Positions 1 to 64,000 of a stretch of DNA of 64,000 bases are shown here, in pieces; positions within the stretch are counted from its first letter, which is position 1, and the number at the start of each line of letters is the position of its first letter. Position numbers and translations under genes: made by a program. Location of the stretch: contig CAVVHS010000008.1 in the NCBI GenBank assembly GCA_963748215.1, positions 96,001-160,000 on the forward strand, written 5' to 3'. This DNA is from an uncultured Gammaproteobacteria bacterium (lineage in GTDB: Bacteria; Pseudomonadota; Gammaproteobacteria; UBA9214). The notes under the pieces were generated by a model. That model did no database searches, was not told the DNA's origin, and saw nothing but the letters and a program-made list of their open reading frames with translations.

Positions 1-510
1 ACGCCGGAACCCCTGCGGATCTCGATCAAGAATTTCTTTCTCAACCTGCAGTCGCCGGTACGCATGGTCAACGCTGCGCTGCAGGGCAAGTTTGCCGTGG
101 CCGGTAACGAACTGACCCGCTTCGCCACCAATACCACACTCGGAATCGGCGGCATGTTCGATCCTGCCAAGGAACATTTCGGTATCAGGATGCACGACGA
201 GGATACCGGACAGACCCTGGGGGTCTACGGCGTAGGACCCGGACCCTACCTGGTACTGCCATTCCTCGGACCATCCAACTTGCGCGATGGCATCGGACAG
301 ATTGGCGATTCCTGGCTTGACCTGACATTTCATATCTGGGGCAAGGACAAGGACAACTACGACTACATCGGCGCTCGCGTCGCCGATGCAGTGAACAGCC
401 TGTCCCTGGACAAGGACACCTACGAAGGCGTTAAACGGGACGCGCTCGACCCGTACCTGTATCTGCGCGACGCCCACGCACAATATCGCAGGAACCAGAT
501 CAAGAACTAG
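1..510 (+). CDS. mlaA: MlaA/VacJ family lipoprotein (5' partial)
   Basis: Motifs RFATNTTLGIGG, EDTGQTLG, GPYLVLPFLGPSNLRD and DPYLYLRDAH; the frame is open from the window start. Confidence 0.9.
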   Translation, partial: TPEPLRISIKNFFLNLQSPVRMVNAALQGKFAVAGNELTRFATNTTLGIGGMFDPAKEHFGIRMHDEDTGQTLGVYGVGPGPYLVLPFLGPSNLRDGIGQIGDSWLDLTFHIWGKDKDNYDYIGARVADAVNSLSLDKDTYEGVKRDALDPYLYLRDAHAQYRRNQIKN

Positions 511-1331
511 CCCGGATATTCGCCGTCTTCACGTTCGGCATCCTTGGTCCGCTGCCAGAATCGCTCCAGTGTCTCGAGTCCCGCACCGGCCACGTCCTGC
601 CCCGCCGCCCGGCACAATGCCTCGACGTGTTGAAAGCGGCGCTCGAATTTCCGGTTACCGGCACGCAGCGCCGCCTCGGGATCGATACCGGCATGGCGCA
701 ACAGATTGACGACCGCGAACAGCAAGTCACCTGATTCTTCCAACAAGGCCGCGCGATTGTCCCGCTGCCCGATCTCGGCGCGAAACTCGGCGAGCTCTTC
801 GATTACCTTGTCCAGCACACCGCCGATGTCCGGCCAGTCGAATCCGGCGCGGGCCGCTTTCTGCTGCAATTTGTGCGCACGGGTCAGCGCCGGCAGTGCC
901 AGCGGAATCCCCTCCAGCAAGCTGCCCGGTTCGCTTCGCTCCCTGCGCTTGTGCACTTCCCACGCCACGGTCTGGGCTTCGGCATCCTCGACAACGGCAT
1001 CGGCAAATACATGCGGATGGCGGCGCAGCATCTTGTCGACGATAGCGTCGACCACGGCCGGAAAATCAAACCAGCCGGCCTCGCTGGCTAGCCGGGCATG
1101 GAAAACGACCTGGAACAACAGGTCGCCGAGTTCGTCGCGCAGGGCTGCGGCATCGCCAGCCTCTATGGCGTCGACGACCTCGTAAGCCTCTTCGAGGGTG
1201 TACGGCGCTATGGAACGAAAATCCTGCTGCAGGTCCCACGGACATCCGCAGTCCGGATCACGCAACCGGTCCATGACGTCCAGCAATGCTGTTATGTTTT
1301 CCCGCTCAGCGGACTTGCTGACTGACATCAT
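507..1331 (-). CDS. mazG: Nucleoside triphosphate pyrophosphohydrolase MazG
   Basis: LRDPDCGCPWD, EEAYEV, ELGDLLFQVVFH and RRHPHVF with a second MazG domain; ATG at 1331 follows a GGAGGA RBS. Confidence 0.95.
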   Translation of the reverse strand: MMSVSKSAERENITALLDVMDRLRDPDCGCPWDLQQDFRSIAPYTLEEAYEVVDAIEAGDAAALRDELGDLLFQVVFHARLASEAGWFDFPAVVDAIVDKMLRRHPHVFADAVVEDAEAQTVAWEVHKRRERSEPGSLLEGIPLALPALTRAHKLQQKAARAGFDWPDIGGVLDKVIEELAEFRAEIGQRDNRAALLEESGDLLFAVVNLLRHAGIDPEAALRAGNRKFERRFQHVEALCRAAGQDVAGAGLETLERFWQRTKDAEREDGEYPG

Positions 1332-1459
1332 CTTCCTCCATGCGACACGCGAGGCAGTATAAGCCAGATGACGACCGCACGACGGAAGGATGGAAGGATG
1401 GGTCTGCAGGGCCGGTACGGTTTCGAGCTGCCGGCAGAAAGCGCTACGCCGGTGCTGGT

Positions 1460-2035
1460 TTACCAGCTGCGCTGCGGGCCCACGTCGACATGAATGAAAT
1501 CGGAACCCGGGTAATAACCGACCCCGCCTGCCTTGATCGACAGGGCGGCCGTATGCAGCTGCTTCAGATCGCAACCCGGCAAACGTATATCGATAGCCTT
1601 GCCCTGCATGTGGTAACTGCGCTTGGCGACGCCGGAACTCTTGTTGCGCAGCGTGGCATTCGTCGCGGGCGAGCGATAACCGGAGATAACCTCGAAGGCC
1701 TTGCGGCTGCCGACTGTTGATTGCAGCACGTACAGCAGGTCCAGCAGGTCGGTGTCAATCGGATGGATGTCACCGGAACGGTGATCGCGCAACAGGGTAT
1801 TGATATCCTGCAATTCGCTGTCGATAAAATCACCTTCGGCCCAATAGGTCGCAGCAAGATCTTCGCCGGTATGGGTATTGTGCAGGCTGAGCCTGCGTTC
1901 ATGCGCCGGTTTCGTGCCGGCAAACGCAGGGTGCACCAGCAGCGCGGTGCCGGCCAGGACTCCAATACGGAGAAAATCGCGTCGCTTGACTGACGCCAGC
2001 AACGCCTGGCGCGCTCGATCTTTTGACTCATACAT
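1460..2035 (-). CDS. YcbK/MepK (DUF882, peptidase M15) Tat-exported peptidoglycan endopeptidase
   Basis: Twin-arginine signal KRRDFL; ISGYRSPATN, SYHMQGKAID and FIHVDVG motifs. Confidence 0.9.
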   Translation of the reverse strand: MYESKDRARQALLASVKRRDFLRIGVLAGTALLVHPAFAGTKPAHERRLSLHNTHTGEDLAATYWAEGDFIDSELQDINTLLRDHRSGDIHPIDTDLLDLLYVLQSTVGSRKAFEVISGYRSPATNATLRNKSSGVAKRSYHMQGKAIDIRLPGCDLKQLHTAALSIKAGGVGYYPGSDFIHVDVGPQRSW

Positions 2036-2312
2036 ACCACTGACTCCTGCCCTAAATCAATGATAACTAGCTGTATTCAAAAGATATTATTATCGCCAGT
2101 AAAATTAGTGGATGATTATACACCAATTAACCGACAAGTAAATACCCTACTCTCTGCAAGTATTCATCCGTCATGCAAATGGTCGGGATGGAAACAGCCT
2201 CAAGACCCACAGGCTGCCATGTAGCCGGTCGGGTAACTGTGATGAGCATCACAGCCGACACGGCATTCCGGGCCACGCGTAAGCTGGCCCGGCATTTCAA
2301 CTGTCGATGCAA

Positions 2313-2771
2313 TCAATGCCTGGCGCCGCTGCGCAACGCAGAAATCACACGGTCTTCGTAATGAATGCGATCGGCTATGCACTCGCCCAGATTCGACAGG
2401 TCCATGGCCAGGAATTCGACACTGTTATCGAGCGACATCGCTTCATACTTGTCGTTGAAGCGCAGAATCGTATCCGTAGTCTCGACGATTTTCGGATAAA
2501 GCTCGTCGGCGATGGCCAGGACGGCCTTGCGACGCTCGCAGTTGTCCGCGAGATAGCGATAGAGCTGAAAGTGAGCACTCGCGGTATAGTCGATCAGTGC
2601 CTCACAAAACCGGCGCAGCGCCTTTTCCATGGAATTGTCCGGATGAAACGGCTGCCTGCCGGCCAGATCGGTCAGCAACGACAGTGTCTCGTTCCTTGCG
2701 CTCACCAGCGCAGCGAGGTTGTCACTTGAACGCTGCCGCCGATCAACGCCACCGGGGATTTGTGAACCCAT
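2313..2771 (-). CDS. rsd: Rsd/AlgQ anti-sigma70 regulator
   Basis: FCEALIDYTASAHFQLY, FNDKY and LSNLGE..ADRIHYED motifs. Confidence 0.88.
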   Translation of the reverse strand: MGSQIPGGVDRRQRSSDNLAALVSARNETLSLLTDLAGRQPFHPDNSMEKALRRFCEALIDYTASAHFQLYRYLADNCERRKAVLAIADELYPKIVETTDTILRFNDKYEAMSLDNSVEFLAMDLSNLGECIADRIHYEDRVISALRSGARH

Positions 2772-3080
2772 ATATCGCTCCTGACTAGTTGATTTTTATA
2801 CTATATTTGACAATTCTTTGTACCCGCCCGGGCTCGCGGCAATCTCGGAACTTTACCCGCCAGGCAAGACACCATATCACCCTTTTCACGTGCACTTTAC
2901 CAACAAGCCAATGTAAATCAAACAGTTTTCTGGCAGTTTAGCGGGTGTTGAGTGAGGTCCACAGCGGACATCACCACCCATTCTGGTCGCTGACATATAT
3001 CCCCTTGAGGATAGAGGGATTAATATTTGCTTGTATTTCAATCCGTTAATTGATATCAGGCTGCCGAAACAACAACCCGA

Positions 3081-3105
3081 ATTCTTGACTAAAAGACTCG
3101 GTCAT
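3081..3105 (+). promoter_or_regulatory. IscR type-1-like binding site overlapping a TTGACT -35 element
   Basis: ATTCTTGACTAAAAGACTCGGTCAT matches the type-1 consensus ATASYYGACTRWWWYAGTCRRSTAT at 20 of 25 positions by eye; it lies upstream of the iscR-like gene. Confidence 0.65.
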
Positions 3106-3227
3106 TACATCATTCATATATCTGCTAAGCGGACACTATTTAACAATCCGCTTCCGCCGCCTGATAATGAATACGGTTCAGGCGTGGCGGGTATACACAA
3201 GCTGTGCCGTATTCACCGAGGTTAGTC

Positions 3228-3659
3228 ATGAAGTTATCTACCAAAGGCCGCCACGCCGTCACGGCAATGATGGAACTTGCTCTGCAACACGACAAGGGTC
3301 CCGTGACGCTTGCCGACATTTCCGCGCAGCAGTCCATTTCCATCTCCTATCTCGAGCAACTTTTCGCGCGATTGCGCCAGCACGGACTGGTGACGGGCAT
3401 GCGCGGACCTGGCGGCGGTTATTGCCTGGCACGGCCCGCCAATGAAATCACCGTTGCGAACATCCTTGCAACCGTTGACGACGTCACTCGCCGCGAGGAA
3501 ACCGCAAACACCGCGGGCGCCCAGATGTGGCTGCACCTGAGTAACAGGATCTACGACTACCTCGACAGCATCACGCTGGAGGAAGCGGTTGCATCGCACC
3601 AGAAAGATTCGAAGCAGGAACCACTGTTCGGCTCGAGGGCCCAGCAGAGCGCTGCCTGA
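3228..3659 (+). CDS. Rrf2-family IscR-like regulator lacking the Fe-S cysteine triad
   Basis: MKLSTKGRHAVTAM, ISYLEQLFARLR and RGPGGGY are IscR-like; no Cys occurs in the C-terminal loop. Confidence 0.88.
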   Translation: MKLSTKGRHAVTAMMELALQHDKGPVTLADISAQQSISISYLEQLFARLRQHGLVTGMRGPGGGYCLARPANEITVANILATVDDVTRREETANTAGAQMWLHLSNRIYDYLDSITLEEAVASHQKDSKQEPLFGSRAQQSAA

Positions 3660-3712
3660 TTAATACCCCTGATTGTTGACTGTATCAATGCTTAATATTT
3701 GGAGAAACCGAA

Positions 3713-4099
3713 ATGGCATATAGTGAAAAAGTACTGGACCACTACGAGAACCCGCGAAATGTCGGCACATTCGACAAGGGTGACAAGCAGGTTGGTACTG
3801 GCATGGTCGGCGCACCGGCCTGTGGCGATGTCATGCGTCTTCAGATCAAGGTCAGCGACCAGGGTATTATCGAGGATGCGCGCTTCAAGACCTACGGCTG
3901 CGGCTCCGCCATTGCATCCAGCTCACTGCTGACTGAATGGGTCAAGGGAAAGTCGCTTGATGAAGCCCGTGCAATAAAGAACACGGATATCGCAACAGAG
4001 CTCGCCTTGCCGCCGGTCAAGATCCATTGCTCGGTGCTGGCCGAAGATGCCATCAAGGCTGCCATCGAGGACTACCAGGGCAAAACGGGGCGTGCATAG
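3713..4099 (+). CDS. iscU: Fe-S cluster scaffold IscU
   Basis: MAYSEKVLDHYENPRNVG, APACGDVM, YGCGSA and LPPVKIHC. Confidence 0.97.
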   Translation: MAYSEKVLDHYENPRNVGTFDKGDKQVGTGMVGAPACGDVMRLQIKVSDQGIIEDARFKTYGCGSAIASSSLLTEWVKGKSLDEARAIKNTDIATELALPPVKIHCSVLAEDAIKAAIEDYQGKTGRA

Positions 4100-4130
4100 C
4101 ACCGGTTAGCCACGCGCGATTGAAGTCCAG

Positions 4131-4154
4131 ACGGGGCCTGCGGGCCCCGTTTGT
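4131..4154 (+). terminator. Rho-independent terminator after iscU
   Basis: ACGGGGCC-TGCG-GGCCCCGT stem followed by a short T tract. Confidence 0.6.
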
Positions 4155-4350
4155 ATGTCTGCAGGTATACTGACGGACATGAATGCATAGGCACTCGCTA
4201 CCGGATCCCACGGGTTTCCTGGCACCCACCATCCTGCCCGGCATCACGAAAGGGCAGCACCGACGTGGGCAACCATGGCCGTCAGTGGCGCAACGCCGGG
4301 TGCAAATGCCCGCGCCGACAGCGTACAACCGCGCTGATATACTTCGCACC

Positions 4351-5199
4351 ATGAGCAACCAGGCCAGCCACGACACCCTTACCCGCCTGTATCCGGCGCC
4401 GCATGAAAACCTGCCACTCGAAGGCCTCTATCTTAACCACCTGCTGCATATCCGCGGGCTGGATGATGCGCCTTATGTCTACAGCAATTTCATCAGCTCG
4501 CTGGATGGCCGTATTGCCGTGGGCGAGAGCGGACGCACCACGCACATCGTCCCGGCGGCAATCACCAACCCACGTGACTGGCGCCTGTACCAGGAACTGG
4601 CCGGACAGGCTGACATCCTGATCACCAGTGGCCGTTTTTTCCGGCAAAGCAGCGTCGGCGAGGCGCAGGATATCCTGCCGGTCGGTGGAGAGCCGGCATT
4701 TGCCGACATTCGCCGCTGGCGCATTGAACAGGGCCTGCAGGCACAACCCGATATCGCCATCATGAGCGGCAGCCTGGACATTCCACCCGACGCCCTGCGG
4801 CCCTACCGGAATCGCAGGTTGATAGTCGTAACCGGTGCGGACGCAGACGATAAAAAGGCGGGGATCCTGCTGGACAACGGCGTTGAAGTCATCCGTGCAG
4901 GCTCGGGTCGGCAGGTGGAAGGCAGGGCGATGGTGGATCGACTGGCTGCGGCCGGCTACCGCAGCCTATACGCCATCGCCGGACCGGCCGTATTCGGCAC
5001 GCTGTTACAGGCAAGGGTGGTAGACCGCCTGTATCTGACATTCGCCTGCACCTTGCTGGGTGGATATGTATTCGACACGCTGACCCGCGGCGAGCCACTG
5101 GTACCGGCTCTGGGCATGCAGCTGGCGAGTCTCTACCACGACATTCATGCGCCGGCCGGTGCCGGCCAGCTATTCGCGATGTTCGAACCGGGCAACTAA
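4351..5199 (+). CDS. RibD C-terminal domain (pyrimidine reductase/DHFR-like) protein
   Basis: YSNFISSLDGRIA, GPAVFGTLL and VDRLYLT; start placed at MSNQ. Confidence 0.8.
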   Translation: MSNQASHDTLTRLYPAPHENLPLEGLYLNHLLHIRGLDDAPYVYSNFISSLDGRIAVGESGRTTHIVPAAITNPRDWRLYQELAGQADILITSGRFFRQSSVGEAQDILPVGGEPAFADIRRWRIEQGLQAQPDIAIMSGSLDIPPDALRPYRNRRLIVVTGADADDKKAGILLDNGVEVIRAGSGRQVEGRAMVDRLAAAGYRSLYAIAGPAVFGTLLQARVVDRLYLTFACTLLGGYVFDTLTRGEPLVPALGMQLASLYHDIHAPAGAGQLFAMFEPGN

Positions 5200-5223
5200 A
5201 CGGCTCACATGCTCCACGCAGCG

Positions 5224-5643
5224 CTAGCGCTCAAGACAGGCATTTACCGCCCGCCGTATCTTGCCGAGCGGCACCGCATCACCCCGGTCGATACCCTCGC
5301 AGCGGCGCCCTTCACCGTACCAGGCACGCCGGTTGCCGGCAATTTCCGGCCAGAATGGATAGGTCCTGCATTGTACGGGGCGCACCGCATAGATACCGCA
5401 GCGCCCCTGCGCATCTAGAAAAATGCAACGATCGCCGGCACCCGCCGCCAGCACCAGCTGCCCGTCTTCGAGCCGGCGCAAATACCTGCGCCGGAACCAG
5501 GAACCCGACAGGCCTAGCTGCAGCCGGATCTGTTCCGCCTCCTGCGCGCCCAGAAACACGAAATAATCACCGGGTGTCTCGCAGCAACGACCGCAGCGGG
5601 TGCAGGAAAAATGCAGGACATGGGTTTCGAAAAACGGTTTCAC
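5224..5643 (-). CDS. YkgJ family CxxCxxCC zinc/iron-chelating protein
   Basis: FSCTRCGRCC, CIFLD and CGIYAVRPVQCRTYPFW. Confidence 0.88.
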   Translation of the reverse strand: MKPFFETHVLHFSCTRCGRCCETPGDYFVFLGAQEAEQIRLQLGLSGSWFRRRYLRRLEDGQLVLAAGAGDRCIFLDAQGRCGIYAVRPVQCRTYPFWPEIAGNRRAWYGEGRRCEGIDRGDAVPLGKIRRAVNACLER

Positions 5644-5822
5644 GACGGCAAGCTCCGGCTGGCAGGTATCGGCATCACGGCAGGCATATCACCTCGTGAC
5701 AGACAGCGTCTCTGCCCCTTTTACATCGATCGGCTGGCGCCAGCAACCCTGCCTCACAGTCAGCGGTTATGGTATGGTCGAAGCGTGTTGTTTCCTGCAT
5801 CCTGTCAGCCACAGGCACTCAC

Positions 5823-6371
5823 ATGATCTATTGCAGCAACTGTGGCCAGCCACTGGTTGAAAAAGTCCCTGAAGGCGATTCACGCACACGACATGTCTGC
5901 GAGGCGTGCGATATCGTTCACTACCAGAATCCAAAGATTGTCGCCGGCTGCCTGCCCGAGTGGAACGGCCGCCTGCTGCTGTGCCGGCGTGCTATCGAGC
6001 CCCGCTATGGCCTGTGGACACTCCCTGCCGGCTTCATGGAAAACGGCGAATCGACCGAACAGGCCGCGGCGCGCGAAACACTCGAGGAAGCCTGCGCACG
6101 GGTAGTCGACCTGAAACTGTACGGCGTCTTCAGCATTCCGCATATCAGCCAGGTCTACATGATGTTCCGTGCACAGCTGGAATCGGAAGTCTTCGGTCCG
6201 GGTGACGAGAGCCTGGAAGTGAAGCTGTTCGAGGAACACGAGATCCCCTGGGAGGCGCTGGCATTTCCGGTTGTCAAGCGTACACTTGAACGGTACTACA
6301 GCGACATCAGGAACAAGCATTTCCCGGTTTATGTGGAAAATATCATACGTCACCCGCCCCGCCCGCGGTGA
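5823..6371 (+). CDS. Nudix hydrolase with N-terminal zinc ribbon
   Basis: YCSNCG..CEAC..HYQNPK and the Nudix box GFMENGESTEQAAARETLEE. Confidence 0.92.
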   Translation: MIYCSNCGQPLVEKVPEGDSRTRHVCEACDIVHYQNPKIVAGCLPEWNGRLLLCRRAIEPRYGLWTLPAGFMENGESTEQAAARETLEEACARVVDLKLYGVFSIPHISQVYMMFRAQLESEVFGPGDESLEVKLFEEHEIPWEALAFPVVKRTLERYYSDIRNKHFPVYVENIIRHPPRPR

Positions 6372-6396
6372 GCGGCTTTGACCACTGGAGACTGTC

Positions 6397-6975
6397 ATGA
6401 AAACGAATGCCGTTGTGTTGTTGTTTCTTGGGCTGCTGACTGCCTGGGTTCCGGCCGTTGCGAAGAACATCGGGGATGTGGCGATACCAGACACCCTTGC
6501 CCTGCCCAACAGCGAGCATGCACTGTCACTGAACGGGGCGGGAATCCGCAAGAAATTCTTCATGGATATCTACATTGGTGCCCTGTACCTGCCAGCCGTA
6601 ACGACGGACAGCAAGGCTATCCTGGCCGACTCGGGTGCCGCCAGCGTGCTGATGCATTTCGTCTACAAGGAAGTCAGCAAGGACAAGATTGTCGACGGCT
6701 GGAATGACGGTCTCCGGGAGAACCTCAGCTCGACGGAATTCCAGGCATTGTCCGGTAAACTGGAAAAATTCAATGCCCTGTTCAAGGCTGTCCGAAATGG
6801 CGATACCATACGCATCGACTACAACCCCGCCATCGGCACGGAAGTACGCATCAATGATGAATGGCGCGGTTCAGTCGAGGGCAATGACTTCTTTCGTGCC
6901 CTGCTGAAGATCTGGATCGGCGAACATCCGGTCAGCAGTTCCCTGAAAAAAGGGATGCTCGGCATACAGGACTAG
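6397..6975 (+). CDS. Chalcone isomerase-like periplasmic protein
   Basis: Signal peptide; LNGAGIRKKFFMDIYIGALYL and ALLKIWIGEHP. Confidence 0.85.
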   Translation: MKTNAVVLLFLGLLTAWVPAVAKNIGDVAIPDTLALPNSEHALSLNGAGIRKKFFMDIYIGALYLPAVTTDSKAILADSGAASVLMHFVYKEVSKDKIVDGWNDGLRENLSSTEFQALSGKLEKFNALFKAVRNGDTIRIDYNPAIGTEVRINDEWRGSVEGNDFFRALLKIWIGEHPVSSSLKKGMLGIQD

Positions 6976-6990
6976 CGCCATAGCCGGACC

Positions 6991-7947
6991 ATGCGCGGTG
7001 TTTTTCTCGATAACCACACGCTGACCGACGGCGACCTTTCCCTGGACGGGCTACGCGTCGTACTTGACGAGTTGACGTTATGTGGCAAGACAGCGCCCGC
7101 GGACGTGGCCGAAGCTATCCAGGGTGCCGCCGTCGTCATCACCAACAAAGTGGTACTCGACAGCGCGACACTGGAGTCAGCTCCCGCGCTAAGGCTCGTT
7201 TGTGTGGCCGCAACCGGCACGAACAATATCGACATGACCGCAACTGCGCGACTGGGTATCACGGTGTGTAACGTACGCGCCTACGCAACCGCATCGGTGG
7301 TCGAACACGTCTTCATGGTGATACTGGCGCTGACGCGGCGCCTGCAGTCACACCTGCAGGCCGTCAGGGAGGGCGACTGGAGCCGTGCAGACCGTTTCAG
7401 CCTGCTCGATTTCCCGTTCCGCGGACTCGCCGGGCGCACGCTGGGCATCATCGGCTATGGCGAACTCGGCCAGGCCGTGGCCGTGGCAGCCGGCGCTTTC
7501 GGTATGCAGGTACTGGTTGCACAACGTCCGGGGTCTGTCGTACAGGCGGGGCGTGTTGCAGTAACGGAGTTACTCGCCCGTTCGAATATTGTCAGCCTCC
7601 ACTGTCCGCTCACGGAACAGACCCGCAATCTCATCACAGCGAAAGAGTTCGACTGCATGCGGCACGACGCCATCCTGGTCAACACTGCGCGCGGCGGTAT
7701 CGTCAGCGAGGCCGATCTCGCGACAGCATTACGGGACGGAAGGATCGGCGGCGCCGCTGTCGATGTGCTGTCCGAAGAACCGCCTGTCAACGGCAACCCG
7801 CTGCTGGACACAGCCCTGCCGAACCTGATCGTCACGCCCCATATCGCCTGGGCGAGCATCCAGTCACGGCAAAACCTGGTCGACGCGCTGGCTGCCAACA
7901 TCCGCGCCTTCCGGCAGGGCAAGCCAGTCAATGTCGTATCGGCATGA
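6991..7947 (+). CDS. D-2-hydroxyacid dehydrogenase (glycerate dehydrogenase/HprA-like)
   Basis: ATGTNNID, GIIGYGELG, SLHCPLT, NTARGG and TPHIAW. Confidence 0.9.
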   Translation: MRGVFLDNHTLTDGDLSLDGLRVVLDELTLCGKTAPADVAEAIQGAAVVITNKVVLDSATLESAPALRLVCVAATGTNNIDMTATARLGITVCNVRAYATASVVEHVFMVILALTRRLQSHLQAVREGDWSRADRFSLLDFPFRGLAGRTLGIIGYGELGQAVAVAAGAFGMQVLVAQRPGSVVQAGRVAVTELLARSNIVSLHCPLTEQTRNLITAKEFDCMRHDAILVNTARGGIVSEADLATALRDGRIGGAAVDVLSEEPPVNGNPLLDTALPNLIVTPHIAWASIQSRQNLVDALAANIRAFRQGKPVNVVSA

Positions 7948-7963
7948 GCATTCCCCGTCCGGC

Positions 7964-8689
7964 ATGACACTCACGCCCGGCGATATCGCCGCCAGTCTGG
8001 CGGACATCAGATCGCGAATCGGCTCTGCCGCCGCCAGGGCTGGCCGCAACCCGAAGGATATCCGCCTGATCGCGGTCTCCAAGCGCGTGCCGGCGAAATA
8101 TGTCCGCATGGCCATGGCCGCGGGGCAATTCTGCTTCGGCGAAAACACCGTGCAGGATGCGCAGACCAAGCAGGCGGTGATTGATGATCCGCGCACCGAG
8201 TGGCATTTCATCGGCCACCTGCAGACCAACAAGGCGAAGGCGATACCCGGGAGATTCGCCTGGCTGCATACGCTCGACACCCTGAAGCTGGCGAAACACC
8301 TGTCCGGTGCAGCGCTGGATGCGGGTCAAATGGTCAATGTGCTGTTACAGATCAATGTGGCGAATGACCCCGCCAAGTTCGGCCTGCCGGCCAGGCAGGT
8401 AATACCCTTCGTCGACAAGCTGCTGGAGTCGGAGCTGGCCGGTATCCGCCTGCGCGGCTTGATGACCATCGGGCGGCGGGACGCGGCGCCGGACGCACGC
8501 CAAACGGAGTTCGCCGCCCTGCGCGAACTCGCACACTGTTGCGCCGGGCGCTTCGGGAACACGCTGTTCGGCGAACTGTCCATGGGCATGAGTGAGGATT
8601 TCGAGCTGGCCATCGCCGAGGGCGCAACCATGGTCCGCGTCGGCAGTTCCATTTTCGGCGCGCGCGACCCAGCCGGCCCCGGCGCATGA
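7964..8689 (+). CDS. yggS: YggS family pyridoxal phosphate homeostasis protein
   Basis: LIAVSK, FGEN, WHFIGHLQTNK, GLMT, LSMGMS and TMVRVGSSIFG. Confidence 0.93.
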   Translation: MTLTPGDIAASLADIRSRIGSAAARAGRNPKDIRLIAVSKRVPAKYVRMAMAAGQFCFGENTVQDAQTKQAVIDDPRTEWHFIGHLQTNKAKAIPGRFAWLHTLDTLKLAKHLSGAALDAGQMVNVLLQINVANDPAKFGLPARQVIPFVDKLLESELAGIRLRGLMTIGRRDAAPDARQTEFAALRELAHCCAGRFGNTLFGELSMGMSEDFELAIAEGATMVRVGSSIFGARDPAGPGA

Positions 8690-8835
8690 TGATGGAAATC
8701 GCATGCTGTTGTTAACAAACATCTTCGTCCAGGAAGGCCCCGACAGATAGCGACAGCAAGCTGTTCATCAATGCGCCCCAATCCAGTACAATGCGCCGGG
8801 TATTCACCGGAACACCACCGCGCGGGGGATTTTCA

Positions 8836-9333
8836 ATGGTAACGCTGGACGGCCAAACATCATTCTGGGCGATCGGGATACTGAGCTTTTTGATTGGTAT
8901 TGCACTGGGCTGGATTATTACCTACACGCTCGTCGTCCGGCATGGCCGCACCCACCAGCTGCAGTTGGAACTCGACCAGCTGAAAGACAATTTCAGGGAT
9001 TACCGCGACCAGGTCACGCACCATTTCATGCGCACCTCCGAGCTGGTGCAGGAAATGACCCAGAGTTACCGCTCGGTCTACGAACACCTCGCATCGGGGG
9101 CCCAGCACCTGTGCGGCGACCCCGAACTCGCAGCACTCAATCACCGACCGGCAAAGCCGCTGGCTGCCGGGGACGTCCCTGAAGCTCAGCCGGGTGACGA
9201 CTATGAATACGACGAGTATGCCGAGCTGTCGCGTATTCGTGATGACATAGACGAACTGCTGGGCGAAGCCCCGCGCATTTCCGACATGGATATGGACGCC
9301 GAGGACAGCGGCAACAAGCCCCTGCAGCACTAG
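8836..9333 (+). CDS. yhcB: YhcB/ZapG (DUF1043) membrane-anchored protein
   Basis: N-terminal TM helix; YRDQVTHHFMRTSELV..Y..VYEHLASGAQHL. Confidence 0.8.
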   Translation: MVTLDGQTSFWAIGILSFLIGIALGWIITYTLVVRHGRTHQLQLELDQLKDNFRDYRDQVTHHFMRTSELVQEMTQSYRSVYEHLASGAQHLCGDPELAALNHRPAKPLAAGDVPEAQPGDDYEYDEYAELSRIRDDIDELLGEAPRISDMDMDAEDSGNKPLQH

Positions 9334-9367
9334 CCTGCATTTCTCACCACCCGGTGAGAAATGCGGA
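9330..9367. repeat. Short inverted-repeat hairpin related to the MITE ends at 40087-40326
   Basis: CTAG-CCTGCATTTCTCACC-accc-GGTGAGAAATGCGGA between the convergent yhcB and yjbQ genes. Confidence 0.75.
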
Positions 9368-9377
9368 CTGGCCCCGT

Positions 9378-9794
9378 TCAGTCACCGCTGACGGTCACGG
9401 TGATATCGCGCCGGTGTCCTGCCGCACGATGTTCCCATAAATAGATACCCTGCCAGGTACCGAGCTGACAGCGGCCGGATCCGACCGGGATGGTCAGGTC
9501 GGTATGTGTCAGCAGGCTGCGCACGTGCGCCGGCATGTCATCCGGCCCTTCCAGGGTATGCACAAACAGTGGATCACCGTCCGGTACCAGCCGTGACATG
9601 AACCGATCCATGTCCGCGCGCACGTCCGGATCGGCATTCTCGCAGATCACCAGCGACGCACTGGTATGCTGCAGAAACAGGTGGCAGAGCCCGGTCCCGA
9701 TCTGTGACTTCAGCACCAGTTCCTGCACCCTGTCCGTGATGTCGTAACTGCCCCGGCCGCGGGTGCCCACCTGCAGTGTAGCCTGATAGATCAC
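9378..9794 (-). CDS. yjbQ: YjbQ/UPF0047 family protein
   Basis: HTSASLVICENADPDV, EGPDDMPAHV and LGTWQGIYLWEH. Confidence 0.92.
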   Translation of the reverse strand: MIYQATLQVGTRGRGSYDITDRVQELVLKSQIGTGLCHLFLQHTSASLVICENADPDVRADMDRFMSRLVPDGDPLFVHTLEGPDDMPAHVRSLLTHTDLTIPVGSGRCQLGTWQGIYLWEHRAAGHRRDITVTVSGD

Positions 9795-9991
9795 AGTGAC
9801 CCGTTTTCGTAGACAGCCATGATCGACAACAGCTCGGCCAGCACCAACTGGCGCTCGGCCGGGGTCAGCGGGCCGATCCCCGGGAGCTGCCGATTCGCCC
9901 GCAGGGCGTCGATGTGCTCGTAGACCTTGTCACAACCCTGTTGGCAAAGCTGTTCAACACAGCGTTCAATATCAGTCCCGGCACTCTTCAT
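9791..9991 (-). CDS. Small hypothetical protein
   Basis: 4-bp overlap with the yjbQ start; VEQLCQQGC..V..I and VLAELLSIMAVY look protein-like. Confidence 0.6.
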   Translation of the reverse strand: MKSAGTDIERCVEQLCQQGCDKVYEHIDALRANRQLPGIGPLTPAERQLVLAELLSIMAVYENGSL

Positions 9992-10154
9992 GTATCTGTT
10001 TCTCGGACCAAAACCCGGCATTTACAAGGGAATCACGTTCAGGAATTCGCACCTGGATCACAGATTCCGGGTAGCCGGTGTACTAGGCTGGAATCCGGTC
10101 ATACAACTGCGTCGGTAAATCATACCGCAGCGCAGGCCTGGTGGGGAAAACTGT

Positions 10155-10649
10155 ATGAAAACCCGGACACTCGCTATTATTTCGCTGATCACCACCTGTT
10201 GCTGGCTGCAAGGATGTGCCACATCACGCCAGCCATTCCCGGTCATGGACATGATCGCAGCCAGTGATATCCCGCCAGCCGATCCGGCCCTCGATCATTA
10301 CGTTGCCCGCGTTCCGGGCAATGTCGCAGAAACCGCAACAGTCGCACGCGCCATTACCCACATATCACTCGGCCGGGCCCGCGACCAGGCGAGCCAGCAG
10401 CTGTGCGAGGGCAGCAGGTTGATTCCCGGCGAGGTCGCGAGCGTCACCGGGCCTTTCCCGGCGGCCAACCCCGACAGCGTGGATGGCAAGCCGGTCTGGT
10501 ATTACCGCATCAGTCAGCAACCGGGCTTGCGCGGATGTGCCAAAGTGAACGAGGCACGCCTGTTCCAGGCCATGCAGAGCAACCTGCCCTTCTGGATCAG
10601 TATCGAACGCACCGGCGCACCCTACTCCGCACTTGGCATGCTGGAGTAA
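10155..10649 (+). CDS. Hypothetical lipoprotein
   Basis: Signal peptide ending in the lipobox LQGC. Confidence 0.65.
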   Translation: MKTRTLAIISLITTCCWLQGCATSRQPFPVMDMIAASDIPPADPALDHYVARVPGNVAETATVARAITHISLGRARDQASQQLCEGSRLIPGEVASVTGPFPAANPDSVDGKPVWYYRISQQPGLRGCAKVNEARLFQAMQSNLPFWISIERTGAPYSALGMLE

Positions 10650-12025
10650 CCCGGGTCGCCAGCCGGCGGGGGGGGTTCGAGCCCTGCGTTGATCGGACCC
10701 ACCACGTCGCGCAGCGTGCGCTGCTGCAAACCGTCATGCAGTGCCTGACCCAGTGCTGCCATCAGCTGATTCACGGCATCCGCAGTAGTCATCTGGGCCG
10801 AACTCAGATAGTGGCTCTCGCCGGCGATGCGCACGGCGTCGAGCAATTCGGCCAGCCGAATGGTTTCGAGGTCATGCTGCGGCAGATAGACCAGGGAGTC
10901 CTCGTCCTGCCATTCGACCAGGTAACCGGTATCGACCAGTACCCGGAGTATGCGGCTGACCGGCTCGTCCGGCAGACCCAGATACTCGATCAACTGTTCC
11001 AGCCTCCAGGGCGGCTTGTCATGAAAATGATGGTAGCCGACCAGATACATGAGCTGGAGTGCCAGTTGCTCGCGCAGGCGGTTGCTGAGCACGAAACGCA
11101 CCTGGTGCAGGGTCATGAACTTGGGATTCTGCACGAAATAGCTGATCTGCGAGCCGACCAGCAGGATCAGCCAGCTCAGGTACATCCAGATCAGCAGCAA
11201 AATGAGGATCGCAAAACTGGAATAGATGGCAGCATACTTCGCCGACGAGACGATAAATTCAGCAAAACCCCAGCCGGTGACTTTCCACAACACGCCCGCG
11301 ATCACACCACCGACCAGTGCGGCGCGAAACCGGACGCGGGTGTTCGGCATGACGACATAAATGAACGTGAAGGCCAGGCAGACCAGGATATAGGGTACCA
11401 GCCAGCCGAGATATAAGAACAGGGTCCCGAGCAGCTCGACCGAGGTCAGCTTCTGGGCAATTTCCGTATCCAGGATAGTGGCGGTGAATCCGACCGCACT
11501 GAATATCAGCACCGGCCCGATGGTGATCACGCTGAGATAGTTACTGAAGCGCTGTGCCATGGGGCGCAGCCGCTCGATCTGCCAGACAAAATTGAATGCC
11601 GCCTCGATTTTCTGTACCAGTGCAATCACGGTATAGATCAGCAGCGCAAAACCGACTGAACCCAGCATGCCGACCTTCATGTTGTCGACAAAGCCGATGA
11701 TAACCCCGGTGACTTCAGCCCCGCTCGGCCCGAGTGGCTCGAGCATGATATTGAACAGGTAGTGCTCGAGGCGTTGATGATAGCCAAAGCCCTTCAGCAC
11801 CGAGAAACTGACCGCAAGCAGCGGCACCAGAGACAGCAGGGTCGTATAGACAAGACTCATGGCACGCAGATTGAGTTGTCCGCCCAGGAGTTCCCGCAAC
11901 AGCATGTGAAACACACGCAGCACGAACACCACCATCCTGCGCACGCCGGCGAGCTCACGCAGATCATCGTCCCAGACGAACGATCTCAGGGCAGCGATAT
12001 TCCTGTTCAGCAGGTATGGCATCAA
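10622..12025 (-). CDS. YihY/BrkB family membrane protein with a soluble C-terminal extension (possibly winged helix)
   Basis: RAMSLVYTTLLSLVPLLAV, IEAAFNFVW and YAAIYSSFA..LIWMYLSW. Confidence 0.88.
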   Translation of the reverse strand: MMPYLLNRNIAALRSFVWDDDLRELAGVRRMVVFVLRVFHMLLRELLGGQLNLRAMSLVYTTLLSLVPLLAVSFSVLKGFGYHQRLEHYLFNIMLEPLGPSGAEVTGVIIGFVDNMKVGMLGSVGFALLIYTVIALVQKIEAAFNFVWQIERLRPMAQRFSNYLSVITIGPVLIFSAVGFTATILDTEIAQKLTSVELLGTLFLYLGWLVPYILVCLAFTFIYVVMPNTRVRFRAALVGGVIAGVLWKVTGWGFAEFIVSSAKYAAIYSSFAILILLLIWMYLSWLILLVGSQISYFVQNPKFMTLHQVRFVLSNRLREQLALQLMYLVGYHHFHDKPPWRLEQLIEYLGLPDEPVSRILRVLVDTGYLVEWQDEDSLVYLPQHDLETIRLAELLDAVRIAGESHYLSSAQMTTADAVNQLMAALGQALHDGLQQRTLRDVVGPINAGLEPPPPAGDPGYSSMPSAE

Positions 12026-12301
12026 TCGTTCCTCGTGTCACCTGTCCGCTATTGTCTACACTACTCAGCCCGGCCGCCGGGTGCCAGCCTGCCTGCTGCG
12101 GTCGCCCGGCCGGCAGTCCTGCTCCGCCGGCCCGGGATGGAAAATCCTGCAGCTACTGGCCCCCTGTCCCGGGAATTTGCCGATTTACCAGGATTATGGC
12201 CATTGCAGCGCAGGTTTTCGCCCGGCCAGGGCCGACTAAAGACACACCCCTGGTCGCCGATACCACCAGATGTATCGATATAGACCCCACGGGCGCAAGA
12301 A

Positions 12302-13801
12302 ATGAGCGAGATATCCGGCAACAAACAACGTCTCTTGATCGTTGACGACTCCAAGGTCATCCGGGTCACCGCCCGCAAGATTCTGCAGAATCACTTCGAT
12401 ACTGTCGAAGCCGTCGATGGTAACAATGCCTGGGATATCCTGACCAGCCAGGAACCGTTTACCCTGATCGTCTCCGACCTGACCATGCCCAACCTGGATG
12501 GCTTCGGCCTGCTGGAAAAGATCCGCAACTCGCACCTGCCGCATGTAAGTGATATTCCGGTCATCATAATTACCGGCGCAAATGACTCCGAGACGACCAT
12601 GCAGCGCGCTACCGCGGCCGGTGCCACCGACTTCATCGGCAAACCGTTCGATTCCGTCCACCTGCTGGCACGTACCCAGGCACATGCAAGCTCCTACTCG
12701 ATCAACAACGCGCTGACGGACGAGAATATTTCGCTTGAAGACCAGTCACTGGTCGATCCGCTGACCGGTCTGGCGAATGACACGGCCTTTATGGAACAGG
12801 GTTGCCAGCAACTGGCCTACGCGATCCGGCACGACACGGGACTGGCGCTTGCCAGCCTCGAGATCAACGATTTCAGCGACCTGGTCAAGCAGCATGACAC
12901 GGATGCCGGTGAACTGGTCATCAAGGCGGTCGGCTCGGCGCTGGCGGCGAATATACGCAAGGAAGACATGGCAGCACGCACCGGCACGGCGCGATTTGCC
13001 TTGCTGCTGCCCAGCATGAACACAGCCGGCGTCAGCAAGCTTTCCGAACGGATCACCGGGGACATCGGCAAGCATGCCGTGATTGTCGGTGGCAAGCGGG
13101 TACGGTTTACCGTAAGCATCGGGATTGCCGTGCCCGACATAAAGCCCGACACAAGCTTCGATGACCTGCTCGCCTCTGCAGGCGACAGCCTGAAACAGGC
13201 CAGAGCCAGCGGCAGCAACCGGGTAATACCGGATGAACCACATATAGATGAGGAATTGCAGGATACTGCAGAACCAGGCATGGAATGGTCGCTTGAGCCG
13301 ATCGAACAAAAGGCCTCGTTCCTCAGTCCGGAGCAGGACGAGGCCTTGCCGGACATTGAAAGTGTGGAGATCGCAACCCTGGAACCGCCCCCCGAACTGG
13401 ATGCCGATCTGGCGCTGGACACCGGTGGTATTGTGCTGGAAAGCGAGCCGGACGAGACCGACCGGATGGAACCGTTAGTCGAGGCACACTTCGACACGAC
13501 ACTGGTCACGGACACTGCCGCAGAGGAACATGAGGAAACGATTATCATCACCTCGCCTTACAGCCTGTATGATCTCGAAGAAGTGGAGATAACAAGCCCG
13601 GCAGCGGATCCGGACACCACGGCTGAAGTGGACGATCAGGTCGAGGCATATTCACCGCCGGCACCGGAGACGGCGGAATCCGCGACACAGGCCATAACGG
13701 AATCTGCAATGCTGGATGAAACCGATGACGCGGAGACTATGGAAGACCGGCCCGGGATATTGCGGCGACTGTTGCGCGCCCTGTTTGGCAGAAGGGACTA
13801 G
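12302..13801 (+). CDS. Response regulator with a degenerate GGDEF domain and an acidic tail
   Basis: REC motifs LIVDDS, SDLTMP and GKPF; DPLTGL; active site reads ARTGTARF; the RKED I-site is kept. Confidence 0.85.
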   Translation: MSEISGNKQRLLIVDDSKVIRVTARKILQNHFDTVEAVDGNNAWDILTSQEPFTLIVSDLTMPNLDGFGLLEKIRNSHLPHVSDIPVIIITGANDSETTMQRATAAGATDFIGKPFDSVHLLARTQAHASSYSINNALTDENISLEDQSLVDPLTGLANDTAFMEQGCQQLAYAIRHDTGLALASLEINDFSDLVKQHDTDAGELVIKAVGSALAANIRKEDMAARTGTARFALLLPSMNTAGVSKLSERITGDIGKHAVIVGGKRVRFTVSIGIAVPDIKPDTSFDDLLASAGDSLKQARASGSNRVIPDEPHIDEELQDTAEPGMEWSLEPIEQKASFLSPEQDEALPDIESVEIATLEPPPELDADLALDTGGIVLESEPDETDRMEPLVEAHFDTTLVTDTAAEEHEETIIITSPYSLYDLEEVEITSPAADPDTTAEVDDQVEAYSPPAPETAESATQAITESAMLDETDDAETMEDRPGILRRLLRALFGRRD

Positions 13802-14015
13802 CGGCCACCGACAGACCCGGCCCCGAAGTATTCGAACCACCTCGACCAGCCTGTTCCGGGCTGACTGAAACTGCACCCAGGCTACCGCATTCCGGCTGTT
13901 GCTCGCATGGCAATGGCGGATGGGAGCGCAGCAACGCGGGATGGCATTTCCTGCCGCTGGCTGAATATAATCACACCCGGACAAGCCTGCGCAGCGAGCG
14001 CCTCCGGGAGCAGTC

Positions 14016-14498
14016 ATGCCATCTTTCGATATCGTCTCCGAAGTCAACATGCACGAAGTCAGCAACGCCGTGGACCAGACCAACCGCGAGGTTGGCAACC
14101 GATTCGACTTCAAGGGCACGGATTCGCGCATTGAGCACACCGATGCAGTCCTCATTGTGCATAGCGACAGTGAATTCCAGATCAGGCAGATCCTCGACAT
14201 CCTGCACCAGAGACTTGCCAGGCGTGGCGTCGATATCGCCGCGCTCGAGGAAGGCGAAGTCGAGAGTCGCGGCAACAGGGCCAACCTGGCGATAACCGTA
14301 CGCCAGGGCATCGATCAGGATACTGCCAGACAACTGATCAAGTTGGTCAAGACATCGAAACTCAGGGTCCAGGGCAGCATCCAGGGTGACAAGGTACGCA
14401 TCACCGGCAAAAACCGTGATGATTTACAGAAAACAATCAGTACCTTGCGCAATGCCGCACTGGACCTGCCACTGCAATTCAACAATTTCCGTGATTAA
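14016..14498 (+). CDS. yajQ: YajQ family nucleotide/c-di-GMP-binding protein
   Basis: MPSFDIVSEV, RFDFKG, IQGDKVRITGK and LQFNNFRD. Confidence 0.95.
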   Translation: MPSFDIVSEVNMHEVSNAVDQTNREVGNRFDFKGTDSRIEHTDAVLIVHSDSEFQIRQILDILHQRLARRGVDIAALEEGEVESRGNRANLAITVRQGIDQDTARQLIKLVKTSKLRVQGSIQGDKVRITGKNRDDLQKTISTLRNAALDLPLQFNNFRD

Positions 14499-14608
14499 TC
14501 CCTCTGCTTCCCGTACTCGCCTGGATAACCGCATCGCTGTTCAGACTTGCCGCCAAGTAGATTAGAATAGGCGACTTTTCTCAACGCACATCAGCTGGAT
14601 ACCAGCCC

Positions 14609-15148
14609 ATGACAAAATCAGATCAGACCGGCGTTTCCGGCAAGAGCAGCTTCACGAAAGAGGATTTGCTCGACTGCGGCCACGCCCGCTTGTTCGGACC
14701 CGGCAATGCCCAGCTGCCCCTGCCCCCCATGCTGATGTTCGACCGGATCGTCCAGATCAGCAACAACGGTGGCGACCACAGCAAGGGCCATATCGTCGCC
14801 GAGCTGGATGTCACGCCCGACCTGTGGTTCTTCGCCTGTCATTTCGAGAACGATCCGGTGATGCCAGGCTGCCTGGGCCTGGACGCCATGTGGCAGCTGG
14901 TCGGCTTCTATCTCGGCTGGGCCGGCAGCCCCGGGCGGGGACGCGCACTCGGCGCCGGGGAAGTCAAGTTCAGCGGCCAGGTGACACCGAAAAACAAGAT
15001 GATCACCTACCGCATCCACATGAAACGTGTCATCCAGCGCAAGCTGAACATGGGCATAGCGGATGGAGTCATGGAAGTGGACGGGCGTGTAATATACAGC
15101 GCAAGCAACTTGCGCGTTGGACTGTTTACCACCACTGACAATTTCTAG
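14609..15148 (+). CDS. fabA: 3-hydroxyacyl-ACP dehydratase/isomerase FabA
   Basis: [18 protein letters not shown] and [23 protein letters not shown]. Confidence 0.97.
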
Positions 15149-15158
15149 GGTTCAGATT

Positions 15159-16379
15159 ATGCGTCGTGTAGTCATTACCGGTATCGGCATTGTTTCCAGT
15201 CTTGGCAACAACAAGGAGGATGTCAGCAACTCCCTGCGTGACGGTCGTTCGGGCATCGAGTATATCGAGGAGTACCAGGAACTTGGCTTCCGCAGCCAGG
15301 TAGCGGGTACGGTCACGATCGATACAGACGCCCTGATCGACCGCAAGCTGCGGCGTTTCATGGGCAACAGCGCCGCCTACAACTACATCGCCATGCAGGA
15401 AGCCATCGAGGACTCCGGACTGCCCGAGGACATGGTTTCCAATGACCGCACCGGCCTTATTGCCGGTTCGGGTGGCGCCTCTACCGAAAACGTGGCACTG
15501 GCAATCGATACGCTGCGCGAAAAAGGCATTCGACGGGTCGGTCCCTACATGGTGCCGCGCACCATGTCGAGCACCAATTCGGCCTGCCTGGCCACACCGT
15601 TCCGTATCCGCGGTGTTAACTACTCGATCAGCTCCGCCTGTTCCACCAGCGCGCATTGCATCGGTAACGGCTATGAACTGATTCAGTTCGACAAGCAGGA
15701 TATCGTGTTCGCGGGCGGCGGCGAGGAACTGCACTGGACGCTGACGCTTATGTTCGATGCCATGGGCGCACTGTCATCCAAGTACAACGACAGGCCGGAG
15801 ACCGCGTCCCGGCCCTATGATGCAACCCGTGATGGCTTCGTCATCGCCGGCGGCGGCGGCATGGTGGTGCTCGAGGAACTGGAACATGCGCGCGCACGCG
15901 GCGCGAAGATCTATGCTGAACTCGTTGGCTACGGCGCCACCTCCGACGGCTATGACATGGTGCAACCGTCCGGCGAAGGCGCCGTACGCTGCATGCAGCA
16001 GGCACTGTCTACGGTCAGCGAACCGGTCGACTATATCAACGCACACGGCACCAGCACCCCGGTCGGCGACATGCGTGAACTCGAAGCGGTACGCAATGTG
16101 TTTGGTGACAGGATTCCCCGGATCAATTCCACCAAGGCGCTGTCGGGGCATTCCCTGGGGGCCGCCGGCGTGCACGAGGCGATCTACTCGCTGCTCATGA
16201 TGCAGGGGGATTTCCTCTGCGCCTCGGCGAATATCACCGAAATCGACCCGCTGGGTGCGGATTTCCCGATCATCCGCGAGCGCATCGACAATGCCGGCGC
16301 CAACATCATGATGTCGAACAGTTTCGGCTTCGGCGGTACCAACGCCACCCTGGTTTTCAGGCGCTGGCAGGATAACTGA
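15159..16379 (+). CDS. fabB: Beta-ketoacyl-ACP synthase I FabB
   Basis: [35 protein letters not shown] and SNSFGFGG; follows fabA. Confidence 0.96.
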
Positions 16380-16387
16380 CGGGCGGT

Positions 16388-17452
16388 TTATTTAAAGCGC
16401 AGCGGCGCCCGTGAATCGCGCCAGCGCTGGAATGTCGCGTAATCCCGGTAGCCACCCTCGATGATGAAATCGAGCACATTCTGCAGTCGATAGAACTGCA
16501 CCACCGAATCCACGCGGATGATCTCGGCACCGTTGTCATCGAAAAATACCAGGGTCGGGGTGTAGAACAGCCGCATTTCTTCCGCCCACTTGCGGGCCGT
16601 GGTGCGCTCGCCGGCGGGCGTAATCACCGGTGTATCTTCCCAGTACGAAAGCTGCACGACTTCCAGCTGCCCGATGCGACGCCGGATCCCGGGCTCCTGC
16701 AGTGGCCCGGTGTGCAGCACGTCGCAGGCATGGCAATTGCCCTGCTCGAATATCACCAGCAGGGGGCGCTCACCGGGTATACGACTGCGATCGAGCATGT
16801 ACGGCCCGGGAATGAAGAAGGATTCCTCGCTCAGGTCGCCGGGCTCGAATACCAGCGGTACGTCCGCACGGGCGAGATAGTCACGGAACGCCTCGTTGCG
16901 ATAATGCCCATCCGCGACAAATTCCATCGCTGCGCGAAACCGGTACGGAGGATAGTAGCCACGCAGGCGCAGCGCCTCCTCGCCGTCCTGGTCATAGAAG
17001 ACGAGCGAGGGGGTAAAATTGGTTCGTTCGCGTGATGCGAACTGGTGCTCGTCGAGTACCGCCCCCTCGAGATCGGTAACGGTGTTCTGCCCATGAATAT
17101 CGATGCCGATAATGTCGAAGTGATCCTGCAGGTAGGCCCGGATATCCTCCTTCGTCAGATCCTTTTCCAGGAACTGGCGGCAGTAGGCACAGTATTTCTG
17201 CCCAAAGTAGAGAATCAGACCTGCCTTGCCCTCGTCACGAACGTCCTGCAGGTCCTCACGCAAATCGAGAAAGCTCAGCTTGAACCAGTCCGGAAAGCTC
17301 AACGGCTCTTCCAGCGGCTGATCATCGAACAGCAGGTGATCCTCCTCGGCCGCCGACAGCGACATCATCACCACCCAGAGCAACAGCACCAGCAATCGGC
17401 CTGGCGTGCGCACCAGGCCCGGGATCAGGGAGCGGTAATCAGTATTGCGCAT
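16388..17452 (-). CDS. SoxW-like periplasmic protein with two thioredoxin domains
   Basis: Signal peptide; PDWFKLSFLDLREDL; two CxxC motifs (CAYC and CHAC), each followed by an FTP/YTP cis-Pro motif. Confidence 0.8.
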   Translation of the reverse strand: MRNTDYRSLIPGLVRTPGRLLVLLLWVVMMSLSAAEEDHLLFDDQPLEEPLSFPDWFKLSFLDLREDLQDVRDEGKAGLILYFGQKYCAYCRQFLEKDLTKEDIRAYLQDHFDIIGIDIHGQNTVTDLEGAVLDEHQFASRERTNFTPSLVFYDQDGEEALRLRGYYPPYRFRAAMEFVADGHYRNEAFRDYLARADVPLVFEPGDLSEESFFIPGPYMLDRSRIPGERPLLVIFEQGNCHACDVLHTGPLQEPGIRRRIGQLEVVQLSYWEDTPVITPAGERTTARKWAEEMRLFYTPTLVFFDDNGAEIIRVDSVVQFYRLQNVLDFIIEGGYRDYATFQRWRDSRAPLRFK

Positions 17453-17473
17453 GCTCAATAGTTTTCCCACATT

Positions 17474-17881
17474 TCAATTGCCCGGACGATAACTAGCGTG
17501 ACTCGTGTCGGTTTCCCATAAGGCCACCTCGACCACCGGGAAACCACTTCCGGCCAGGTACTCGAAGATCATGCGCGCGATGACCTCGGCAGTCGGGTTC
17601 TCATCCGTGACGCGCACCCGCTCGCCGGCATCCTGCAACAGCGGCAGCAGCGGATCATCACGGCATAGTAACAGCGTGTGATCGATTTCCTCGTCCAGCC
17701 AGCCCCGTGCCACCCGCTTGAGTTCGCTGAAATCCTCCACCATGCCCCGTTCATCCAGTTCATCGCTCTCCAGGGTAATCACCGCACGCGCATTGTGACC
17801 GTGCAAGTGTCTGCACTTGCCGCCATAATTTAGCAGACGATGGCCATAGCAAAAGGCAACGGATTTCATGACACGGTACAT
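17474..17881 (-). CDS. queD: 6-carboxytetrahydropterin synthase QueD (PTPS family)
   Basis: GHRL..Y.GKCRHLHGHN, DH, NPTAE and LWET. Confidence 0.88.
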   Translation of the reverse strand: MYRVMKSVAFCYGHRLLNYGGKCRHLHGHNARAVITLESDELDERGMVEDFSELKRVARGWLDEEIDHTLLLCRDDPLLPLLQDAGERVRVTDENPTAEVIARMIFEYLAGSGFPVVEVALWETDTSHASYRPGN

Positions 17882-18082
17882 ACACGGACCCATATTCAGT
17901 CAGTTAGCTGGCGGATATGAATAAATACTTGCGATCATTCCGCTAACAGGGGCACTATCATGCTGGTCTGGCGCCCTGTTGTCATTTTAAGAACCCTACC
18001 CCACCATGGCTATACATATCTTCAATATTGTTATTAGAATGTTATCCATGTCGATGATTCCAAACACCTTGAACGGAACCTG

Positions 18083-18478
18083 ATGCGCGGCATGCCGACC
18101 TGGACCATCCTGGGTGGCGGCTATCAGTCGTACCTGAAAGGTGACTACGACGCTGCCTACGAGGAATGGCTGCCGCTGGCGGAGCTGGGAGACACCGAGG
18201 CCCAGTACAACATCGGCGTTATGTACGACGAAGGCGCCGGCCGGCCGCAGGATCTCGCCCTTGCCGCCGCCTGGTACCGCAAGGCCGCGCAACAGGGTTT
18301 CATGGATGCGCAAACCAACCTCGGCATGATGTACTACCATGGCCAGGGTGTTGGCCAGGACCGTGAGGAAGCGGCGAAATGGTTCCGACTGGCAGCAGAC
18401 CAGGGCGACAAAGAAGCCACCGGATACCTGCAGATACTCGAAACCACCTGCCGCGACGGGCAGAAATCCTGCGCCTGA
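18083..18478 (+). CDS. Sel1-repeat protein
   Basis: AQYNIGVMYDEGAG..QD..AAAWYRKAAQQG followed by a second Sel1 repeat; start uncertain. Confidence 0.85.
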   Translation: MRGMPTWTILGGGYQSYLKGDYDAAYEEWLPLAELGDTEAQYNIGVMYDEGAGRPQDLALAAAWYRKAAQQGFMDAQTNLGMMYYHGQGVGQDREEAAKWFRLAADQGDKEATGYLQILETTCRDGQKSCA

Positions 18479-18578
18479 CAGTGCCGTCGCCCGCACGCCC
18501 CATCGCATACTTTCACTATTAGTCAGATAGTTACAGAACATACCGCATGTTAGACAGCAACTCAGCAAGGGCGGCCAG

Positions 18579-19637
18579 GTGAACGAGACATCCGACACAA
18601 GCATGCCGCCGATCGTGATCGATCAGGCCTATCCGCTGCCCGGCAGCATCGGCCGACCCGACTACGAAGCCGGCGAGCGCGAGGCCCTGATCGACGAAAT
18701 CAGGGAACTGTTGCGCGAGAAGAACGCGGTACTGGTTGCGCACTACTACACGGATGAAGACCTGCAGATGATCGCCGACCTGACCGGCGGCACTGTCTCC
18801 GACTCGCTGGAGATGGCACGCTTCGGCAACCAACATCCGGCCTCGACACTGGTCGTGGCCGGGGTACGTTTCATGGGCGAGACGGCAAAGATCCTCAACC
18901 CCGAAAAGCGGGTACTGATGCCGACGCTCAGGGCGGAGTGCTCGCTGGACCTCGGCTGTCCGCCGGACAAATTCATCCCGTTCTGCGATGCCCATCCCGA
19001 CCGGACCGTGGTGGTCTACGCCAATACCTGCGCGGAGGTGAAGGCGCGCGCAGACTGGGTGGTGACATCCAGTATCGCGGTGGACGTCGCCAGGCACCTC
19101 AAGGCGCAGGGCAAGAAGATTCTCTGGGCGCCGGACCGCTACCTCGGCGACTATGTGCGTCGCATCACCGGTGCCGACATGCTGCTGTGGCAGGCAAGCT
19201 GTATCGTGCATGAACGCTTCAAGGCAGAGGCCCTGCAGAACCTGGCACGCCAGTACCCGGATGCCGCGATCCTGGTGCATCCCGAATCGCCCGAGTCGGT
19301 CATCGCCCTGGCCGACGTGGTCGGCTCCACCACGCAGCTCATCAACGCTACCCGCCGGCTGCCCAACAAGCGCTTCATCGTCGCCACCGACAACGGCATC
19401 TTCTACAAGATGAAACAGGCGTCACCGGACAAGACCTTCATGGAAGCGCCGTCGGCCGGCGAAGGCGCCACCTGCGAAAGCTGCGCCCATTGCCCGTGGA
19501 TGGCGATGAATAACCTCCGCAACCTCGCCGAGGTACTGAGAACGGGCAGCAACGAAATCCACGTCGATCCGGAGGTCGGCAGGAAGGCGCTGCGGGCGAC
19601 GCAACGGATGGTCGATTTCGTTGCCGGCAAGGGCTGA
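18579..19637 (+). CDS. nadA: Quinolinate synthase NadA
   Basis: [34 protein letters not shown] and CAHCPWM. Confidence 0.97.
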
Positions 19638-19648
19638 ATTCCCGGCGC

Positions 19649-20674
19649 ATGCGCGGGCGGCTGAATGTTCTGCTGCTTGCGGCCAGCCTGCTGTGGGGAT
19701 GCAATCCCGCCGCTGACCCCGATACCGCCCCGCCCGTCCCGTTCGGGCCGCAGCATCTGGGGATCATCGTCAACGACAGCGACCCGCTGAGCCGGCAGAT
19801 CGCGGACTACTATTCCGCCAGGCGGCTGATACCGGCCAGGAATATCATCCACGTGCAGTTCCCTGCCGGCGACAGCGTCATGCGTCCGCAGGACTTCAGG
19901 CCGTTACGGGCACAGATCCTGCAGCAGACGCCGGAAACGGTCCAGGCCTACGTGCTGACCTGGACCGCACCCTACCGTGTCGGCTGCATGTCGATCACGA
20001 CCGCCCTGGCGGCTGGCTTCAGGAAGGAATTCTGCGCCGCGGGCTGCCAGCCCACGCAGGCCAGCCCCTATTTCGATTCGGACAGTCGCCGGCCCTATGA
20101 TGACTTCGGCTGGCGGCCGAGCATGATGCTCGCCGGCACGACCCTGTCCGATGTAAAGACCCTGATCGATCGCGGGGTGCGTGCCGACGGCACGCACCCC
20201 GCCGGTACCGGCTACCTGATGATCAGTTCCGACCGCGCCAGGAACACGCGCGCCCGTTTTTACCAGGGCATCCTGCTCATGCAGTCCGACCGCTTCAAAC
20301 TGCAAATGCTGCAACTGGACAGCCTGAAGTACCGGGACGATGTGATGTTTTACTTCACCGGCCTGGCACGGGTGCAGAATATCGATACAAATACCTTCCT
20401 GCCCGGCGCCATCGCCGATCACCTGACATCGGCTGGCGGCCAGCTCACCGACAGCTCGCAGATGAGCAGCCTGCGCTGGCTGGAAGCCGGCGCCACAGGC
20501 AGCTTTGGCAGTGTCACGGAACCGTGCAGTTTTGTGGAAAAATTTCCGCGCCCGAACGTCGTCATCGATCGCTACCTGAACGGCGAGACCCTGCTGGAAG
20601 CCTACTGGAAGAGCGTGCAATGGCCGGGACAGGGCCTGTTCATCGGCGAGCCGCTCGCCGCGCCGTTTCACTGA
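19649..20674 (+). CDS. TIGR03790 family lipoprotein
   Basis: Lipobox LWGC; SRQIADYY..RRLIP, GAIADHLTSAGG, GATGSFGSVTEP and FIGEPL. Confidence 0.8.
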   Translation: MRGRLNVLLLAASLLWGCNPAADPDTAPPVPFGPQHLGIIVNDSDPLSRQIADYYSARRLIPARNIIHVQFPAGDSVMRPQDFRPLRAQILQQTPETVQAYVLTWTAPYRVGCMSITTALAAGFRKEFCAAGCQPTQASPYFDSDSRRPYDDFGWRPSMMLAGTTLSDVKTLIDRGVRADGTHPAGTGYLMISSDRARNTRARFYQGILLMQSDRFKLQMLQLDSLKYRDDVMFYFTGLARVQNIDTNTFLPGAIADHLTSAGGQLTDSSQMSSLRWLEAGATGSFGSVTEPCSFVEKFPRPNVVIDRYLNGETLLEAYWKSVQWPGQGLFIGEPLAAPFH

Positions 20675-20769
20675 CCAGGTTGTACCTTCGGACAATATAC
20701 AGGACCTGCCCCCGCCCTTACCCTGTTACAGTAATACCGAACAAGACCAATAAAATCAGGAGCACCGCG

Positions 20770-21129
20770 GTGTCGCAGTATAAAAATCGTTTGCACCGTC
20801 GCAAATCGAACAAAATCAAGGTTGCAAAGCCGAACACACTGTCACTGCTCATGCACATTGCCAGGGCCACCGTACTGGACGGCATGCAGTGGCCCGTTAT
20901 TTTTTCCATCGTGCTGGCATTTGCACTGTACTATTTCGATGTCACCCACCATGAAAGCCTGACCATCCTCATCGTTACTTTCATTCTCGTTTCCGGCCTG
21001 ATACGCGGCTGCAATGCCTGGCAAGGCGACCTGGTCGAGTACCAGCGACTGCTCGCGATAGCCAGGCACGAGCAACTGGACGACGCAAAACACACTATCC
21101 CGGGATACTTTCCCTCGCATCGCTACTGA
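20770..21129 (+). CDS. Hypothetical membrane protein
   Basis: GTG after AGGAG; two hydrophobic segments. Confidence 0.55.
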   Translation: MSQYKNRLHRRKSNKIKVAKPNTLSLLMHIARATVLDGMQWPVIFSIVLAFALYYFDVTHHESLTILIVTFILVSGLIRGCNAWQGDLVEYQRLLAIARHEQLDDAKHTIPGYFPSHRY

Positions 21130-21278
21130 CCTGCAGCCGCAAGCACAGCGGGCGAGCCCATTGCCCCGTGCGCACACATCCTGCATGCCATAATAATCCC
21201 GCATTTGGGCCATCACCCTTGCGCCTTGCCTGATATCATCTGTATTGTTGCAGCTGTGTACCAACGCGCGTTCCTGTC

Positions 21279-23458
21279 ATGCGCGAGACCGCATCGAAAT
21301 CAACCATACTGATGGAAGATCATATCCAGAAACCTTACCTGCTGCTGATCAGCATCCATGGGTTGATACGCGCCACGGACCTGGAACTCGGCCGTAACGC
21401 GGATACCGGCGGCCAGACCAAGTACGTGCTGGATCTGGCGCGCGCTCTCGCCGAGCGCGAGGACGTCGGCCAGGTCGACCTGGTTACGCGCAGGATCGTG
21501 GATACTGCGGTCAGCAGGGACTATGCACAGCCAGTGGAAGCGCTGTCAGACAAGGCACGCATCATCCGTATCGACGCCGGCCCGGAGGAATACATTCCCA
21601 AGGAGCAATTGTGGGACCATCTGGACAGCTTCATGGACAACCTGGTCAACTGGCTGAACAGCCAGCACCGCACCCCCGACCTGGTCCACAGCCACTATGC
21701 GGACGCCGGTTACGTGGGCACCCGACTGGCCAACCTGCTGGGGGTGCCACTCATCCATACCGGCCATTCGCTGGGTCGCGACAAACGCAAACGCCTGCTT
21801 GCCAGGGGCCTGTCGAGCGAGATCATCGAGCACACCTACAATATCAGACGGCGCATCGATGCCGAGGAAGAGGTACTCGCCAATGCCGACCTGGTCATCA
21901 CCAGCACCCATAATGAAATCGAGGAGCAATACGGACTCTACAATTACTACGACCCTGACCGGATGCAGGTCATACCACCCGGCACCGACCTGAAACAGTT
22001 TCACCCGCCGGCGGAAAACGAGGACATCGCCTTTGCATCCCGCCTGAAACGGTTTCTTACCCGGCCGGACAAACCGTTTATCCTGGCCCTGTCGCGTCCG
22101 GACGAACGCAAGAACATTCTCAGTCTGGTCGAGGCCTATGGCGAATCGCATGCCCTGCAGGAAGCGGCGAACCTGCTGATCGTGGCCGGCAGCCGCGAAG
22201 ACATCCGCGACATGGATACCGGTGCACGATCCGTGCTGACCAACATCCTGCTGCTGATCGACAGCTATGACCTGTACGGCCTGGTCGCACTGCCCAAGAG
22301 CCACCGCGCCGATGAGGTGCCGGACATCTATCGCCTGGTGACCACTTCAGGTGGCGTATTCATCAATCCCGCCCTGACCGAGCCGTTCGGGTTGACCCTG
22401 CTGGAGGCAGCCGCCTCGGGCCTGCCGGTCGTGGCGACCGAGAACGGCGGACCGGTGGATATCATCGCCAACTGCAACAACGGCATTCTGGTAGACCCGC
22501 TCGACAAGGCTGCCATGAGCAAGGCACTGCTTGCATTGCTCAGGGACCGCGAGGCCTGGCAACGGCCTCTCGCAACGGACTCAAGGGTGTGCGCAAGCAC
22601 TATGCCTGGGAGGCACATGCCGACAGGTACATGGAAATAGTGAGTGGTCTGCACGGCAAGAGCCGCCCGGTCGACTGGGAGCGGCCACCGCCGCGAGCTG
22701 TCCATTTCCGCGACCGTGCACTGTTTACCGACCTCGATCAGAACCTGCTCGGCAACCCGGCCGCCCTGAAGACCTTTTCCGACGTCATGCACGATAACCG
22801 CAAGTGTGTGACTTTCGGCATAGCGACCGGCCGGCGTATCGATGCCGCACTGGCCATCATCAAGAAATACCGCATACCTGCGCCGGACGTGCTGATCAGC
22901 AGTCTCGGCACGCGCATCCATTACGGCCGATCCCTGACCGAGGACAACCACTGGGCGGACCACATCGACCACCACTGGAACCCGCTGCGGGTGCGCCGCG
23001 TTATCGAACATCTGCCCGGCATCAAGCAACAGCCCAAACAGGACCAGAGCCGCTTCAAGCTGTCCTACTATTACGACGCGCAGCTGGCGCCGACTTACGA
23101 CGACGTCGTCACCCTGCTCCGCCAGAACGACCTGACCGCCAACGTGATCATCTCCTTCGGCCAGTTCCTGGACATCGTACCGTCGCGCGCATCCAAGGGT
23201 CAGGCTCTGCGTTACGTCGCACAGCGCCTGGACATACCGCTCGAGCACATCCTCGTGGCCGGTGGTTCGGGCGCAGACGAGGACATGATGCGTGGCAACA
23301 CGCTAGCGGTCGTAGTGGGCAATCGTCACCACGAGGAGCTCTCCGGACTGACCGATCAGGACCGCATCTACTTTGCCAGCCAGCCTTACGCCATGGGGAT
23401 CCTCGAGGCAATCGATCACTATGATTTCTTCAATAGCTGCGAAGTACCGGCGGACTGA
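21279..23458 (+). CDS. sps: Sucrose-phosphate synthase (GT4 plus C-terminal HAD-like domain), frameshifted near 22565
   Basis: ISIHGLIR..LELGRNADTGGQTKYV, HTGHSLG and EPFGLTLLEAAA; adding one base near 22565 joins the two ORFs. Confidence 0.9.
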
Positions 23459-24297
23459 TGCCTGAACGCCTGCTGATTTGCACCGATCTCGACCGTACCC
23501 TGCTACCGAACGGGCCGCAATCCGAATCTCCGCAAGCGCGCGAGCGCTTTGCCGGGCTGGTTGCCAACCCGCAGATCACCCTGGCCTACGTCAGCGGGCG
23601 TCATCGGGCACTGGTGGAGCAGGCCATATTCAACTACCGGTTGCCGGTACCGGATTTCGTGGTGGGGGATGTCGGCACGACCATTTACCGGGTCGGTACA
23701 GAGCAGGCCTGGGCCAGGCTGACCACGTGGGAAGAGGATTTCGCCAGTGACTGGGCAGGCAGGACACACGCCGAGCTGAAGGCGCTGCTGCATGACCTGT
23801 CCGCCCTGCAATTGCAGGAAGTCAGCAAGCAGAACGACTACAAGCTGAGTTACTACGTGCCCTTGCAAAGCGACCGCGAGGCCCTCTCGGCCATGATCCG
23901 CCACCGCTTCGGGGAATCCGGCATCAGGGCCAGCCTGATCTGGAGCATCGACGAACCGATGGGCATCGGCCTGCTGGATATCCTGCCGGAACGGGCAAGC
24001 AAGCTGCATGCCGTGGAGGCACTGATGAAACTGAACGGCTTCGACTGCAGCAACACCGTGTTCTGCGGTGACAGCGGCAACGATATCGAGGTACTGGCCA
24101 GTCCGATTCCCGCCGTGCTGGTCGCAAACGGACACGCGGATGTCAAGGAACTCGCCAGACGACTGGCCGACGAGAAGCATTGCAGCGCACAACTTTACAT
24201 CGCACAGGGCGGTTTCATGGACATGAACGGAAACTACAGTGCCGGTATACTGGAGGGCATTGCCCATTACCATCCGGACACTACCGGCTGGATGTAA
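23458..24297 (+). CDS. spp: Sucrose-phosphate phosphatase (HAD-IIB)
   Basis: CTDLDRTL, YVSGR, SKL and CGDSGND; its ATG overlaps the sps stop. Confidence 0.85.
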   Translation: MPERLLICTDLDRTLLPNGPQSESPQARERFAGLVANPQITLAYVSGRHRALVEQAIFNYRLPVPDFVVGDVGTTIYRVGTEQAWARLTTWEEDFASDWAGRTHAELKALLHDLSALQLQEVSKQNDYKLSYYVPLQSDREALSAMIRHRFGESGIRASLIWSIDEPMGIGLLDILPERASKLHAVEALMKLNGFDCSNTVFCGDSGNDIEVLASPIPAVLVANGHADVKELARRLADEKHCSAQLYIAQGGFMDMNGNYSAGILEGIAHYHPDTTGWM

Positions 24298-24322
24298 CCT
24301 CCACCGCAACGGAAACGCCGGC

Positions 24323-25225
24323 ATGAGCGACCCGCAGGTCTGTATATTTGGCGAAGTACTGTTTGATCATTTTCCCGACGGCAAGCGCGTGCTGGGCGGC
24401 GCACCGTTCAATGTCGCATGGCACCTGCAGGCATTCGGCCTCGCACCGCGATTTATCAGCCGGGTCGGCGCGGATGCCGAAGGCGAGTCCGTGCTGGCCG
24501 CCATGCGCGAATGGGGCATGGACACCCGGGCAGTCCAGGTCGACGCCCACCGGCCCACAGGCCGGGTCAGCGTGCAGATCCTCGATGACGAACCGGCCTA
24601 CGATATCGTCGCCGACTGCGCCTATGATGCGATCGGGTGGCAACCGCAACAGGTACCCACCGATGCCTTCGTCTACCACGGCTCGCTCGCCATCAGGGCG
24701 CCGGAATCGCGCCAGACCCTCGACGCGATCACGCGGGCAGCTGCAGCAGGCACCATCTTCCTCGACGTCAACCTCAGGCCGCCCTGGTGGGACCATGACG
24801 AGGTCATGTCACGGATCAGGGCGGCGCACTGGGTCAAGCTCAATGCCGACGAGCTGGCCGTGCTCGCCCCGCATCGCGCCTCCGACGTCATTCACGCCGG
24901 CGAGTTTCTTGCCGAGAACAACCTGAAAGGCCTGATCCTCACCCGGGGCGCGGACGGCGCAAGCGTATTCACGGAAGACGGCGCGAGCTTCGTGGTGAAG
25001 CCGGGCGGTAAAATCAGGATTGTGGATACCGTGGGCGCCGGTGATGCCTTTACAGCGGTCACGATACTCGGGATCATCTCGGGCTGGCCGCTGCCAGTGA
25101 CGCTCGAACGGGCGCAGTCCTTTGCGTCGCAAATCGTTGGCCGGCGCGGCGCGACCGTGAACGAGCGCGACTTTTATCAACCGCTGATCCTGGCTTGGGA
25201 TCTGCCCGGACAACACACGAACTGA
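24323..25225 (+). CDS. Fructokinase (PfkB family)
   Basis: FGEVLFD, GGAPFNVA, DVNLR and VDTVGAGDAF; lies in the sucrose operon. Confidence 0.88.
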   Translation: MSDPQVCIFGEVLFDHFPDGKRVLGGAPFNVAWHLQAFGLAPRFISRVGADAEGESVLAAMREWGMDTRAVQVDAHRPTGRVSVQILDDEPAYDIVADCAYDAIGWQPQQVPTDAFVYHGSLAIRAPESRQTLDAITRAAAAGTIFLDVNLRPPWWDHDEVMSRIRAAHWVKLNADELAVLAPHRASDVIHAGEFLAENNLKGLILTRGADGASVFTEDGASFVVKPGGKIRIVDTVGAGDAFTAVTILGIISGWPLPVTLERAQSFASQIVGRRGATVNERDFYQPLILAWDLPGQHTN

Positions 25226-25228
25226 CAT

Positions 25229-27194
25229 ATGTACGAACAGGTTTCCCATTCCCTGCTGAACCGGTTGCTGGACAATCTAAGCGAAGACATCCGCAAACAG
25301 GACCTGCGCCATTTCTACCTCCGTCTCGGCGCGAATTTCTATGCGATCCATTCGCTGTTTCACCATCTCTACGGCGAGCGCGAGGACTTCGAGGCGCAGA
25401 TGCTGCGACTCGTCGAGGTGCTGGCGCACCACGACCTGGCACGCGACCCCGACCTCAGGGAACTGGATCGTCAACGCGAGGAGAATCACAACTGGTTCCT
25501 GAGCCAGGAATGGGTCGGCATGGCACTGTACTGCGACGGCTTTGCCGGCAACCTGCAGGGCCTGGAATCCAGACTCCACTACCTGCAGGAACTGGGCATC
25601 AATATGCTGCACGTGATGCCCATTCTGAAATGCCCGGTGGGCGCCAGCGACGGCGGCTATGCGATCAGCGACTTTCGCGCCCTGGACGAACGTGCCGGAA
25701 CGCTCGAGGACCTGCGCTCGGTGGCCGGTTCCCTGCGCAAGCGCAACATGCTGCTGACCCTCGACGTGGTAGTCAACCACACCTCGAATGAACACGACTG
25801 GGCGCGTGCGCGCCCGCGCCGGCGAGAAAAAATACCAGGACTACTACTACTTCTTCGACAATCGCGATATCCCCGACATGTTCGAGGAGACCATGCCCGA
25901 GATCTTCCCGGAAACCTCGCCCGGCAACTTCACCTGGGACGAGACGATGGGCAAGTGGGTGATGACGGTCTTCAACAACTACCAGTGGGACCTGAATTAC
26001 AGCAACCCGGCCGTGTTCATCGAGATGGTGGATATCATCCTGTTCTGGGCCAACCAGGGTGCGGATATCGTGCGACTGGACGCGGTCGCATTTCTGTGGA
26101 AGAAAATCGGCACCACCTGCCAGAATGAGCGCGAGGCACACCTGATCCTGCAGTTGCTGAAGGATTGCTGCCAGGTGACCGCGCGCGGCGTGCTGTTCAT
26201 CGCCGAGGCGATCGTCGCACCGGTGGAAATCGCAAAATACTTCGGCGAGGATGCCGTGATCGCAAAAGAATGCGAGATCGCCTACAACGCCACCCTCATG
26301 GCCCTGCTCTGGGATACGGTGGCCACCCATAACGCAAACCTGCTCAACATCGGTGTACGCAACCTGCCGAACAAGCTCGATCGTGCCACCTGGCTGAACT
26401 ATATCCGCTGCCACGATGATATCGGCCTGGGCTTCGACGATAACGATATCCGCCTGGCCGGTTATGACCCGCTGGCGCACCGCCGCTTTCTGGTGGACTA
26501 CTTCACGGGGGAATACGACGATTCGCCGGCACGCGGACAGCCATTCGGTCGCAACCTGAAAACGGGCGATGCGCGCATATCGGGATCACTCGCCTCGCTG
26601 GTGGGACTCGGTACGGCGCTGGAAGACGGTAATCCGGAAGGAATCGACATAGCCGTGCGCCGCATCCTGCTGCTGCACAGCGTGATCATGTCCTACGGTG
26701 GCATCCCCCTGCTTTACTACGGCGACGAGATCGGCATGCTGAATGATTGCACCTACCTGGATGATCCCGCCAAGGCCAACGACAATCGCTGGCTGCACCG
26801 CCCCCGCATCGACTGGAACAAGGCAGACATGCGCAATCAGCACGGCAGCCTGGAACAGCGCATCTTCGAAGGGCTGCAAAGAATGATCGCCGTGCGCAAG
26901 TCCATCCCGGCCTTCGCCGACTTCAACAATCGCGAGTTGCTCGATACCGGCAACCCCCACCTGTTCGTCTTCATGCGCACCGATCCGTTCCAGAGCGGAG
27001 ATAACGTACTGGTGGTGACGAACTTCGACAGCGCCCCCCAGTCACTCGACCTGATCGACCTGCGCAATCGCGGCCGCTTCGCCTACGGCCAGGTCCAGGA
27101 CCTCTGTTCCGGCGAGACCCCTTCGCTCTACAAGGACACGCTGGTCATTCCGCCCTACCGGTTTTACTGGCTGAGCGATCGACCCTCTTTCTAG
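25229..27194 (+). CDS. Amylosucrase/sucrose hydrolase (GH13), frameshifted near 25810
   Basis: SDGGYA, DVVVNHTS, QWDLNY, RLDAVAF, IAEAIV and RCHDDIG. Confidence 0.88.
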
Positions 27195-27772
27195 CGGCGG
27201 GACGCCCGGCCCAATGGGTCGGTGAGCCCGCGACCGGGCCAGGCGCATAGCGCATACCGCGCAGATCCGCGGCGCCGAAACATCCAGCAGGGCTGACGGG
27301 TCGTTCAAAACCATCGGATTTATATGGAAAAAGAGTCGAGACCCGCCTGGGGTAACAGACTGTCGCCGTTGAACGACGCTCCATTAGTATATTTTTATAA
27401 GTCGATGTATTGCCTCTATTCGTAGCTGATCCTGATTGGCGACATCCCCGCCGCCAAACCCGCACCACACACGCGCCGCAGCCATCCCTTCTAAACGGAA
27501 ACATCGTTATATCCGCTACATTATCAGCGAGTTACGTATTGCCAAACGCCAGTGGCACCCGGCAGTGTGCGACACCGGCAGCGACCAACATGTCATGGCA
27601 ATGACATCGCCGGCCAGCCAGTAAAGTCGTCGCCACGGCGAACCGGCATCCGTCCGACACACCGCTCCACCCGACTGTTCTAACGAGGAATTTCGCTCCA
27701 ACCGGGCGCATCCGCGCATTTTGCCGCCTGGATTCTGGCTCTCTAGCCGCCTTCTCATGCAGTGAAAACAGC

Positions 27773-27788
27773 TGGCATGGTCCTTGCG
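27773..27788 (+). promoter_or_regulatory. Sigma54 -24/-12 promoter
   Basis: TGGCAT-GGTCC-TTGCG about 90 bp upstream of the ATG at 27876, within a 680-bp intergenic region. Confidence 0.7.
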
Positions 27789-27875
27789 TTACGAATTTGC
27801 AATCACGATCACACAACCCGCATCAGGTGCCGCAATGGCGGCGCCGATAGCTGATAAACACAGAGGCAAACGCAT

Positions 27876-28382
27876 ATGTTTTCAAAAAAACACGGTAAGT
27901 CATTGATTCGAGGTCTACTGGTAGTCAGCCTGGCCATCCTGCTGGGCGCCTGCGGCGGAGGCAGTACCGGTGTCGTGGGCGGGACAACCACGTCCAGCAC
28001 AAGCAGCACGACAGCCACGTCCCGCGCAAGCAGCACGACAGCCACGTCCAGTGTAAGCAGCACGACAGCCACGTCCAGTTCCAGTAATTCCAGCAGCCCA
28101 TCGGGAACTGCCTCGACCGGCGCCATCAGACTGTCATGGACGGCCCCGGTCGCCCGTGCCGATGGAACACCGCTATCGCTGTCAGAGATCGCCGGCTACC
28201 GTGTCCATTACGGGACGTCGTCCGGCAAATACACGAGTCACGTCAATATCACTAATGGTTCACTGCAATCCGCCACCGTGTCCGGCATACCGATCGGCAC
28301 GTATTACGTCGCCATGTCGACATACGATGCAAGCGGACTGGAAAGCAGATACTCAGCGCCTGTCGTCAAGTCAGCACTGTAA
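27876..28382 (+). CDS. Lipoprotein with a Ser/Thr linker and a C-terminal fibronectin type III-like domain
   Basis: Lipobox LGAC-GGGS; LSWTAP..ADGTPL..GYRVHYG..GTYY..ES. Confidence 0.8.
   Translation: MFSKKHGKSLIRGLLVVSLAILLGACGGGSTGVVGGTTTSSTSSTTATSRASSTTATSSVSSTTATSSSSNSSSPSGTASTGAIRLSWTAPVARADGTPLSLSEIAGYRVHYGTSSGKYTSHVNITNGSLQSATVSGIPIGTYYVAMSTYDASGLESRYSAPVVKSAL
28002..28082 (+). repeat. Three 27-bp in-frame tandem repeats (SSTTATSxx)
   Basis: AGCAGCACGACAGCCACGTCC plus 6 variable nt, three copies. Confidence 0.9.
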
Positions 28383-28608
28383 TCCCGCACCGCAGACTGT
28401 TCGTCCCCCGGACCACTAACCGGCCCGGGGTACTGCATAGCCGCGGCGCCAACCCGTCTCAAGTCCTGCCACAGCCGGACCGGGGGACGCACAACCTGTA
28501 AGCCCCCGGCATCCGGCTCAGAGTAGCCCCCTCGTCGCCCAAAGCTAGCCGGCCTGCCGGATTCAGCCCGCCAGACAGCATGCCGATACCCGCAGATAGC
28601 GGCAATCA

Positions 28609-28622
28609 TTGACCTGTATCAA
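28609..28622 (+). promoter_or_regulatory. FNR/ANR box upstream of ppk2
   Basis: TTGAC-CTGT-ATCAA compared with the consensus TTGAT-N4-ATCAA. Confidence 0.65.
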
Positions 28623-28663
28623 CACAGGTTCATGGCATTCGTTATATAGAGAAGAGTTTATAT

Positions 28664-29614
28664 ATGAAGAAAATGGAACCGACCATGATCAAACATCATG
28701 CCAGCGCCCTCGCTGAACTTGCGGCAGACAGGGAAACGCCTGAGCTTGCCTCGAAAAAGGAAATCACGAGTCTCGGCAAGCAGAAGATATTCGCCGATGC
28801 CAACTACCCGTACAAGACCAAGATGGGTCGGGCTGAATACGAAGCAGCCAAGCAGGAGCTGCAGATCGAGCTGCTCAAGATGCAGGGCTGGGTCAAGGAA
28901 ACGGGCCAGCGGATTGTCATCCTTTGCGAGGGACGCGACGCGGCCGGCAAGGGCGGCACCATCAAGCGCTTCATGGAACACCTGAATCCACGCGGCGCAC
29001 GTGTAGTCGCCCTGGAAAAACCCTCGGATGAAGAGCAGGGCCAGTGGTACTTTCAGCGTTATGTCAAGCACCTTCCCACAGCGGGTGAAATCGTGCTGTT
29101 CGACCGATCCTGGTATAATCGTGCCGGCGTCGAGCGTGTCATGGGTTTTTGCTCCTCCGGCGAGTATCTCGAATTCATGCGCCAGGCGCCCGAGCTGGAG
29201 CGCATGCTGGTTCGCGCCGGAATCCATTTTTTCAAACTGTGGTTCTCGGTCAGCCGTAATGAGCAGTTCCGCCGCTTCCAGGGACGCCGTCACGACCCGC
29301 TGAAACAGTGGAAACTGAGTCCGATCGATATGGCATCGCTGGACAAATGGCAGGACTACACCGAGGCAAAAGAGGCCATGTTTTTCTACACGGACACCGC
29401 CGACGCGCCGTGGACCGTGGTCAAGTCGGATTGCAAGAAACGTGCGCGTATCAACGCCATGCGCCACGTGCTAAACAGCCTCGAGTATCCGAACAAGAAC
29501 CGCCAGATCGCCATCGCACCGGATCGCCTGATTGTCGGCTCGGCAAAGAACATCTACGAATCGGGCGAGCACTATCTGGAAAGCAGCCCCCTTGAAACGA
29601 CCAGCAAGGAATAG
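28664..29614 (+). CDS. ppk2: Polyphosphate kinase 2 (class I)
   Basis: EGRDAAGKGGTIKRF, QWYFQRY, FDRSWYNRAGVERVMG and WKLSPID. Confidence 0.96.
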   Translation: MKKMEPTMIKHHASALAELAADRETPELASKKEITSLGKQKIFADANYPYKTKMGRAEYEAAKQELQIELLKMQGWVKETGQRIVILCEGRDAAGKGGTIKRFMEHLNPRGARVVALEKPSDEEQGQWYFQRYVKHLPTAGEIVLFDRSWYNRAGVERVMGFCSSGEYLEFMRQAPELERMLVRAGIHFFKLWFSVSRNEQFRRFQGRRHDPLKQWKLSPIDMASLDKWQDYTEAKEAMFFYTDTADAPWTVVKSDCKKRARINAMRHVLNSLEYPNKNRQIAIAPDRLIVGSAKNIYESGEHYLESSPLETTSKE

Positions 29615-29616
29615 TC

Positions 29617-29832
29617 ATGCACCAGTCCGAACATGCCCAGGCAATGACAGACCGCTTTCATGAACTTGTGGAACAATCCGGGGACAGCCTGCCCGAGAAC
29701 CACTACGATGAACTGAGGCTGATCATCGAGGCCGGGCTCGATACTGCACTGGCGGAGATCATGGAAAACATCGCGGACAAGCTGACAGCCATGGCGCACG
29801 ACATCCAGCACGACGCGGAATTCTTCGACTGA
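29617..29832 (+). CDS. Small acidic hypothetical protein coupled to ppk2
   Basis: Starts 2 bp after the ppk2 stop with an AAGGA RBS; 71 aa. Confidence 0.7.
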   Translation: MHQSEHAQAMTDRFHELVEQSGDSLPENHYDELRLIIEAGLDTALAEIMENIADKLTAMAHDIQHDAEFFD

Positions 29833-30040
29833 CAGACTGGCACCGCGCTACCGGGCGTGCGGCCGGGACACCACCCGCTGATTCACATCTCATCACGATC
29901 AACCCGCTCCTGACCGGCATGAACGTGTTAAGGCCGGCAGAGGTGTGACCGTCACTGAACGGACTTTCGATCACGCGCGGTCAGACGGCCTGCGACACCG
30001 CGCCGGCTGCCTGGCGTTTACCTGGACGGATCCGGCGAGA

Positions 30041-30054
30041 TTGATGCACGTCAA
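30041..30054 (+). promoter_or_regulatory. FNR/ANR box upstream of the moxR-bat operon
   Basis: TTGAT-GCAC-GTCAA, with a -10-like CATAGT at 30077-30082 at class II spacing. Confidence 0.65.
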
Positions 30055-30234
30055 TACCCAAAACCTTGCAATCAGGCATAGTTTCAAGTCAATATGGCTG
30101 TGTTAATAATAAAATTGACGACCGCATCCCTACCCCACCCCGTGAAGAATGTGATATCGGGAAGTCATCCGGGCTATCAGCAAATACCCCGATGCCGGTA
30201 GCGGTAAGTCCGTATTATTCCAGGAGCGTGCACA

Positions 30235-31226
30235 GTGTTATTTTCCGGCAGTCAAAAAAAATATCGTAGCTTGGATTCCTCGTCACTGGACTGTGTCCGC
30301 GACCACCTCGCAACCCGGGTTGTCGGACAACGCAGCCTGATCGACAGCATGCTGATATGCCTCGTGAGCGAAGGCCATCTGCTGGTAGAGGGTATGCCGG
30401 GGCTGGCCAAGACCACTGCGGTAAAGGCCCTGGCGGAGGCCATCGAGGGTGACTATCACCGCATCCAGTTCACCCCCGACCTGCTGCCCTCCGATCTGAT
30501 CGGCACGGATATCTACCGTCATGAGAAGGGCGAGTTCGTATTCCGTGCCGGCCCGCTGTTTCACAACATACTGCTGGCGGACGAGGTCAACCGCGCGCCG
30601 GCCAAGGTCCAGTCGGCATTGCTGGAAGCCATGGGTGAACACCAGGTCACGGTCGGCATGAAGACCTACCAGCTGCCGGACCTGTTCATGGTGCTGGCCA
30701 CCCAGAATCCAATCGAACAGGAAGGCACTTATAACCTGCCGGAGGCCCAGCTGGACCGCTTCCTGATGCACGTCTGGGTGGATTACCCGAATCGCGAGGA
30801 AGAACTGGCCATCCTGCAGCTCGACAGCAACCAGCAGTTGACCGCACCGCCCCCCCTGCCGTGATGCTGACCCAGGCGGAACTGTTCAAGGTGCGCGCGG
30901 ATGCGGCAAAGCTCTATCTCGATCCCAAACTGAATGACTACATCGTCGACCTGGTACAGGCCAGTCGCCGGCCCGAAGCCTATGACGATAGCCTCAAGCG
31001 CTGGTGCCGGTTCGGTGCCTCGCCACGCGCCACGATTGCGCTGGCTCGCTGTGCCCGTGCACGCGCCTGGCTGGATGGCGATGAATTTGTCGCGCCGCAC
31101 CATATCCAGGCCGTGGCGCCGGACGTGCTGCGCCACCGCATCCTGTTGACCTTCGAAGGCGAAGCCGAGGGCGTCACCAGCGATCATTTCATCAAGCGTC
31201 TGCTGGAGGTCGTGGCAATACCGTGA
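30235..31226 (+). CDS. moxR: MoxR family AAA+ ATPase, frameshifted in the C7 run at 30850-30856
   Basis: EGMPGLAKT, RIQFTPDLLPSD, ADEVNR, ATQNPIEQEGTY.LPEAQLDRF and GASPRA; extending C7 to C8 restores the frame. Confidence 0.92.
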
Positions 31227-31281
31227 TGGCCGGCAGGAACTTCGGGCCAGGGCACCCGTTTCAGACCACAGCAGCAACGCG

Positions 31282-32193
31282 ATGAGCCTTCACCCGCAGC
31301 TTGATGATCTGCTGGAACTCCGCCACCAGGCCCGCGCCCTGGGCGTGGCAGCCAATCACCTGGTCAATACCACCTTCAGCGGCCTGTACGCGTCGGTTTT
31401 TCGCGGCACCGGACTGGATTTCGATGAGGTCCGCGAATATCGCGAAGGCGACGATATTCGCAATATGGACTGGCTGGTCACGGCGCGTACCGACATCCCG
31501 CACCTGAAGGTTTTCCGCGAGGAACGCCAGCGCAGCGTCATCCTCTGCATCGATACCGGGCCGCATATGAGTTTCGGCACCCGCGGCACGTTCAAGTCCA
31601 TCCAGGCAGCGCGTACCGCAGCCCTCATCGGCTGGGCCGCCAGCAAACAGCACGACCGGGTCGGCGGCGTGCTGTTCGGCAATCCCGCGACCGGGTTGCG
31701 CTACTTCCGCGCCACCCCCGGCCGCCGCGGTCTGTGGCGATTGCTGCGCGGGCTCACCGAGCCCATCGAGCAAGGCGACACGGACGAATCGCAGTTGATG
31801 GCGACCCTGCAGCACCTCGACAGCGGCGCGGCCACCGGTTCGCTGATCTTCGTTATCGCACCGCTCAACCAGGTCACCGCCGGCCTGGAACGCATCCTCG
31901 GCAGTCTGAAGCAGCGCAACGACGTCGTGCTGCTGCCGGTGGACGATCCGGCCGACCGTGACCTGCCGGCCATGGGACCGGTCATCTTCTCCAATGCCGC
32001 CGGCGAATTACTGGAAGTGGATACGGACAATGCCGAAGGACGTGCGGCTTTTCGCGAAGACTGGGAACAGCGCCGCGAGGAACTTCAGCAACTCGCCTAC
32101 CGGCTGGGGCTCGGCCTGATACCCGTCAGCACATCGGATGACGTGCACCGCACCTTGATTACAGGACTGCGGCACTACCGGGGAAGACGCTAG
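31282..32193 (+). CDS. DUF58 domain protein
   Basis: FRGTGLDFDEVREYREGDDIRNMDWLVTAR and FREER. Confidence 0.92.
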   Translation: MSLHPQLDDLLELRHQARALGVAANHLVNTTFSGLYASVFRGTGLDFDEVREYREGDDIRNMDWLVTARTDIPHLKVFREERQRSVILCIDTGPHMSFGTRGTFKSIQAARTAALIGWAASKQHDRVGGVLFGNPATGLRYFRATPGRRGLWRLLRGLTEPIEQGDTDESQLMATLQHLDSGAATGSLIFVIAPLNQVTAGLERILGSLKQRNDVVLLPVDDPADRDLPAMGPVIFSNAAGELLEVDTDNAEGRAAFREDWEQRREELQQLAYRLGLGLIPVSTSDDVHRTLITGLRHYRGRR

Positions 32194-32198
32194 CCCGC

Positions 32199-32762
32199 AT
32201 GGAAAATACTACCGCGATTTTACGCGACATCCACGAACTGGACGCGATCCCGTGGTGGCCGCCGGCTCCCGGCTGGTGGATTGTCTTCGGCCTGCTGCTG
32301 CTCTTGCTCGTCGCCGCGGCGCTCCGTTACTGGCTGCGCTACAGCGGCCTCATGCCGGGCTGGCGCGGCGATGCCCGCCGCCAGCTGCGCGCCCTGCGCA
32401 AGGCCTTGCGCCAGGAAGACCCCCGCGCCATCGCCGGCCGCCTGTCCACACTGCTGCGCCGTATTGCCATGGCGCGAGGCGGGCGGCGCCAGGCCGCCGG
32501 GCTGTCCGGCGATCGCTGGCTCAACTGGCTGGAAGAAAACGACAGTACCGGTTTCAGCTGGACGAAGCGTGGCCGGATACTGCTGCAGGCCCCCTACATG
32601 CCACCGACATGGGTTGTGGAACGCAAGGATGTGGCACGGCTGGTCGTCGCCGCACGGCGCTGGGTCGATGCGGTAACCCCGGCTGACCGCAAACCGGCGA
32701 TACGCTGGCGCGAAAAGCTTGCAATGTACGGTATCAACCTGCGGAGCAGGCATCATGTTTAG
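32199..32762 (+). CDS. DUF4381 domain membrane protein
   Basis: LRDIH...IPWWPPAPGWW and AGLSGDRWLNWL. Confidence 0.88.
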   Translation: MENTTAILRDIHELDAIPWWPPAPGWWIVFGLLLLLLVAAALRYWLRYSGLMPGWRGDARRQLRALRKALRQEDPRAIAGRLSTLLRRIAMARGGRRQAAGLSGDRWLNWLEENDSTGFSWTKRGRILLQAPYMPPTWVVERKDVARLVVAARRWVDAVTPADRKPAIRWREKLAMYGINLRSRHHV

Positions 32763-33792
32763 TTTTTCCTGGCCGTGGGCTGCCCTGCTGCTGCCCCTTC
32801 CGCTACTGGTGCGCTGGTTCTGGCCGCGCCCGCATGGCGCAACCGATGCCTACACCCACGGCGACAGTTCCACCCTCCTGCACCCGGCGCTGGGACGACT
32901 GGCATCCACGTTCGTTGCCGCTCGCTCGCTCACCCATGCCGGCAGCCGCCTGCAGATTGTCATGCTGTCCCTGGTATGGGCGGCACTGGTTGTCGCCATG
33001 ATGCAGCCGCAATGGCTGGAACCCTATACGGAAATCCGCACCGAGGGCTATGACCTGATGCTTGCCGTCGATACATCGCGCTCGATGGAGGCGCTGGACT
33101 TCACGGTCGACAACCGCCAGGTCACGCGCATGGCGGTTATCAAGGGTGTGCTGGAGCGCTTCGTCAAGGCCCGCGACGGCGACCGCATCGGTATTGTGGT
33201 GTTCGGCAGCCAGGCGTTTGTGCTGTCTCCCATGACACAGGATTTGCAGGCCCTGCACAGCCTGCTGGACAGTGTCGTTGCGCGCATGGCCGGTGACGGT
33301 ACCGCAATCGGCGATGCCATTGGACTGAGCGTGAAAAAACTGCGCGAACGCCCCGAGGGTTCGCGCGTGCTGATCCTGGTCACCGATGGCGAGAATACCG
33401 AGGGCAGCATGCCGCCGAACCTGGCCGCGCAGCTCGCTGCACACGAAGGTATCCGCATCTACACCATCGGCGTCGGCAGCAAGGGGCTGGTGCCATTCAT
33501 GGAAGATGGCCGTATGACCCAGGTCAAGATGGAAATCGACGAGGACCTGCTCACCGAGGTAGCGGCAATCACGGGCGGCGCCTATTTCCGTGCCACCGAC
33601 AGTGGCGCGCTCGAGCAGATCTACCAGCAGATCGACGCACTGGAAAAGACCCAGGCCGAATCACGCACCGTGATGATTCCGCAACCGCTCTACCGCTGGC
33701 CGCTGGGAGCGGCGCTGCTGCTCCTGTTGCTGCTTGGACTGTTCCCCAACGGTATACCACGATCGTGGTTCACGAGACCTGCCCATGGCTGA
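32755..33792 (+). CDS. VWA domain protein, BatA-like
   Basis: N-terminal BatA segment; MIDAS motif DTSRSM; GDRIGIVVFG, TAIGDAIG and TDGEN. Confidence 0.9.
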   Translation: MFSFSWPWAALLLPLPLLVRWFWPRPHGATDAYTHGDSSTLLHPALGRLASTFVAARSLTHAGSRLQIVMLSLVWAALVVAMMQPQWLEPYTEIRTEGYDLMLAVDTSRSMEALDFTVDNRQVTRMAVIKGVLERFVKARDGDRIGIVVFGSQAFVLSPMTQDLQALHSLLDSVVARMAGDGTAIGDAIGLSVKKLRERPEGSRVLILVTDGENTEGSMPPNLAAQLAAHEGIRIYTIGVGSKGLVPFMEDGRMTQVKMEIDEDLLTEVAAITGGAYFRATDSGALEQIYQQIDALEKTQAESRTVMIPQPLYRWPLGAALLLLLLLGLFPNGIPRSWFTRPAHG

Positions 33793-34822
33793 CCTGCTGC
33801 CCGCCATCCATTTCAGCGAACCGGCCTGGCTATGGGCATTGCTGTTGTGCATACCGGTTGCCCTGTGGCTGATCCTGACCCGCAATCTCAGCAAGCGTAA
33901 CGAACGCATGCAGCTATACGCGGATCAACACCTGTTGCCGCATCTGCTGGGCCGTTCGGAGATTACCACCGGTACGCAATGGCGACGCTACGCACACTGG
34001 TCCCTCGTCTGGGTGCTGCTGGTACTGGCCATGGCCGGTCCGCGCTGGGATTTCACCGATGTAAAGCTGTTCCGTCCCGGCACCAACCTGGTGGTGCTGT
34101 TCGATCTCTCGCGCTCCATGATCGTGTCAGATGTGCAACCCTCGCGGCTGGCGCGTGCCCAGCAGGAACTGGCTGACCTGCTGGATCGCAATCGCGGCAT
34201 CCGCATCGGCGTAATCGGGTTTGCCTCGATTGCCCAGGTCGTCGCACCGGTAACCGAGGACATGAACGGTATCCGTCGGGTGCTGCCGGCGCTCGACACG
34301 AGCCTGGTGCAATTGCCGGGCAGCCGGCTGGTGCATGCGCTCGACCGCGCCGGTGAACTGCTCGCCGGTCAGTCGAAGGACAGTATCAACTCGCTGCTGA
34401 TCATCACCGATGGTGATTTCGATGAGCCTGGCCTGGAGCAGCATTTGCAGGAATTTGCTGCGCGCGGGGTGCGCGTGCATATCCTCGGCATCGGCACGCC
34501 GGAGGGTGATGCCGTTCCCGGCCGGGAAGGCCAGTGGATCAAGGACAGGAGCGGCCAACCGGTCGTTTCAAGGCTCAACGAGCCCTTGTTGAAAACCCTG
34601 GCGACTGCCGGAGCGGGAATTTACCAGCGCGCCGATTACCGCCAGCGCGATACCGACCGGATCCTGGAAGAGGTGAAGGCGCAGGCGCTGCCCGGCGGCG
34701 AACTCAATGAACGCACGCGGGTCTGGAATGAACGCTTCCACTGGCTTGCCGGGCTGGCGCTGCTGTTGCTGCTGCCGCTGTTTCGCCGCACCCTGCCGGG
34801 TTTCCAGGTGCGCAGCTCATGA
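33785..34822 (+). CDS. VWA domain protein, BatB-like
   Basis: DLSRSM..SDVQPSRLARA, ITDGD and GIGTPEG. Confidence 0.88.
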   Translation: MADLLPAIHFSEPAWLWALLLCIPVALWLILTRNLSKRNERMQLYADQHLLPHLLGRSEITTGTQWRRYAHWSLVWVLLVLAMAGPRWDFTDVKLFRPGTNLVVLFDLSRSMIVSDVQPSRLARAQQELADLLDRNRGIRIGVIGFASIAQVVAPVTEDMNGIRRVLPALDTSLVQLPGSRLVHALDRAGELLAGQSKDSINSLLIITDGDFDEPGLEQHLQEFAARGVRVHILGIGTPEGDAVPGREGQWIKDRSGQPVVSRLNEPLLKTLATAGAGIYQRADYRQRDTDRILEEVKAQALPGGELNERTRVWNERFHWLAGLALLLLLPLFRRTLPGFQVRSS

Positions 34823-36582
34823 AACGGCAAACGATCCTCGTCACGTACCTGCTGACCGGCCTGCTGGCCGGCGCGACAACCGTCAAGGCGTCCTGGTTCA
34901 GGAACACTGAGCAGGAAGCGGCCAGCAAGTACCGGGAAGGCGAATACAGCGAAGCCGCACAGGATTTCAGCGATGCTTACCGGCGTGGCGTCGCACTCTA
35001 CCGTGCGGGACGCTACACGGAAGCGGGCGATGCCTTTGCCAGTGTCGAGCGCGAAGACGTCAAGCCGGACGCGTTGTATAACCTGGGCAACAGCCGCTAC
35101 AAGCGCAGCGACTACGAAGGCGCGGTCGAAGCCTACCAGGCAGCACTGGCGCTGCAACCGAAAGACGCCGACACGTCGCACAATCTGTCACTGGCGAAGC
35201 GGATGCTGGAACAGACCGTGAACGAGGACCTGGAACAGGAAAAGTCCGAGCAGCCACCCGAGGAAGAAGAGCAGCAAGAAGAAGAAAAAGAACAGCAGGA
35301 GTCCGAGGAGTCCTCCAGCGAGGAGCAGCAGGAGTCCGAGGAGTCCTCCAGCGAGGAGCAGCAGGAATCCGAAGAATCCTCCGGCGAGGAGCAGCAGGAG
35401 TCCGAGGAGTCCTCCGGCGACCAGCAGCAGGAGTCCGAGGAGTCCTCCGGCGACCAGCAGCAGGAGTCCGAGGAGTCCTCCGGTGACCAGCAGCAGGAGT
35501 CCGAGGAGTCCTCCGGCGACCAGCAGCAGGAATCCGAGGAGTCCTCCGGCGACCAGCAGCAGGAATCCGAGGAGTCCTCCGGCGACCAGCAGCAGGAATC
35601 CGAGCAGTCCTCCGGTGACCAGCAGCAGGAATCCGAGGAGTCCTCCGGCGACCAGCAGCAGGAGTCCGAGGAGTCCTCCGGTGACCAGCAGCAGGAGTCC
35701 GAGCAGTCCTCCGGTGACCAGCAGCAGGAATCCGAGCAGTCCTCCGGTGACCAGCAGCAGGAGTCCGAGCAGTCCTCCGGCGACCAGCAGCAGGAGTCCG
35801 AGCAGTCCTCCGGTGACCAGCAGCAGGAGTCCGAGGAGTCCGCCGGTGACCAGCAGCAGGAGTCCGAGGAGTCCTCCGGCGACCAGCAGCAGGAGTCCGA
35901 GCAGTCCGCCGGTGACCAGCAGCAGGAATCCGAGCAGTCCGCCGGTGACCAGGAACAGGAGTCCGCGGATTCAAAAGGCGATCAACAGGATGACTCCGAC
36001 AAGTCCGCCGGCGACCAGGAACGGGAAAGCGAGCCATCGGCCGGTGACCGGGAAGAGGATGCCGACACCGGATCAAAGGAGGATAAATCTGCCAGCGACA
36101 AGTCCGAATCCGTTGAAGATCAGCAGGAAAAGGGAGATTCTGGCGAGCAGGATGAACAAAAAGGTGTTAATCTCGGAATAGATAAAACTGATCAGGAATC
36201 AGATCTGGGCGAAGCTGGCGATACCGGAGGAGGACCGGAAGATCGGGACCAGGAGCAAGCCGGGGCCAACTCGGACAAATCGGCCGGCCCGGGTGGGCTG
36301 CCAGACGAGATATCCGAGGAACAGGCAGCGGCCAGCCAGGCGGTAGAGCGCTTCGACCAGCTGGACACCGGCTCCGGCGATGCAGACCAGGGAAATCCGC
36401 AGGACGGCATACCGGACAAGGACGGGGTCCCCGGTACCAGCATCTCCATGACGGTAATGGATCAGTGGCTGGAACAGATCGAAGGCGACCCGGCCCACCT
36501 GTTACGCAACCAGTTCAGGATAGCGGAACAGCTGGAGATGCAACGCAATCGTCGCCAGCTGATGGAAACGCGTCCGTGGTAA
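34819..36582 (+). CDS. TPR protein, BatC-like, with a long acidic repeat linker
   Basis: ALYNLGNSRY TPR; C-terminal QWLEQIEGDPAHLLRNQF..RPW. Confidence 0.85.
   Translation: MKRQTILVTYLLTGLLAGATTVKASWFRNTEQEAASKYREGEYSEAAQDFSDAYRRGVALYRAGRYTEAGDAFASVEREDVKPDALYNLGNSRYKRSDYEGAVEAYQAALALQPKDADTSHNLSLAKRMLEQTVNEDLEQEKSEQPPEEEEQQEEEKEQQESEESSSEEQQESEESSSEEQQESEESSGEEQQESEESSGDQQQESEESSGDQQQESEESSGDQQQESEESSGDQQQESEESSGDQQQESEESSGDQQQESEQSSGDQQQESEESSGDQQQESEESSGDQQQESEQSSGDQQQESEQSSGDQQQESEQSSGDQQQESEQSSGDQQQESEESAGDQQQESEESSGDQQQESEQSAGDQQQESEQSAGDQEQESADSKGDQQDDSDKSAGDQERESEPSAGDREEDADTGSKEDKSASDKSESVEDQQEKGDSGEQDEQKGVNLGIDKTDQESDLGEAGDTGGGPEDRDQEQAGANSDKSAGPGGLPDEISEEQAAASQAVERFDQLDTGSGDADQGNPQDGIPDKDGVPGTSISMTVMDQWLEQIEGDPAHLLRNQFRIAEQLEMQRNRRQLMETRPW
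35290..35949 (+). repeat. About 20 in-frame 33-bp tandem repeats (QQQESEESSGD)
   Basis: Unit CAGCAGCAGGAGTCCGAGGAGTCCTCCGGCGAC with point variants; about three more degenerate copies extend to about 36048. Confidence 0.97.
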
Positions 36583-36661
36583 CACTGGTGACCGGCGACG
36601 CGACCTGAGCGGCGGACAGCGAGACGATTACGAGGAAGTAGACGGGGGCAATCACTTGAGT

Positions 36662-38305
36662 ATGGTTACAACGTTACGTATCGGTATCATTTTCCTGCTG
36701 GCAAGCTTGTCAGTTTCACTGGCGCACGCCGCCGGTTTTTCAATGGGCAGTAGCAAGCCTCATGGTAAAGACGGTTACACCACCAATCGTCCCTGGGGCA
36801 ACATCGAACCCAGCAAACCCGCACCGCAATATCAGCCCCCGCAACCGTTACCCGGCAGCTACTATCCCGGCGCTGCACCCGGCACTGGCTGGTATTCGGC
36901 ACAGTTGCCTGCCAGCAGCGCTGCAGGCAATAGCGCGCCAGTTGTCGAGGTCGACGTCGACGGATCGGTGTTCTATGAACAGCAGAACATCGTCTACACG
37001 GTCCACGTCGTAAGCGACGGCAATCTCGCCTTGCTGGATGCCGAGTTACCGCGCATCGAGGGAGCGGCAATGGAACTGATCGACGGTCCCGTCGCCAGCA
37101 CGCGCTCCAGCGGATACAGTCGTACACCTCAAATCGTCAATACCTATCGCTACAAACTGATGCCGCTGCATTCCGGCAAGGTCGTCATTCCGGCAATCCG
37201 GTTCACCGGCACACACGCTGCCGGCAAACAGTCGAATAATCCGCAGGGCAACAAATTCACCATCGCCGCTGCCAGGCCGCTGACCCTGCAGGTGAGACCG
37301 GCCGATTCCGCAGTCCAGCCCTGGCTGCCACTGTACGACCTGCGACTGCAAACCGACCTGGAGCAGGAAGGACCTGCCAAGGCCGGCCAACCGGTCACCC
37401 TCACCCTGGAACTGACCGCACGCGGGGCACTGGGCACCCAGCTTCCGTCGCTGGCTCACCAGCTCGAAAGTCCCCATTACCGTGTGTATCGGGATACGAC
37501 CACCACCAGGAGCGGCATTTCGTCCAACGGTCGGTACCTGACCGGCAGCCGCAAGGAAACCTACACTCTCATCCCGCTCGAGGATGGCTGGATACGCCTT
37601 CCGGAGATCAACGTCGCGTGGTGGGACATCGACATGCAGACAGCACGGCTTGCCGGCTTGCCGCCCACGCAGTCCAGCGGCGCTGCGACCTCCGGCCTGA
37701 CTGCAACCGGTACCGGACAGACATCCCTGTTCCCGGCCTATTTCTGGATACCCATGGTGATCGCGCTGGCCCTGATCGCCGGCTTCTGGCTGGGCGCCTG
37801 GCACCGCACCCGACCACTGGTCAATCGAGCCGGCGCCTGGTTATCGGCAACCGGCCAGGGCGCTGTGCAACGCGGCCAGCGTCTCGGCAGCATGATCTCG
37901 CCGTTACGACACCTGCGCCGGCTGCGTATGGCATTCGCCCTGCTGATGCCGAAGTCGGTCAGGATCTGGATGTGCACGCATTGCCTGGCAACCGAGGACA
38001 ACCCGCAAGCCTGGTGCACGGAATTCAAGAGCCGCGTGTGCAAGCATCTCGACATATCCTCGCATGCCTCGCTCACCAGCATTACCGAGAAACTCATCGC
38101 GACCAGTCCCAGCGCCGAACCGGCCAGGCTGCGCGAACTGGCGCATTCGCTCGACGGCGCACTCTACGGTGACCGGACGCTCGATTTCCCCGCCTGGAAA
38201 CGCGAACTGAGACAGCAGCTGCGCCCGCACCTGCTACGCCGCAACCGTGCACGCACACCCCGCAAGACAAACACACTGCCGGCGCTCAATCCGACCTCGG
38301 CCTGA
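36662..38305 (+). CDS. BatD-like protein
   Basis: Signal peptide; WLP, GQPVTLTLEL.A.G..G.QLP and LPEINVAWWD; TM helix; last gene of the Bat operon. Confidence 0.78.
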   Translation: MVTTLRIGIIFLLASLSVSLAHAAGFSMGSSKPHGKDGYTTNRPWGNIEPSKPAPQYQPPQPLPGSYYPGAAPGTGWYSAQLPASSAAGNSAPVVEVDVDGSVFYEQQNIVYTVHVVSDGNLALLDAELPRIEGAAMELIDGPVASTRSSGYSRTPQIVNTYRYKLMPLHSGKVVIPAIRFTGTHAAGKQSNNPQGNKFTIAAARPLTLQVRPADSAVQPWLPLYDLRLQTDLEQEGPAKAGQPVTLTLELTARGALGTQLPSLAHQLESPHYRVYRDTTTTRSGISSNGRYLTGSRKETYTLIPLEDGWIRLPEINVAWWDIDMQTARLAGLPPTQSSGAATSGLTATGTGQTSLFPAYFWIPMVIALALIAGFWLGAWHRTRPLVNRAGAWLSATGQGAVQRGQRLGSMISPLRHLRRLRMAFALLMPKSVRIWMCTHCLATEDNPQAWCTEFKSRVCKHLDISSHASLTSITEKLIATSPSAEPARLRELAHSLDGALYGDRTLDFPAWKRELRQQLRPHLLRRNRARTPRKTNTLPALNPTSA

Positions 38306-38322
38306 GACTGTTCCTGACTGTC

Positions 38323-38346
38323 GCGGCGGGCTCCTGCGCCCGCCGC
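38323..38346. terminator. Hairpin between the convergent batD-like and polX genes
   Basis: GCGGCGGGC-TCCTGC-GCCCGCCGC. Confidence 0.5.
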
Positions 38347-38350
38347 CGGT

Positions 38351-40078
38351 TTATCGGCCGGTCGCGCGTTTCAGCAGCGGCCTGAGTTGCCGAAGCGTGC
38401 GGCTGTTGAGCACGTCCTGTTTTTCCAGCCAGCCGCGCCGCGCCTGCCCCACGCCGTAGGCGAGGTTCGCGAAATCCCGGGTACTGTGGGCATCGGAATT
38501 CACCGCGACGAGCACCCCTTCATCCCGCGCCATCTGGCAATACACATCCAGCAGATCGAGTCGCTCCGGGTGCGCGTTGAGTTCCAGGAAACAGCCGCGT
38601 TCGCGCGCCTTGCGGATGACCTTGAGCATGTCGATGTCATACGGCTCGCGACTTTCGAGCAAGCGGCCGGTTGGATGCGCAAGCAGGGTAAAATGCGGAC
38701 GGTCCATGGCACGCAGGATGCGGTCCGTCTGTTCTGCGCGTGACAGTGTGAAGTTGCTGTGCACTGCCCCGATCACCAGGTCCAGTTCACCGAGCACGTC
38801 ATCGGGCAGGTCGAGCCGTCCGTCTTCCAGGATGTCGACCTCCACGCCCTTGAGCAGCGTGATGCCGTCGAGCTCCTCATTCAGTCGATCGATCTCGTGC
38901 ATCTGCTTGCGCAGTCGCTTCGGATCGAGACCGTGCGCAACCGTAAGCCGGCGTGAATGTTCCGTGATCGCGAGGTAGCCGAGGCCGTAGTGCTGTGCGG
39001 CCTGTGCCATCTCGCGCAGGCTGTTATGTCCGTCAGTGGTCGTGGTGTGCGCGTGCAGGTCGCCCCTGAGATCGGCCAGCGTCACCAGCTTCGGCAACTT
39101 GCCGGCACGCGCCGCCTCGAGTTCGCCACGGTTTTCGCGCAGCTCCGGATCGATCCACGGCAGGCCCACGCTGCGATAGACCGATTTCTCGGTCGCGCCA
39201 GCCGTGCGGCGCTTGCCCCGGAACACACCGTATTCACTGATCTTGAGCTTGCGCTCCTGCGCCAGCCGACGCAGTGCGATGTTGTGCTCGCGCGAACCGG
39301 TGAAGTAAAGCAAGGCCGCGCCAAAACAGTTTTCCTCTACGACGCGCACATCCACCTGCAGCCCGGACCTGAGCATCAGCGTGGCGCGCGTGGGGCCGCT
39401 GGCGAGCACCTTTTCGACCTCCTCGTACAAAACCACACGGTCCATGACCCCGGCGGCTTCCGCGGTGACCAGGATGTCGAGGTCACCGACTGTCTCGCGA
39501 GCGCGGCGATAGCTGCCGGCCAGCACGACCTGTTTCACACCGGGGATCCGCTGCAGCCAGGCCTGCAACGGTTCGGCATACTGCGCGGCCACGGCCAGTT
39601 TGAAGCGCGGCTGTTCCGCAACCTGCCTGGACACCGCCTCCAGTATGACCTGCTCGGTCCTGGCACCGAAGCCGGGCAGCTCGCGAATACGCCCGTCACG
39701 CGCGGCACGCGCCAGCTGCTCAAGCGTATGGACGTCAAGCTCGTGATACAGCGTGCTCACGCGTTTCGGACCGAGACCGCGAATCTTCAGCAACCCGGTG
39801 ACGGAATGCGGAACCTGCCGGTGCAGCTTGTCGAGCATCCGGCACTTGCCCGTCCCGGCAATTTCCTCGATGCGAGCGGCGAGATCGGTGCCGATAGCAG
39901 GCAGTTCGGTCAGGTCATCCCCCCTGGCCAGCATGTCCGCCACCGCCTCGCCCATGCCCTGCAACTGGCGCGCGGCATTACGATAGGCACGCACCCGGAA
40001 CGGGTTTTCATTCTGGATCTCGAGCAGGTCGGCGATTTCCACGAATACGGCGGCAATGTCGGCGTTATGAACGGACAT
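38351..40078 (-). CDS. polX: DNA polymerase X with PHP domain (PolX)
   Basis: ENPFRVRAY, AGSYRR..ETVGDLDIL, QVDVR and YFTGS; PHP motifs DLHAHT, TEHS, AHPTGR and NSDAH; AGGAG RBS. Confidence 0.95.
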   Translation of the reverse strand: MSVHNADIAAVFVEIADLLEIQNENPFRVRAYRNAARQLQGMGEAVADMLARGDDLTELPAIGTDLAARIEEIAGTGKCRMLDKLHRQVPHSVTGLLKIRGLGPKRVSTLYHELDVHTLEQLARAARDGRIRELPGFGARTEQVILEAVSRQVAEQPRFKLAVAAQYAEPLQAWLQRIPGVKQVVLAGSYRRARETVGDLDILVTAEAAGVMDRVVLYEEVEKVLASGPTRATLMLRSGLQVDVRVVEENCFGAALLYFTGSREHNIALRRLAQERKLKISEYGVFRGKRRTAGATEKSVYRSVGLPWIDPELRENRGELEAARAGKLPKLVTLADLRGDLHAHTTTTDGHNSLREMAQAAQHYGLGYLAITEHSRRLTVAHGLDPKRLRKQMHEIDRLNEELDGITLLKGVEVDILEDGRLDLPDDVLGELDLVIGAVHSNFTLSRAEQTDRILRAMDRPHFTLLAHPTGRLLESREPYDIDMLKVIRKARERGCFLELNAHPERLDLLDVYCQMARDEGVLVAVNSDAHSTRDFANLAYGVGQARRGWLEKQDVLNSRTLRQLRPLLKRATGR

Positions 40079-40086
40079 GCTCCTAG

Positions 40087-40326
40087 CCCGCATTTCTCAC
40101 CGGGATCCCGGATGCTGGCGCAGGGCTCGCATGTCCGGACGCCGCTCTGGAATGAAAGAGGTAGCCGTAGCTACCACTTGAGTGAAGAGCAAGTACGGGC
40201 ATGCGAGAACCAGCCAGGGCCGGGATAGGCGGTGGCCGATAACACACTGTTTGTTGGCGAATGGGTATTAGCTTCATGGTTTCAGCTCATTATGTCGGAT
40301 AACAGCCGCCCGGTGAGAAATGCGGG
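40087..40326. mobile_element. 240-bp non-coding MITE-like element with 18-bp perfect terminal inverted repeats, flanked by CTAG
   Basis: CCCGCATTTCTCACCGGG (40087-40104) and CCCGGTGAGAAATGCGGG (40309-40326); CTAG at 40083-40086 and 40327-40330. Confidence 0.8.
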
Positions 40327-41757
40327 CTAGCCCTTGATACAGACCAGCGGCTCCAGCCGCGCCACCTTGCGCGCCAGGCCGGCGGCATCGGCCGCATCCA
40401 CCACGGAGCCGACGTCCTTGTACGCGCCCGGCGCCTCCTCGGCCACGCCGCGTCCCGACGGACTGCGGATCAGGATGCCGCGCGCGGCCAGCTCGTCGAT
40501 GACCTGGCGACCGTGCCAGGTCTTGTGGGCCTGGTGACGGCTCATGGCGCGCCCGGCGCCGTGACAGGCGGAACTCCAGGACAGGGCCTCGCCGGCACTG
40601 GTGCCGGCCAGGACATAGGACGCGGTCCCCATCGAGCCGCCGATCAGCACCGGCTGACCCGTGGCGCGCAATGCATCGGGCAGATCGGCATGACCGGGAC
40701 CGAAGGCACGCGTGGCACCCTTGCGGTGCACGTGAAGCAGGCGGGGTTCGCCGGCCACGACATGTTGCTCGACCTTGCAGGTGTTGTGCGACACGTCGTA
40801 CAGCAGCGTCAGCTCTGCCTCCGGCAGCACCCGCGCGAAGACATTGCGCACCAGATGGGTGAGAATCTGCCGGTTGGCCAGCGCGCAGTTGATCCCGGCA
40901 CGCATCGCGCCGAGGTATTCCTCACCGATGGGGGAATCGATCGGCGCGCAGGCCAGTTCACGGTCCGGCAACGTGATGCCGTACTGCGCGGCAGCGATAA
41001 CCATGCGTTTCAGGAACTCGGTGCCGATCTGGTGTCCCAGGCCACGCGAGCCGCAATGGATGCTGACCACCACCTCGTTCTCGCGCAATCCCATAACCTG
41101 TGCCGCCCCGGCGTCGAACACCTGAACGACCTTCTGCACTTCTAGATAGTGATTGCCGCTGCCCAGCGTGCCCATTTCGTCACGCTGGCGCCGCTTGGCG
41201 TGGTCGGATACGCAACCCGGCCTGGCACCGGCCATGCGGCCGCGCTCCTCGGTGCGCTCCAGGTCGGCATCACACCCATAGCCCTGCTGTACCGCCCACT
41301 GTGCACCTCCCAGCAGCATGGCGTTCATACTCGCGGAATTCAGGTGGATCGTGCCGCTGCTGCCGAGACCGGCGGGAATGTCGCGATACAGACTGTCGGC
41401 CAGTGTTTTCTGCACCGCCATGACAGCGTCGGCCTGCAACCCGGTCAGCAGGCATCGTACGCCGCAGGAAATGTCGAAGCCGACGCCGCCGGCCGAGACC
41501 ACGCCGCCGTCGCCGGCATCGAAGGCGGCCACGCCGCCGATGGGAAAACCGTAACCCCAGTGCGCGTCGGGCATGGCATAGGATGCCTGCACGATGCCGG
41601 GCAGCATGGCCACGTTGCAGACCTGCTCGTAGACCTTGAGATCCATGTCGCGGATCAGGGTCTCGTCCGCGTAGATCAGCGCCGGCACGCGCATGGCGCC
41701 GTGCGGGGCGATCTGCCAGGCATATTCGGTATGACGGTTGAACAGCGATATATCCAT
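40327..41757 (-). CDS. rtcB: RtcB RNA ligase (archaeal-type, archease-associated)
   Basis: MPDAHWGYGFPIGGV, GFDISCGVR, GTLGSGNHYLE, HCGSRG, SHN, HRKGATR, HGAGR and EEAPGAYK. Confidence 0.97.
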   Translation of the reverse strand: MDISLFNRHTEYAWQIAPHGAMRVPALIYADETLIRDMDLKVYEQVCNVAMLPGIVQASYAMPDAHWGYGFPIGGVAAFDAGDGGVVSAGGVGFDISCGVRCLLTGLQADAVMAVQKTLADSLYRDIPAGLGSSGTIHLNSASMNAMLLGGAQWAVQQGYGCDADLERTEERGRMAGARPGCVSDHAKRRQRDEMGTLGSGNHYLEVQKVVQVFDAGAAQVMGLRENEVVVSIHCGSRGLGHQIGTEFLKRMVIAAAQYGITLPDRELACAPIDSPIGEEYLGAMRAGINCALANRQILTHLVRNVFARVLPEAELTLLYDVSHNTCKVEQHVVAGEPRLLHVHRKGATRAFGPGHADLPDALRATGQPVLIGGSMGTASYVLAGTSAGEALSWSSACHGAGRAMSRHQAHKTWHGRQVIDELAARGILIRSPSGRGVAEEAPGAYKDVGSVVDAADAAGLARKVARLEPLVCIKG

Positions 41758-41814
41758 ATGCTCACCTGCCGGTCCGGCACCCGGATCGTGTCAGTGCAGA
41801 CTGGGTGTCTGGCT

Positions 41815-42237
41815 TCAGACATCCACCACGCATTGCGCGACCCAGCTGCCATCCGCTTCCTGCGCCACGCGCAAGGCGGTGTAGGTTGCACCCTTGACCT
41901 CGACCGCCGGGCGATGCCGTGCGCTGTCCAGTGCTTCGCCCCAGGCACGCGCCGTGAGCACCTCGCCGCTGATGTGCACGTCGTAGCGCGCGAACAGCCA
42001 GTGGCGTGTGGCCATTTCGTACAGCAGCGCGTTGAGCCAGTCCACCAGCAGCAATTCGTCATCCGGCGCCTGGCAACTGATCCTGACCATACCACCAGCG
42101 GAAATCCCGGTCGGCTCGGTAATCACGGCGGACAGGGCAACGGCCGCCTGCTCGAATGCCTGCTCCCGGGTCGCGCCGTAACCGCGTACCCCGATATCCG
42201 CACCGTGCGGGAAATGCTCCCAGCGCGCAAGCTGCAT
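41815..42237 (-). CDS. Archease
   Basis: [29 protein letters not shown] and C-terminal VVDV. Confidence 0.95.
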
Positions 42238-42474
42238 GGTCAGCAGCAAATCCGCGGCAGTCCTGCGCGGCTGCATGCACAACGGCGAACCCCATCGGTA
42301 TCACGGCTTGCATTTCCACACATGGTAAATATATAGCACCGTTACCGGCACAGAGACATGACGACCGTCAATCCCGCCCCACTACCACCGGCAGGCATCA
42401 CGCAACCGGCCACGCGAGCCGGCAGAATCGCAGTCAGGGCACCGGACAAGCACATCCAGACCGCTGCGCCCGGG

Positions 42475-43233
42475 TTACTCAACGGGGCCGGGCAGCGGCA
42501 TGCTGATGGCCGCGACCAGGCGCTCGGCACGCTCGAAGTGGCTGCCCTTCCAGTAGATCTGCCCGCATTCTGTACAGCGCCGGAATTCCTCATAGTATTT
42601 GCGCGTCTTTGGCTGCAGTTCGGCCACGACCGCCTGCTTGTCGACGATTTCCAGCACACCGTTACAACGCGTGCAGCGGGTAAAGGGTCTGACCAGGCTA
42701 TACAGGTCCAGCCTGGCGAGCACCTCCCTCACCTGCGTGCGGGGCTGATCGGCGCGCACGAAATACCCATGCGTAATGATCCGCTGCTGCAGCAGGGCAC
42801 GGTCGCGGGTCAGCACGATGCGCGACTCCTCGACCGAAATCCGCGCGATCTCGATGTCTGTCAGGTCGTTCCCGTAGCGACTGTCGAATCCCAGCAGGCG
42901 CAGATAGCGCGCCAGCCGCCCGAGATTGACGTCGACGACGAAGCGTGGTGTGCGCAGTGGTGCGGGGCGCAGGCGGATGACCGGGCTGATATCCATACCC
43001 TCGAAGACCGGATAGACGCTGATACGGTCTCCTGCATTGACGATATAGGAAAAATCGACGGATTCGCCGTTGACCAGGATCAGGTCCACCTCGGTATGCG
43101 GCACGCCGAACGATTCGATCATGTCCTTGATCGAAGTGCGCCGGTTGCAGGCATGTACGATGTCGCTCCTGCGCAAGGCGGGCGCGAGGAAATCGTTCAG
43201 CTCCGCGTAAAAACGCAGGGTTACCTCGGCCAT
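42475..43233 (-). CDS. Mut7-C RNase with an N-terminal ubiquitin-like domain
   Basis: RFYAELNDFL and IESFGVPHTEV (Ub); FVVDVNLGRLARYLRLLGFD, LTRD and a CxxC..CxxC..YWKGSH zinc ribbon. Confidence 0.93.
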   Translation of the reverse strand: MAEVTLRFYAELNDFLAPALRRSDIVHACNRRTSIKDMIESFGVPHTEVDLILVNGESVDFSYIVNAGDRISVYPVFEGMDISPVIRLRPAPLRTPRFVVDVNLGRLARYLRLLGFDSRYGNDLTDIEIARISVEESRIVLTRDRALLQQRIITHGYFVRADQPRTQVREVLARLDLYSLVRPFTRCTRCNGVLEIVDKQAVVAELQPKTRKYYEEFRRCTECGQIYWKGSHFERAERLVAAISMPLPGPVE

Positions 43234-43288
43234 TCCTCCCTCGCCCTGCCGGGCCGTGTCCAGGGCCGGCCTGATACATCACCGCCGC

Positions 43289-44444
43289 TCACAGCTCGTT
43301 GAGTTCCACGGACGGATTGTTGAACAGCTTGCGCCTGACCTCGTCAAAATAATCAGGAAGATAGCGATCCCGGATCCGGACCGGCAGCCGGTCGAGTCGC
43401 GGGAAAGGCAACGCCGGGTAGGTGAACAGGAATTCCATCAGGAAACCGACATTCTGTGCCAGCTGCCCGCAATAGCGCGGATTATGGCGCTGCCTGATGA
43501 TCCGCTCCTCGTGCATGCAGCGACCTATCTCGCTCTCCAGCATCTCCAGATAGCTGGTGACGATGATTTCCAGGTTGATGCTTTCCTCGCCGGACTGCAC
43601 GAATTCCCGGAACGCCGCGTTTGCCTGGCCAGGCGTGTAACCATGCGCGCCGAACACCTGCAGCATCCTGTCATGCAGTGGCTCGGCAAGAACTTTGTCC
43701 TTGTCCGGGTGGTAGCCGACGACCAGGTTGGTGGCCCGGTAGTTTCCGTCATGGCGCTCCTGTTCAATCAGCGTACAGCCGCCATCCTGCAGCAGCGATG
43801 TCAGCCGCTCCAGTTCGTGCGTCTCCAGGATCACCTTGAGTCCCGCGACATCGTTGATGGCCTGGCCGTCCGGCAACTGTATGGCGGGATTATCGTGCAG
43901 CAGCACCAGCAGTCGCTGCTCAGCCTGCTGCAGTGCCTCCGGTGCCGCCTCCTGCTGCCACACACCGCCTGCCGATTCCGTGCCGCCACCCATATATAGC
44001 CAGTCCACCAGACGGCGCGCGGTCTTTTCCGCCAGGCGCCGAATGCGCTTGATGCGGCTGGACCCTGACATAGCAGGCGTCACCCTGCCCGTCATGGAAA
44101 TACAGGGTGCCGTGAAACGGCGTGTCGCGAAAATAATGGCCGGGATCACCTGCGTAGGCGGTGGCCAGTTCCGCGCAGCGGGCACAGTGTGACGGCAGGA
44201 TCCTGCTGATCCGGTCCCGGAGTGCACCCTTGGTCGCAACTGTCTCCATGCGCAGAGCTGTACCGTGCAGGCCGGCAAAAAGATCTGCGGAAAAACGGCC
44301 AAGACAGCGTGTAACATAAACATTGTTGAAGTGCACCAGGCGCAGGATTTCATCCACATCACCGGGTTGCAGTGTGTCGCGCATCCAGCGCCGAATCACG
44401 TCACTGAGGCGGTCGCGGTGCAGGAAACTGTTGATACGGATCAT
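43289..44444 (-). CDS. Hypothetical protein of about 384 aa with divergent RelA/SpoT synthetase-like motifs; one extra base at about 44066
   Basis: The joined ORFs give, in order, RIKRIRRLAEK, NDVAGLKVI, GNYRATN and EIIVTSYLEMLESEIGRCMH. Confidence 0.65.
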
Positions 44445-45049
44445 GCGGCAGTCATCCGGCGCCAGACGGTAGCCGGCCACAGCGTGTCGTTACAACACCG
44501 TACATTTTGCGCGATCATATACAGCTGCATAAACCATACCTCGCTCGCTTTTCAAACCGGCCTGCTGTTTTGCGGCGATCAACACGATCCCTGCGGGTAC
44601 GCTGTGGCCAGGCGGGTTTGGAACGCTGATTCATCACCCTGCCATGCCGGCTGAATGTCGTCGATCACCTACATTCAGATTTGCATCCTGTGTAAGCCGG
44701 TGATTTCAATGACATCGCAAGTGTATCTGAAACACGACACAGGCGTGCGCACACGTCGATCGGCAATCTTTGCCCGATTTGTGCACAACAAATAAACATA
44801 CAAAACAGCAGACTGCGAATTCTGTGCGAGCGTTTTGCATTCAGCGGCCACTCCGGTCATAACGTCTTCATCCCATCGTCGCGGCCGGCCCGACTGCAAT
44901 TCCGTTGTGACCTGCGCACGGTTTCACGCCTGCCGTACTAAAGCTTTCTACCCGTTGTTTGCTGAAACCCCTTTATTTACTGTATTTGCGCACACACTCC
45001 AGAGCCGGACAAACCGGAACGCCATGCCGACCCCGTGCGCATTTTTTAC

Positions 45050-45065
45050 TGGCACGGACTTTGCA
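45050..45065 (+). promoter_or_regulatory. Sigma54 -24/-12 promoter
   Basis: TGGCAC-GGACT-TTGCA is a perfect consensus match about 85 bp upstream of the ATG at 45149. Confidence 0.82.
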
Positions 45066-45148
45066 GACATCCCTGATAAAACATAACTCGCCCACAGGGC
45101 CTGCCGCATGACTGCCGCCGGCACCACATAAACAGAGTAACCTTTTTT

Positions 45149-47269
45149 ATGCTGAAACGATTTCTGGTTTTCCCGTTCGCTCGATTTCTTTTTCTTGCAT
45201 TCATCGCCGCACAATTGTCCGCCTGTGGTGGCGGATCCGGCACTGATACCGCATCCGTTACAGCCACAACCAGCAGCGTCGCCGATGTCACAGATAATGT
45301 CATGCTGGCTGGCAGTGTCGGCGACGGACCCGTCACCGGTGCCACCGTGGAGATATGGAGCACGCAGGGCCGCCTGATCGGCTCCATGAAAAGCGATAAT
45401 ACGGCGTCCTTCAATTCCAGCATCCGCGTCAGACGCTCGAGTTATCCGTTGTTGCTGAAAGTCAGGGGCGGTATCGATCTGGTGACAGGCAGTGCACCGG
45501 ATTTCCAGCTGGTCTCTGTGATGCCTGACCGGCACACGCGGCAGGTCAATATCAATCCCTTCTCGACCCTGATTGTCGGCATCACGCAGTCAATGCCGGG
45601 GGGTATTAATGCGAACAATATTCGTGCCGCACGGAAAATCGTGACAGACAAACTGGGTTTCGGCCTGGATCCGGACGTGATTGCCGACCCGATCAGCACA
45701 AGGATCACGGATCGCAACATTGCCAACCTGGTGAAGGCAAGCGAGGCCATGGGTGAGATGGTACGCCGTACCCGTGACCTGATCGCGACCACCGGCAGGA
45801 AGACCAGCGGTGATGCGGTACTGGCCGCAATTGCCGTGGACCTGCAGGATGGCAGCCTGGACGGACAGGGAACCCGGAACAGTGACCCGGACATCAGCGC
45901 CGTGGCGAAGGTGGTTTCCGGACAGGTACTGGTGGAAGCGCTGGCCAATACTCTGAAAGTCGGAGGCATTATCGCCACGCCTGTCATTGACCAGTCCATT
46001 GAAGCCACCCGTCCCGGCATCAGCAGCGACAATCTGACACAATCTGTACGCATTACCGATGGTATGCTGGAGCAAACGCGGACAGCGCTGGCAGCGGCCC
46101 GGGCCGTGGATTCCAGTGCCGAGGTCGCAGCAATCGAGTCCATCGTCAGCAAAATCAGTGCCGGCACAATGCCCGCAAATATCGCGACTGTCCTGCCCGC
46201 AGATGCTTCGCGTACGCTGGATAACGCCGTACTGCTGTCCTCGACGGCTGACGAAACACAACTCGCCGCTGTCAATGCAACTGGTGTACAGACAGGCAGT
46301 GACAATCACCCCCCCGCAGTACCGCTCCCGACAGAACCGGTGACGACAGCCCCTGTCACGACTGCACCGATAACGACTGACCCGTCCACCACCGGGGTTT
46401 CGTCACGCAGGACCTGGTCACACAGGACCTCATCACGCAGGACCTCATCACGGACGCCGGTTACGACTGAAACCGTCGCGACTGAACAGGTTGCGGCTGA
46501 ACCTGTCACGACAACTCCGGTCGCGACTGAACCGGTTGCGACCAAACCTGTCACGACAACTCCGGTCACGACTGAACCGGTTGCGGCTGAACCTGTCACG
46601 ACAACTCCGGTCACGACTGAACCGGTTGCGGCTGAACCTGTCACGACAACTCCGGTCACGACTGAACCGGTCACAAGCGACCCGGCAACAACCGGCCCGG
46701 TCACTACCGTACCCGTCAACAACGCCCCGGTGATCAGTGGTTCTCCCTCACGCTCGGTGACAGCCGGCACCGCCTACAGCTTCCAGCCGGTCGCCAGCGA
46801 TAGCGACCGGGACACCCTGAGCTTCAGTATCATCGGCAAGCCGGCCTGGGCCAGCTTCAATACCGCAACCGGGCGCCTCAGTGGCACACCGGGCGACAGT
46901 GACGCGGGAACCTACAGCAATATTGTGATCGCAGTGACCGACAGGACCGACACCGCGAGTCTGCAGGCATTCACCATCAGTGTCGTTCCGGCGCAGAATA
47001 CGGTTGGCAGTTTCAACCTGAGCTGGACAGCGCCTGTCGCGCGCGCCGATGGCACGCCGCTGTCGCTGGTGGATATCGGTGGCTATCGCATTTATTACGG
47101 CACCTCATCAGGCAACTATCCCGACACAATCGATGTCAGTGATGGCAGTGCGCAATCGGCGACTGTGAACAATCTTCCGGTCGGGACCTATCATATTGTG
47201 ATGACGACATATGACAGCAATGGACTGGAGAGCGCCAGATCCGCGGAGGTGGCGAAAGTCGCCCGGTAA
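45149..47269 (+). CDS. Large lipoprotein: unknown N-terminal domain, Pro/Thr/Val repeat stalk, putative Ig (He_PIG-like) domain and FnIII-like domain
   Basis: Lipobox LSAC-GGGS; NNAPVISGSP..YSFQP.ASDSD.DTLSFSI..KPAWASFNTATGRLSGTP; LSWTAP..ADGTPL. Confidence 0.82.
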   Translation: MLKRFLVFPFARFLFLAFIAAQLSACGGGSGTDTASVTATTSSVADVTDNVMLAGSVGDGPVTGATVEIWSTQGRLIGSMKSDNTASFNSSIRVRRSSYPLLLKVRGGIDLVTGSAPDFQLVSVMPDRHTRQVNINPFSTLIVGITQSMPGGINANNIRAARKIVTDKLGFGLDPDVIADPISTRITDRNIANLVKASEAMGEMVRRTRDLIATTGRKTSGDAVLAAIAVDLQDGSLDGQGTRNSDPDISAVAKVVSGQVLVEALANTLKVGGIIATPVIDQSIEATRPGISSDNLTQSVRITDGMLEQTRTALAAARAVDSSAEVAAIESIVSKISAGTMPANIATVLPADASRTLDNAVLLSSTADETQLAAVNATGVQTGSDNHPPAVPLPTEPVTTAPVTTAPITTDPSTTGVSSRRTWSHRTSSRRTSSRTPVTTETVATEQVAAEPVTTTPVATEPVATKPVTTTPVTTEPVAAEPVTTTPVTTEPVAAEPVTTTPVTTEPVTSDPATTGPVTTVPVNNAPVISGSPSRSVTAGTAYSFQPVASDSDRDTLSFSIIGKPAWASFNTATGRLSGTPGDSDAGTYSNIVIAVTDRTDTASLQAFTISVVPAQNTVGSFNLSWTAPVARADGTPLSLVDIGGYRIYYGTSSGNYPDTIDVSDGSAQSATVNNLPVGTYHIVMTTYDSNGLESARSAEVAKVAR
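46457..46680 (+). repeat. 15-bp subunit, 45-bp higher-order tandem repeat (PVTTE-PVAAE-PVTTT)
   Basis: CCGGTCACGACTGAACCGGTTGCGGCTGAACCTGTCACGACAACT recurs. Confidence 0.9.
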
Positions 47270-47321
47270 AGGCCTGTCATGAGCCGCAATAGCGGCAGGC
47301 TGACCCGCGGGCAAGCAAGGG

Positions 47322-47362
47322 AAAGAGAGAGGCAGTAACCCGAACTACTCTCTTTTCTCTTT
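47322..47362 (+). terminator. Putative terminator after the large lipoprotein gene
   Basis: Imperfect stem AAAGAGAG..AGT/ACT..CTCTCTTT with a pyrimidine tail. Confidence 0.45.
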
Positions 47363-47503
47363 GGCCATCGTCAAGTGTTTGGAGGTGCCACGCCGCGATC
47401 GGGCGCGGCGACGCAACAGGCAATCCACAACAGCCAGGACAGATGTGTTACGAATGTAACTGGCCTGTCCGGTGACTACACCACAGCCACGACAGCATGC
47501 CGT

Positions 47504-48103
47504 TCATGACTGCATGGCGCGAACCTGCCGGTAGCGGAAGCAACCGGTCACGTGATCGTTCACCAGCCCGGCGGCCTGCATGTAAGCGTAGCAGATGGTC
47601 GAACCCGTGAAACGAAAGCCGTTCGCACGAAGCGCCTTGCTCATGGCATCCGATTGCGTGGTACTGGCAGGCAGCTGCGTGACGGATCGCCAGCTGTTTT
47701 GTCGGCTGCAGCCGCCGACAAACTGCCAGATGAAGGCGTCGAACGAACCTTCACGTTCCTGCAGCTCCAGGAACTGCCGGGCATTGCCGATCGTCGCCTC
47801 GATCTTCTGCCGGTTGCGGATAATGCCGGCATTGCCAAGCAGCGCCTCCACCTTGCGGCGGGTGTAGCGCGCGATGCGCCCGGGATCGAAGTTATCGAAA
47901 GCCGCGCGGAAATTCTCACGCTTGTTGAGGACCGTCGACCAGCTGAGGCCGGCCTGGAAGGCGTCCAGTACCAGGAACTCGAAATGCTTGCGGTCGTCAT
48001 GTACCGGCACACCCCACTCGGTATCATGGTACGCAACCATGAGCGTGTTGCGCCCGGTGTTGCCGGGCCACTCGCAGCGCGGCAGGTCGGGATCGTACGA
48101 CAT
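47504..48103 (-). CDS. tag: DNA-3-methyladenine glycosylase I
   Basis: RCEW, YHDTEWG, FQAGLSW, IIRNRQKI and MQAAGLVNDH..C. Confidence 0.95.
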   Translation of the reverse strand: MSYDPDLPRCEWPGNTGRNTLMVAYHDTEWGVPVHDDRKHFEFLVLDAFQAGLSWSTVLNKRENFRAAFDNFDPGRIARYTRRKVEALLGNAGIIRNRQKIEATIGNARQFLELQEREGSFDAFIWQFVGGCSRQNSWRSVTQLPASTTQSDAMSKALRANGFRFTGSTICYAYMQAAGLVNDHVTGCFRYRQVRAMQS

Positions 48104-48279
48104 GGCGCAAGTATAGCGCCTGTTGATGCCGTTATTGACCAGGCTTGATTCCGGGCCAGGCGCACGATTACCCGCCACCGTTCACCCAACCGTCAATGCG
48201 CTCTGAGCACGTCGATAAACACACAGGGTTGCGCCGCCAGCATCACCCGACCGTTCCGCGCCGGGTTCCGTCATTTTTG

Positions 48280-48293
48280 TTGACCGGCATCAT
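48280..48293 (+). promoter_or_regulatory. Possible FNR/ANR box upstream of the USP gene
   Basis: TTGAC-CGGC-ATCAT (8 of 10 positions match). Confidence 0.45.
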
Positions 48294-48443
48294 TGCTGCA
48301 TCAAACGCACTTGTGTTAAGTATATGACAACATGGAAAAAGCGATATGATGCGCATGATGTGCCAGGGGGGCTTGGCACACGGCAGGCACTCAGTACGAA
48401 ACGCGACCACTGTTTGCGTCCTGCAAAGCGGAGGAGGTGTAGC

Positions 48444-49289
48444 ATGCTGGACAGTATTCTTTTACCCCTGGACGGTACCGAAATAGTCTCCGAGACACTG
48501 GATTACCTTCGGGAATTCGGCAAGGGATCGCCGCCGCAGCTGTTCCTCCTGCATGTAGAGGATCCAGCCGGTAAATCATTCACCGGTACCGCTGCAAAGG
48601 CCCATCCCTTACTGGCCGCATACCACGACACGCTGAGTGCCGAAGGCTGGAAGATCAGTGCCGAGTTGCGCAGCGGTGAGCCGGTCGAGGAAATTACCCG
48701 CTACGCCGTCCAGACCAGCCCGTCGATGCTGGTGATGTCAACGCATGGCCGCTCGGGACTGGAACATATTCGCGAGGGCAGCATTACCGAAAATGTCGTA
48801 CGCCAGTCACCCTGCCCGGTGCTGATCCTGCATTCCACACGCGCGGACACCGGCGATGTCAGGCACGAGCACTTGTTCCGTCGCATGCTGGTTCCACTGG
48901 ACGGTTCCGAGGTCTCCGCAGCTATCATGCCTTGCGTGGAAACATTCGCGAAACGCTTCAATGTCGAGGTAATACTGTTCCATGATCACCCGGAGTGTGA
49001 TGCGGTGGCTGAAGCCAGCAAGCGCAGGGAATTTCTTGACCAGCACGGCGTGGAACTGGCGAATGCAGGCATTGCGGTGCAACTGGACTGCTCGACACAC
49101 CGGCGCCCTGCCCAGGAAATCCTCCAGCGTATCGACGAGCTCGATATCGACATCGTTGCCATGGTGAGCCACGGTGCGGGCGGTGAACGCCGCGCACTGG
49201 AGGAATCGGTAACCGCAAATGTCATGCGCCATGCCAACCGACCCTTGCTGGTGTGGTCATCGGACCCGCAGTGTCCGCGCACCGGCTAG
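48444..49289 (+). CDS. Tandem-domain universal stress protein
   Basis: ILLPLDG..MSTHGRSG..GSITENVVRQSPCPVL, repeated; GGAGGAGG RBS. Confidence 0.92.
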   Translation: MLDSILLPLDGTEIVSETLDYLREFGKGSPPQLFLLHVEDPAGKSFTGTAAKAHPLLAAYHDTLSAEGWKISAELRSGEPVEEITRYAVQTSPSMLVMSTHGRSGLEHIREGSITENVVRQSPCPVLILHSTRADTGDVRHEHLFRRMLVPLDGSEVSAAIMPCVETFAKRFNVEVILFHDHPECDAVAEASKRREFLDQHGVELANAGIAVQLDCSTHRRPAQEILQRIDELDIDIVAMVSHGAGGERRALEESVTANVMRHANRPLLVWSSDPQCPRTG

Positions 49290-49399
49290 CGACGCGACCC
49301 GTGCAGCGACCGGCTCATGTCGCCCTGCCCGGCTAAAGTGGTAGTATTGCACCTGGTGGATAAAAAGAGATTCACCGCCTGTCGATGAAAGGGGTAACA

Positions 49400-49711
49400 A
49401 TGATACGTTCCATGCAAACTGCAACCATCCTGTGCTGTGCGGCTCTGCTGTCAACTGGTCCGGCACAGGCCGAAACGTTCGACCGTGGTCAGGCACTGTA
49501 CGAAAACCATTGCCAGACCTGTCACGAAGAACAGGTACACATGCGCTACTCCAGGCGCGCGACCTCGATGGAGGATTTGCGCCAGCAGGTTAGCAGCTGG
49601 AGTTACCATGCAGCCCTCGGCTGGTCTGCCGAGGAAGTTACCGACGTGGTCGATTACCTTGACCGGGAGTTCTATCACTTCGCGGAACCGGCTGACAAAG
49701 ACGCCCGCTGA
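49400..49711 (+). CDS. Small periplasmic monoheme cytochrome c
   Basis: Signal peptide; GQALYENHCQTCH; DVVDYLDREFYHF. Confidence 0.85.
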   Translation: MIRSMQTATILCCAALLSTGPAQAETFDRGQALYENHCQTCHEEQVHMRYSRRATSMEDLRQQVSSWSYHAALGWSAEEVTDVVDYLDREFYHFAEPADKDAR

Positions 49712-49785
49712 ACGAACCACCACGCTGACCGTAGCATCCTTGCCCGGTACCGGGTCGCGCCGCGCGAAGCGGCTGGCGCCTTGCG

Positions 49786-49902
49786 TCAATCCCTGCCCAT
49801 GAACGGCAGGGGCACTTCCAGCAATATGGCCAGCACGGCGGCCGCGAGAACCACCACCGCGATCACGGTCACAACGACCAGGTGACGCTCAAACTTCAGC
49901 AT
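49786..49902 (-). CDS. 38-aa single-TM small protein (absent from the ORF track)
   Basis: MLKFERHLVVVTVIAVVVLAAAVLAILLEVPLPFMGRD, preceded by purine-rich AGGAAAAGGGGA. Confidence 0.5.
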   Translation of the reverse strand: MLKFERHLVVVTVIAVVVLAAAVLAILLEVPLPFMGRD

Positions 49903-50008
49903 GTTCTATCCCCTTTTCCTGTTTGTCCCCTTACGGACCCGGGGATGGCTGCCGGATTACGTGGCAGCGGGAGCATGGACGAATCGTTTCATGCAGCCAT
50001 CCCGCACG

Positions 50009-50932
50009 TCAGGTATGCATTCCCGATGCGCCGGCAGGCGACGTGTCGATGCGTTCGTAATCCGATATAACCTGGGCGCCGAACAGCAGGATGACAGCCG
50101 CCGCTTCGAGACTGAGCAGCAGGATCACCGCCGTGGCGAAGGTGCCATAGATGAAATTGACGATCGACAGGGTGGAAAAATACCATACCATGAAATGCCG
50201 CGTCAGTTCCCAGAGCACGGTCGCCGTAATGCCACCGATCAGGGCATGGTGCACGGCAAGCCGCCCGATCGGCATCACCAGGTAGAGCGAGGACAACAGC
50301 AGTATCTCACCGGTCACGCCCAGCGCGTAGATGATGCCGGCGTTGTGCCCCTGTAGCGACCAGGTATACCCCAGTAGCGTGAACGACTCGTCGTTGACGC
50401 CGTGCAGCATGCCACTGACCGTGCTTACCAGGAACATCCCGAGCGCCAGGCACAGGATATAGCAGTAGGGAATGATTGCCGACACCAGGAAATGCCGGCG
50501 ATGAATCGCCACGCGGTGAAAAAAGATCACCGACATGGCGTTCTCCAGCGTGGTGAAGGCGAACGAGCTGAACAGCAACAGCATGACCACCCCGAGTGAG
50601 CCCACCAGCTTCCAGTCGCGCAGGGACGCGGCAACCTGTGCCGTCAGATTGTCGGCCTGGCCGGGCGCTACCAGCACCAGGTATTCGCGGGTGGTATTAA
50701 GCAACAACTGCACCTCGACCAGCTGCGACAGCGAGATCAGGATGATTGCCAGCATGGGTACGATAGAGAGCAGTGTGTAATACGCCACGGCGCCGGCCAG
50801 CAGGAACCCCTGGTTGGCACGAAAGCCGCTGATGACGCCACTGGTAAATGCCCAGGGATGTCCGAGCACGTAGCGCAGGCGTCCGCTGCCGATGGCAAGG
50901 CGTTGTGAACTGGCTGTACGCGGATCAGGCAT
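50009..50932 (-). CDS. YihY/BrkB family membrane protein
   Basis: LAGAVAYYTLLSIVP, LENAMSVIF and IYGTFATAVILLL. Confidence 0.88.
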   Translation of the reverse strand: MPDPRTASSQRLAIGSGRLRYVLGHPWAFTSGVISGFRANQGFLLAGAVAYYTLLSIVPMLAIILISLSQLVEVQLLLNTTREYLVLVAPGQADNLTAQVAASLRDWKLVGSLGVVMLLLFSSFAFTTLENAMSVIFFHRVAIHRRHFLVSAIIPYCYILCLALGMFLVSTVSGMLHGVNDESFTLLGYTWSLQGHNAGIIYALGVTGEILLLSSLYLVMPIGRLAVHHALIGGITATVLWELTRHFMVWYFSTLSIVNFIYGTFATAVILLLSLEAAAVILLFGAQVISDYERIDTSPAGASGMHT

Positions 50933-50946
50933 GGCCGGCAGCCGGC

Positions 50947-51417
50947 TCAGGGCGTCGTGAACGGCAGGCCGGCTGCCTGCCAGTCCGCCAGCTGCATGTC
51001 GACGGCCACGACACGCGCCAGGCCGAGTTGCTGCAGCGCACTGGCAGCCAGCGCCGAGCGGCTGCCCCAGCCACAATACAGGTACAGTTCGGTGTCCGTA
51101 CCGGTGCGCTCCGGATAGCCGAGGTGGGACCAGATGCGAAACTCGATCACACCACGGGGAATATTGATGGCGCCGGGAATGTGGCCGGCATTGAATTCAT
51201 CGGGCTCGCGGACATCGATGACCAGGGCGTGCTGCGGGTGTTCTGCGATCCTGCCAAGGACCGCCTTGAACGCGGCCATGTCGATGCGGGTCACTCGCTG
51301 CTTCGCGCGGGCGACCAGCTCGTCGACCGCGACCGGCTGCTGCCCGGCTCCCGGGGCAGCCGGCGTGACCAGCAGGGCCAGGCACAGTGTCGCAAACGTA
51401 GCGCTACGAATTCTCAT
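50947..51417 (-). CDS. Exported rhodanese-like sulfurtransferase
   Basis: Signal peptide; IDVREPDEFNAGHIPGA; active-site loop LYCGWGSRS. Confidence 0.88.
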   Translation of the reverse strand: MRIRSATFATLCLALLVTPAAPGAGQQPVAVDELVARAKQRVTRIDMAAFKAVLGRIAEHPQHALVIDVREPDEFNAGHIPGAINIPRGVIEFRIWSHLGYPERTGTDTELYLYCGWGSRSALAASALQQLGLARVVAVDMQLADWQAAGLPFTTP

Positions 51418-51590
51418 TGGCCGTCAGTCTCCGCCGGCTGGCACTGGGCGGGCGCCCACCCTGCACCCGTTACTGGCTGTAAGCCTGCCGAATACAGTAC
51501 ACGCCGGCCGTGGTGCTGCCAAGTTCTGAACGGCCAGACGGGCCTGATGACGCATGCCACGCAATGACCGGCGTCGTGCGCACAAGCGGC

Positions 51591-52252
51591 TCAGGGCAGT
51601 TCCCGGGAGGCGCGCAGTGTGTCGCCACGCGCCATGGCATGCTCGACGAGGTGCATGGCGACATCCGCCATGGTCTTGAGCAACAGGAATACCACCAGCG
51701 CCATCACGCTGTTGCCGGCGAACTGGCCGCCCAGCACGATGATCAGGTGCATGGGAATGATGCGCAGGTAGGGAAAGAACATGATGTTGCCGATATTCGG
51801 GACCCGTCCCGCCTCGCGCGCACGGTGGTAGCGCCACGAAAACCGGTGATTGACATAAAACACCAGGATGCAGAGCACGACGCCGAGCAGCGGCTACGCC
51901 ACCGTGAATGCGCGCATCACTCGAACAGGAACACCAGGTAGCCGATGTGAAAAAGCCCGTAGTGCAGCGCAAAAAAGACCGCCGTCTGGCGCTGGGTCGC
52001 GCGCGTCGGCTGCACCGGCCTGTTGTTGATGCGGAAACCCTCGGTCGAGAAACGCTTGAGGCCGAGTATCCGGTGGACATTGAACCAGCCGATGATGACG
52101 CTCTGCCCCCAGTAGATCCACAGCAGCTCGGACAGATTCCAGTGCTGCAGCAAGGCCAGCACCAGCGTCACCAGGTTGGATAACAGCAGCCAGGTCACCG
52201 ACCTGTCGGTCACAAGCCTTCCGCTCGTGACAGGCGTGCTGCCGTATTCCAT
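51591..52252 (-). CDS. DUF6498-like membrane protein, broken near 51890-51920
   Basis: LLSNL, IYWGQSVIIG and FFALHYGLF in one frame; PYLRIIPMH and LLLKTMAD in another. Confidence 0.65.
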
Positions 52253-52901
52253 GTGCCGGTCTCCGGGATACCGCGTCCGCAGGATTGCTCAGGACTGTAA
52301 TCGGCGCTTGTAGCCGGAAATAAATCTACAGCGCCGAAACGTAGCAGGATCACGCCCCGGCCTGGCGGGGAAACGGTTTGACGAGGGTCAGCACGGCAGA
52401 GGGATTACCGCGAATTTCGCTGACACCCGTGTTTGCCGAAGTGGTAAAGCCGCCATGGCGCAACAGCTGTTGGAGCTTGGCTTCAAAATTGACAGATGTT
52501 TATGACCTCAAGCGTCGTTGCAGCGAGAATACCCCACCATTTATGTGATTCCATCGTCATTTCAGTTAGATACATAATTTTACAGCGATATATCAACTAC
52601 CACCCGTGGAACGGGTGGTATGATGAAATTCTGGAGGGTACGGGTTGTGAAAGCCCTGCAAGTCGTATCTGCATCCGGCGTTTTTCTTCCCGTTCCTGGT
52701 TTTGATGTAGGCCCGTGAAATTCCGCTTCACCTGCAGATACACACGGAAAATACGGACCGCCGACTTGCCTTTCAGCAATCCTGCCGCATGGGCCATACC
52801 GGACTTCGGCGGAATTATCAACCGCAACCCCGGATAACAGCTCCGCCGCAGCACCGGGACCAGGACCGTAACGTGCCAGCAACATGCAATCACCGGCTTT
52901 C

Positions 52902-52915
52902 ATGATTTACATCAA
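52902..52915 (+). promoter_or_regulatory. FNR/ANR box upstream of the multiheme operon
   Basis: ATGAT-TTAC-ATCAA (9 of 10 positions match), about 70 bp upstream of the probable start. Confidence 0.65.
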
Positions 52916-52982
52916 GTGGCGGCGCGCGATATGTGGAATATTCCCTAGCTGCATAACAAGACTTTCACCACGACAATCGACC

Positions 52983-55958
52983 ATGATCTCTCCTGCAACT
53001 GCGGCCTGTCCAGTGTGCGTACTCCTGCTGCTGGTTGTCGTGAGCGGCACATTGGCCGCAGCACCAAAGCATGCCGGCGACATTCAAGCCCGCGAGCAAA
53101 CGGCAAGCGTCCGGGAGCACATGCCGGAGCACCCGCTCCATACCAATCACGCGTTTTTCTTCCACGAGCCGTTCGCGGACGGCCCGAGCGTCACCCGCGC
53201 CTGCCTGGAATGCCACCCCGACTCGGCCCGCGAGGTCATGCAGACCGCGCACTGGAACTGGCAGGGCGAGGAAGTCATGGTGCCCGGGCACGACGGCGCA
53301 GTGCGCATCGGCAAGCGCAACGTCATCAACAATTTCTGCATCGGCGTGCAGTCCAACTGGCCGGCCTGCACCATGTGCCACATCGGCTACGGCTGGGAAG
53401 ACGAGCAATTCGATTTCCAGGACGCCTCGCGGGTCGACTGCCTGGTGTGCCATGACAACAGCGGCACCTACCGGAAGAAAGTCCGCGGCGCCGGCATGCC
53501 CGACGAATCCGTCGACTTGCTGGCCGTCGCGCGCAGCGTGGGTATGCCACGCCGCCAGAACTGTGGCGGCTGTCACTTCCAGGGCGGCGGCGGCAATGCC
53601 GTCAAGCACGGTGATATGGACGAGACGCTGCTGTTCCCCAGCGAGCGCATCGATGTGCACATGGGCCGGTACGACATGCAGTGCGTCGACTGTCATCGCA
53701 CCGAGCACCACGTGATCCGGGGCCGGGCCATGGCGGTCAGCGTCGACGACAAGAACCGCGTGGCATGCACCGACTGCCATGCCGAAACACCGCATGCCGA
53801 CGTGCGCCTGAACGCCCATACCACGCGACTGGCCTGCCAGACCTGCCATATTCCGCACATGGCGGCCGACACCGGCACCAAGATGTTCTGGGACTGGTCG
53901 GAGGCCGGCCAGGACCTGGACATCACCGACGAGCACCGCTACCTGAAGATCAAGGGCCGCTTCACCTGGGCCAGGAAATTGCCGCCGGAATACCGCTGGT
54001 ACAACGAGACTTCGACCCGCTATATCACCGGCGACACCATCGATCCCGCCCGGCCGACCCGGATCACCGCCCCCTTGGGTGACCGCGATGACCCCGGTGC
54101 AAAGATATGGCCGTTCAAGGTGCACCGTGGCAAGCAGCCCTATGACACCGAAAACAACTACTTCCTGGTGCCCAATGTGCATGGCGACAAGGGCTTCTGG
54201 ACTGCGTTCGACTGGGAGACCGCCCTGCAGACGGGCGCAGAGATTACCGGCCTGCCCTACAGCGGGTCCTACAAATTCGCCCCGACCGAGATGTACTTTC
54301 CGCTGTCCCACATGGTCACCGATCCGGACGAGGCACTGCAATGCCGTGACTGTCATGGCGAACGCGGCCGCATCGACTGGGTCGCACTGGGCTACAGCAG
54401 TGATCCGCTTGGCCGTCCGCGCCTGGAACACGACCCTGTCTACCTGAACGATGCCGATGGCGTGCCGGTGACCGAATCGGGCGCGCCGCTGTCGGTAAGC
54501 GAGACCTGCGGGATGTGCCACGAACTCGAGGATGAGGACTTCGTCGCCAGCCACGGCTATCACAGCAGTGTGCAGGATGACCTGCTGCCGCCCGAACGGC
54601 GCCGGCTGATGCGCGACGGACCACGCATCCCGTCTGATGTGGACAACCAGATGAACTGCTTCCTGTGCCACCTGCAGGAGGCCGACCTTGACGGCCGGCA
54701 GGCCGCTATCGACGCCGGCGCTCCGGAATGGTCGATCAGCGCCACCTTGCTGGGCACGGGCCTGATCGCGGCATTACCAGACGGTTACCAGTGGAACAGC
54801 GAGCGGTTCGGTGAGGACGGCGAGACCGCCATCGACCTGCAACCGGTGTCCGAGGCGCAATGCGGCGCCTGCCACGGCATGGTCCATGACGGCGCCGACG
54901 CACTGCAGGTTACTCTGGGCACCGGGCAGTACTGGACCACGGAGACCACCGGCCAGGTGTTCTCGCCACAGCCGGTGCGGCTGTCCGGCATGAACCACAA
55001 GAACAAGGACACGCTCGACCTGGTGTGGGATGTGCATGCCGAACGCCTGGTCTCCTGCGGCGACTGCCATTACACGAGCAAGCGCCCCGAACGTCTGGCG
55101 GGTACGACTACGCCGGCGGGCGTGGTCCCGTCCGAGGGCGTCAAGCGCCGCTGCGAGAGCTGTCACAGCCTGGATGATACACATAGCTGGTTGCCGGAAG
55201 CGGCGCGCCACTACCATGCGGTCGCCTGCGAAGCCTGCCACGTACCGAGACTGGAAATGGGTGCAAGGGAAAGCATCGACAACACCGTCATGCAGCCGGA
55301 CGCCTCGCCATTGATCAGCTATCGCGGTATAGACGACACCAGCCTGGAAAATATCAGTGCCGCCTACATTACCGGCTACCGGCCCCTGCTGCGGGTCGGC
55401 AAGAGCGCGCTGGGCATGAACCAGGTACTGTCCTACAACCTGGTTACAGAATGGCACTGGGCAGACGGAGACAACCCCGCACCGCTTGCGGCACAACAGC
55501 TACGTGCGGCCTGGCTTGAGGATGGCGGCTACCCGGTTGCGATCATGGAAACCTTTGACGCCGATCACAACGGCCAGCTGGACCGGCAGGAGCTGCGCCT
55601 GGACGACAACAGCAAGCTGATGCTGATCAAGGAGCGGTTGCGTGCCGCGGGGGTGCGCAACCCGATGGTTCGCGGCGAGGTGCGCGCCTACCACATCCAT
55701 CACAATATCCGCCACGGCGCCCGGGTAAACCGCGACTGCACGGCCTGCCACCCGGACGACAAACAGGCCATGCCGGGATTCGAGCTGGCGCCCTATGTAC
55801 CGGCCGACGTGAAACCGGTGCTGATGCAGGACACAACCGAGATCGTCCTCGACGGCAGCTGGGACAAGACTGCGGACGGCAGCCTGCGCTTCGCGCCCGC
55901 ACGCGGCGTCGCGGAATCCTGGCAGGCGCAGGAGAACACCATACGGAGCGAACCATGA
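52983..55958 (+). CDS. Octaheme tetrathionate reductase (OTR)-family cytochrome fused to a 7-heme domain (15 CxxCH)
   Basis: VTRACLECH, HWNW, GKRNVINNFC, CTMCHIGYGW, GGGGNAVKHGD, DVHM, WDWSEAG and PFKVHRGKQPYD; seven more CxxCH lie C-terminally; start uncertain. Confidence 0.88.
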   Translation: MISPATAACPVCVLLLLVVVSGTLAAAPKHAGDIQAREQTASVREHMPEHPLHTNHAFFFHEPFADGPSVTRACLECHPDSAREVMQTAHWNWQGEEVMVPGHDGAVRIGKRNVINNFCIGVQSNWPACTMCHIGYGWEDEQFDFQDASRVDCLVCHDNSGTYRKKVRGAGMPDESVDLLAVARSVGMPRRQNCGGCHFQGGGGNAVKHGDMDETLLFPSERIDVHMGRYDMQCVDCHRTEHHVIRGRAMAVSVDDKNRVACTDCHAETPHADVRLNAHTTRLACQTCHIPHMAADTGTKMFWDWSEAGQDLDITDEHRYLKIKGRFTWARKLPPEYRWYNETSTRYITGDTIDPARPTRITAPLGDRDDPGAKIWPFKVHRGKQPYDTENNYFLVPNVHGDKGFWTAFDWETALQTGAEITGLPYSGSYKFAPTEMYFPLSHMVTDPDEALQCRDCHGERGRIDWVALGYSSDPLGRPRLEHDPVYLNDADGVPVTESGAPLSVSETCGMCHELEDEDFVASHGYHSSVQDDLLPPERRRLMRDGPRIPSDVDNQMNCFLCHLQEADLDGRQAAIDAGAPEWSISATLLGTGLIAALPDGYQWNSERFGEDGETAIDLQPVSEAQCGACHGMVHDGADALQVTLGTGQYWTTETTGQVFSPQPVRLSGMNHKNKDTLDLVWDVHAERLVSCGDCHYTSKRPERLAGTTTPAGVVPSEGVKRRCESCHSLDDTHSWLPEAARHYHAVACEACHVPRLEMGARESIDNTVMQPDASPLISYRGIDDTSLENISAAYITGYRPLLRVGKSALGMNQVLSYNLVTEWHWADGDNPAPLAAQQLRAAWLEDGGYPVAIMETFDADHNGQLDRQELRLDDNSKLMLIKERLRAAGVRNPMVRGEVRAYHIHHNIRHGARVNRDCTACHPDDKQAMPGFELAPYVPADVKPVLMQDTTEIVLDGSWDKTADGSLRFAPARGVAESWQAQENTIRSEP

Positions 55959-56506
55959 ATGACATGTCCGACAAGATCAAATACTGGAATCCCTACCTGG
56001 GTGGCGCACTGCTGGGCGTCCTGCTGTTCCTGTCGTTTTTCATCACCGGCCACGGGCTGGGCGCCTCGGGCGGCGTCAATCGCATCACCGTCGCGATTCA
56101 GGACCTGGTCGTCCCCAAACATGTCGACAAGTCGCCCTATCTCGCGGAACTGGCCGGCGGTGACCGGGACCCGCTGCGCCACTGGATCGTACTGGAGGTG
56201 GCCGGGGTCATGCTCGGTGGCTTCGTGTCCGGCCTGCTGCGCGGCCGCGTGCGTCTGCAGACCTATCACGGCCCGCTGATCACACCGCGCACCCGCTGGG
56301 CCTTCGCCTTCGCGGGCGGCGTCCTGATGGGCTATGGCGCACGCCTGGCGCGCGGCTGCACCTCGGGCCAGGCGCTGAGCGGCGGGGCCGTCCTGTCGGT
56401 CGGCAGCTGGGCCTTCATGTTCGCCGTGTTTGCCGGCGGATACGCCCTGGCGTGGTTCGTCCGGCGCCTGTGGCAACCGGGAGACATAGCCGATGGCGCC
56501 CTTTGA
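55955..56506 (+). CDS. YeeE/YedE sulfur-compound transporter, half 1
   Basis: YWNPYLGG, GLGASG and GARLARGCTSGQALSG. Confidence 0.88.
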   Translation: MNDMSDKIKYWNPYLGGALLGVLLFLSFFITGHGLGASGGVNRITVAIQDLVVPKHVDKSPYLAELAGGDRDPLRHWIVLEVAGVMLGGFVSGLLRGRVRLQTYHGPLITPRTRWAFAFAGGVLMGYGARLARGCTSGQALSGGAVLSVGSWAFMFAVFAGGYALAWFVRRLWQPGDIADGAL

Positions 56507-57089
56507 TCTGACCACCACGCTCGGGGTCACCGGTTCCTACCTGGTCTACCTCGGTATCGGCTTCTGCTTCGGCTTCATCCTGGAATCCAGCGGCTTCGGG
56601 GATTCACGCAAGCTGGCCGCCCAGTTCTACTTCCGGGAACTGCGCGTGCTGAAGGTGATGTTCACCGCCATCGTGGTCGCGATGCTGCTGGTGTTCTGGG
56701 CCACGGCGCTGGGATGGCTTGATTACGACGACATCATGGTCAATGAAACCTGGTTGTGGCCCGGCATCGTCGGCGGTCTGATCATGGGTGTGGGCTTCAT
56801 CCTTGGTGGCTATTGCCCCGGCACCTCGCTGGTCAGCACGGCGACACTGAAGGTGGACGGCATGTTCTTTTTGCTTGGACTTTTTGTCGGGGTACTCGTC
56901 TTTGGTGAGACCGTGGGTTACATCAACGCGTTCTGGAACTCCAGCTACATGGGCCGCTTCATCCTGCCGGAACTGCTCGGACTCGAGATCGGGGTGGTGG
57001 TGTTGCTGGTGGTCTGTCTGGCCATCGCCATGTTCCTGGGATTTGGCTGGATCCAGCGACTGATCTACGGCCGGGGAGACCCGGAATGA
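56493..57089 (+). CDS. YeeE/YedE sulfur-compound transporter, half 2
   Basis: GFCFGFILESSGF, VLKVMFTAI and GGYCPGT. Confidence 0.88.
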   Translation: MAPFDLTTTLGVTGSYLVYLGIGFCFGFILESSGFGDSRKLAAQFYFRELRVLKVMFTAIVVAMLLVFWATALGWLDYDDIMVNETWLWPGIVGGLIMGVGFILGGYCPGTSLVSTATLKVDGMFFLLGLFVGVLVFGETVGYINAFWNSSYMGRFILPELLGLEIGVVVLLVVCLAIAMFLGFGWIQRLIYGRGDPE

Positions 57090-57736
57090 ACACCCTGTTC
57101 AACCCGCACAGCCTCGGCGCCGCCTTCCTGCTCGCGGCCGCAGCGGCACTGGCACTGCATGGCCAGCCCGATCTGGAACAGAAGTGGGCCTTCATGGCAC
57201 CGGAGTACGGCTCCCGGCTGACATATCGCGAGGTCTACATCGACCCGGCCGAGCTGCTGGACCTGATGAACAACGACTATATCGAGCTGGTCATTTACGA
57301 CGTGCGCGACGAGCGCGACTGGAACATGTTTCACCTGGTGGATGCCGAACGCATCGCCCTGGACGACCTGCCGGGACAACGGGAACGGTTACGCGCGCTG
57401 TCGGAGCTTGGCGTGGTCGTGATTGTCAGCAACGACGAAATTCTTGCAACGGAGGCCTGGAAACGGATAATGGCACTGGCCAAACCCAATGCTTACATCC
57501 TGGAGGGCGGCCTCAATCACTGGCTCAATATCTACGGCGTAACGAATGAAGAAGCCACGGATCATGCCACGGCCAGCCTGGCCGAACCGGACGGCACCCT
57601 GCGGCATCCGTTCAAGCTGGCGCTGGGTGCCCGGCATGCGGCGGCACGCCCGGATGAACACCGCGTGCCGCAACGGGAATATACCGCCAAAGTCAGACTG
57701 CTCAAGAAAGTCGCCAAGGCGGGCGGCTGTAACTAG
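57086..57736 (+). CDS. Membrane-anchored or exported rhodanese-fold protein with a C-terminal GGC tail
   Basis: YDVRDERDWNMFHL and YILEGGLNHW; no Cys in the active-site loop; ends KAGGCN. Confidence 0.8.
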   Translation: MNTLFNPHSLGAAFLLAAAAALALHGQPDLEQKWAFMAPEYGSRLTYREVYIDPAELLDLMNNDYIELVIYDVRDERDWNMFHLVDAERIALDDLPGQRERLRALSELGVVVIVSNDEILATEAWKRIMALAKPNAYILEGGLNHWLNIYGVTNEEATDHATASLAEPDGTLRHPFKLALGARHAAARPDEHRVPQREYTAKVRLLKKVAKAGGCN

Positions 57737-57764
57737 ATCTGGAACACGGGAGACCCGAATCACC

Positions 57765-58701
57765 ATGAACATCAAACGCCTGCTTGTGATTTGCCTGCTT
57801 GCCTGGAGCGCCATCGTCGTACGGCGCCGGTGAAGAAGCTGTCGAGGAGAATCCCTGCCAGGGCATGGCGGAAGGCGAAGTCATGGGCGTGGAGGTCTGC
57901 AATGAATGTCACGCGGACCAGGTCACCGGCATGCGCATGAACTCGCACGGCCAGGCGGCGGATGCCCGGACACCCTTTGCCGGTGATGGCTGCGAAACCT
58001 GTCATGGACCGGGCACCACGCATTTCGAGGTGGAAGGCAACTGCATTATCAGCCTGCGCGGCAAGTTCGGCGAATCCGTGGAACTGCGCAACGACATTTG
58101 CCTCGACTGCCACAGCAGCGACATGATGCACTGGCCCGGCAGCACCCACGAAAGCGAGGACCTCGCCTGTACCAGCTGCCACGAAATTCACACCCCGGGC
58201 AAGGTACTGGAGCGCACGACCCAGGCCGAGGTGTGCTACCGGTGCCACAAGGACATCACGGGCACAAACCTTCCGGTCGTCCACGCACCCGATCCGGGAT
58301 GGCAAGGTGGTCTGCAGCGATTGCCACAATCCGCATGGCTCCGCGGGGCCTGCAGCACTGAAGCAAACCGGGCATCAACGAAACCTGTTACAGCTGTCAC
58401 GCCGAGAAGCGCGGCCCGTTCCTGTGGGAACATTTCCCGGTCACCGAGGACTGCACCCTGTGTCACCAGGCGCATGGCTCCAGCCACGAGTCGCTGCTGA
58501 ACCGGCAGCCTCCGCAACTCTGCCAGCAATGCCACCAGGACATCAGCACCCAGGGCCGGCAGGCATGTACGTCGTTTCCTGGACTTTGACGAACCCGCTG
58601 ATCCCGCACGCCGCCGCCTGATCGTGGGCGAGAGCTGCATGAACTGCCATTCACAAATACATGGTTCCAACCACCCGTCCGGTGTGAACCTGATGCGCTA
58701 A
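57765..58701 (+). CDS. MtrA/DmsE family decaheme cytochrome c (four single-base insertions)
   Basis: Ten CxxCH across frames (CNECH, CETCH, CLDCH, CTSCH, CYRCH, CSDCH, CYSCH, CTLCH, CQQCH, CMNCH); [10 protein letters not shown]; terminal HGSNHPSG. Confidence 0.87.
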
Positions 58702-58737
58702 GGAACTGCAACGGTATTCGTTACCAGGTAGCCGGCT

Positions 58738-60850
58738 ATGCACATGAAAATACCCGTTACGATGATCAGCCTGCTGGTCATGACCCTCAGCCCGGTTGCA
58801 ATCCGCGCACAGGAGACAGGCGCGCAGCCGGAACAAAATGATCCCCTGCTGTACAGCACGCTGGAAGCGGGTATCGGCTACAGCAGCGACGACGCCTACC
58901 GCTTTGGCCGTTACACCGGTCTGAAAGACGAAGGGCCATACCTGCTCGGTGACGTGGATGCCTACAGCTATACCGAAGACGGTCGATTCTGGAGCGCGCG
59001 CGGCACGAACCTCGGACTGGACTCCCGTTACCTGCGACTTGAGGGCGGCAGGCAGGGACAGCAGCAGTACTTCATCGAATACGACCGGCTGCCCAATTAT
59101 GAAAACAATACCGCGAGCACACCGTTCCTGGGTACCGGATCCGGCTCGCTGACGCTGCCCGCCGGCTTTGATATCACCACCAACCTGAACAGTTTCCTGC
59201 TGCCCTTCGATATCGAGACGACGCGGGAACGTATCGGTCTGGGTGCCCGGTTCGTCCCCCGGCGCAACTGGAAGCTGGACGTTGCCTTTCGGCACGAAAC
59301 CAAGGACGGGACTGACCGTATCGGCAGCGTCATAGCCAAAGGCATTGGCGGCGGTCCCGGTGACGGTCTGCTCACCAATGCCACCGCCGCCCTGTTGCCG
59401 GAACCCATCGACTACACCACCAAGCTGGTGGATGTGACGCTGCACTATGCGAAGGGCAAGGGCCAGTTCGATATCGCCTATCACCTGTCGCTGTTCGACA
59501 ATGGCATAGATGCGCTCAGCTGGGAGGACCCGTTTGCGACCCTGGTCGATGGCGTAATCGATGGCAGACAGTCCCTGGAACCGGACAACGAATTTCACCA
59601 GCTGGCCTTCACCGGGAGCTACCAGCTGCCCTATCAAAGCCAGATAACGGGTTTACTCTCCGCGGGCCGCATGACCCAGGACCAGGCCTTCCTGCCCTAC
59701 AGCGTTACTGCCGGCGCAGCGTTACCACGCAATTCGCTCGATGGCGAGGTATGGCTGACCACGGCCCAGCTCGCATGGAACAGCCGGCCCACGAGCAATC
59801 TGCGCCTCAATGCCCGCTACCGCTATGACGAGCGGGACAACAATTCACCGGTCGACATCGTATGCCTATATCGTTGCCGATGACCCTTCCGTTGCCTTTG
59901 CACCGGTTACGAATCGCCCACTCGGTTATCAACGCGACCAGTTTGACCTGACGCTCAACTACCGTATCAGCACCGGCATGAGTCTGCGCACCGGTTACCG
60001 CTACGATGCCATGTCCCGTGATTACCAGAATGCGGAACGTGCAGATACCAAGGAAAACACCCTGTTCGCGAAATGGAAGGTGGTGCCGCACGCAAAGGTG
60101 GATCTGTCCCTGAATGCCGAGGCAAGCAGCCGCGATGGCAACAACTACCAGCCACCCGTCGGAGAAAACCCGGCCCTGCGCAAATACCACCTTGCGGACC
60201 GTGGCCGTACCAAGATGGGCGCGGCAATGACTTTCATGCCCACCGAACAGCTGGACATCACGGCCAGCGCCGATTACATACGGGATGAATACCACAACTC
60301 GGACATCGGCCTGACAGAGGCGACCCAACCCACCTGGACGCTGGATATCGCCTGGCGGCCACATGAGTCTGTTACCACCAATGCCTGGTATACCCGCGAG
60401 GATATCGAGTCCAGCCAGGCGGGCGAGGATGCCGGCAGCGGCGCAATCCTCGGCATTCCCAACTGGACCGCGGATTTCGATGACACCGTGCACAGCGTGG
60501 GGCTGGGCGGCCGGGTGGACGGCATCCGCAACAAGTGGGATGTCGGCGCTGACATCGTGCATACCCGCACTGCCGGCGAGGTCGAGCTGGTCAACCAGGT
60601 GCCGGGCAGCGTCGTCACGCCCTACCCGGACCTGAAGACCTCACTGACCAGCCTGAAACTCTGGACCCGGTACCGCTACCGCAAGGACCTTTCCTGGAAA
60701 CTGGGCTACCGCTATGAACGCTACGCCGCGGACAACTGGGCACTGGACAACCTGCAGGCGGACAGTGTTGCGAATCTGCTGTTACTGGACGAGGAAACCC
60801 CGGACTACGACGTGCACGTCATCACGACGTCCGTCAGCTATCAGTTCTGA
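58738..60850 (+). CDS. MtrB/PioB family outer-membrane beta-barrel (frameshift near 59860)
   Basis: RFGRYTGL, LPEPIDYTT, EPDNEFHQ, GRMTQDQAFLPY, ENPALRKY.LADR and terminal SYQF. Confidence 0.88.
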
Positions 60851-60870
60851 TATAGCCACGCGCTGACGAA

Positions 60871-61951
60871 ATCGGCATAGGGGGCGGTCAGCATTGCTGA
60901 CCGTTCCCCTGCCACACCACCCGGCATGCGGGTCCGCACCGGGCGGTTCGAGAAGTTGAGGTCATGAGAGACGTGGCACTCCCAGCCGGTCGAAGTAGGC
61001 AATCGTCAGCACATGATGCACCGCGGAGAGGCTGTTATGCCACCAGCGGCGGCTCAGCGCCGCCACCGATTGCGCCACCCGGGGATTAGCTCCGAGCCGG
61101 AGCAGTTCCCGGTAGATCGTCTTGCCACGACGCCATTGCTTGAGGTGAAGGGCTCTCGGACGGCGACGTATCCACTCATCCAGCGATCGCCAGATTCGCG
61201 GGGTTTGTGCCAGCCCATAGTACCCTTTCCATCCCAACAGATAACGACGCAGTCTCTCGACCACCTCCGCCATACTGCGCCCGCCGTTGCGCCGGGTCAG
61301 TTGCCTGACCCTTTGCTTGAACGCCTCCAGCGCCTTCTCCGACACCCCGCGCCGTACCTCGCCATTCCCGGCCTGCCACAGGGCGTAGCCGAGAAACTTG
61401 CGGCTGAACACGCTGGCCACCGCACTCTTGGATTCATTGATCTTCAAGTGCAGTTTGTCGTAGCAGCGCCGCAGGAGCGCCATCACCCGCTCGCCCGCCT
61501 TCTGACTGCGTACATACACATGGCAGTCGTCGGCGTAGCGGGCAAAGCAATGCCCTCTGCGTTCCAGCTCACGATCCACCTCATCCAACAGCACGTTGGC
61601 CAGCAGCGGGTAGAGCGGGCCGCCTTGCGGCGTCCCCTCCACGCGCTCGATCACCACGCCGCCATCCATGATCCCCGCATTCAGGTAGGCCCGAACCAAC
61701 CGGATAACCCCGGCATCGTTCACGTTCTTGCTTACGCTACCTCGCCTTGATCACGAGAGCTTCGCGGCTTCATGCCCGCTCGCCCTGCTCGGCAGCGCCT
61801 TCTATCCGGTTCTTGTCCATCGGCTCGCAGCTTCGCTTCACGATTCCTCCCCACACTCGGTCACCCTTATGCAGTTGCGCTTCGCTTCGTTCGCCGTGAT
61901 CAACTTACGGTGGGACTTACACCCACAACAGTGCACCCGTGCCGGGCGCAC
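60871..61951 (-). mobile_element. Group IIC intron, internally deleted (1081 nt)
   Basis: 5' end GTGCGCCCGGCA at 61951; domain V/VI GAACCGCCCGGTGCGGACCCGCATGCCGGGTGGTGTGG...CCTATGCCGAT ends at 60871; inserted just after a stem-loop. Confidence 0.92.
60962..61723 (-). pseudogene. N-terminally truncated group II intron reverse transcriptase/maturase
   Basis: GTPQGGPL, RYADD, FLGY and the maturase X segment GWKGYY..LDEWIRRR; the N-terminal RT subdomains are missing. Confidence 0.9.
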
Positions 61952-61956
61952 ATGAT

Positions 61957-61982
61957 AAGGGCCGCATCATGCGGCCCTTTTT
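61957..61982. terminator. Terminator hairpin between convergent genes; target of the IIC intron
   Basis: AAGGGCCGC-ATCAT-GCGGCCCTT plus a T tract. Confidence 0.8.
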
Positions 61983-62003
61983 CATTCCCGGCTGCTCAGC
62001 CCG

Positions 62004-62372
62004 TCACTTGACGTGACACAGCTTGCATTTCTTCGGCTGTGGACCGGCCTCCCCGCCGTGCGCCACCGTGTATTCGTGACAACCGGCGCAGGTCGAATGA
62101 AACACCGTCTTGACCTTGGGCGCTTCAGCGTCTTTATCCCCATGGCATTCATGGCAGGGCTTGACGCGCTCGTCACCGGCCTCGAGGGTATGGTGACAGG
62201 TCGTGCACTCGGTGACAGTGAGATCGGCATGCATCTTGTGCAGGAAGGTCACCGTGCCCAGTTTCGTTTCGAACTGGATGACTTCCTTGTCGGATGGAAT
62301 GACCGGCTCTTCGGCGAGCACAACACCTGGCAGGCACATCACGGCAGCCAGCAGCATCAAATAACTTCGCAT
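62004..62372 (-). CDS. Tetraheme cytochrome c3-like protein
   Basis: Signal peptide; GTVTFLHKMH; CTTCHH, CHECH, FHSTCAGCH and CKLCH; GGAG RBS. Confidence 0.88.
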   Translation of the reverse strand: MRSYLMLLAAVMCLPGVVLAEEPVIPSDKEVIQFETKLGTVTFLHKMHADLTVTECTTCHHTLEAGDERVKPCHECHGDKDAEAPKVKTVFHSTCAGCHEYTVAHGGEAGPQPKKCKLCHVK

Positions 62373-62767
62373 GATTTTCTCCAATAACTGAACAGACACA
62401 TCGATCAACCAAACCGCTGCCCCGGGCATCCCCGTGTCTGCACGAGGATAATTGGGACCCTCTACGTCACGCCAGACCATGATTCGGCATCGGGCCGGAA
62501 TTCCATTTTTTTCAACGCTGCTATTGTAGCAATTACCGGCCTGGATTTCCCCCGGTTCAGCAGTCCTCCGTCTGGGGGCCAGCATGACCCCGGACAGGGT
62601 TCGATGCGTGAGCTGCGGCACCAGAGACAGTTCAGATCATCCCGGCCGGTATCGACTGTCTGTCTGAAAATCAGGCACGACGGTGACACCTTGTGGTTTA
62701 ATCCGGGTCGGGACGCTACGAACACCGGCACCCCGCTGCACCCGATAACAGGATGGAGGAACCGGCC

Positions 62768-63070
62768 ATGCACGTCACGCTCGTTCATGTCACCGTGAAA
62801 CCCGGGCACATCGACGACTTCATCGAGGCGACGCGCCGCAACCACGAGGCCTCGGTGCAGGAACCGGGCAACCGGCGCTTCGACGTGCTGCAGTCATCCG
62901 ACGAACCGGCGCAGTTCGTACTCTACGAGGCCTATGCCAGTGCGAAGGACGCACAGGCGCACAAGCAGACGACGCACTATCTTGCCTGGCGGGACGCCGT
63001 GGCGGACTGGATGGCGGCACCGCGCCGGGGCGTATCCTACGCCGGCCTGTTCCCCCGGGCCCGGGCGTGA
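62768..63070 (+). CDS. ABM/LsrG-like protein
   Basis: VKPGHIDDFIEAT..N...S..EPGNRRFDVLQ and AHKQTTHYLAWR; GGAGGA RBS. Confidence 0.88.
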   Translation: MHVTLVHVTVKPGHIDDFIEATRRNHEASVQEPGNRRFDVLQSSDEPAQFVLYEAYASAKDAQAHKQTTHYLAWRDAVADWMAAPRRGVSYAGLFPRARA

Positions 63071-64000
63071 ACACGCCTGCCTTCTCCATCGCGCGCCTGC
63101 CGCGCATCGAATTCGGTGCCGGCGCATTCGCCCGGACGCCCGACATCGTGGCACGCTTCGGCAGCCGCGTGATGCTGGTCACCGGTTCGCATTCCTTCCC
63201 GTCCACGCCACAGTGGGGCGAACTTATCGCCACCTTCGAGGCACGCAATGTCACCTGGCACCACGTCAGCATCGACGGCGAACCTTCGCCCCGGCTGATC
63301 GATGACGTCGTGTCGGAATACCGCGACACCGGCATCGACGTAGTGCTGGGCGTGGGCGGCGGCAGCGCACTGGATGCCGCCAAGGCCATCGCCGGCCTGC
63401 TGCGCGTGCAGCGCAGCGTCATGGACTACCTCGAGGGGGTCGGGCCGGAACTGCCCTATGGCGGACCGGCCGTGCCACTGATCGCCGCGCCCACGACCGC
63501 CGGTACCGGCAGCGAAGCCACCAAGAATGCCGTGCTGAGCCTGCAGGGTCGGGACGGTTTCAAGAAATCCTTTCGCGACGATCGGCTGGTGGCCGAGTAC
63601 GCCGTGGTCGATCCCGACCTGCTGGCGAGCTGCCCGCCGCGCGTCATCGCCGCCAATGGCATGGACGCGCTGACACAGTTGCTGGAATCCTTCGTCTCGT
63701 TGCGGGCCAATGCCTTCACCGATGCGCTTGCCACCAGTGGCCTGGAGGCCGTGCGCGACGGCCTGCTGCCCTGGTACGAAAGCGGTGCCGACGACAGGCC
63801 GGTGGCACGCTCGCGCATGGCCTACGCCGCCCTGCTGTCCGGGATCACGCTGGCGCAGTGCGGGCTGGGCTCGGTACATGGCCTGGCCTCACCGCTGGGC
63901 GCGTTCTACCCGATCCCGCACGGCGTGGTCTGCGGCACGCTGGTCGCGACCTGCACCGCGGTCAACATCGATGCACTGCAGGCGCGCGCTCCGGACAGCG
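63067..64000 (+). CDS. Iron-containing alcohol dehydrogenase (3' partial; absent from the ORF track)
   Basis: GTG overlaps the upstream stop; PRIEFGAG, GEPS, GGGSALDAAKA, PTTAGTGSEAT, GMDALTQ and LGSVHGLA. Confidence 0.92.
   Translation, partial: MNTPAFSIARLPRIEFGAGAFARTPDIVARFGSRVMLVTGSHSFPSTPQWGELIATFEARNVTWHHVSIDGEPSPRLIDDVVSEYRDTGIDVVLGVGGGSALDAAKAIAGLLRVQRSVMDYLEGVGPELPYGGPAVPLIAAPTTAGTGSEATKNAVLSLQGRDGFKKSFRDDRLVAEYAVVDPDLLASCPPRVIAANGMDALTQLLESFVSLRANAFTDALATSGLEAVRDGLLPWYESGADDRPVARSRMAYAALLSGITLAQCGLGSVHGLASPLGAFYPIPHGVVCGTLVATCTAVNIDALQARAPDS

What the first reader, a model, noticed from the sequence alone, without database searches (positions are those of the whole stretch)
43289..44444. 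Hidden divergent RelA/SpoT-synthetase-fold protein at the head of an RNA-repair cluster
Seen: removing one base at about 44066 joins two anonymous ORFs into a protein of about 384 aa. It carries four motifs in RSH synthetase order: RIKRIRRLAEK (cf. RxKxxxSxxxK), NDVAGLKVI (cf. DIAGIRII), GNYRATN (cf. NGYRSLH) and EIIVTSYLEMLESEIGRCMH. The last has the same E-x12-E-x-G-x3-H spacing as Rel EVQIRT...AExGVAAH. Likely catalytic acidic and basic residues are kept, while acceptor-side residues differ (H to N, Q to I, R to T). Known: some toxSAS enzymes (FaRel2, CapRel) pyrophosphorylate tRNA 3' ends instead of making (p)ppGpp. Inference: this may be an unrecognised RSH-like pyrophospho- or nucleotidyl-transferase with a non-GTP, possibly RNA, acceptor.
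Basis: partly seen in the sequence, partly recalled or inferred. Interest (0 to 1): 0.85.

Follow-up and report, generated by a model that had tools for sequence, protein, structure and literature searches.

The report
Divergent RelA/SpoT-like enzyme, split by artefact
The two anonymous reading frames are one conserved gene for an unannotated, very divergent relative of the enzymes that make the bacterial stress signal ppGpp; the break is most likely an assembly error, and the link to RNA-repair genes holds only in one small group of relatives.

Summary
Observation confirmed. On the minus strand, 44444-44067 and 44065-43289 are two halves of one 384-aa gene. The window has exactly one extra base compared with its nearest relative. 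All 5 contigs from 4 public runs that cross the site lack a base there, so the split is probably an assembly artefact.

The product belongs to a small, sequence-isolated family: 152 representatives among 1.84 billion proteins. It has no Pfam, NCBIfam, PADLOC or PDB sequence match.

A confident AlphaFold model (pLDDT 87) has small alarmone synthetases as its best PDB matches. They take the top 5 places for the full-length model and the top 9 for the core. Tas1 is the best viral match. Five RSH synthetase motifs occur in the right order and with the right internal spacing, and they are nearly invariant in the family. Profile comparison with RelA/SpoT domains is not significant.

The residues at the guanine/acceptor positions differ, so the acceptor is unknown. 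The RtcB/archease/Mut7-C neighbourhood occurs only in one subclade of one genus (4 of 80 loci). Elsewhere the gene stands alone, so an RNA acceptor is possible but unsupported. The scan had already found this family on other DNA.

The parts
44067..44444 (-). N-terminal part of the gene (residues 1-126, frame A): about 105 aa of N-terminal helical domain plus the first hairpin strand
   Evidence: Translation. Identical to P0001 residues 1-125. D29, K72 and P109 are invariant in 43 diverse homologues.
44066..44068 (-). Site of the single extra base that splits the gene
   Evidence: The only indel against L006. All 5 contigs from 4 runs that cross it lack a base at 44066 or 44068.
43289..44065 (-). 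C-terminal part (residues 127-384 plus stop, frame B): the RSH-like catalytic core and a conserved C-terminal helical region
   Evidence: Translation. 100% identical to P0001. The core-only model gives SAS as the top 9 PDB matches.
44024..44056 (-). Motif 1, RIKRIRRLAEK (R130, K132, R136, K140): strand 1 plus helix, with the same i, i+2, i+10 spacing as RxKxxxSxxxK of RelA/SpoT
   Evidence: R130, K132, R136 and K140 are 113/113 and 42-43/43. The RSH counterpart R43, K45, S49, K53 comes from alignment A2.
43835..43855 (-). Motif 2, NDVAGLK (D198, G201, K203): the single carboxylate on strand 2, matching D-x-x-G/A-x-R of RSH
   Evidence: D198 and G201 are 113/113 and 43/43. K203 is 113/113 and 41/43.
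43727..43765 (-). Motif 3, EQERHDGNYRATN: G-loop-like hairpin with Y235. The RSH residues K, N, S and H are replaced by H231, G233, A237 and N239
   Evidence: The RSH consensus PKxNGYQSLHT comes from A2.
43511..43570 (-). Motifs 4 and 5, EIIVTSYLEMLESEIGRCMH: E292 on strand 5, then E305-x-G307-x3-H311 in the following helix. The E-to-H distance is 19, as in RelA/SpoT
   Evidence: This is the only stretch that hhalign aligned to EVQIRT...AELGVAAH, and not significantly.
42475..43233 (-). Downstream neighbour: Ub-Mut7C plus Mut7-C RNase, 55 bp after the stop
   Evidence: Pfam PF14451 at 1.3e-35 and PF01927 at 7.7e-49.
41815..42282 (-). Archease
   Evidence: Pfam PF01951 at 6.6e-38.
40327..41757 (-). 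RtcB RNA ligase
   Evidence: Pfam PF01139 at 1.2e-166.
38351..40093 (-). PolX-PHP polymerase, last gene of the co-oriented run
   Evidence: Pfam HHH_8, DNA_pol_B_thumb, DNA_pol_B_palm and PHP.

Best explanation
In nature this is an intact gene for a 384-aa member of a small, sequence-orphan protein family. The catalytic core of the family is a very divergent version of the RelA/SpoT (RSH) synthetase domain, which belongs to the Pol-beta-like superfamily. The core runs as follows. Strand 1 and a helix carry R130-x-K132-x3-R136-x3-K140. Strand 2 carries the single carboxylate D198 (D-x-x-G-x-K). A hairpin carries Y235. Strand 5 carries E292. A helix carries E305-x-G-x3-H311. Two helical insertions of about 45 and 41 residues interrupt the core. 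An N-terminal domain of about 105 aa precedes it and a conserved C-terminal helical region follows it.

Shown here: the gene is one unit, it is conserved, it has this predicted fold, and these residues are nearly invariant.

Inferred: it binds ATP-Mg as RSH synthetases do and transfers the beta,gamma-pyrophosphate to a hydroxyl of a second substrate. That substrate is probably not GDP or GTP, because the RSH residues at the acceptor side (K, N, S, H of the G-loop; Q and R of ExQxRT) are replaced by other, family-conserved residues. Whether the acceptor is a nucleotide or an RNA 3' end is open.

The one-base break in the window is most likely a consensus error made where two co-existing alleles differ. 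The position in front of Ub-Mut7-C, archease, RtcB and PolX is a recent, lineage-specific arrangement.
For: One gene: P0001 reads through. There is a single indel against L006. 79 of 80 related loci hold an open frame of at least 340 aa.

Artefact: 5 of 5 contigs in 4 runs lack a base at the site. A 3011-nt contig of X1 spans the whole 901 nt with 2 other letters and 1 gap. X3 holds both alleles.

Fold: the full-length model has pLDDT 87.1 and pTM 0.88. PDB ranks 1-5 are SAS1/RelQ and RelP (E 2.5e-3 to 9.4e-2, prob 0.63-1.00), followed by TdT and Pol mu. The best BFVD match is Tas1 (E 2.9e-3, prob 0.93), and RelA/SpoT entries stand at ranks 12 and 14. For the core-only model, ranks 1-9 are all SAS; Rel of M. 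tuberculosis is at rank 14 and FaRel/FaRel2 at ranks 18-19.

Motifs: conservation counts are, and the RSH reference motifs were derived here from 28 RelA/SpoT domains. A composite five-motif pattern hits 3 of 7850 open frames of at least 150 aa in the genome: the two canonical RSH genes and this one. It hits 0 in three rounds of shuffling.

Leads: the nearest named Atlas clusters carry PF04607 in 15% of members, with scores 0.86-0.89. JGI names one homologue, P0071, 'ppGpp synthetase/RelA/SpoT-type nucleotidyltranferase'.

No DxD: strand 2 reads I-N-D-V-A, with one carboxylate as in RSH.
Against: No sequence method links the family to RSH.
- PF04607 matched 0 of 113 members at E<=10 and 0 of 10 divergent members at E<=1.
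- A genome-wide PF04607 search rang only at the canonical RSH genes, both in the own genome and in 5 genomes that hold family members.
- A family profile found no RSH chain in PDB sequences at E<=10.
- hhalign against RelA/SpoT domains gave Prob 0.25% and 0.5%, with E 0.24 and 0.11.
- A profile search of 1.84 billion proteins found only 152 hits at E<=0.001. Of the listed hits I scanned only 10 divergent members, none matched PF04607, and the number is far too small to include canonical RSHs.

No Foldseek match reaches E<=0.001. TM-scores are low (at most 0.43 by target length) and rmsd is large. The core-only model is less confident (pLDDT 76.9).

The five-motif pattern was written after seeing both families, so its specificity is partly circular. 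No tool here can show activity, the donor or the acceptor. Logan contigs drop rare variants, and one run may be the source sample, so a real minority frameshift allele is not excluded.
Confidence: 0.6

Rival explanations
1. The enzyme acts on RNA ends as part of the Mut7-C/archease/RtcB/PolX system. For example, it might pyrophosphorylate or phosphorylate RNA 3'-OH ends, as the tRNA-targeting toxSAS enzymes do, and so feed or gate RtcB ligation.
For: The five genes are co-oriented, and 55 bp separate this gene from Ub-Mut7C. The order RSH-like, Mut7C, archease, RtcB is kept in 6 other same-genus loci with gaps of about 50-90 bp. In one relative, G048, both the RSH-like gene and the only RtcB are degraded. 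toxSAS enzymes pyrophosphorylate the tRNA 3'-CCA end (abstracts listed). FaRel/FaRel2 appear among the fold matches at ranks 18-19. In 7 other loci a GidB+SpoU rRNA methyltransferase gene overlaps the start of the family member.
Against: Only 4 of 80 family loci have Mut7C, archease or RtcB within 8 kb, and all 4 are close relatives. Within the genus, 12 loci have Mut7C without this gene, and there archease-RtcB lie at another locus. The link is therefore one recent rearrangement. A terminator-like hairpin lies between Mut7C and archease, although the number of such sites is at chance level. No paper in the library holds both 'alarmone synthetase' and 'RtcB', or both 'Mut7-C' and 'RtcB'.
Confidence: 0.15
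2. It is an ordinary alarmone synthetase that makes (p)ppGpp or (p)ppApp. On this reading it is simply too divergent for the Pfam model.
For: The best structural matches are (p)ppGpp-making SAS enzymes and the (p)ppApp-making Tas1. The ATP-side motifs and the stacking Tyr are kept. The gene stands alone among housekeeping genes, as a metabolic or regulatory enzyme would. A guanylate-kinase-like gene lies divergently next to it in 8 loci.
Against: The positions that are invariant in 28 RelA/SpoT domains (K106, N108, S112, H114, Q128, R130 of A2) are replaced by H231, G233, A237, N239, I294 and S/T296, which are conserved within the family. All 6 genomes checked already have 1-2 canonical RSH genes.
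Confidence: 0.2
3. It is a Pol-beta-fold nucleotidyltransferase that adds NMP to RNA 3' ends, like RlaP, rather than a pyrophosphokinase.
For: Pol mu, TdT and Pol lambda palm domains follow the SAS matches. G127-S128 before strand 1 recalls the G[GS] of nucleotidyltransferases. RlaP (PF10127) is a ligase-associated Pol-beta enzyme that adds 1-2 NMP to damaged RNA (abstract of PMC12776372).
Against: There is no PF10127 match. Strand 2 carries one carboxylate (N-D-V-A) and not DxD. The RSH-type R-x-K...K, Y and E-x-G-x3-H motifs are all present. SAS rank above the polymerases in all three fold searches.
Confidence: 0.1
4. In this strain the gene really is a frameshifted pseudogene. On this reading the family is dispensable here, whatever its fold.
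For: The window and its whole-genome assembly both carry the break. The gene is accessory in the genus: 3 of 24 other genomes match, and one of them is clearly decayed.
Against: 5 of 5 public contigs that cross the site are intact, including one about 99.7% identical over 901 nt. Apart from the single base there is no other indel, and both halves are free of stops. The inserted base sits exactly where two alleles differ.
Confidence: 0.15
5. The resemblance to RSH is fortuitous. On this reading the protein has another fold or is not an enzyme.
For: All profile-based tests are negative. Foldseek E-values are only 1e-2 to 1e-3 and TM-scores are low.
Against: Three fold searches in two libraries put RSH-fold proteins first. 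Five motifs in the right order sit on the matching secondary-structure elements and are nearly invariant. The motif pattern is specific within the genome.
Confidence: 0.08

Closest known systems
Small alarmone synthetases RelQ/SAS1 and RelP/SAS2 (PDB 5dec, 5f2v, 6ex0, 6fgj, 6fgx, 6ewz, 2be3); Pfam PF04607 RelA_SpoT
   Same: They are the best structural matches. The order of strands and helices is the same. So is the internal spacing of R-x-K-x7-K, D-x-x-G-x-[RK], the Tyr hairpin, and the strand-5 Glu with E-x-G-x3-H 13-19 residues later.
   Different: There is no detectable sequence-profile similarity. The protein is about twice the size. It has an extra N-terminal domain of about 105 aa, two helical insertions (between motifs 1 and 2, and between motifs 3 and 4) and a conserved C-terminal extension. 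The acceptor-side residues K, N, S, H, Q and R are replaced.
toxSAS toxins FaRel2, CapRel and PhRel2 (tRNA 3'-CCA pyrophosphokinases), FaRel and Tas1 ((p)ppApp synthetases)
   Same: They share the RSH synthetase fold. Tas1 is the best BFVD match, and FaRel/FaRel2 are at PDB ranks 18-19. They are the precedent for non-guanine and RNA acceptors (abstracts).
   Different: No conserved adjacent antitoxin-like gene was found in 80 loci. There is no PADLOC match. The gene sits among housekeeping genes. Toxicity was not tested.
RlaP (PF10127), the RNA-ligase-associated Pol-beta nucleotidyltransferase
   Same: It is a Pol-beta-superfamily enzyme encoded next to RNA ligase genes (abstract and introduction of PMC12776372).
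   Different: There is no PF10127 match and no DxD. The association with a ligase is limited to one subclade.
Earlier finds of this scan: e1-5123870 (399 aa) and e1-5260881 (398 aa, Syntrophaceae)
   Same: This is the same family, and earlier agents read it the same way: a divergent RelA/SpoT-like pyrophosphokinase with an unknown acceptor.
   Different: Those copies are stand-alone and intact. This one is split in the assembly and sits in front of Ub-Mut7C, archease, RtcB and PolX.

Membership tests
RelA/SpoT (RSH) synthetase domain, PF04607 | Match to the PF04607 profile at or above its curated cut-off | tested here: not met
   0 of 113 members at E<=10. 0 of 10 divergent members at E<=1. 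The genome-wide search rang only at the 2 canonical RSH genes of G000 and only at canonical genes in 5 other genomes that hold family members.
RelA/SpoT (RSH) synthetase domain, PF04607 | Profile-profile similarity to RelA/SpoT synthetase domains | tested here: not met
   hhalign of A1 and A4 against A2 (28 long-RSH domains) gave Prob 0.25% and 0.5%, with E 0.24 and 0.11. The only aligned stretch was motif 4/5. Templates of the SAS type were not tried.
RelA/SpoT (RSH) synthetase domain, PF04607 | RSH synthetase fold (mixed sheet with flanking helices) | tested here: met
   SAS take ranks 1-5 (full-length model) and 1-9 (core model) in the PDB, with prob up to 1.00. Tas1 is first in BFVD. Caveat: the best E-value is 2.5e-3, TM by target is at most 0.43, and I had no residue-level superposition.
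RelA/SpoT (RSH) synthetase domain, PF04607 | ATP/Mg-side residues: R-x-K-x3-S-x3-K, the D of D-x-x-G-x-R, the E of E-x-Q-x-R-T, and E-x-G-x3-H | tested here: met
   R130, K132, K140, D198, G201, E292, E305, G307 and H311 are 113/113 and 41-43/43. S is replaced by R136 and R by K203. The reference motifs come from A2.
RelA/SpoT (RSH) synthetase domain, PF04607 | Guanine-nucleotide acceptor residues (K, N, S, H around the G-loop Tyr; Q and R of ExQxRT) | tested here: not met
   Only Y235 is kept. H231, G233, A237, N239, I294 and S/T296 stand at the other positions. N239 is His in 9 of 43. The roles of these residues in RSH enzymes are recalled, not tested here.
RelA/SpoT (RSH) synthetase domain, PF04607 | Pyrophosphoryl transfer from ATP | not testable with these tools
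   This needs an enzyme assay.
toxSAS toxin-antitoxin modules | A conserved adjacent antitoxin gene, or a fused antitoxin domain | tested here: not met
   No same-strand neighbour of at least 40 aa within 200 bp is shared beyond single lineages. The largest real cluster covers 11 of 80 loci and is a fumarase subunit. There is no PADLOC match.
toxSAS toxin-antitoxin modules | Growth inhibition on expression | not testable with these tools
   This needs an expression test in a laboratory strain.
RlaP (PF10127) | Match to PF10127, and the Pol-beta G[GS] ... DxD signature | tested here: not met
   There is no Pfam match. Strand 2 has the single carboxylate D198, with A200 at i+2.
Rtc/RtcB RNA-repair operon component | Conserved genomic linkage to RtcB across the family | tested here: not met
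   4 of 80 loci, all within one genus subclade. In the sister subclade, archease-RtcB lie elsewhere.

The most novel reading that the evidence does not exclude
The family may be a new branch of RSH-fold pyrophosphokinases whose acceptor is neither GDP/GTP nor ADP/ATP. It could make an undescribed signalling nucleotide. In the window's lineage it could instead put a (pyro)phosphate on RNA 3'-OH ends, so that ends left by a metal-dependent RNase such as Mut7-C become substrates for the 3'-phosphate ligase RtcB. That would be an end-healing step not yet known for RtcB pathways.
Probability: 0.12. Interest if true: 0.85.

Novelty: new variant of a known kind. Interest (0 to 1): 0.55.

Why it matters
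RSH enzymes control the bacterial stringent response. Recently they were found to act as toxins that modify tRNA ends or make ppApp. This family keeps the ATP-side chemistry but has a rebuilt acceptor side, and every profile library tried here misses it. It therefore marks an RSH-type activity that annotation overlooks in sulfur-cycling, syntrophic and sulfate-reducing bacteria. Identifying its product could add a new alarmone or a new RNA-end modification.

The finding also carries a practical lesson. The split ORF is probably a consensus error at a site where two strains differ, so 'hidden pseudogene' calls in metagenome-assembled genomes need a check against reads.

Tried and rejected
Pfam, NCBIfam, PADLOC and PHROGs scans of the protein and its homologues gave nothing relevant. 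A family profile against PDB sequences gave only chance hits with E>1. hhalign against 28 RelA/SpoT domains was not significant. I did not build an SAS-type template alignment, which might do better.

The profile search of 1.84 billion representatives did not bridge to RSH families. The core-only model did not improve the Foldseek statistics. The sigma-70 promoter scan found 0 sites. Terminator-like sites are at chance level, with 5 found against 4.2 expected. No sigma54 box lies upstream of the gene on its own strand.

A programmed frameshift was considered and rejected. Relatives and public contigs simply lack the base, and no slippery site is conserved.

I did not run complex prediction, because I do not claim that these proteins bind.

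Burroughs & Aravind 2016, the RNA-repair survey cited in PMC12776372, is not held. I could not check whether it mentions this family or the Mut7-C/RtcB link. Supplements were not consulted. Literature searches found no description of this family. None of them could search by sequence, so this is weak evidence that the family is not in print.

The count (40 of 41 genomes with PF04607) includes the unpublished genome G039. L103 also dropped out of A2 because my script found no motif-bearing frame in it. In one search, L077 was dropped because its frame has only 247 aa. In one search the greedy ORF caller kept the family gene in only 61 of 80 loci, because antisense frames won elsewhere, so the neighbour counts there are approximate.
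Full report
**Observation.** On the minus strand the window holds two overlapping open frames. One (43920-44480) reads sensibly only up to ...GDACYV at 44067. The other (43289-44362) reads sensibly only from GSSRIKR at 44065. A search with the C-terminal 259 residues found 587 proteins at E<=0.001. Nearly all are 370-405 aa long and called 'hypothetical'. The best is P0001, 384 aa and 100% identical, which reads ...GDACYAGSSRIKR... without a break. A DNA alignment with the nearest species-level relative (L006, 91% nt identity) shows exactly one indel in 1156 nt: one extra base in the window at 44066-44068. The four quoted motifs lie at 44056-44024, 43855-43835, 43765-43727 and 43570-43511.

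**Is the break real?** The whole-genome assembly that contains the window has the same break. I then laid the contigs of four public metagenome runs from two studies on 43600-44500. Every contig crossing the site lacks one base. The base missing is 44068 in X1 (depth 10.4 of 10.4), X2 (10.7 of 10.7), X4 (12.2 of 12.2) and part of X3 (17.8 of 30.3). In the rest of X3 (12.5 of 30.3) it is 44066, together with A>G at 44070. The first form encodes Tyr-Ala-Gly, as in P0001. The second encodes Tyr-Val-Gly, as in L006 and L003. On the minus strand the window reads TAT GTCA GGG, against TAT GCA GGG and TAC GTC GGG. This looks like a consensus that merged two alleles aligned with staggered gaps, and X3 shows that both alleles live in one sample. 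My inference is that the frameshift is an assembly or polishing artefact. Two caveats apply: contigs drop rare variants, and one run may be the source sample. A programmed frameshift is unlikely, since relatives simply lack the base. Of 80 related loci, 79 hold an open frame of at least 340 aa.

**The family.** It is small and isolated. A profile of the core domain found only 152 representatives at E<=0.001 among 1.84 billion proteins clustered at 50% identity, many of them fragments. 155 stretches in the species-representative genome collection encode a relative. Their records are labelled Gammaproteobacteria (including Thiocapsa), Syntrophales/Syntrophaceae, Desulfobacterales and Myxococcota. 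No member matched any Pfam model meaningfully (0 of 113 for PF04607 at E<=10; 0 of 10 divergent members). There was no NCBIfam, PADLOC or PHROGs family and no PDB sequence match. JGI labels one homologue 'ppGpp synthetase/RelA/SpoT-type nucleotidyltranferase'. The earlier notes of this scan show that the same family was found twice before on other DNA and read the same way. I treat that as a lead and not as support.

**Fold.** AlphaFold2 with 113 homologues gave a confident single-globule model, with pLDDT 87.1 and pTM 0.88. Against the PDB, ranks 1-5 are small alarmone synthetases: B. subtilis SAS1 (5dec, 5f2v) and S. aureus RelP (6ex0, 6fgj). Their E-values run from 2.5e-3 to 9.4e-2 and their probabilities from 0.63 to 1.00. 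TdT and Pol mu follow. Against viral models the best match is a phage 'Tas1' (E 2.9e-3, prob 0.93), and entries named RelA/SpoT stand at ranks 12 and 14. A second model of the core alone (L006 residues about 103-348, 79 sequences, pLDDT 76.9) gave SAS chains at ranks 1-9, Rel of M. tuberculosis at rank 14 and FaRel/FaRel2 at ranks 18-19. No match reaches E<=0.001 and TM-scores are low (at most 0.43), partly because of two long insertions. The rank signal is nevertheless consistent over three searches in two libraries. The nearest named clusters by protein-language-model features carry PF04607 in 15% of their members, with scores 0.86-0.89. These are leads only.

**Motifs.** To avoid relying on memory I derived the RSH motifs from 28 RelA/SpoT synthetase domains taken from genomes of the same class. 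They are G-R-x-K-x3-S-x3-K, D-x-x-A/G-x-R, P-K-x-N-G-Y-x-S-x-H-T, E-V-Q-I-R-T, and A-E-x-G-x-A-A-H 19 residues after the Glu. The family has the following counterparts:
- R130-x-K132-x3-R136-x3-K140 on predicted strand 1 and its helix.
- D198-x-x-G201-x-K203 on strand 2.
- H231-x-G233-x-Y235-x-A237-x-N239 on the hairpin of strands 3 and 4.
- E292 on strand 5.
- E305-x-G307-x3-H311 in the next helix, again 19 residues after the Glu.

In 113 close homologues R130, K132, R136, K140, D198, G201, K203, E292, E305, G307 and H311 are all 113/113, and Y235 is 111/113. In 43 representatives down to 20% identity the counts are D198 43/43, G201 43/43, K132 43/43, R136 43/43, R130 42/43, K140 42/43, E292 41/43 (plus 2 Asp), Y235 39/43 (plus 2 Phe) and H311 42/43. 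A composite pattern of the five motifs hits 3 of 7850 open frames of at least 150 aa in the organism's genome: its two canonical RSH genes and this frame. It hits none in three rounds of shuffling. The pattern was written after seeing both families, so this shows specificity but is not an independent discovery.

The only stretch that hhalign aligned between the family and the RelA/SpoT domains is LEIIVS...SEIGRCMH against EVQIRT...AELGVAAH, at non-significant scores (Prob 0.25% and 0.5%). Neither occurred.

**What differs from RSH.** The family adds an N-terminal domain of about 105 aa, in which D29, K72 and P109 are invariant. It adds insertions of about 45 residues between motifs 1 and 2 and about 41 residues between motifs 3 and 4. 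It also adds a strongly conserved C-terminal region. The positions that are invariant in RelA/SpoT around the stacking Tyr and in ExQxRT (K, N, S, H, Q, R) are replaced by other residues that are conserved within the family. From recalled knowledge of RSH structures, those positions contact the guanine nucleotide acceptor. The natural inference is a conserved ATP/Mg site with a different acceptor. Strand 2 has a single carboxylate (I-N-D-V-A), as in RSH and unlike the DxD of classical Pol-beta nucleotidyltransferases. This favours pyrophosphoryl over nucleotidyl transfer, but only an assay can decide.

**Context.** In the window the gene is followed on the same strand by four genes:
- Ub-Mut7C/Mut7-C RNase, after a 55-bp gap.
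- Archease.
- RtcB.
- PolX-PHP.

Among 80 loci from other species, only the four closest (64-92% identity) have Mut7C, archease or RtcB within 8 kb. The other 76 have lineage-specific housekeeping neighbours and no shared partner or small antitoxin-like ORF. These neighbours include fumarase subunits, a D-Ala-D-Ala carboxypeptidase, a radical-SAM protein, PDZ proteins, a guanylate-kinase-like gene, and a fused GidB+SpoU methyltransferase that overlaps the start in 7 loci.

Within the window's genus, Mut7C is nearly universal (32 of 37 genomes). The RSH-like gene was found in only 3 of 24 other genomes searched with P0001, and one of those copies is decayed. In 7 of 20 Mut7C loci the RSH-like gene lies directly upstream, and archease and RtcB lie downstream in the six of these loci that reach that far. 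In 12 loci, whose Mut7C is about 68-70% identical, none of the three is adjacent. One locus is too short to tell. In three genomes of that second group archease-RtcB lie at another locus. In one genome of that group a PolX-like stretch follows Mut7C directly. The five-gene run is therefore a recent assembly in one subclade. One detail speaks weakly for a functional tie: in G048 both the RSH-like gene (fragments with three stops) and the only RtcB (N-terminal part missing) are degraded. The gene's G+C content (60.2%) matches that of the window (60.9%). All six genomes checked also have canonical long RSH genes.

**Mechanism and verdict.** The most likely reading (about 0.6) is an intact, divergent RSH-fold enzyme that uses ATP-Mg through the conserved R/K cluster, D198 and E292, and transfers pyrophosphate to a non-guanine acceptor. 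The steps from fold to chemistry are inferred. A role on RNA ends with Mut7-C and RtcB is possible (about 0.15) but rests on one lineage-specific arrangement. The other rivals are ordinary (p)ppGpp or (p)ppApp synthesis (about 0.2), nucleotidyl transfer (about 0.1), a true pseudogene in this strain (about 0.15, independent of the others) and chance resemblance (about 0.08).

Relative to what is known, this is a new variant of a known kind. It is not a member of PF04607 by that family's own test, but it is built and probably works like an RSH synthetase. No paper in the library links alarmone synthetases or Mut7-C with RtcB. I could not read the key survey, Burroughs & Aravind 2016.

Noticed in passing
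Same-genus genome G048: L115-L117, L124; G048:C3:97863-100730: The RSH-like gene survives only as fragments with three stops. The genome's only RtcB match lacks roughly its first 230-280 residues. Mut7C and archease between them still read open. This may be joint decay of the two genes.
   Followed up: partly
L126-L137, L145-L148 (same-genus genomes): The genus splits into two arrangements. In one, RSH-like, Mut7C, archease, RtcB and PolX lie together. In the other, a PolX-like stretch follows Mut7C directly (seen in one genome), and archease-RtcB lie at a distant locus (seen in three). Archease-RtcB therefore seem to have been inserted between Mut7C and PolX.
   Followed up: partly
window 45050-45064 (+): A perfect match to the sigma54 -24/-12 consensus (TGGCAC-N5-TTGC) lies about 85 bp upstream of the lipoprotein-like gene at 45149-47269 (He_PIG domain). 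Matches across the whole window are at chance level.
   Followed up: no
window 44066-44070; run X3: Two alleles of the gene (Tyr-Ala-Gly and Tyr-Val-Gly at the junction) co-occur in one metagenome run at depths 17.8 and 12.5 of 30.3. Closely related strains therefore coexist there.
   Followed up: partly
L021:2198-3736 and 6 other loci: A 512-aa fusion of GidB (RsmG) and SpoU rRNA methyltransferase domains ends about 13 nt inside the start of the family member, on the same strand, in 7 loci whose listed records (L021, L028, L031) are labelled delta proteobacterium or Desulfobacterales.
   Followed up: no
window 40160-40175 (-) and 42336-42351 (-): Terminator-like hairpins lie in the rtcB-polX spacer and in the Mut7C-archease gap. 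The number of such sites in the region is at chance level.
   Followed up: no
L024 (2378-nt contig binned as Methanoregula): A family member 44% identical to the query sits on a short contig assigned to an archaeal bin. All other carriers are bacteria, so mis-binning is likely.
   Followed up: no
G003:C18:18580-18915: A 367-aa open frame in another genome of the same class gives a weaker PF04607 match (6e-18). It may be a small alarmone synthetase. I did not use it.
   Followed up: no
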